30,599 nucleotides of DNA from assembly GCA_029250565.1 (NCBI GenBank), contig JAQXFA010000136.1, positions 1 to 30,599 on the forward strand, given 5' to 3'. Below the pieces are notes generated by a model, which worked only from the letters and a program-made list of their open reading frames with translations, was not told the origin of the DNA and did no database searches. Made by a program: the position numbers and the translations under genes. Source of the stretch: Candidatus Thalassarchaeaceae archaeon. Its GTDB lineage: Archaea; Thermoplasmatota; Poseidoniia; Poseidoniales; Thalassarchaeaceae. This document shows, piece after piece, positions 1 through 30,599 of the stretch (position 1 is the first letter of the stretch; each line of letters opens with the position of its first letter).

Positions 1-375
1 CCACCTTTATTTGGATCTTGGAAAAACACCCCACTTTTTGGTTTACCTGGAAATCCAGTTAGCAGTCAAGTTGTATTTATCTCAATAGTTTCTCCATGGA
101 TTTCTAATTCTTGTGGGTATCACCCAATTCAAGGCCCTAAATTATTTGATAAAGTTCGAGTGAAGTTATTGTCGGCAGCAGTAGGTACAAAGAAAAAAGT
201 CACGTTGCGGCGTATTCAAATTACAGAGCAAGATGACATTTTAGTTGGTGAGGTGCCTGAAAACCAAGGTAGTGGTAATTTACGTAGTATGGTTGATTGT
301 AATGGTTTGACTTTTCTTCCAATAGGTGTTAACGGAAAACCAGGCGACACCATAGATGCACTTTGGTTGAGATGA
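1..375 (+). CDS. moeA: Molybdopterin molybdenumtransferase, C-terminal part (5' truncated by window edge)
   Basis: Frame 1 is open from base 1 to TGA at 373-375. It reads ...LFGLPGNPVSSQV... (MoeA GLPGNPVS motif) and ...NQGSGNLRSMVDCNGL... (domain IV motif). The ORF track shows only the last 71 aa. Confidence 0.88.
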   Translation, partial: PPLFGSWKNTPLFGLPGNPVSSQVVFISIVSPWISNSCGYHPIQGPKLFDKVRVKLLSAAVGTKKKVTLRRIQITEQDDILVGEVPENQGSGNLRSMVDCNGLTFLPIGVNGKPGDTIDALWLR

Positions 376-447
376 CACACATTCTAACTTTCAAACCATC
401 AATTCAAGAACGGTGAACGCGCGCTCACGTTTAGCGGAGGTGTGTGA

Positions 448-3429
448 GTGGTTGATGATAGCACTGGGCCACGCCTTGATGATGGTTGGATTGTAGTAAA
501 GGGCGCAAGAACCCACAACCTTCGTGATATTGATGTGGAAATCCCAAGAGGAAGATTTGTAGTTATATCAGGAGTGTCTGGTTCAGGAAAATCTAGCCTC
601 GCTTTTGATACACTTTATGCCGAGGGCCAGAGGAGATATGTGGAATCTCTTTCATCTTATGCTAGGCAATTTCTTGGTCAAATGAAAAAACCCGATTGTG
701 ATAGCATCGAAGGCCTTTCACCAGCAATTTCCATCGACCAAAAACAAGGATCTCATAACCCTCGTTCAACTGTTGCAACCACAACTGAAATTCAAGATTA
801 TCTTCGTCTTCTTTACGCTAGAGTTGGTAAACCTCACTGTCCAGAGTGTGGAAAAGAAGTAGCCCGTCGTACCGTTCAGGAAATTGTTGATGACATTGAA
901 TGGCGCATGGAAAGCCATGCTGTTGCGGTATGGTGCCCAACAATACGTAATCGAAAAGGCACTCATTCAGATTTGTTCAAACAATTAGTTGAACAAGGAT
1001 TTGTGTTTGGAAAGGTGAATGGCAGGGAAGTTGAATTTGAAGAACCGCCAACATTAGAAAAAAATCTACGCCATGATATAGATGTTAGAGTAGATAGATT
1101 GAGAATTTCACGTGAAAATCGACAACGATTAACAGAAGCGGTTGAATCTGGTTTGAGGCTTGGTGGGGGGACTGTTGCTATTGAGAGCATTTCAGGTTGT
1201 GAAAATAGTGAAGAATTACCCACTGGCTCAATATCATCAACTACTGAAAAAGGCGAATTAATCCCTTATAGTGAAGAATTTGCTTGTCCCACTCACGGTT
1301 CATTTATGCCAGAAATGTCCCCGCGTATATTTTCTTTTAACAACCCGTTGGGGGCGTGCACATCTTGCCACGGATTGGGTGTTGATAGGGCCTTTTCCTA
1401 TGAGTTATTGATGAATGAAGAGCGCTCTCTAGAAGGTGGTTGTGTAAGGCCATTTCAATCATCAATGATGGCTGGTTGGTATCGTAACCAGATGTGTCAA
1501 GTAGCTGAAAAATATGGTTTTGAATCAAATATTCCCTTTTCTGAATTAGATGATGATGCAAAAGACATCATCTTAAATGGTTCAGGCTCAACAGATATCA
1601 ACTTCAAATTTGAAAGCGAAAAAGGCTCTGTTTACCAAATGGTGAAACCTTGGGAAGGTGTACTTAATCGATTAATGCGCACTTATCGTGATACAGATAG
1701 TGAACGCAATCGTAACCGCCTCCAATCATACATGGTTGACCAACCATGTGCCGATTGTGATGGCCAAAAATTGAATCCAGCAGTAAGAGCGGTTACTGTA
1801 GGGGGGTTATCATTACCAGAACTTTCTCAATCAACGGTGTTAGAATCGTTAGCAGTATTACAACAATGGAGACTTGGTAATTCAGATCAAGAAATATGGG
1901 CCAAATTGGCTCGAGAACCATCGACAAGTGGTTCTGTCCCCCAATCAGAAAAATTAGGTGAGAGAGATCTTTTCATTGCTCGCGAAGTTCTCAAAGAAAT
2001 TGAATCAAGAATACAATTCTTAGCGTTGGTTGGCCTTGATTATCTCACATTAGATCGCCGCTCAAACACCCTTTCAGGTGGAGAAAGTCAGAGAATTAGA
2101 CTTGCATCCCAAATTGGTACAAGGTTGACGGGAGTAACTTATGTTCTTGATGAACCAAGTATCGGCCTCCATGCACGTGATAATCAACGCCTTCTCTCAA
2201 CACTCCGTGAATTGTGCGAAATAGGAAACACATTGCTTGTGATTGAACACGATGAAGAAACACTTCGTCAAGCAGATTGGCTAGTTGACCTTGGTCCCGG
2301 TGCTGGCCGTGAAGGGGGTCGGTTACTTGTCAGCGGTCCAATAGAAGATTTACTTGAACATGAAGAAAGTTTGACTGGTGCTTTCCTTGCAGGTAGGAGA
2401 AAGATTGCTGTACCAACTCCAAGAGTGAAACCAAACGGAGAGTGGTTGAAAATTGTTGGTGCTGAAGCAAATAACTTGCGTCAAATAGATGTCAATTTCC
2501 CACTTGGTTGCATGGTTGCAGTCACAGGGGTATCGGGTTCAGGAAAGTCAACTTTAGTTTCAGATATTCTCGCCCCTGTATTATTGCGTGAATTGAATGG
2601 GAGTGATAGTACACCTAGTAAACATGGGAGTGTATCTGGTTTTGATGATATTGACAAAGTGATTGTCATTGATCAATCCCCTATTGGTCGAACACCACGA
2701 TCGAATACAGTGACTTATACGAAGGGTTTTGATGAAATTCGCAAATTGTTTGCCGCTACACCATTAGCGAAAGAACGCGGTTACAAACCAGGTCAATTTT
2801 CCTTTAATGTAAGAGGTGGAAGATGTGAATCTTGTTCAGGTGCTGGTTCAGTGAAAATGGAAATGCATTTTCTCGCAGATGTTTGGGTGACTTGTGAAGT
2901 CTGTGAAGGTTCAAGATACACCCGTGAAACATTAGAAGTAACTTGGAAACAGAAGAGCATCTCAGACATACTTGACATGACTGTTCATGAAGCGTGTCAA
3001 TTCTTTGAAAGTCACAAAAAATTACACCGAATTCTGAAAACAATACAAGACGTGGGTTTAGGTTACATTCGCCTTGGCCAACCAGCAACAACGCTCTCTG
3101 GCGGTGAAGCACAAAGAGTCAAATTAGCAACTCAATTACATCGCCCCACAACCCGCCATACAGTCTACATTCTTGATGAGCCAACAACAGGACTTGCTTT
3201 ATCAGACGTTGAACAATTAATTGACGTTTTGTTGAGAATTCGTTCAAATGGCCACACAATCATTGTTATTGAACATCATCTTGACGTCATTAAAAGCGCA
3301 GATTGGGTGATAGATTTAGGGCCAGATGGTGGTGATGGTGGCGGTGATGTTGTTGCAATCGGTACCCCTGAAGAAATAGCCAATAACAAGAATTCCTTCA
3401 CAGGTAAATTCCTGAAAAAGGCACTTTAG
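448..3429 (+). CDS. uvrA: Excinuclease ABC subunit A
   Basis: 993 aa. Two Walker A motifs (GVSGSGKS), ABC signatures LSGGESQRI and LSGGEAQRV, Walker B LDEP twice, Zn-finger CxxC pairs, GGAGGTG RBS upstream of GTG. Confidence 0.98.
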   Translation: MVDDSTGPRLDDGWIVVKGARTHNLRDIDVEIPRGRFVVISGVSGSGKSSLAFDTLYAEGQRRYVESLSSYARQFLGQMKKPDCDSIEGLSPAISIDQKQGSHNPRSTVATTTEIQDYLRLLYARVGKPHCPECGKEVARRTVQEIVDDIEWRMESHAVAVWCPTIRNRKGTHSDLFKQLVEQGFVFGKVNGREVEFEEPPTLEKNLRHDIDVRVDRLRISRENRQRLTEAVESGLRLGGGTVAIESISGCENSEELPTGSISSTTEKGELIPYSEEFACPTHGSFMPEMSPRIFSFNNPLGACTSCHGLGVDRAFSYELLMNEERSLEGGCVRPFQSSMMAGWYRNQMCQVAEKYGFESNIPFSELDDDAKDIILNGSGSTDINFKFESEKGSVYQMVKPWEGVLNRLMRTYRDTDSERNRNRLQSYMVDQPCADCDGQKLNPAVRAVTVGGLSLPELSQSTVLESLAVLQQWRLGNSDQEIWAKLAREPSTSGSVPQSEKLGERDLFIAREVLKEIESRIQFLALVGLDYLTLDRRSNTLSGGESQRIRLASQIGTRLTGVTYVLDEPSIGLHARDNQRLLSTLRELCEIGNTLLVIEHDEETLRQADWLVDLGPGAGREGGRLLVSGPIEDLLEHEESLTGAFLAGRRKIAVPTPRVKPNGEWLKIVGAEANNLRQIDVNFPLGCMVAVTGVSGSGKSTLVSDILAPVLLRELNGSDSTPSKHGSVSGFDDIDKVIVIDQSPIGRTPRSNTVTYTKGFDEIRKLFAATPLAKERGYKPGQFSFNVRGGRCESCSGAGSVKMEMHFLADVWVTCEVCEGSRYTRETLEVTWKQKSISDILDMTVHEACQFFESHKKLHRILKTIQDVGLGYIRLGQPATTLSGGEAQRVKLATQLHRPTTRHTVYILDEPTTGLALSDVEQLIDVLLRIRSNGHTIIVIEHHLDVIKSADWVIDLGPDGGDGGGDVVAIGTPEEIANNKNSFTGKFLKKAL

Positions 3430-3435
3430 GACATA

Positions 3436-3452
3436 TCAGCCCTTAGGGCTGA
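3436..3452. promoter_or_regulatory. Perfect inverted repeat TCAGCCC-TTA-GGGCTGA between uvrA and purL (terminator hairpin or operator)
   Basis: 7-bp perfect arms with a 3-nt spacer, starting 7 nt after the uvrA stop. Function not determinable from sequence. Confidence 0.4.
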
Positions 3453-3509
3453 CAGCCGCTTCATTGATGGACGGTCGGCAAGACGGCACACTCGGAAGAG
3501 GTGCTCGGG

Positions 3510-6500
3510 ATGACGGTATTACAACCCCAACGAGTTGAAGTGACTCCTAAATCACTAGCTGGATTGAAAGACACAAGAGGGGAATCTATCCGCCGACAAT
3601 TAGCTTCTGACCATGACTTAGAGATAACAGAAGTACGTTCAATTACAGGTTATCTTGTAAAGGGAAATTTCAATGAAACACACCATGAGAAAATGGTTTC
3701 CGACCTTTTTTGTGATCCAATAATTGAGCACGGAGCTGTCAATCAATATATCTTAAACGACACCAATATATTCCCCCAAAAACCTGATGTTGCAATACAA
3801 ATCGGATTCAAACCAGGGGTTACTGATAATGCAGCACAAGCAGGTCTTGATGGATTGAAAACTCTATTTCCCTCTGAAGCAGAAGATGCAGAAGTATCCA
3901 CTACAATGACATATATTTTCTATGGAGTCCCAAACGATGTAGATTGTCAATGGCTTGCTAACCAACTTCATAATCCAATGATTGAGAGAGCTATAATATC
4001 TGATCAAACATCATGTGAGAACAATCAATGGCCAGCACTTGATTTCCCTGAACCACCTGTGAATATTTTTGGTACACCAGCAACAATTGATTTAGAGGTT
4101 GATGACGATTCTTTGATTGAAATAAGCGAAAAAGGCCTTCTCGCATTAAATTTAGAAGAAATGCAAACAATACAGGCACACTACCGTAACCCTGTAGTAA
4201 GGGCAACGAGAGAAAAAGAAGGACTACCCCCGGCAACACCAACAGATGTTGAATTAGAGTGCCTAGCACAGACTTGGTCTGAACACTGTAAGCACAAAAT
4301 ATTCGCAGCAAATATCCATCACGTAGATACTGAAACTGGAGAAGACTCCCACATCGATTCCTTATTCAAAACTCACATCATGAAACCAACTTTCGATATT
4401 GCTGAGAAAGTAGATTGGTTGCTCAGTCTTTTCCATGATAATTCAGGAGTGATAGAGTGGAATCCTGAATGGAGTCTTTGTATTAAGGCTGAAACTCACA
4501 ATTCACCTAGTGCATTAGATCCATTTGGTGGGGCAATGACTGGTATTGTTGGTGTGAATAGAGATATTTTGGGTACAGGATTGGGCGCGCGCCCAATAGC
4601 CAATACTGATGTATTCTGTTTTGGCCCACCAGATTATGAAGGAGATATTCCAGAGGGATTATTTCATCCAAGTAGGGTGTTCCGCGGCGTTCATGCAGGG
4701 GTACGTTCAGGTGGTAATGAATCAGGAATACCAACAGTGAATGGTGCGATAGTGTTTGAAGAAAGGTATCTTGGTAAACCATTAGTTTATTGTGGCACTG
4801 TTGGAATAATGCCGCGTCGTTTAGCAGATGGTAGAGAAAGCCACGATAAAACACCCAGCCCGGGCGATGTCATCTACATGGTTGGTGGCCGTGTTGGTAG
4901 TGACGGAATACATGGCGCCACATTTTCTAGCCTAGAATTAACCGAAGAATCACCTTCTTCAGCAGTTCAAATAGGAGACCCAATCACCCAGAAAAAGATG
5001 GTTGATATGCTCCTCAAAGCCAGGGATGACGGTCTTCTTCAAGTTACGACAGATAATGGCGCAGGCGGCCTTTCTAGTAGCATTGGTGAGATGGCAGAGT
5101 TAACTGGTGGGGCCAAGGTTGACCTTTCACAAGTCCCCCTCAAACAAGTGGGCCTTTCCTCATGGGAAATATTGGTATCAGAATCTCAAGAGAGGATGAC
5201 CGTTGGTGTTAGACCAGAAGATTGCCAAGAGTTTGAAAAGTTGGCTAGTTTGCATGAAGTAGAAGCAACAGCGGTTGGAACTTTCACAGATACAGGGGAT
5301 TTCCATATCTTACATGGCGAGCAGTCAGTTGCCTTACTTCCAATTGAATTTCTCCATGATGGTGTTCCACAATTACAACTTGAGAGCGAATGGATACCTC
5401 CAGTCAATGAAGAGCCAGCATATCCTCAAACCAACGCATCAGATATGGGTGGTATTCTATCCCGTCTTCTTGCCCGCCCAAATATTGCATCAAAAGAATG
5501 GTGGGTGCGCTCGTATGACCACGAAGTGATTGCTCAGACAGTAATCAAACCATTTTGTGGCGTCAATCATGATGCACCTGGGGATGCGGCTGTTATTGCA
5601 CCAATACATGGAGAAACACAAGGTGCTGTGATATCTTGTGGAATCATACCAAGATATTCAGATATAGACACTTATGCGATGGTTGCTGGTTGTATTGATG
5701 AAGCAGTTCGTAATGCAGTTTGCGTGGGTGTTGATCTTGATAGGATGGCTGGATTAGATAACTTCTGTTGGCCTGATTCTGTTGAATCAGAAAAGACTCC
5801 CGACGGCCGCTACAAACTCGCCCAATTAGTACGTGCTAACAGGGCTTTAGATGATGTTTGTAGGGCTTATCAATTGCCTTGTATTAGTGGTAAAGATTCA
5901 ATGAAAAATGATGTGATCATAAACGGTGAAAAAATAAGCGTCCCACCCACTTTATTGTTCACGTTGTTAGGTAATCACGAGGATATCCGTAAAGCAGTTT
6001 CAAGTGATTTCAAGAATAGCGGTGATATCATTTACTTGCTTGGGCAAACTCATCAAGAGTTGGGTGCAAGCGAATTAGTCACGATGTTCAGGGATGAATG
6101 TGGTGGTGGAATAGGTGGTAAAGTGCCAGCAATAGATGCTACAAGGAATCTTGCACTTTATCGCGACCTTACTGCAGCAATGCGTCAAGAGTTAGTTGTT
6201 AGCGCACATGATTGTAGTGATGGCGGTTTTGCTGTTGCTTTAGCAGAAGCTTGTTTTGGTGCTGATTCTGGTTGTAGTGTTGACATATCTGAGATATTCA
6301 ATGATAACAACAGTCTTGACAAGTGGGGGGCGTTATTTGGAGAGAGCCTCGGTCGTATTTTAGTGAGTGTAAGGGTTGAACACAGTTCTGAATTCGAAGC
6401 AGCAATGGCAAGTAATGCTTGTTTCCGATTAGGTGAAGTTGTTAGCGGCGATGAAATAACAATTTCAAAATCCGGTGAAACTATTCTTCAAGCCAGCATG

Positions 6501-6551
6501 TCAGCACTCAAACAATCTTGGCAAGCAACCCTTGATGGTGGTGGTGCTTGA
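3510..6551 (+). CDS. purL: Phosphoribosylformylglycinamidine synthase synthetase subunit with N-terminal PurS-like region
   Basis: Motifs QTWSEHCKHKIF, KAETHNSPS, GSDGIHGA, DNGAGGLSS, SESQERM, ISGKDS, HDCSDGG. About 1013 aa with no glutaminase domain. ATG 3510 preferred because GAGGTG RBS lies at 3498-3503 (track start 3501). Confidence 0.95.
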   Translation: MTVLQPQRVEVTPKSLAGLKDTRGESIRRQLASDHDLEITEVRSITGYLVKGNFNETHHEKMVSDLFCDPIIEHGAVNQYILNDTNIFPQKPDVAIQIGFKPGVTDNAAQAGLDGLKTLFPSEAEDAEVSTTMTYIFYGVPNDVDCQWLANQLHNPMIERAIISDQTSCENNQWPALDFPEPPVNIFGTPATIDLEVDDDSLIEISEKGLLALNLEEMQTIQAHYRNPVVRATREKEGLPPATPTDVELECLAQTWSEHCKHKIFAANIHHVDTETGEDSHIDSLFKTHIMKPTFDIAEKVDWLLSLFHDNSGVIEWNPEWSLCIKAETHNSPSALDPFGGAMTGIVGVNRDILGTGLGARPIANTDVFCFGPPDYEGDIPEGLFHPSRVFRGVHAGVRSGGNESGIPTVNGAIVFEERYLGKPLVYCGTVGIMPRRLADGRESHDKTPSPGDVIYMVGGRVGSDGIHGATFSSLELTEESPSSAVQIGDPITQKKMVDMLLKARDDGLLQVTTDNGAGGLSSSIGEMAELTGGAKVDLSQVPLKQVGLSSWEILVSESQERMTVGVRPEDCQEFEKLASLHEVEATAVGTFTDTGDFHILHGEQSVALLPIEFLHDGVPQLQLESEWIPPVNEEPAYPQTNASDMGGILSRLLARPNIASKEWWVRSYDHEVIAQTVIKPFCGVNHDAPGDAAVIAPIHGETQGAVISCGIIPRYSDIDTYAMVAGCIDEAVRNAVCVGVDLDRMAGLDNFCWPDSVESEKTPDGRYKLAQLVRANRALDDVCRAYQLPCISGKDSMKNDVIINGEKISVPPTLLFTLLGNHEDIRKAVSSDFKNSGDIIYLLGQTHQELGASELVTMFRDECGGGIGGKVPAIDATRNLALYRDLTAAMRQELVVSAHDCSDGGFAVALAEACFGADSGCSVDISEIFNDNNSLDKWGALFGESLGRILVSVRVEHSSEFEAAMASNACFRLGEVVSGDEITISKSGETILQASMSALKQSWQATLDGGGA

Positions 6552-7370
6552 ATGGTTGATGTCCCCCAAGTAGCAGTCCTCACTGGATTTGGAATTAATT
6601 GTGATGTTGAAACCATGGCGGTGTTTGAGATGGCAGGGGCAAAAGCTCATCGCATACATATCAATAGTTTAGTTAATGGTGACGATTCATTAGAAAACTA
6701 TCACATAATGGCAATACCAGGCGGTTTTTCCTTTGGTGACCACCTCGGTAGTGGTCGTTTACTAGGAAACAGACTTCGGTTTGGGATAAGGGAACAAGTA
6801 CGTCAATTTGTCAAAGACGGTAAACTTGTTATTGGGATTTGTAATGGTTTCCAAGTGTTAGTGAAAATGGGATTACTACCTGGTGATGATGATGTATCAT
6901 TACAACAAACCGCATCACTTACTCTAAATGATTCAGGCCATTATGAAGATAGGTGGGTTACCCTTGAATTCAATTCAGATAGTCCCTGTGTTTGGACAAA
7001 AGGTTTGTCTCGTATGCGAACACCTGTAAGGCATGGCGAAGGAAAATTCGTGGTACCAGACCAGTCTGTACTTGACCAATATGAACAACAACAACAAGTC
7101 GTAGCACGATATATTGATCCTAATGATGAATATCCCAGCGCGTCAAATGAACCCCTACCATACCCCCTATGTCCAAATGCTAGCATGCGTAATATTGCTG
7201 GTGTTTGCGACCCATCAGGATTAGTATTCGGATTAATGCCACACCCAGAAGCCAACCATTCAAAGTGGCTTGGCGCAACATGGACTCGCGAAGAGATGGG
7301 GGACGATTGGAAAGGCGAAGGAATGGCAATCTTTGAGAACGGCGTAAGATATGCAAAAGAAAATCTTTAG
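6552..7370 (+). CDS. purQ: FGAM synthase glutaminase subunit
   Basis: PGGFSFGD, GICNGFQ (catalytic Cys), HGEGK, GLMPHPE (His/Glu). ATG directly follows the purL TGA. Confidence 0.96.
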   Translation: MVDVPQVAVLTGFGINCDVETMAVFEMAGAKAHRIHINSLVNGDDSLENYHIMAIPGGFSFGDHLGSGRLLGNRLRFGIREQVRQFVKDGKLVIGICNGFQVLVKMGLLPGDDDVSLQQTASLTLNDSGHYEDRWVTLEFNSDSPCVWTKGLSRMRTPVRHGEGKFVVPDQSVLDQYEQQQQVVARYIDPNDEYPSASNEPLPYPLCPNASMRNIAGVCDPSGLVFGLMPHPEANHSKWLGATWTREEMGDDWKGEGMAIFENGVRYAKENL

Positions 7371-7389
7371 TCGAAAATAAACTGACATT

Positions 7390-7620
7390 TCATTCTTCTT
7401 CATCTAACTCTGAAGGACATGTTGAGATACCTATTAGCGAATAAGTTGGACAACTCCCCGATGTTGCAGTTGCAATTAACCAAATAGCGGTACCAATTGC
7501 GAAATAATGGAAAAACGCCTCAATACTACCTAAATTACCTGTTAACTCAACAATAGCAAGTCCTCCACCACCAATAGCTCGAACCATTCGGTCGGATGAA
7601 CCAACATTTTTTGAAAGCAT
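7390..7620 (-). CDS. Small membrane protein, DUF2892/YgaP-like
   Basis: KNVGSSDRMVR ... two hydrophobic segments ... GSCPTYSLIGISTC pattern. ATG 7620 is preceded by GGTGAT embedded in the end of the upstream gene. Confidence 0.7.
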   Translation of the reverse strand: MLSKNVGSSDRMVRAIGGGGLAIVELTGNLGSIEAFFHYFAIGTAIWLIATATSGSCPTYSLIGISTCPSELDEEE

Positions 7621-7621
7621 T

Positions 7622-8305
7622 TTAATCACCTAACAAATCATCAACATCGTCAACAATGTCCTTCCATTGTTTTCTTTCAGCACGCTTTTCACCCACTTCT
7701 AAGTCGACCATCAAATCACGTAAATCATCAGGAGCATCTTGACTAGCAGCACTGGCTTGAACCCTTGCTGTTAATTCATAATCTTCACCAGGGCGCTCTG
7801 AACGGTCTATTTGAGCGATTTTTTTACTAGGGACTGTTCTAATTCCTGAATCATCAACAATATCTGTTGGTAATTCTTTTGATAAGTCATGCAATTCTTT
7901 TTCGGTTGGGTCAGTGTCTTTCCATTTAGATTGGTTAGCCATTTCTCTTAGTGTATTCATTTTCTTCTTCTGCCTTGCAGTTTCAAAAGCGGCCTCAACA
8001 TCTTCTTGAGTCACTGCTCTTGGTTTCTTAGATTGTCCATGTAATAATTGTGCATAAGCGGCCATCCACTCACCATGTGTTTCATCATGTTCGTATGAAC
8101 TAGGCCTAGCAAGCATCTGAAACAATTCTTTGGACCATTGGCTTGCAAGTGATTGTGAGGGTAATTCAGCGACCCGCTCTCGAACATCCTTGTGAGTAGA
8201 AATACACTGCCGGCAACGATTCGAACCCACATCGTCTGGCGCGTCACAGAGCACACAACAAGTGGCCAACCCCATCTCAAGCATCGCCCTCCTAACGCCC
8301 GACAT
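7622..8305 (-). CDS. Hypothetical protein with N-terminal CxxC-x11-CxxC putative Zn finger and charged helical C-terminus
   Basis: CVLC...CRQC motif. Start moved to ATG 8305: the track's 321-aa version overlaps the opposite-strand M50 gene, and a TTGAA element sits at -30..-26 of 8305. Confidence 0.65.
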   Translation of the reverse strand: MSGVRRAMLEMGLATCCVLCDAPDDVGSNRCRQCISTHKDVRERVAELPSQSLASQWSKELFQMLARPSSYEHDETHGEWMAAYAQLLHGQSKKPRAVTQEDVEAAFETARQKKKMNTLREMANQSKWKDTDPTEKELHDLSKELPTDIVDDSGIRTVPSKKIAQIDRSERPGEDYELTARVQASAASQDAPDDLRDLMVDLEVGEKRAERKQWKDIVDDVDDLLGD

Positions 8306-8383
8306 CAATTCTAGCACGCACTCCCCCCCCTTCAACTCTCCCGGCTTGCGAACCCTCAAAGAGCCCGAACAATTCGCCATACT

Positions 8384-9250
8384 ATGGCAAGGGACCCAAG
8401 GGCGTCTCGTCTTGATGACGATCCTTTTGCAAAGATAGATGATAACCAGCCTACGAATAAAGGCACATCTCAACATGTTCGGGTTGTTATTCAACCCGGG
8501 CAACCAAATCCATTTGAGCCATTTCTCAAAGGTTTCTTTGATGTTGGTGGGCCAAGAGTTGTTAATCACAAAGGTTCCTTTTTTCACTTTTCAGAGCGTG
8601 AATTGAAGGATTTAGTAATGGCTACCTTTGCTTTTAGTTTTGCAATTTCCATAGTATTTCACGGCGGTATTTTCGGTATGTTGGAGTTACCAATGGGTGT
8701 ATTACTAATCAGTTTAATTTCTAGTATGTTTTTTGCTCTTGCCGCTCTTGGCCCCGCCTTCATACTTCATGAGTTAGCCCACAAATATGTGGCGCGCCAT
8801 TTTGGTTGCTGGGCGGAGTTTCGAGCAGATCCCCGCGGCCTAAAGATTGGAATTCTCATAGCCCTCGCCATTGGTTTTGTTTTCATGGCTCCAGGTGCTG
8901 TGATGGTTGCTGGAAGAGTTGGCCGTAAAGAGAACGGAATAATTTCAGTAGCGGGGCCAATAACAAATATCACCTTATTTTTTATTGGAATGATTGGAGG
9001 CGGGCTCCTCCTCTCAATATTCCACCATAATGTGTTAGCTGAACTAATAATATTCTGGATGTGGGGGAATGCAATTCTTGGTGCGTTCAATATGCTTCCA
9101 TTCGGGCCACTTGATGGTGCCAAAGTGAAAACATGGTCAGAACCCATTTTTTGGCTTTTCATGGCAATAACGATGGCTTTGGTTGTATCAGTCTTCAATG
9201 GCTACGCATTCACAATTGTTGCTACAATTGCTGGCTTACCAACACTCTGA
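8384..9250 (+). CDS. Site-2 protease family (M50) intramembrane zinc metalloprotease
   Basis: HELAH (HExxH) in a hydrophobic segment, NMLPFGPLDG (NxxPxxxxDG), several TM helices. Confidence 0.9.
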   Translation: MARDPRASRLDDDPFAKIDDNQPTNKGTSQHVRVVIQPGQPNPFEPFLKGFFDVGGPRVVNHKGSFFHFSERELKDLVMATFAFSFAISIVFHGGIFGMLELPMGVLLISLISSMFFALAALGPAFILHELAHKYVARHFGCWAEFRADPRGLKIGILIALAIGFVFMAPGAVMVAGRVGRKENGIISVAGPITNITLFFIGMIGGGLLLSIFHHNVLAELIIFWMWGNAILGAFNMLPFGPLDGAKVKTWSEPIFWLFMAITMALVVSVFNGYAFTIVATIAGLPTL

Positions 9251-9260
9251 TGTAATTACA

Positions 9261-10985
9261 TCAGAGTAAGGTATTTTCAATGGGCGCTTCATCAAGATGG
9301 AAAAACGAGTAAACAGCCCACCAAGTAATGAAATCAAGGCTATTTACGAGGTTAGTTACGCCGGTATTTTCTTCCCCGTAGTCCTTACCTGTTGTATCCA
9401 TCCAAGCCTCCATTTCTTCTAGAGTATCACATACTTGGTGATAGCACCAATACCCATCAACAAGTCCCCCAAAACCAATCGTCACAGTTCCTAGATTATC
9501 TTGGAAGGAAGCGTGGTCAGAACGTGCTGTTGTATCTTCATAGATGATAATTTCCGGTCTATCTGAAGCCATCCATGAATTATATTTCCAAGTTGCTTCT
9601 TCAAAACCTTCACCAGTTAGGGTGCCAATCTGTTGCTCAACACCCAACGCATCAGAGCCAATCCATTCTTGCAATCCAACGAGTTCTTTTTGGCTGAGAT
9701 TTTGATAAGAGTCAGTAGGCCCAATATAGACTCGCATTGGCCAAACTTCCTCATCTTTAGGATAGCCATCCTCATCAGGGGTTGGTTCAGGGTCACCATG
9801 TGGTGCACCTCCACCTCCTGGCCAATTTACACCAGCCATATCCAAATTGATGTAATTGGTTACAGTTACTTCGGGGTGGTCTTCTTTGACATAGAAATCA
9901 GTCCAATAATCACTTCCTCGCTTGCCCCCTTCTTCACCAGACCAAAGGCAGAAAACCATTGATCGTCGCGAATCAAAATTTGACATCATTTTTGCAGTCT
10001 CTAACACCATACTTGTTCCCGCAGTGTTATCATAAGCACCAACTCTCGTACCGTATGTTCTGCTTCCAGTGATATGTGGGTCAAGTAGTGGTATAGCGCT
10101 GTTTGCTGGTGGAGCAATGTCAAAATGAGCACCAAATACTAACCACTCGTTTGGCACTTCTTTACCCCAACGATAACCACATACATTCAGTGCCTCAGGG
10201 TTTTGTTTACTGAATATATCAGTGAATTCAAAACGATGTTTAATGACCTCTAACCCAAAAGATTCCAATTCAGCGACTAAATAGTTTGCAGCATCTTCGT
10301 ATGCAGGGTTTCCTTGTCCCGCCCAACGGTCCCAGTAACCCATTCTACGGTCAATATCTGTTGTATCAGGTGTTGGATCTGTGATTTCATACAAGCGGTC
10401 GTAAACAGTTCGGCCATTCATTATTCCAGTAGCAAAATCACCACCCGCATCAGGCCCAAAACCAGGTGCAGAAGGGCGAATCACTGTAAACGTTTGAAAA
10501 GCGACCTTACCACCATTTTCAGTTGAGTAATTAATTGAATCAAATGAACTATTTTCCCCAACAACGCGAGCAATACCACCATGTGAAGGTGGGTTAGCAC
10601 CACCATCCCCAACCCATGTGCTCCATGAGGTGTTTGATTCTCTTGTTGGCCAATCTACTCGCCCTAGTTCACCTATCATAAATAATGCAATTTCAGCCCG
10701 CGGCGGTGCTAGGATTGAAACTTCAACAGAACTACCTTTTTTGATATCAATTATCGTAGAGTTTTGTACATAACCACTATCTGGGTTCATAATCAAATAC
10801 GGGATGTATACAGATAAGTCATTACTAGCTGAGAATTTTACATTTTGAAATATCCCGCCGATCAATGTTTGAACACCAACATCCAAGTCCTCAGCAACTG
10901 GCACCCCTTCATCATTTGATCCCAAACAACCAGCAAACATTGAGGTTGTAAAGAGCAAGGTGAGTAGCACCGCCTTGACTCGCAT
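9261..10985 (-). CDS. M28-family zinc aminopeptidase, predicted secreted lipoprotein
   Basis: GAHFD, GAYDNTAG, GEEGG, NLDM, YHQVCD metal-ligand motifs. Start at ATG 10985 gives MRVKAVLLTLLFTTSMFAGC, a signal peptide with lipobox-like FAGC. TTCAA at -30..-26. Confidence 0.85.
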   Translation of the reverse strand: MRVKAVLLTLLFTTSMFAGCLGSNDEGVPVAEDLDVGVQTLIGGIFQNVKFSASNDLSVYIPYLIMNPDSGYVQNSTIIDIKKGSSVEVSILAPPRAEIALFMIGELGRVDWPTRESNTSWSTWVGDGGANPPSHGGIARVVGENSSFDSINYSTENGGKVAFQTFTVIRPSAPGFGPDAGGDFATGIMNGRTVYDRLYEITDPTPDTTDIDRRMGYWDRWAGQGNPAYEDAANYLVAELESFGLEVIKHRFEFTDIFSKQNPEALNVCGYRWGKEVPNEWLVFGAHFDIAPPANSAIPLLDPHITGSRTYGTRVGAYDNTAGTSMVLETAKMMSNFDSRRSMVFCLWSGEEGGKRGSDYWTDFYVKEDHPEVTVTNYINLDMAGVNWPGGGGAPHGDPEPTPDEDGYPKDEEVWPMRVYIGPTDSYQNLSQKELVGLQEWIGSDALGVEQQIGTLTGEGFEEATWKYNSWMASDRPEIIIYEDTTARSDHASFQDNLGTVTIGFGGLVDGYWCYHQVCDTLEEMEAWMDTTGKDYGEENTGVTNLVNSLDFITWWAVYSFFHLDEAPIENTLL

Positions 10986-11041
10986 CAACAATGCGAACAT
11001 CAATTCCCTGTTGAACCCAACGATTGGTGGAGCGCGCGTTT

Positions 11042-11842
11042 TCACCTGAAGAAAAGCCGTAAACAAGTGAGCGAACCATCAGCACAACGAATATGCTCCA
11101 TATCAACACATGTTACACTGAATCCATGCTGAGACAGTAATTCTGCAGTTTTTGGGTAACCATCTGAGATGATTACACACCCATTTTCAAACCCAATTAT
11201 GTTTGCCGCATATGATTCTTCATTCGGCACCCAAATAATTTCTGCATCAATCCCATCAAACTGTTCTGGTTGTAAGTGCCCCTCTGCAGTAACTAAAACC
11301 CCAGGGGCGGGTGAAGAGCAGATAGTCGAAAGATGAAGTGTGCTTGGGGGGATGTCAAAAACAAAAGTTTTGAATCCCCTATCATGGCAGACATTTTCAA
11401 TAAATTCTACACCTTCAGTATTTGTTCTAGTTGAACGCCCAATTAGAAAACAATCATCATAAAAAACAACATCCCCACCATCTAATTTCGCATTTTCAGG
11501 CATGAAAATAGTTTCCAAATGTTGAGAAAGAGCTTCTGCAATACTTTCAGCCTCCCCTCTACGACTTGGGTGACCAAGATTACAGATTACAGCCGCACCA
11601 CCCACAATAACAGCAGCATCTTCAACAAAACAACAATCAGGATGATTTTCTAAACCAGGGAGGATAGTAACTTCCAAACCATTTTCTTCTAAAGCCTCTA
11701 CATATTTGTTATGGGCTTGAATAGAAGCCTCAACATCTGTTGGCCCTGTTCCGAAATAATTTGCTAAAGCCTTGGTAAAATTTGGAGATATTTGACGAAC
11801 CAGCCCGCCCGACCGATAGCGTCTATCCCAATCTCCCATCAT
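11042..11842 (-). CDS. Amidinotransferase-superfamily hydrolase, dimethylargininase (DDAH)-like
   Basis: CFVEDAA, LDGGDV, GRSTRTN, LHLST (catalytic His), DGSLTC (catalytic Cys). Start placed at ATG 11842/11839; the track's extension overlaps the upstream gene. Confidence 0.82.
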   Translation of the reverse strand: MMGDWDRRYRSGGLVRQISPNFTKALANYFGTGPTDVEASIQAHNKYVEALEENGLEVTILPGLENHPDCCFVEDAAVIVGGAAVICNLGHPSRRGEAESIAEALSQHLETIFMPENAKLDGGDVVFYDDCFLIGRSTRTNTEGVEFIENVCHDRGFKTFVFDIPPSTLHLSTICSSPAPGVLVTAEGHLQPEQFDGIDAEIIWVPNEESYAANIIGFENGCVIISDGYPKTAELLSQHGFSVTCVDMEHIRCADGSLTCLRLFFR

Positions 11843-11937
11843 TTTCTCGGCCACCTTGCAGACCATAAGTGTTCGGAATCCGGAAACATCCCACCAACAA
11901 ACGGAAACCATTAGCCCAAGTGAAATAAAAAGCAAAA

Positions 11938-12900
11938 TTATTTTTCCAAACCTTCCAAAAGGAACCACATAATCAATGGTAAAACAATAGTCGCATCAGA
12001 TTCAATCACATATTTCGGCGTATCAACCCCCAACTTTTCCCAACTTATTTTTTCATTTGGCGGTGCGCCAGAATATCCACCATAAGAGGGATTTGATTCA
12101 GAAATTTGAGCGAACCAACTCCACAAATCCACATCTTCTCCAAGATCTTGGCGTAACATCGGTACTACACAAATAGGGAAATCACCAGCAACCCCTCCAC
12201 CAACTTGCAAAATACCTAGTGGTGATTCTTGTTCTTGATACCATGAGGAAATATCACCCATCCGTTGCAAGTCGCTTGTGATGATACTATCGCTTGAAAT
12301 AGTTCCATCAATTAATCGAGCTGAGAAAATATTCCCTAATGTACTATCAGCCCAAGCTGGAGTAAAAATAGGAATTTGCATTTCCTGGGCTGCAACTAAC
12401 CAACTATCTTCGGGTCTGGCTTGAAATTCAATATCTTCTGAATTAATGACATCAAACAAATAATGATGAGGGGGTTTAGTTTCCTTATTTTTTTCCGCTT
12501 CTAACCATTTTTGTAAAAGAACGCTTTCTACTACACGAATAGCCTCTGTTTCTGGAATACAAGTGTCAGTAACTCGGTTCAATCCCTTTTCTTGTAATTT
12601 AGCATCATCTTCAGCGGTGAGGTTCCGCCAATCTATTTTTTCATACGAACTATGAGCAACTAGATTGAACAAGTCTTCTTCTAAATTTGCGCCAGTACAT
12701 GAGATAGCGTGGACTAAACCAGCACGGATTGCAGGCGCTAAAGAGCGCCCGATTTCAGCCGTTGACATAGCACCAGCTAAAGTTACAATCAACTTCCCGC
12801 CGTGGGTAAGAAACCCCTCAAGTGAACGAGCACAATCAGCCAACGCCCCCGCGTTGAAATGATGATAATTATGGTCAATGAATTGACGTACACCAGACAC
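11938..12900 (-). CDS. Deoxyhypusine synthase-like protein, short bacterial-type clade
   Basis: HFNA, TLAGAMSTAE, SCTGANLEED, NRVTDTCIPE, GGGVAGDFPIC, YSGAPPNEKISWEK (catalytic Lys position kept), IESDATIV. GTG 12900 is preceded by AAGGAGTGA, which contains the upstream stop codon. Confidence 0.88.
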   Translation of the reverse strand: MSGVRQFIDHNYHHFNAGALADCARSLEGFLTHGGKLIVTLAGAMSTAEIGRSLAPAIRAGLVHAISCTGANLEEDLFNLVAHSSYEKIDWRNLTAEDDAKLQEKGLNRVTDTCIPETEAIRVVESVLLQKWLEAEKNKETKPPHHYLFDVINSEDIEFQARPEDSWLVAAQEMQIPIFTPAWADSTLGNIFSARLIDGTISSDSIITSDLQRMGDISSWYQEQESPLGILQVGGGVAGDFPICVVPMLRQDLGEDVDLWSWFAQISESNPSYGGYSGAPPNEKISWEKLGVDTPKYVIESDATIVLPLIMWFLLEGLEK

Positions 12901-12904
12901 AAAA

Positions 12905-13333
12905 TCACTCCTTATTTTGTGATATATCATCGTGAAGAAATCGCTCAACTACGTTACGATTCATTAATTTCAACTTTTCACATTTAGCAATTAGTTTAGC
13001 ATGGATAATATCAGCCAAATCATTAGGGTCATGTGCTCCACAAGTGAAAGCATCAATCGCCAACCAACCCTTTTCAGAGTAACAGTGAGCAGTAACATGG
13101 CTCTCATCAATTAGAACAATTGCAGCAAACCCAGGGGGACTTTCAACCCCATCAAATACTTCACAATGCGCGTGTACTTCTTTGACTCCACACTCTTTCA
13201 CACTTGAGCGTAGTAGTGATAATACCCAAGCATCAATATTTTCAACTTCTGGATTAAAATTGACATAGTCAAGATAGACATGACGGCCATGGGCGAATCG
13301 TGCATCCAAGCCATCAGTCAGGTTGTTCACCAC
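12905..13333 (-). CDS. speD: Pyruvoyl-dependent decarboxylase proenzyme, AdoMetDC (SpeD/SpeH) family; substrate uncertain
   Basis: HGRHVYLD, GFAAIVLIDESHVTAHCYSE (ESH autocleavage site), IDAFTCG. 142 aa. Confidence 0.82.
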   Translation of the reverse strand: MVNNLTDGLDARFAHGRHVYLDYVNFNPEVENIDAWVLSLLRSSVKECGVKEVHAHCEVFDGVESPPGFAAIVLIDESHVTAHCYSEKGWLAIDAFTCGAHDPNDLADIIHAKLIAKCEKLKLMNRNVVERFLHDDISQNKE

Positions 13334-13424
13334 TTACCGCGAGGTGGGGTGATATTTCAATTCAACACTGTTCCACAATAACAAGTAATCATCCAATTCT
13401 GATGGGGTCAAGTTTGTGTTTTGA

Positions 13425-13508
13425 TGCAGAGGGCAGGATTTGAACCTGCGAACCACTGAGGACTAGGACCTCATCCTAGCGCCGTTGACCAAGCTTGGCA
13501 ACCCCTGC
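13425..13508 (-). tRNA. tRNA-Leu, anticodon GAG, no encoded CCA, no intron
   Basis: Minus strand: acceptor GCAGGGG/CCTCTGC plus discriminator A; D arm GCC...GGC with G15 and GG; anticodon stem CTAGG/CCTAG, loop ATGAGGT; long variable region; T arm GCAGG-TTCAAAT-CCTGC. Confidence 0.96.
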
Positions 13509-13636
13509 GTAAGGTGAACGGGGTAACTGTTTGATTTCAATTCAACGGTTACGTATATTTCAGGTATGTGTTGGAGCCCGTATTCCGCCTCACTCAAGTA
13601 GGAAATACCCACCCGCGCAACTCAGAAGGTGAGACA

Positions 13637-14731
13637 TTGGGAGACAATATTCCACTTGGTCGAATGTTCATCAATGATGAAATGAGAGAGGTTGTAAGCG
13701 ACGTTCTTGATTCAGGTAGATGGATTAAAGGCCCGCATTCCAAAGCATTTGGAGCAGAGTGGGCGGCATATTGTGGTGCGCTTGCAGGAACCCCATGCTC
13801 GAATGGATCAACCGCATTAATCGCTGCACTGCGGCTACTTGATGTAGGGTATGGTGATGAAGTAATTGTTCCATCACACACATTCATTGCTAGTGCTACT
13901 TGTATTGATCAGGTCGGAGCAACTCCTGTTTTTGTTGATGTTGAAGAAGAATATCACACATTATGTCCTGATGAAGTTGAGAAGGCAATTACAGACGCTA
14001 CAAAAGCAATTATCGCTGTCCACCTGTATGGTCAACCAATATCATCTCGAGTTTTTGAGATTGCAAAGAACCACAATATCCCCTTGATTGAAGATTCAGC
14101 CCAAGCACATGGTGCAGAATTGAACGGACAGAGAATTGGTAGCATAGGGGATTTAGCAACATTTTCCTTTTTCCCAAGTAAAAACATGGCTGTTGGCGGA
14201 GATGGTGGTTCAATATTAGCAAACCGTGAAGATTTAGCAGACAAAATCAGCATGGCAATCGATCACGGTCGCTTGGACAAATATCGACACGATTTCCTTG
14301 GTTCTAATTTCCGTCTTTCAGAAATGCAATGCGCTGTTGGCAGAGTCCAACTCAAACACTTGGATGACTGGGTAGCAAGACGTAACGAAATCGCAGCCCG
14401 ATATAATGAAGCATTTTCTTCCCTTGAATGGACTAACCCTCCAGCAATACGTGAAGGTGCATTACACGCTTGGCATCAGTATGTTTTGCGTGTAGATAAC
14501 CGTGATGAGTTCCAAGCACACATGGATGAGCAAGGAGTTTCAACAGGAATTCATTATCCCATCCCTTGCCACCTTCAACCATTGTATGAGAGTCATACAC
14601 AGCACCGACAGGGCGCATTACCAATTACTGAAGCAATATGTGAGAGTGTAGTTTCTATTCCTGTTCATCCCCATCTTTCAGATGACGAAGTTGATCAGGT
14701 AATTTCTGCTGTTAAGTCATTTCAGCCTTGA
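13637..14731 (+). CDS. DegT/DnrJ/EryC1/StrS-family PLP-dependent nucleotide-sugar aminotransferase (WbpE-like)
   Basis: SNGSTAL, VPSHTFIAS, VHLYGQ, IEDSAQAHG, SFFPSKNMAVGGDGG (PLP Lys). TTG 13637 follows a GGTGA RBS and gives the usual IPL N-terminus (track start 13568). Confidence 0.92.
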   Translation: MGDNIPLGRMFINDEMREVVSDVLDSGRWIKGPHSKAFGAEWAAYCGALAGTPCSNGSTALIAALRLLDVGYGDEVIVPSHTFIASATCIDQVGATPVFVDVEEEYHTLCPDEVEKAITDATKAIIAVHLYGQPISSRVFEIAKNHNIPLIEDSAQAHGAELNGQRIGSIGDLATFSFFPSKNMAVGGDGGSILANREDLADKISMAIDHGRLDKYRHDFLGSNFRLSEMQCAVGRVQLKHLDDWVARRNEIAARYNEAFSSLEWTNPPAIREGALHAWHQYVLRVDNRDEFQAHMDEQGVSTGIHYPIPCHLQPLYESHTQHRQGALPITEAICESVVSIPVHPHLSDDEVDQVISAVKSFQP

Positions 14732-15251
14732 TCGGGGCGCGGGTAATTTGCTAGCGCCTGGTTTGACCACACATCATCTTGTCCTGTAAGTTCACGTCCA
14801 ACCCAATTTGGTAAGGTGATAGAATAATCAAGTACGGGTATTTCTATTTCAGCGATAACCAAACCAGAATTATTACCTTAAAGAAATCAATTTCCCAAAA
14901 CAAATCATCATTTGTTGGAATTTTATAGCGCGTTTTTTCAACGCTTGGATATTTTCTAGAATTAACAATTTCAAGCACTGATTCCAACGGTATTTCATTT
15001 TCAAATTCCAGTCTAATTGGGCCATCAGATCGGTTTTTTGCTGTTGCAATAGCTGTATTTCCATGCACTCTAAATCGATATGCAGAGAGCGGGTCGGCCA
15101 ACACCTCTTCTAATTCACCAATTTCACCTGGCCAAAAATTCAACCAATCCTCTGAAGGGAGATAGCACTGTATCATTCGTATACCCTCTCCGAGTGGAGG
15201 TAATATGGTCGAATCTTCAATCAAAAATTTCCGCTCAATTTCAATACCCAC
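14722..15251 (-). pseudogene. CYTH-domain (triphosphate tunnel) protein interrupted by a 1-nt frameshift near 14878-14880
   Basis: N-terminal EIERKFL, later EFE, KTRY, WEIDFF. The frame then shifts; the alternative frame continues GNNSGLVIAEIE...LPNWVGRELTG...WSNQALA to TGA at 14724-14722, which is the typical CYTH C-terminus. Real lesion versus sequencing error cannot be decided. Confidence 0.85.
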
Positions 15252-15307
15252 GTAATCCCCCCATGTTGTGCTATTACCGCTCCACAGTCAATGTTTCGGG
15301 CGTGGCG

Positions 15308-15312
15308 TTGAA
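15308..15312 (+). promoter_or_regulatory. TATA-like element TTGAA at -30..-26 of the acetyltransferase ATG (example of a recurring motif)
   Basis: The same or similar pentamer occurs at the same offset before ATGs at 8305, 10985, 18317 and 19385. Confidence 0.55.
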
Positions 15313-15337
15313 GTGTTAGTCGCCTGAGGCGTACCAT

Positions 15338-15793
15338 ATGGGGGAACCACGCCGCATCCAATCAGGAATTGTAGATGTAGAATTTGGAGAAGGTGTCACA
15401 GTTATTGAACCAACCAATATCTATGGTTGTAAAATAGCTGATAATGTGTTTATCGGCCCCTTCGTAGAAATCCAGCGCAGAGTGGCAATCGGCGCCCGCA
15501 CGCGTGTGCAGAGCCACGCATTCATCTGTGAACTGGTGACTATTGGTGAAGACTGCTTCATCAGTCATGGTGCGATGTTCATCAACGACCCATTCCGAAT
15601 AGGTGGTCCGGCTCGCGGCGATCAAACCCAATGGAAAGAGACAGTCATTGGTAATCGAGTGAGCATCGGCACGAATGCTACCATCATGCCCGTTAGTATC
15701 TGCGATGATGTCGTGGTTGGAGCAGGTAGTGTAGTTACCAAAGACATCACTGAATCAGGTACCTACGCAGGTAACCCTGCTCGAAAAATGTGA
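15338..15793 (+). CDS. Left-handed beta-helix (hexapeptide repeat) acetyltransferase, WxcM/WbpD-like
   Basis: Hexapeptide repeats (IADNVFIG, IGARTRVQ, IGEDCFIS, IGNRVSIG), GAGSVVTKD, YAGNPAR. Confidence 0.88.
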   Translation: MGEPRRIQSGIVDVEFGEGVTVIEPTNIYGCKIADNVFIGPFVEIQRRVAIGARTRVQSHAFICELVTIGEDCFISHGAMFINDPFRIGGPARGDQTQWKETVIGNRVSIGTNATIMPVSICDDVVVGAGSVVTKDITESGTYAGNPARKM

Positions 15794-15797
15794 TTTT

Positions 15798-16025
15798 ATG
15801 TTCCAACGATTATTGGAACATCCATTGTTCAAATCATTCCTTGCATATTCCATTTTTCGCGCATTCTATGGGGTGGGCATCCTTCTAGTCACCTGGTTTT
15901 TTGCCACGAAAACCGAGGCATCCCTGTGGATGTCAATCGGCTTTCTTTTATGTTCAATGGTTTTTTCTCGTATATTGTTCAGATACATCAAGAAGAGCCG
16001 TGAAAGTGAAGAGCAAAATAAGTAA
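15798..16025 (+). CDS. Small hypothetical membrane protein (2 TM)
   Basis: 75 aa with two hydrophobic segments and a basic tail. Starts 4 nt after the acetyltransferase stop and fills the gap before the convergent kinase gene. Confidence 0.6.
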   Translation: MFQRLLEHPLFKSFLAYSIFRAFYGVGILLVTWFFATKTEASLWMSIGFLLCSMVFSRILFRYIKKSRESEEQNK

Positions 16026-16032
16026 AACCAAC

Positions 16033-16950
16033 TCAAAAAGGGAGTGGTTTGTCAAGTCGTTCAACCATCTCAACATACCTATTTGTGTGTTCAGTTCCTG
16101 GTATATTTATGACGAATTGCCAATACCTCCACGCAGCAACAGCCAATACAGAATATCGGTGAAGGTCAGGAAGTGCTGCTTTTTCAACATCACTCAATGG
16201 TCGAACAGATTCGTAGCCAGCTAGTAGTGAATGCCATCGTTCACCGTTAGGAAAGCCATCTTCCCATCCGAACCCGACGTATGTTGTAACCAAATCCATA
16301 GCTAAGGATTCAATACAAATTTCTTCAAAATCTAGTAGCGCTCGTACTTCCCCTTCTACCCCAATTACGTTGTCAGGATAGAGATCTCCGTGAATAATTC
16401 CACGAGGTAAATCATCAGGGATGCTTTCTTTTAACGCCGCCATTTCTGTTTCTAATAATTCGATAAATGAAGTGGTAGTATTATTTTTCTTTGCTTCATC
16501 AATCATCTGCTGCCAAAAAATATATCCAATTGAAAAAGTTGAAGAAATACCATCACAAATTGGTACCTTGTGTAATAGTGCTTGTATCCTCCCCAAATCA
16601 TAGAGTGATTTAGAGTCAGAAGGAAGCCACCCGCCGCTCACGAACGGCATTAACATCCACGCCTGCCCATTTTTGACAAGCATTCTCTTCCCATTTTTCA
16701 GAACTAATGCATTTGGTGTTGGTATTCCATGTTTTTCTAACCAACAACTTTGCTCAATTATATTTTCAACTTCATCAGGGGGCCGCTCATCCCAGACTTT
16801 CAAAACCAACTCAGTTCCATCTTCTAAAGTGGCTAAATAATTTGAATTCGCCCAACCGCCCTTAAGTGGTGTTATTTCTCTTAATTTAGCAATGTTTGCT
16901 AAGTCAATGAAGGCAGAAGCCTCGTTGAATGAGACTTCAGTGTAAGCCAT
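16033..16950 (-). CDS. APH/choline-kinase-fold phosphotransferase, type II homoserine kinase-like
   Basis: GGWANSNY, LVLKV, IIHGDLYPDNV (Brenner motif), LLDFE. ATG at 16950 overlaps the TGA of the glycosyltransferase (TGATG). Confidence 0.8.
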   Translation of the reverse strand: MAYTEVSFNEASAFIDLANIAKLREITPLKGGWANSNYLATLEDGTELVLKVWDERPPDEVENIIEQSCWLEKHGIPTPNALVLKNGKRMLVKNGQAWMLMPFVSGGWLPSDSKSLYDLGRIQALLHKVPICDGISSTFSIGYIFWQQMIDEAKKNNTTTSFIELLETEMAALKESIPDDLPRGIIHGDLYPDNVIGVEGEVRALLDFEEICIESLAMDLVTTYVGFGWEDGFPNGERWHSLLAGYESVRPLSDVEKAALPDLHRYSVLAVAAWRYWQFVINIPGTEHTNRYVEMVERLDKPLPF

Positions 16951-18215
16951 CACAACCCCTCAGAGAACTCCTTGATGACAGAACGGAAAGCGGCTATTGA
17001 GCGCCTATGATCAACAATTCCTGAATGCTTTCTTGCTAATTCACCTAACACATCTCGTTGGGTATACGTGGCGCGTAAGGCGTTGACCCAAGCATCAAGA
17101 TCAGCCGCTTTGTCAACAATCAATCCGCCATCACCTACAGCTTCTGGTTGGCTACCTATTGATATCGATACAGATGGAACCCCAAACAAACCCGCCTCAT
17201 TTATCACTCGACCCCAAGAACCTGTTGAAGCCACAGTTAGAAGATGGACATCACAGCGGCTAAAGACTTCACTAACCGAAGTGTGCCCATGCCATGTGGT
17301 ATTGTCAAATTTACCTAATTCTTCAGCGTACGAACCACCTCCGTAAACGTCAACCCTTGCTTCTGGCCAGATATTTGAGAGGTGAGGTAAAAGGCGTTGA
17401 TAGAACTCATACCCCTTCTCAGGTGTAACTCCAACAATCGCAATTCGTGGGATATCAATATCATTATTTTTAATTCGATTTGAAAGCCCTGCAGCTCTCG
17501 TTGTTTCTATTTCTTCAATAGCCCCAAACCTACTAGCGAAATCTACAGGGAGCCGGACATTCCTGATCGCTTTTACATTGAATGTGCTGGCAACCTGTTG
17601 CCCCAAACCCTCTCCAGCGCAGCATACCGCAGCAGCGCCCTCTAAACTTGAGCGATAAAGTTCGGGCTGAATGAATTGCAATTCATCCCTTACGAAGACT
17701 AAATATGGGATATTTAATTCTTTGAATACTTCTCCTGCGCCTGCAGACCAATGCAATTGGGTGATGCCAATGACAGACAAACCACTTCTTTCCGTTTGTT
17801 CTTTTACCTCAGAAATTTTTCCTTTCAACATTTTAGCGAATTTCTTATTCCTCTTTTTCAGATGCTGGTGTTGAAGCATAGAGTTTGGCTGTCCGCTTTT
17901 CCCTCTTAGTCGCCAAGCAAGGCCCGACCACCAATCTTCAATTGGAAGATTTATCTCTACTCTTTCTAATTCTGAATCTGAAGTAAGAGGGGTTGCATCA
18001 CCCCGAGCACCAGATTGGAAAATAGTTGCTCTCCACGCTTGTTGGAGATGTGCTGGGTCAATATGTGGTGTATCACGACTTGGTAAATAGAGAACTTCGG
18101 CTTCAGGAAGTGGCCCTGGTTCACACACCCCTTTGAGAAGAGATGCAAGACTCATCTCAGCCCCACCTGCTGGGGGGTCGAGGTCCCGAACAGCGGCAAT
18201 TAACAGCCCCACCAT
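16950..18215 (-). CDS. GT-B fold glycosyltransferase, family 4-like
   Basis: N-terminal GGAEMS, VGVTPEKG, C-terminal SWGRVINEAGLFGVPSV. Confidence 0.78.
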   Translation of the reverse strand: MVGLLIAAVRDLDPPAGGAEMSLASLLKGVCEPGPLPEAEVLYLPSRDTPHIDPAHLQQAWRATIFQSGARGDATPLTSDSELERVEINLPIEDWWSGLAWRLRGKSGQPNSMLQHQHLKKRNKKFAKMLKGKISEVKEQTERSGLSVIGITQLHWSAGAGEVFKELNIPYLVFVRDELQFIQPELYRSSLEGAAAVCCAGEGLGQQVASTFNVKAIRNVRLPVDFASRFGAIEEIETTRAAGLSNRIKNNDIDIPRIAIVGVTPEKGYEFYQRLLPHLSNIWPEARVDVYGGGSYAEELGKFDNTTWHGHTSVSEVFSRCDVHLLTVASTGSWGRVINEAGLFGVPSVSISIGSQPEAVGDGGLIVDKAADLDAWVNALRATYTQRDVLGELARKHSGIVDHRRSIAAFRSVIKEFSEGL

Positions 18216-18316
18216 GATTTCCGCTTCTGCTTACCCTATATCAGACAAACCGCCGACATGAGTCATTAGATGTGAATTCCGGTAGCGTGAAAGAGGGGTG
18301 TAGGTTCGGCTTGTCA

Positions 18317-19330
18317 ATGAGTTTGAAGATAGCAGTGGTCGGGACCGGCTATTGGGGGCGCAACCATGTCCGAACTTTAGCCGCGTTGAAATCCAACGGC
18401 GTAATCTCAGAACTCGTCGTTTGTGATGTTGATGCGGAACGCGCTGAAAGCATGGCATCAGAGTTTGGTTGTGAGTGGTGTACTGATGCTGATGATCTCA
18501 GAACCCTAGGTGTTGCTGCCGCAACAATTGCCACACCAACCCCTCAGCACGCACCATTAGCAATTTCATTGATGGAGCAAGGAATTGATGTTCTTGTTGA
18601 AAAGCCATTGGCAATGAATGAGGAGGAGGCAAAAGAAGTTCTAGCCTGCGCTGAAAAAACAGGCCAAGTATTGATGGTTGGTCATTTATTCCGATACCAC
18701 GCCGCTGTGCGTAAAGCAGCAGAACTCATCGCTGACGGTACACTTGGTCCAATCCTTCACATTGAATCAGACCGCCTTTCAGTAAGAGAGCCAAGACCAG
18801 ATATTGGGGTTATTGCGGCATTAGCAATCCACGATATGGATATCATGAAGGATTTGATGGGAGATATTGAACCAAGCACAATCAATTGCCTTGCTTTACC
18901 TTCTGATAATCCAAAAATTGAGGATCATGCAATCATTGAGATGAGGTTCCCTGAAAATTCAGGTAGTAACCCAAATGGTGTATCAGCTGTTGTAACTGTT
19001 TCATGGAGAAGCAGAATTCAAGGTAAAGTAAGGGTACTACGAATAATCGGTCAAGACGCTTCATTGGCTATTGATTATCTCGACCACTCTGGATTTTGGA
19101 TTCATCACCACCCAAACAATGCACATGGGCAACAGTGGGGAGGATTTGATGCGGCTCCACGTGAGCGTATTGAATTACCACTTGGTGAGCCAAGTTTGAC
19201 AGCAGAATTGAGGGCTTTTATATCACATGTTAACAGAGAAAATAATGACACCCCACTTGCATCAGGAAAAGTTGGTTTAGAGGGTGTGAGTATGGTTTCC
19301 TCAGCACTAAAGGCAGCAGGTAGAGAGTAA
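18317..19330 (+). CDS. Gfo/Idh/MocA-family NAD-dependent oxidoreductase (WbpB/WlbA-like)
   Basis: MSLKIAVVGTGYWG Rossmann motif, ATPTPQH, LVEKPLA, MVGHLFRY, LAIHDMD. Start moved to ATG 18317 (GTGAA at -30..-26). Confidence 0.9.
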   Translation: MSLKIAVVGTGYWGRNHVRTLAALKSNGVISELVVCDVDAERAESMASEFGCEWCTDADDLRTLGVAAATIATPTPQHAPLAISLMEQGIDVLVEKPLAMNEEEAKEVLACAEKTGQVLMVGHLFRYHAAVRKAAELIADGTLGPILHIESDRLSVREPRPDIGVIAALAIHDMDIMKDLMGDIEPSTINCLALPSDNPKIEDHAIIEMRFPENSGSNPNGVSAVVTVSWRSRIQGKVRVLRIIGQDASLAIDYLDHSGFWIHHHPNNAHGQQWGGFDAAPRERIELPLGEPSLTAELRAFISHVNRENNDTPLASGKVGLEGVSMVSSALKAAGRE

Positions 19331-19384
19331 TTTTAGCAAAAAATTGAGAGAGCATTCAAGAATCAAACACAGGTGGGCCAACAC

Positions 19385-19720
19385 ATGAACCCAGCACAAT
19401 CTATGCTCGGCCCTCTTTACGACCTCTATGTTTCAGCACTCGGTCAAACAGTTGGAATGATTGTGGGTTATGTCACATTGGTTGGTATTACCGCCTTAGT
19501 TTGGTGGATGTTAGCAAATCGAAATGAAGTTATTTCTGGTTTGGATTTACGTGTAGAAACAATTGGAAATATGCTTTTCCTCATACTTATTGGTGCTATT
19601 TTGTATGCTGTAATGTCAGGCACTTTTGGATTCCCATTTATTGGTGCAATATCAATGACCATCACTTCGGTTTTGTTCATACATTGGTGTATGACTAATT
19701 TTGAAGGGGAACCTATCTGA
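19385..19720 (+). CDS. Hypothetical membrane protein (about 3 TM)
   Basis: 111 aa, three hydrophobic segments. ATG 19385 has TTCAA at -30..-26. Ends 10 nt before the ATPase gene. Confidence 0.65.
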   Translation: MNPAQSMLGPLYDLYVSALGQTVGMIVGYVTLVGITALVWWMLANRNEVISGLDLRVETIGNMLFLILIGAILYAVMSGTFGFPFIGAISMTITSVLFIHWCMTNFEGEPI

Positions 19721-19730
19721 GTAGAGAGTC

Positions 19731-21116
19731 ATGGCAAAATTTGGTGACCACCCCCCGATTCCAGATGCACTGGAAAATTTACTTTCAGACCTTACTGTTA
19801 GCACGGTTTTTTTGAAAGCAGATTGTCCACCACGAGTTAAACGCGGCCACATTACTGAATTAGAAGTCGTCGAACTTGAGATGGAGGAATTTAGTAGTTC
19901 AACTATTGAAGAGATATCTCAAGGGTTGGATATCACTCTTGAGCAACATAGTGAGACACGAGGTGATTGTTTTGTGGAAATTGATCGTCATGGTTGTAAA
20001 GTAATGCAAGTGGGGGATTTACGAGTAACAATTTCTTGGCCACCATTTTCTGATGGTTGGGAAATGATTGTTGTCCGACCTGTAGCACAACCAGATCTTG
20101 ATGATTACAATTTAGATGAAAACCTCCTAAAATTGATTGCGGATTTACAAAATCAAGGAACACTCGTTAGTGGAATGCCCGGCTCAGGTAAATCAACACT
20201 AGCAAGTGCAATCGCTCGCTGGTTAGACGGCGAAGGCGCAGTTGTCAAAACAATGGAAAGTCCAAGAGATTTACAATTGCCTCAAAGAGTAACTCAATAT
20301 GCTCCTCTAGCTGAAGATGATCGTTCCCGCGGTTCAATGGAATTGACAGCAGATATCTTATTCTTAGCAAGACCAGATTTTATTGTGTATGATGAAGTTC
20401 GTAAGACCAAAGATTTCGAAGTATTTGGAGATTGTCGATTAGCAGGTCTTGGTTTACTTGGAGTCACTCACTCAGCCTCTGCATTAGAAGCGATTCAGCG
20501 AATGATTGGGAGAGTTGAATTAGGAATATTAGCCCAGATATTGACTACAGTTATTCATGTTGAAAAGGGTAAAATTGGGGAAGTTTTGCAATTAGCAATG
20601 ACTGTTAAGGCACCTTCTGGAATGCAATCAGATTTGGCTAGACCAGTAATCCAAGTGAAAAGATATCCTGATGGCAAGGTTTTGAACGAGATATTCTCAT
20701 TTGGTGAACAAATTTGTATTGTTGATGCAGATGGTCAAGCATCAGGAGACGAAATGTCACCAATGCAACTCCTTGCTGCGGCCCAACTAAAAGATCGTCT
20801 TTCAGAAGATTATGGAATTAGAATCCATCACGTAAAATTCTCCGGCGGAAGCGTAGAAGTCTATGTTGATGATTCAGCGATAGGTGTTCTTGTTGGCCAA
20901 GGCGGTTCAACCGTGAAGGGTTTAGAAGAACAATACGAAGTCAAAGTTTCAATTAAATCAGCAGGTGATTTGCCCCGTGGTTTCCGAGCACCAGAAAATA
21001 AGTTCCGAAGTTCATATGATATGGATGTTGAACGAAGCATGGGTGGAAGGGCTTGGGAACAGTCTTACAGTAGTAAGAAAGACAGAAGGGCAAAACGCAA
21101 GGGAAGACGTCGTTAA
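19731..21116 (+). CDS. PINA/COG1855-like ATPase with KH domain, lacking the N-terminal PIN domain
   Basis: VFLKADCPPRVKRG, WPPFSDGWEMIVVRPV, Walker A GMPGSGKST, KTMESPRDLQ, RPDFIVYDEVRK, RVELG, DLARPVI, KH GxxG loop (LVGQGGSTVK), Arg/Lys-rich tail. Confidence 0.85.
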   Translation: MAKFGDHPPIPDALENLLSDLTVSTVFLKADCPPRVKRGHITELEVVELEMEEFSSSTIEEISQGLDITLEQHSETRGDCFVEIDRHGCKVMQVGDLRVTISWPPFSDGWEMIVVRPVAQPDLDDYNLDENLLKLIADLQNQGTLVSGMPGSGKSTLASAIARWLDGEGAVVKTMESPRDLQLPQRVTQYAPLAEDDRSRGSMELTADILFLARPDFIVYDEVRKTKDFEVFGDCRLAGLGLLGVTHSASALEAIQRMIGRVELGILAQILTTVIHVEKGKIGEVLQLAMTVKAPSGMQSDLARPVIQVKRYPDGKVLNEIFSFGEQICIVDADGQASGDEMSPMQLLAAAQLKDRLSEDYGIRIHHVKFSGGSVEVYVDDSAIGVLVGQGGSTVKGLEEQYEVKVSIKSAGDLPRGFRAPENKFRSSYDMDVERSMGGRAWEQSYSSKKDRRAKRKGRRR

Positions 21117-21190
21117 TCAATAAATTCCCCACTCTCAAAAATCTCAAAGGTTCATCAAGGGGTCGTAGGTCGGACAAATTAGGTGGGTGT

Positions 21191-22765
21191 ATGGCTGAAG
21201 GTACACAAGGACATGTTCCAATAGTTCGCCAAGAGACTAGAGTCACCTCTGGTGTGGAGGTAACTCAGAAGTTGATTCACGCCGCAAAAACCCTATCCTC
21301 AATACTTCGTGGAACTCTTGGCCCACGTGGATTAGACAAAGGCTTGTACAAAACCAATGGTGAATTCGCAGTAACATCTGATGGTGCAAGAGTGCTGAAT
21401 GATTTATTGATTAAAAATCCAGGTGCCAAACTTCTCGTATCACTAGGCCAAGCTCAAGAATCAGCGATTGGGGATGGTGTAACTTCAACAGTTCTTCTAG
21501 CCGGGGCGCTCTTAGATGAAGCGGGGAGACTGATTCGAAAAGGTGTCCACCCTCTGACTGTAGTTGATGGTTATTTGATGGCTGCTGAAATAGCGGTTTC
21601 AGCACTTGAAGAAGATGTAATAGAATGTTCAGAAGATGATAATGACTTGTTACTGAAAGTTGCTTCAACATCTATGACAGGACGCGCAGCAGGGTCTGAT
21701 ATCCGCTTTGCGAAAATGTTGGTAGAAGCCCTTGCGCATGTAACTCATGACACAGAATCCGGTATTCGTTGTGAAGCCGAAGATGTGTTGTTTGAAAAAT
21801 TAGAAGATAGCACAATAAACGACACACGCATGGTTACTGGTGTATTTTGGCGCCAACGAATTCCAATGGAGAGAATGGTTGGAGTGAAAGAGAATGCCAA
21901 AGTGGCACTTCTCAATTGTGATATTAAGCAAAGAGAAACAAAGAGGGATACCGAAATCGAATTACAATCTGCAGAAGATCTCCAAAAATTCATGGCAATA
22001 CATGAGCAAACATTAGCAGAAATTGCTGATAACATCATTGCCACAGATGCTGAAATAATCTGTTCTAGTGGTGATATTGATAGAATCATACTACACCGAC
22101 TTGCAGCAGCTGGGAAAGTGGTAATTCACGATGTAGATCAGAAGCAATTAGTCCATTTAGCTCAAGCCAGTGGTGCAAAATTAGTAGAACATTTAGATGA
22201 CTTTAGCAATGGAAATCTTGGACTAGTCGGTCGATTCGAAGCAGAACGAAGGTTGGCAACAGATGAAGTTCAAGACAGAATCATCTTTGATGGTTGCACA
22301 GGCCCACTTGTTACAATTCTTGTAGGCGGAGCAATGGGTTCGGAAGAGACTATTCGAGGAATGTATGATGCACTTAGGGCCACTAGCTTAGCCCGCAGTG
22401 AAGGTACACTATTGCCTGGTGGTGGGGCATCACATATGCTTGCTTCAAAAGCAGTAAAAGAGGCTGCAGAAAATATTGCTGACAGAAGCCGCCTTGGTAT
22501 GGATGCCTTCGGTCGCGCTCTTGAGATGATTCCATGGATGTTGGCGGCAAATTCTGGTGTAAACCCACTTGATGCACTTCTTGAACTCCGTTCAGCAGTG
22601 AGAGAAAATATTGAAGCAGCGGGCGTTAGTTCAGATGGTTCAATCACATCAATGTCAGATGTTCTTGAGCCTGCCGAAAGCATACTTCATGGTATTATGG
22701 CGGCGACTGAAACAACAAACACACTTCTTCGCTGTGACCAAGTAATCAGTGCAAGAGGGGATTAA
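21191..22765 (+). CDS. Group II chaperonin (thermosome) subunit, divergent
   Basis: TLGPRGLDK, TSDGARVL, GDGVTST, MYDAL, PGGGA, N+GV+PLD pattern, 524 aa. AGGTGGG RBS. Confidence 0.9.
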   Translation: MAEGTQGHVPIVRQETRVTSGVEVTQKLIHAAKTLSSILRGTLGPRGLDKGLYKTNGEFAVTSDGARVLNDLLIKNPGAKLLVSLGQAQESAIGDGVTSTVLLAGALLDEAGRLIRKGVHPLTVVDGYLMAAEIAVSALEEDVIECSEDDNDLLLKVASTSMTGRAAGSDIRFAKMLVEALAHVTHDTESGIRCEAEDVLFEKLEDSTINDTRMVTGVFWRQRIPMERMVGVKENAKVALLNCDIKQRETKRDTEIELQSAEDLQKFMAIHEQTLAEIADNIIATDAEIICSSGDIDRIILHRLAAAGKVVIHDVDQKQLVHLAQASGAKLVEHLDDFSNGNLGLVGRFEAERRLATDEVQDRIIFDGCTGPLVTILVGGAMGSEETIRGMYDALRATSLARSEGTLLPGGGASHMLASKAVKEAAENIADRSRLGMDAFGRALEMIPWMLAANSGVNPLDALLELRSAVRENIEAAGVSSDGSITSMSDVLEPAESILHGIMAATETTNTLLRCDQVISARGD

Positions 22766-22875
22766 TCCACCCCCATCCACTTAGTGATAAAGTTACAATC
22801 ATTTTCGTTATTCTTTCAGATATATTTTGTAAATATCTATCCGAAACCTAATTCAATGAGAACTCTAATGGTAAA

Positions 22876-23325
22876 TTGCACATGAAACCCTCACATCCAG
22901 ATGCGTTCCTCGCAGTCAACAGGGACGATTACATGACCGTATTAGCAATTATTGCCAATGCTGATAGCGTTCTCAAGGAAGAAGAAATGTCGTTTTTTGA
23001 AACTCGAATGGCTAGGATGTTGATAAATCCACGATTACGCACGCAGTTTCGAAATTTATTACGTAATGAATATAATGTCGAAGAAACGGTAAAAAATATG
23101 GATAAAAAGACTCTAAGATTAGCACTTAGAGATGGTATTTTCCTTGCAGCGGCAGATGGCGATGTACATGATTCTGAAGTTGAAGCGATTAAAATTATTG
23201 CAAAGCATGCTGGGGTAGATAAGAATCGGATGAAAGAGATATGGACATGGGTTCAAGACGGATTAGAATGGATGTCAACAGGACCCTCATTATTAGAAAT
23301 CGCACTTGATGAAAACGATAAGTAG
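22876..23325 (+). CDS. TerB-like protein
   Basis: Two repeats of the TerB-type motif (IANADSVLKEEE and LAAADGDVHDSE). 149 aa. Confidence 0.7.
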   Translation: MHMKPSHPDAFLAVNRDDYMTVLAIIANADSVLKEEEMSFFETRMARMLINPRLRTQFRNLLRNEYNVEETVKNMDKKTLRLALRDGIFLAAADGDVHDSEVEAIKIIAKHAGVDKNRMKEIWTWVQDGLEWMSTGPSLLEIALDENDK

Positions 23326-23408
23326 TAAAATAGGGTTGATTAGAGGAAATTATTTTCGCCTCAAAACTCAATAACGGCTTCCCCGTCGAATGAATACGGG
23401 TTCGATTG

Positions 23409-25070
23409 ATGAGCACTTCTAATCAACCCGGAACAACTTCTGAAGTGCCGAATAAAACCGGCACTAATTCACCCCGCGCCCTTCTCAGTGTTTACGATAA
23501 AACAGGGGTAACCGCTCTAGCAGTGGCATTAGAAGCGATGGGTTGGAAAATAGTTAGTACAGGGGGGACTGCTCGTCTATTGCGTGAGTCCGGGGTAGCA
23601 GTTGATGACGTTAGTTCAATCACAGAACATCCAGAAGTTTTTGATGGTAGAGTCAAAACACTTCATCCAGCAATTCATGCACCAATTCTTGCCCGAGGAA
23701 ACAATCCGGATGATGTACAAACCCTAGCCCAACTTGGTTACCCCCGAATCGATATGGTGGTTGTAAATCTCTACCCCTTTGAGGAGGTTGCTGCGCGGCA
23801 ACCTCCTGTTGAAATCGATGAATTGATTGAGATGGTTGATATTGGTGGCCCGACATTGATTAGGGCAGCAGCAAAGAACCATCCAGATATTTTGGTGATG
23901 GCAGATCCTAGTCAATACGATGAAGTTCTAGCACATTTACAACAAACAGATGGTGACCCAAAGTCAGTTCCATTAGATGTGAGGCAAAGACTTGCATTGA
24001 CGGCATTTCAGAGAACAGCAGCCTATGATGTGGCATTAGCAACAACCTTGGCCGAACGATTTGAAGGGGTTGAATTAGAAGGTGATTTACCTCCGAGACT
24101 GTTGATTTCAGGTGGCCAGTTGAATCGGTTAAGATATGGGGAAAACCCACATCAAATAGCAGGATTTTTTGACGCATCACGGGTTGGGGAAATGCCAGAT
24201 GGTTTAGCATCTGCAAACCAACATGGTGGTAAGGAATTATCTTTCAATAATTATCTTGATTTGGATGCAGCATTGCGTTTTGCCCGTTCTGTAAGTGGTG
24301 ATGAATGGAGTCAATGGCCCCATTGCTGTGTAATTATCAAACACACAAATGCTTGTGGTGTTGCAATTTCCACCAATCAAGTAGAGGCTTGGAATGATGC
24401 GCTTGCTAGCGACCCGGAATCCGCTTTCGGTTGTGTAATTGCTTTCAATCAAGTAGTGACTAATGAGGTAGCTGAAGCGATTGGCGGACATTTCGTTGAA
24501 TGTATTATCGCACCTGGTTTTGAAAAATCGGCCTTGGATATATTATCAGAGAAAAAGAATCGCCGAATGCTAACTTTTGATAATTTCACCCCGCTAAATC
24601 CAGAATTACGATGGAGACAAATTGATGGTGGTTGGTTAGCACAAGAAGAAGGAGCTCCTCAAATCAATTGGTCAGAGGTCAAATCCGTGACCAAAAAATC
24701 AGCAGATGATGGCCAAATCGATTTAGCCAGATTTGGCGTAACGGTTTGCGCCCAAGTGAAATCAAATTGTGTTGTGTTTGTCCAACCCAGTACAACAGGA
24801 TTCGCAACAGTTGGTATTGGCCCCGGTCAAACTAGCAGAGTCGAAGCAGTCAGAATTGCAGCCCGTCGTGCTGGTGAGCGGGCAACAGGGGCAATGATGG
24901 TTTCAGACGCGTTCTTCCCATTCAGAGATGGTATTGATACCTCACATGAGATTGGAATAACAAGTGTAGTTCAACCGGGTGGTTCGATACGAGATCAAGA
25001 AGTAATTGACGCCGCTGATGAGCACGGTATGACCATGTTGTTCACAGGTGTTCGTTTATTCAGACATTAA
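23409..25070 (+). CDS. purH: Bifunctional AICAR transformylase / IMP cyclohydrolase, bacterial type
   Basis: RALLSVYDKTG, STGGTA, GRVKTLHP, VNLYPF, DIGGPTL, RYGENPHQ, KELSFNN, KHTNACG, SDAFFPFRDG, QPGGSIRD, FTGVRLFRH. Confidence 0.97.
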   Translation: MSTSNQPGTTSEVPNKTGTNSPRALLSVYDKTGVTALAVALEAMGWKIVSTGGTARLLRESGVAVDDVSSITEHPEVFDGRVKTLHPAIHAPILARGNNPDDVQTLAQLGYPRIDMVVVNLYPFEEVAARQPPVEIDELIEMVDIGGPTLIRAAAKNHPDILVMADPSQYDEVLAHLQQTDGDPKSVPLDVRQRLALTAFQRTAAYDVALATTLAERFEGVELEGDLPPRLLISGGQLNRLRYGENPHQIAGFFDASRVGEMPDGLASANQHGGKELSFNNYLDLDAALRFARSVSGDEWSQWPHCCVIIKHTNACGVAISTNQVEAWNDALASDPESAFGCVIAFNQVVTNEVAEAIGGHFVECIIAPGFEKSALDILSEKKNRRMLTFDNFTPLNPELRWRQIDGGWLAQEEGAPQINWSEVKSVTKKSADDGQIDLARFGVTVCAQVKSNCVVFVQPSTTGFATVGIGPGQTSRVEAVRIAARRAGERATGAMMVSDAFFPFRDGIDTSHEIGITSVVQPGGSIRDQEVIDAADEHGMTMLFTGVRLFRH

Positions 25071-25085
25071 TGTCCGACCAAATCC

Positions 25086-25526
25086 TCATGTGCGGGTTTT
25101 TACTTTAGAATAAATAAACCATACACCAATCAACCAAACAATGACAATAAATGCTTGACCATATCCAGGGTCACCAGAAAGGTCAGTTATCCAAATAGAA
25201 ACGGCAGACATTATGGTAATGAACACAATTATCCACGTTTTAACATGTTTTGGTAGGGTTTTTCCTGTAGAGTAGTAGTCAAATAATGCTGAACCAAACC
25301 AGCGATTTGTCAATGTCCAGCGAAATAATTTCTCGTTTGAATGACTGAAGAGATAAGCAGCCGGAACAGCCCAAGAAACAGTTGGCCAACCAGGTATCCA
25401 AATACCAATAATAGCACAGATGATGAAAATGAATCCAATACCCACATACAAGCGCCTTTTCAAGGGTGTAGATTTACGTGAATATTGCTCAACAATAGCA
25501 TCCACACTCGTCAATGCCACTGCCAC
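25086..25526 (-). CDS. YbaN/DUF454-family membrane protein
   Basis: GIWIPGWPT, LFSHSNEKLFRW...FG pattern plus further TM segments. TTTAT box at -29..-25. Confidence 0.8.
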   Translation of the reverse strand: MAVALTSVDAIVEQYSRKSTPLKRRLYVGIGFIFIICAIIGIWIPGWPTVSWAVPAAYLFSHSNEKLFRWTLTNRWFGSALFDYYSTGKTLPKHVKTWIIVFITIMSAVSIWITDLSGDPGYGQAFIVIVWLIGVWFIYSKVKTRT

Positions 25527-25652
25527 CCCCGTTCCCCCAATATGGTCGCTATAAACCGCTGTTAAAAAGTGGCCGATTCGCTCAATAGTGGTGGCCTACT
25601 CGCTTTGCACACAGGTTAGGTGTAAACCTAGACCACAAGGGGCTCTCCGAAC

Positions 25653-26348
25653 ATGTCAGGTTCGTACATTCTTCCAAACATTTCTTCGATAAATAACCCT
25701 CTAAGGTTGGGTGTTTTGATTTCAGGTTCAGGCTCTGGTTTAGAAGCGCTTTTACAACACCAAGAATCAAATGATTGTTCTCATGAAACAGTTGTTGTAA
25801 TTTCGGATCAACCTGCAGTTAAAGGATTAGATAGAGCAGCCAAACACGGAGTTGTTGGAATTTGTGTTCCATTACAACCTAGAAGTGATTTCGAAGTTGG
25901 TTCTAGTGGTGCCCGCGCTCGTAGATTGGCACACGAACAGGCTGTTGCCAAAGTTCTAGATGAATACCAAGTTGAAATGATAGTTTGTAGTGGATACATG
26001 CGAATTTTGACTGAGAATTTTTTGGCTCCCCGATTAGGCAGAGTGGTAAACATTCATCCTAGTCCGTGGGGTGATGATGGCGCCCTATTCCCGGGCGCTC
26101 ATGGAGTTAGAGATACATTGGCCGCGGGAGCTACTACAGCGGGAGCGTCGGTGCACTTCGTGAGTGCAGGTGTTGATGATGGCCCACTAATCGCTAGTGA
26201 AACCACCGCTATTCAATCAGGAGAAGGAGAGAGCTCTCTTGGAGAGCGAGTGAGAGCGGAGATAGAACACCATCTCTATCCAACAGTAATTGATGCACTC
26301 GCTGAAGGCCGAGTAGTTTCAGATGGTAACCGTTTTCGAATTAATTAA
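25653..26348 (+). CDS. purN: Phosphoribosylglycinamide formyltransferase
   Basis: LGVLISGSGS, GYMRIL, VNIHPS (catalytic Asn/His), GASVHFV, GVDDGPLI (catalytic Asp), EHHLYP. Confidence 0.93.
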   Translation: MSGSYILPNISSINNPLRLGVLISGSGSGLEALLQHQESNDCSHETVVVISDQPAVKGLDRAAKHGVVGICVPLQPRSDFEVGSSGARARRLAHEQAVAKVLDEYQVEMIVCSGYMRILTENFLAPRLGRVVNIHPSPWGDDGALFPGAHGVRDTLAAGATTAGASVHFVSAGVDDGPLIASETTAIQSGEGESSLGERVRAEIEHHLYPTVIDALAEGRVVSDGNRFRIN

Positions 26349-27003
26349 GAAATTCCATGTCCTCTTTTGAGTTAACATTCGTGAAACAATGATTTGTAAT
26401 CCCCGCCTCTTTCCAATCAGTCGGTCCGACCTCAACCACACCCATCTTAGAAATCACTTGGTGTGCTGCCATGTTAATGTCGTTGAGGGCAGTATTGAGT
26501 GCATCAGTCTTGGCGCAGAATAACAAAGGCTCAATACCAGATTCAGATCGGATAACTGCACAATCATTACTCTTTGACAAATTACTATACAAGAGAGGAA
26601 ATAGTTGCGAGCGAATGAATGGCACATCACAAGGCACAATCTGTACTGTTTCCCATCCAAGTTGATGTGCAACTTTGACTGCCCCACTCATTCCTCTGAC
26701 CGCAGAGTTCTGATTTTGATTCAAATCCTCGTCAAATACAATCCTCATTACTAATGTATTTCCATCAATATTTGGCGGCCAATTCTGGTTTTTTTGCTGT
26801 AAGGTTTGTATGACATCAGTAGCTTGCTCTTGGTTTTTAAATGAGAGAATTACTTGAAGAATACCAGATTTTTGTAGTGCTTTTACAACTCGTAAAAGCA
26901 TCGCTTCCCCTTCTATCTCAATCAAAGCCTTTGGTTCACCCATTCTGCTTGAGGGGCCACCAGTGAGAATTATTGCCCCTTCAGCGACAGTTTGCTTTAC
27001 CAT
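26341..27003 (-). CDS. mobA: Molybdenum cofactor guanylyltransferase
   Basis: IILTGGPSSRMGEPKAL, VPCDVPF, IEPL, FTNVNSKED. Confidence 0.85.
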   Translation of the reverse strand: MVKQTVAEGAIILTGGPSSRMGEPKALIEIEGEAMLLRVVKALQKSGILQVILSFKNQEQATDVIQTLQQKNQNWPPNIDGNTLVMRIVFDEDLNQNQNSAVRGMSGAVKVAHQLGWETVQIVPCDVPFIRSQLFPLLYSNLSKSNDCAVIRSESGIEPLLFCAKTDALNTALNDINMAAHQVISKMGVVEVGPTDWKEAGITNHCFTNVNSKEDMEFLN

Positions 27004-27207
27004 TCATTCAACCTCAGCGATTCGGTTGACAGCATATTCCAATTCTTCCATCAAACTGTTGGCACGCTGTAAAATTGCTAATCGGTCTCGTCTAGTTTGA
27101 GCCGAAGGCAACCATTCTAGCAGTTTTGTAATGTCTGTGGCATTTCTATCTAACAGATATTCAAGAGCCGCTAATGCAATAGGGTCCTCTGGCTCAAGAA
27201 AACGCAT
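27004..27207 (-). CDS. Small hypothetical helical protein
   Basis: 67 aa. Its TGA abuts the mobA ATG (TGAATG); host-like codon use. Confidence 0.65.
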   Translation of the reverse strand: MRFLEPEDPIALAALEYLLDRNATDITKLLEWLPSAQTRRDRLAILQRANSLMEELEYAVNRIAEVE

Positions 27208-27263
27208 GTACCGCCGTAGAGGCTAGTCTTCATGTTCATTTTGGCTGTTAAGCCGTTTTTCGG

Positions 27264-27761
27264 CTAATTTTTCTCATCTCGTTTTGGGCGCAGAGAATCA
27301 AACATTCTACCAACGAGGTCAACAACTCCCCCCAAATCATCTTTGACTTTTTGAAGAAGTTTAGGGTCATCACTTTCTTCTAGTGAATCTTTCAATATCT
27401 CAATAGCGAGTTCATGTTCTTTGTCTGTAATTCGTAAACTAGATCGTAAAATAGCGATTACCGCCATTTCATCATGGCTCAATGAAGAGTTCACAAAAGC
27501 AGTTTCAAACATCTCTTCATAGATTTGTATTCTTTCGTTTTTATTGATGATTTCACCACCATCAACAACTTCACCTGTAATCACCGAATTGTAAATCTCC
27601 CCTGGAACATTTTTCAAATCATTTTCTTTCTTAAAAAGAAGAATTGCTAATCTAGTAGCTAACCGCTGTTCTTCCCGTGTAAGAACCCCATCGCGTAGAA
27701 GGACTCCAATTACAGTGGCGTAAACTTCACGAGTTCGCACCGGGCCTTCGCCTGTGGGCAT
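27264..27761 (-). CDS. Hypothetical protein, possible TerB-like fold
   Basis: LLRDGVLTREEQRL and a second SSLSHDEMAVI repeat resemble TerB-type helical repeats. Confidence 0.55.
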   Translation of the reverse strand: MPTGEGPVRTREVYATVIGVLLRDGVLTREEQRLATRLAILLFKKENDLKNVPGEIYNSVITGEVVDGGEIINKNERIQIYEEMFETAFVNSSLSHDEMAVIAILRSSLRITDKEHELAIEILKDSLEESDDPKLLQKVKDDLGGVVDLVGRMFDSLRPKRDEKN

Positions 27762-27845
27762 ATTATGACCACGTCCGCTTCACCTTTTCACTTTGACTAA
27801 AGGTCCGGTGGGTTCTTGAAGGAAGGGTAGTTCGGCCAATTTACA

Positions 27846-27930
27846 GGTTCACCTGTCCCAATCACCGGGCGCATAGGCGCTCGATTCCGAGAAAAACGGC
27901 CCCAGTGGTGGGGCGGGGTATACCTAAGGA
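27846..27930 (+). promoter_or_regulatory. Candidate structured 5' leader of dnaG
   Basis: GC-rich hairpins at 27866-27883 and 27899-27914. TTGAA at 27816-27820 would put a transcription start near 27846 (inference). Confidence 0.4.
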
Positions 27931-29097
27931 ATGAGAAAAATGAAAGAATCAGGCAATGCAAAATACATGATTAGAGTCAGCGTCAAACTTGATGGCCAAG
28001 CTCGTAGAAAAGACATCATCGGTGCTATTTTTGGGCAAACAGAGGGATTAATGCCAGAAGCACTAGATTTGAGAAAACTACAGCGTTCTGGGCGCATCGG
28101 GCATATTGATGTTAATTTAGATAGCAATAAGGGAAAAGTTAGCGGAGTAATTGAAATCCCATCTTCTCTTGAGAATGTAGAGAGTGCAATTATTGGCGCT
28201 GCTCTTGAAACAATAGAAAGAATTGGACCGGCGGCTTCACAATTGAAGGTGCTTGAAATATCTAACATTCGTTCTTCTAAGAGAACTTCAATGGTTGATC
28301 GTGCAAAGGATATTCTTCTTGATATCGTCAAACAACGCGACACAGAAGCAGATAATTTGATTGATGAAGTTCGCAGTGTGTTAACAACTAGCGAAGTTAC
28401 TACCTACAAAGATACAGGTATGACATGTGGACCAAACATTGAATCCAGTGACTCGTTGATTATTGTTGAAGGCCGCAACGATGTCTTAAATTTGGCATCA
28501 TGTGGAATAAAGAACGTAATAGCAGTAATGGGCGCTGGAATTGACGATGCATTGGTTGAATTAGTTGAGAATAAATCAATGGTGAAAGCATTCTTGGATG
28601 GCGACCGCGGTGGCCGAATGATTGCATTAGAATTATCAGGAGTACTTGGTAATAAATTAACTCACATTGCATTTGCTCCAGAAAGCCGAGAAGTTGAACA
28701 CTTAGAAAAGAAAGTAATTGGTAAGCATCTAGGTCAAGCAGAGGAAGCAAAGCGAGTCATCACTAGAATTGAAAAATCAGAAGGTGAGGTCACCAGCACA
28801 TCAGAGAAAATAGAAATTCCTGATGAAGTCAAAGAATGGGCTGGTAATATGCCCAAGAAGGCAAATCAGGCAGTCTTCATTCTAGAAGATGGTTCAGTTT
28901 CTGACGCGGATGGTGTCAAAGATACAATCGCTCAAGCAGGTGAAACAGAAGGTGTCCAAGCCCTAGTCATCAAGACAAAGGCAACAACATCATTGTGGGA
29001 AATGGTAGCAGAGAGTGGAATTAACATCGTGATTGTACCAAAAATGGATGTTAAGGCGCCAGAAGATGTGACTGTATACGCAACATCTGATTTCTGA
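27931..29097 (+). CDS. dnaG: Archaeal DnaG-type primase / exosome-associated protein
   Basis: Archaeal DnaG N-terminus (KDIIGAIFGQTEGL, LQRSGRIGHI), TOPRIM motifs IIVEGRNDV and FLDGDRGG, EVEHL. Start may be 27931 or 27940. Confidence 0.94.
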   Translation: MRKMKESGNAKYMIRVSVKLDGQARRKDIIGAIFGQTEGLMPEALDLRKLQRSGRIGHIDVNLDSNKGKVSGVIEIPSSLENVESAIIGAALETIERIGPAASQLKVLEISNIRSSKRTSMVDRAKDILLDIVKQRDTEADNLIDEVRSVLTTSEVTTYKDTGMTCGPNIESSDSLIIVEGRNDVLNLASCGIKNVIAVMGAGIDDALVELVENKSMVKAFLDGDRGGRMIALELSGVLGNKLTHIAFAPESREVEHLEKKVIGKHLGQAEEAKRVITRIEKSEGEVTSTSEKIEIPDEVKEWAGNMPKKANQAVFILEDGSVSDADGVKDTIAQAGETEGVQALVIKTKATTSLWEMVAESGINIVIVPKMDVKAPEDVTVYATSDF

Positions 29098-29148
29098 AAT
29101 ATCAAATATTCCAATCACTCATAAGTAAAATTGCCTAGCATTATTTTC

Positions 29149-30599
29149 ATGCAAGAGGCTCCACCACCTCAAAACACCGAACAAACAACCCCTGCACAAG
29201 TTGCACCAGCATCCACAGCCTTGCAAGATAGTGCAATTGGTGGTAATGTTCACACAGGTGATGTGATTTATAATCATCAAAATCTAGTTGCACCAAAACC
29301 CGAAATACCTATTTCAAATTTGATTAATATTGGATTGATATGTTTAGCATTGATAATGGTTTCAATTAGCCTTTTTAGTGAATCTTGGATTGTTCAAAAC
29401 CAAGAAATTTTAGGCACTGAAATGGAAAGCCGTATGGGTTTAGACGACACTAGCATTACTACTTGCGACTCAGATGGGGATTGTGAATCGGAAGAAAACG
29501 ACATCAGCGAGCAATATGATGAATGCAAGAAAGAAATGGATGAATGGGAAAATTCTGATTGGGATTTAGGTGAATACCCATTCAAAGAATATTGTGAAGC
29601 AATTGGTAGTCAAGCCACAGCTGGTTTTGTTGGTACAATTGCGTTTGCCGGTTCAGTTTTGTTCCTTTTAGTAGCAGGGGTTCTTTTGCTTCTTGGGGTA
29701 CTTGGGAAAAATATTCCATTTGTTAATTATTCACCTCTTTTACCAGGTGCTCTAATTTTTATTGGCTTTGCTTTATGGGAACTGATTCTTCCTGCTGTAA
29801 ATGGCGATTACGGATGGGCTGCTAAATTGACATTATTTTCAGGTGTGATTGCTTGTTATGTTGGTGTCAATCCAGTATTAGACAAAATACATGCATCAAA
29901 TGGTTTAGCATCTTTCTTTTCCGATAATAGATTCGAATTAATTTCGAAATTAAAGTTGGTTTGGTTTGGTTTGACCATTTTTGGTTTATTTTTGCTATTT
30001 TTCACCCCAATAATTGGGTTGCCCCTAATGCTCTTTGGTTTATTATTATCTTTCATTAATTTCGCAGATCCTAAATTATTGACTGAACAAACAGAGCATG
30101 GGGAACAAAGAATGCTATTATTGCAATTTGGCAGAAACCATGGTAAGCCAGTTGAGGAATCACCTCAACCCGCTGCACCAGTACCGGTTGTACAAACCCC
30201 ACTACCCACTGCACCGGTACCAGATGTGCAAACTCCACCACCCGCACCATCTCCTGTAGTAGCGACACCACCCACCCCATCACCACAACTTGAACCTGAA
30301 CCACCTACGTTAGAGGAAGCAAAACCTTCAGTCCCTGAAACTCAAGAAATTGTAGAAGATGTAGATTGGCCAGAAGTAGCGAGTGAGGTTAAAACACCAG
30401 TTGTGGATGAAGTAGAAGAAGTAGTGGATGAGGGACCAGAAGTAGCGAGTACTATTGTTGAAGAAGAAATTGTAGAAGAGGCCCCAAAACCCTCAACAGA
30501 AACAATACCACCAGCACCGGCACCACCTACAACGGCTTTACCACCTGCTCCAGCACCACCACCTACACCAATGGTGGTACCAGCAGCACCTGCACCACC
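29149..30599 (+). CDS. Multi-pass membrane protein with Cys-containing extracellular loop and long Pro/Glu-rich tail (3' truncated; absent from ORF track)
   Basis: Manually translated open frame from ATG 29149 to the window end with no stop: MQEAPPPQ...; about six hydrophobic segments followed by a low-complexity P/A/E/V tail. Confidence 0.88.
   Translation, partial: MQEAPPPQNTEQTTPAQVAPASTALQDSAIGGNVHTGDVIYNHQNLVAPKPEIPISNLINIGLICLALIMVSISLFSESWIVQNQEILGTEMESRMGLDDTSITTCDSDGDCESEENDISEQYDECKKEMDEWENSDWDLGEYPFKEYCEAIGSQATAGFVGTIAFAGSVLFLLVAGVLLLLGVLGKNIPFVNYSPLLPGALIFIGFALWELILPAVNGDYGWAAKLTLFSGVIACYVGVNPVLDKIHASNGLASFFSDNRFELISKLKLVWFGLTIFGLFLLFFTPIIGLPLMLFGLLLSFINFADPKLLTEQTEHGEQRMLLLQFGRNHGKPVEESPQPAAPVPVVQTPLPTAPVPDVQTPPPAPSPVVATPPTPSPQLEPEPPTLEEAKPSVPETQEIVEDVDWPEVASEVKTPVVDEVEEVVDEGPEVASTIVEEEIVEEAPKPSTETIPPAPAPPTTALPPAPAPPPTPMVVPAAPAP

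Follow-up and report, generated by a model that had tools for sequence, protein, structure and literature searches.

A speDA-speY gene pair relocated beside an unrelated DDAH-like gene in a Thalassarchaeaceae archaeon

Introduction

Three co-oriented genes stand side by side in the genome of a Candidatus Thalassarchaeaceae archaeon, and the question raised by this locus is whether they encode the steps of a single polyamine pathway. The window examined in this study, a stretch of DNA of 30,599 nt, carries a gene for a SpeD-like decarboxylase, a gene for a paralogue of deoxyhypusine synthase (DHS) and a gene for a DDAH-like Cys-His hydrolase. The original prediction was that the trio could form an undescribed archaeal polyamine module, analogous to the cyanobacterial SpeA/SpeY/SpeB route, in which the DDAH-like protein takes the place of the arginase-fold SpeB.

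Two published studies bear directly on this proposal. Clusters of the type speB-speDA-speY were described in Poseidoniales/marine group II (MGII) archaea by Li et al. 2023 (JBC 299:105005, PMC10407285), and two SpeD homologues from this group, "clustered with speB and speY", were assayed. Neither gave spermidine rescue in E. coli lacking speD, and the purified enzymes, named SpeDA, decarboxylated L-arginine only and had no AdoMetDC activity. In bacteria, diverse SpeY proteins were found to join two agmatines to give N1,N9-bis(guanidino)homospermidine (G44G), a compound turned into homospermidine either by SpeB-type ureohydrolases or by AIH-type iminohydrolases together with an amidohydrolase (Li et al. 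2026, JBC 302:113510, PMC13625781). The latter study also asked whether two kinds of DHS protein, one agmatine-dependent and the other spermidine-dependent, are both present in archaea.

Results

Layout of the locus

From ORF listing, sequence reading and ARAGORN, the minus strand carries, in 5' to 3' order, a tRNA-Leu(GAG) (13508..13425), the SpeD-like ORF (13333..12905), the DHS-like ORF (12900..11938), the DDAH-like ORF (11842..11042) and a gene for an M28-family peptidase with a hydrophobic N-terminus (11066..9261; PF04389, 76.5 bits). The SpeD-like and DHS-like proteins, of 142 and 320 aa, both begin at GTG, while the DDAH-like gene most likely starts at ATG 11842, giving a protein of about 266 aa with similarity to the DDAH of P. 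aeruginosa. A fold could be assigned to each of the three with Pfam and NCBIfam, and all keep their catalytic motifs (ES/H/C in the SpeD-like, SWxK in the DHS-like and Cys/His/Asp in the DDAH-like protein). The first two genes are coupled: AAGGAGTGA includes the TGA stop of the SpeD-like gene (12907..12905), TTTT comes next, and the GTG of the DHS-like gene follows at 12900, leaving 4 nt between stop and start.

The third gene is set apart from the other two. A gap of 95 nt (11843..11937, minus strand) separates the DHS-like stop (11938) from ATG 11842; it opens with TAATTTTGCTTTTTATTT, and its oligo-T tracts lie directly after the stop. This gap probably marks the end of the transcript of the first two genes, the T tracts acting as a putative terminator, and the same-genus loci L004 to L010 keep a gap of about 80–100 nt at the same place. 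In its description of the locus, including the common orientation, the coupling of the first two genes, the T-rich gap of about 95 nt, the intact motifs and the lack of a spermidine synthase gene in the window, the original prediction was correct.

The SpeD-like gene and the source of agmatine

The SpeD-like protein has the AdoMetDC class 1b fold (PF02675, AdoMet_dc, 60.1 bits, the cut-off being 25). Its ESH...H...FTCG motifs align to S63, H68 and C83 of the T. maritima enzyme, so that the self-processing serine and the catalytic histidine and cysteine, whose roles were described previously (PMC10407285), are kept. The marks of a bona fide AdoMetDC were lacking: the score for the AdoMetDC equivalog TIGR03330 was 73 bits, just below the cut-off of 75.65, and no spermidine synthase partner could be found. 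The gene speE (PF01564) was detected neither in the window nor in the rest of its genome (1.2 Mb in 160 contigs, 53% complete), and it was not found in 58 of the 59 genomes of the order that are at least 90% complete. In the window's genome, at its 53% completeness, the SpeD-like gene was also the sole AdoMet_dc gene detected.

Other sources of agmatine are scarce. Among five good genomes of the order that were searched, pyruvoyl PdaD was absent from four and present in one, and none had a detectable PLP-dependent Orn/Arg decarboxylase (ADC/ODC) or a PF04371 agmatine deiminase, which leaves the SpeD-like enzyme as the only visible agmatine source in most of the five. The context is that of SpeDA, namely a speD gene without speE, clustered with speY and speB, and with no other ADC/ODC found (in four of the five good genomes searched, the fifth carrying pdaD). 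The window's protein is therefore best read as a pyruvoyl-dependent L-arginine decarboxylase rather than an AdoMetDC, in line with a possibility already raised in the original prediction and now supported by the lack of speE, the gene context and the ADC-only activity of the published homologues (PMC10407285). It would be an orthologue of the assayed proteins DAC51064 and AIF02979, judging by taxon, gene context and an identity of 45–60% to other Poseidoniales copies.

A cluster look-up for SpeDA gave further accessions from this family, DAC45126.1 among them. Public records still label the Poseidoniales speDA genes as 'adenosylmethionine decarboxylase', and relatives appear under the names Thalassarchaeaceae, Thermoplasmatota and "Euryarchaeota archaeon", in agreement with the taxon of the window.

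A non-canonical DHS paralogue

The DHS-like protein (PF01916, DS, 141 bits) is a non-canonical paralogue. A second DS-family gene is present in the same genome, on contig C55, and that copy scores 309 bits and has the canonical motifs GGGISKHH and EAISWGKIR. In the window's copy the corresponding stretches read GGGVAGDF and EKISWEKLG, the catalytic lysine of SWxK being kept (SWEK) and GGGxSKHH replaced. Scores against the NCBIfam DHS and SpeY equivalogs were all far under their cut-offs (NF002699, bacterial SpeY, 83 against 500; NF001980, homospermidine biosynthesis protein, 138 against 450; TIGR00321, 100 against 304), and indeed none of the three proteins of the locus attains any NCBIfam equivalog cut-off. 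The features expected of a SpeY are nonetheless in place: a DHS fold with the catalytic lysine, encoded alongside a separate canonical DHS, and a conserved linkage with genes for an ADC and a guanidino-group hydrolase.

Paralogues of this kind are widespread. When 201 genomes from the order were queried with the DHS-like protein, 200 gave a match, most of them two (canonical DHS and paralogue) and a few only a weak one at the level of the canonical enzyme. When 1.84 billion cluster representatives were searched exhaustively and without a profile, 179 relatives emerged at E below 1e-30. Full-length relatives, at 37–51% identity, share the motifs GANLEED, NRVTDTCIP, PGWEDST, GGG(I/V)AGDF and (S/T)WxK, and wherever the context of distant members could be read, they adjoin arginase-family or Orn/Arg-decarboxylase genes. 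The upstream gene in one of the loci (L085) is not SpeD-like. None of ten representatives of the clade attains any NCBIfam DHS or SpeY cut-off, and this scoring did not discriminate. By context the clade behaves like SpeY, and by sequence it forms a distinct branch.

Conservation of the pair and its link to speB

In every locus that was checked, comprising 31 first loci and a further 20 drawn from 20 genera of two families, together covering about 22 genera, the DHS-like gene has the SpeD-like gene directly upstream of it. In five sampled genomes, from four genera, the pair is a single ORF, and the fusion proteins of 438 and 469 aa carry AdoMet_dc followed by DS (Pfam). A 45%-identical speDA::speY fusion, with an arginase-family gene alongside, was also found in a distant lineage (GCA_036148435.1). 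A 686-aa open frame in another genome (G054) was considered as a SpeB-SpeDA-SpeY triple fusion and rejected, since the ORF listing gives three separate genes.

In family f3, and in genera g2, g3, g10 and g11 of family f1, an arginase-fold speB stands immediately upstream of the pair, in the order speB-speDA-speY. Of the 59 genomes with a completeness of 90% or more, 58 carry an arginase-family gene. The conserved third partner of speDA-speY is thus the arginase-fold speB and not the DDAH-like gene. The window's genome has a speB of its own, on contig C9 (PF00491, 166 bits), and the idea of a Cys-His hydrolase acting in place of an arginase-fold SpeB is not supported. Of the polyamine genes that the original prediction had named for a search of the rest of the genome, speE was not found there, but both speB (C9) and a canonical DHS (C55) were.

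Translocation in the window's genus

The flanking genes account for the present position of the pair. The window reads c24-c31-c10-c9-M28-DDAH-[speY-speDA]-tRNA-Leu-DegT-c22-Hexapep-c15-c30, and the same block minus the bracketed pair occurs in genera g2, g3 and g10 as well as in one species (G153) of the window's own genus, g1. At four pair-less loci (L058, L059, L060 and L078) the tRNA-Leu(GAG) is directly upstream of the DDAH-like gene. The reciprocal change is seen at the speB locus, which in genus g1 reads c6-DUF6015-speB-M14 and in other genera c6-DUF6015-speB-speDA-speY-M14-M17. Since the pair is gone from the speB site in genus g1 and is inserted at the tRNA-Leu/DDAH site, it has moved within this genus: the two genes were relocated from beside speB to a position between tRNA-Leu(GAG) and the genes for the DDAH-like protein and the M28 peptidase.

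The DDAH-like gene and the M28 peptidase

The DDAH-like protein matches PF19420 (DDAH_eukar) at 37 bits, PF02274 being its only other Pfam match, and has no match to PF04371 (PAD_porph), the family of agmatine/diagmatine iminohydrolases (AIH/DIH). The DDAH of P. aeruginosa (3rhy) matches it over its full length with E 5e-32, while NCBIfam scores were under the equivalog cut-offs (NF045658, 139 bits against 450; NF045660, 136 against 340). Counterparts of D73, D79, R98, D127, R145, H173 and C274 of human DDAH1 are conserved in all 20 of the Poseidoniales copies sampled. The protein thus has the residues of a DDAH: with its pentein fold go a triad of Cys, His and an acid and the set of residues contacting the amino-acid part of the substrate, and these are unchanged in genus g1. 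In the human enzyme, Asp73 binds the alpha-amino group, Asp79 forms the guanidine clamp, Arg145 binds the alpha-carboxylate, and Asp127, His173 and Cys274 make up the triad (PMC10958460). Conservation of the amino-acid-binding residues suggests that the substrate is a free amino acid of the arginine type rather than agmatine or G44G, which have no carboxylate. Going by these binding residues, the most likely role of the protein is to hydrolyse some free derivative of arginine, for example methylarginine from proteolysis.

The distribution of the gene leads in the same direction. Of the 201 genomes, 177 have it, and it adjoins the pair only in genus g1; elsewhere it lies 10–600 kb away or on another contig. 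What it is usually found with is the peptidase gene: by ORF clustering over 40 loci, 15 of the 18 loci that come from other genera have an M28 peptidase adjacent to the DDAH-like gene or close by. These loci span both large families, and the two genes point the same way in family f1 and diverge in f3. In genus g4, speY occurs without a DDAH-like match in nine of the 13 genomes, and conversely two genomes of more than 90% completeness (G011 and G045) carry the DDAH-like gene and give no SpeY-like match. A DDAH-like ORF of 640 aa at one locus (L070) is probably an extension artefact, given that a long ORF on the other strand overlaps it. The distributions of the DDAH-like gene and speY across genomes are independent, and the DDAH-like gene is an unrelated neighbour that stands outside the polyamine module. 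The original prediction had placed it in one unit with the pair and had itself named a lack of conserved linkage as counting against this; outside one genus the linkage is absent.

Discussion

The two coupled genes of the window are, in all likelihood, the speDA-speY pair for homospermidine synthesis already known from Poseidoniales, with the true hydrolase gene, speB, elsewhere in the genome and the DDAH-like gene brought alongside by a rearrangement. Gene identities, synteny, distribution among genomes, conserved residues and the translocation were all shown by the analysis, and because the pair occurs in the gene context published for Poseidoniales it can be counted as a member of that system. 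It resembles the published Poseidoniales/MGII clusters in taxon, in the tightly coupled order of speDA and speY, in the lack of speE and in the presence of speB in the genome, and differs from them in that its speB is unlinked (C9) and the pair lies beside tRNA-Leu, the DDAH-like gene and the M28 gene after a translocation at the level of the genus. The module is therefore not undescribed, as had been thought, since the pair was previously reported together with speB in the same archaea (PMC10407285). The supposed parallel with the cyanobacterial SpeA/SpeY/SpeB route holds as far as an agmatine-based path to homospermidine is concerned, and fails where the DDAH-like protein was given the part of SpeB.

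By analogy with the characterized enzymes, the pathway would run as follows. SpeDA, a self-processing pyruvoyl enzyme derived from AdoMetDC, would convert L-arginine to agmatine; the SpeY-like protein, using NAD and its active-site lysine, would join two agmatines to give G44G; and the SpeB homologue encoded on C9 would strip off two urea groups, leaving homospermidine. The last would probably be the sole triamine of the speE-less Poseidoniales, and it would probably also supply the aminobutyl group to their separate canonical DHS. For the SpeY-like, SpeB and DDAH-like proteins of this genome, these roles are predictions from sequence. The arrangement is like that of bacterial SpeY and its DUH ureohydrolase, in which a DHS homologue is accompanied by an ADC and a hydrolase of the arginase fold; the lysine conserved in the window's protein is compatible with that chemistry, and the partner ADC in bacteria can likewise be a SpeD-derived SpeDA, as in Capsulimonas corticalis (PMC13625781). 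Unlike bacterial SpeY, the window's protein belongs to a separate clade with motifs of its own (GGG(I/V)AGDF, GANLEED and PGWEDST). It shares the PF01916 fold and catalytic-lysine motif with canonical archaeal and eukaryotic deoxyhypusine synthase, but lacks the KHH motif, and the genome has a separate canonical copy. As the clade falls under the NCBIfam SpeY cut-offs, its product could differ from G44G. That it makes something else, such as aminobutyl-agmatine or another triamine, or that the DDAH-like protein of genus g1 has been recruited to a guanidino intermediate, is unlikely.

Three further explanations were weighed against the known speDA-speY pair with a separate speB. The DHS-like paralogue might modify aIF5A with agmatine, SpeB then trimming the guanidino group on the protein, so that no free polyamine arises; this would follow the Haloferax model, reportedly put forward by Prunetti et al. 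in 2016, of a DHS that acts on aIF5A with agmatine and a SpeB that trims the guanidino group. The retained lysine is compatible with such a scheme, and so is the company of genes of the ADC and agmatinase types, but nearly all the genomes searched also carry a fully canonical DHS, the paralogue has diverged at just those motifs that canonical DHS conserves, and the distant members of its clade sit beside arginase or ADC genes in the manner of bacterial SpeY clusters, all of which makes the scheme distinctly improbable. Public annotations imply something plainer, an ordinary AdoMetDC together with a spermidine-using DHS or homospermidine synthase. The near-threshold TIGR03330 score and the conservation of all processing residues are what one would expect of an AdoMetDC. 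Yet spermidine synthase was missing from all but one of the 59 good genomes, the assayed Poseidoniales homologues gave no spermidine rescue and used arginine only (PMC10407285), and an agmatinase-family gene is near-universal and clustered with the pair, although four of the five genomes searched gave no other ADC; the annotated reading is very unlikely.

The proposal that the SpeD-like, DHS-like and DDAH-like proteins serve one pathway, the last replacing an arginase-fold SpeB, is now very hard to credit. It drew on the co-orientation of the genes and their adjacency in those same-genus genomes that have the pair at this locus, and it has a precedent of sorts in the pentein-fold agmatine iminohydrolase homologues that act on G44G in certain SpeY pathways of bacteria (PMC13625781). 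The adjacency is, however, confined to a single genus, where it arose by translocation, and a speB homologue is retained both in the window's genome and in its genus. The occurrence of speY and of the DDAH-like gene is uncoupled in genus g4 and in the two nearly complete genomes mentioned above. The DDAH-like protein keeps, unchanged in the window's genus, the residues that bind alpha-amino and alpha-carboxylate groups; it has no match to PF04371, a family not found in the five genomes searched; a deiminase product would need a carbamoyl amidohydrolase in addition; and the oligo-T gap intervenes between speY and the DDAH-like gene. It is closer to the DDAH of P. aeruginosa and human DDAH1, which it resembles in its triad, in the clamp residues for the guanidine, alpha-amino and alpha-carboxylate groups and, along its full length, in sequence, and from which it differs in scoring under the NCBIfam equivalog cut-offs and in being kept beside an M28 peptidase in Poseidoniales.

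Conclusions

The three-gene proposal was a tempting but wrong inference of an operon, which is corrected here; the real module, speB-speDA-speY, had already been published for the order. Nearly all the Poseidoniales searched have two genes of the DHS family, one canonical and the other a SpeY-like paralogue, and speE is all but absent from them, an observation that bears on the question of two kinds of DHS in archaea (PMC13625781). Judged by this gene content, one of the most abundant archaeal groups of the ocean probably has homospermidine as its triamine.

Several Poseidoniales genera carry natural fusions of the putative SpeD-fold arginine decarboxylase SpeDA to the DHS-like SpeY, in which a single ORF of 435–469 aa encodes an AdoMet_dc domain followed by a DS domain. 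Such AdoMet_dc + DS fusions occur on the plus strand at L034:5548-6957, L035:3645-5018, L046:5623-6930 and L090:4001-5362, and on the minus strand at L036:5998-7314 and L037:5998-7326 (L numbers denote loci fetched for comparison). In GCA_036148435.1, the fusion protein is 45% identical and an arginase gene adjoins it. SpeDA::SpeY fusions are not mentioned in the Michael-lab papers PMC10407285 and PMC13625781. Self-processing of a fusion would leave an alpha chain that begins with the pyruvoyl group and is still joined to SpeY. The 756-aa protein P0145 (L089:97-2367, plus strand) combines AdoMet_dc, an NNMT/PNMT/TEMT-type methyltransferase and DS, and is 51% identical to the SpeY-like protein of the window. 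Since its ORF alone occupies a 2.5-kb JGI contig, that contig may be a eukaryotic transcript.

The speB region of the window's own genome lies at L076:838-5589 (contig C9). Across the order, the genes flanking speB encode a DUF6015 protein (PF19479; 304 bits in L036) and a protein of ~1000 aa (cluster c6) with no Pfam match, and M14 and M17 peptidases lie downstream of the polyamine genes. The same genome encodes a canonical DHS (L001:1411-2427, plus strand, contig C55), the aminobutyl donor of which is presumably homospermidine, because 58 of 59 good Poseidoniales genomes yielded no speE.

In the window, a DDAH-like gene is paired with the gene of an M28 peptidase whose N-terminus is hydrophobic (9261-11842, minus strand). 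A tRNA-Leu(GAG), here at 13425-13508 (minus strand), often lies upstream of these two genes in the window's family. The pairing is kept in both large families of the order, which suggests that peptide degradation is linked with methylarginine or arginine catabolism.
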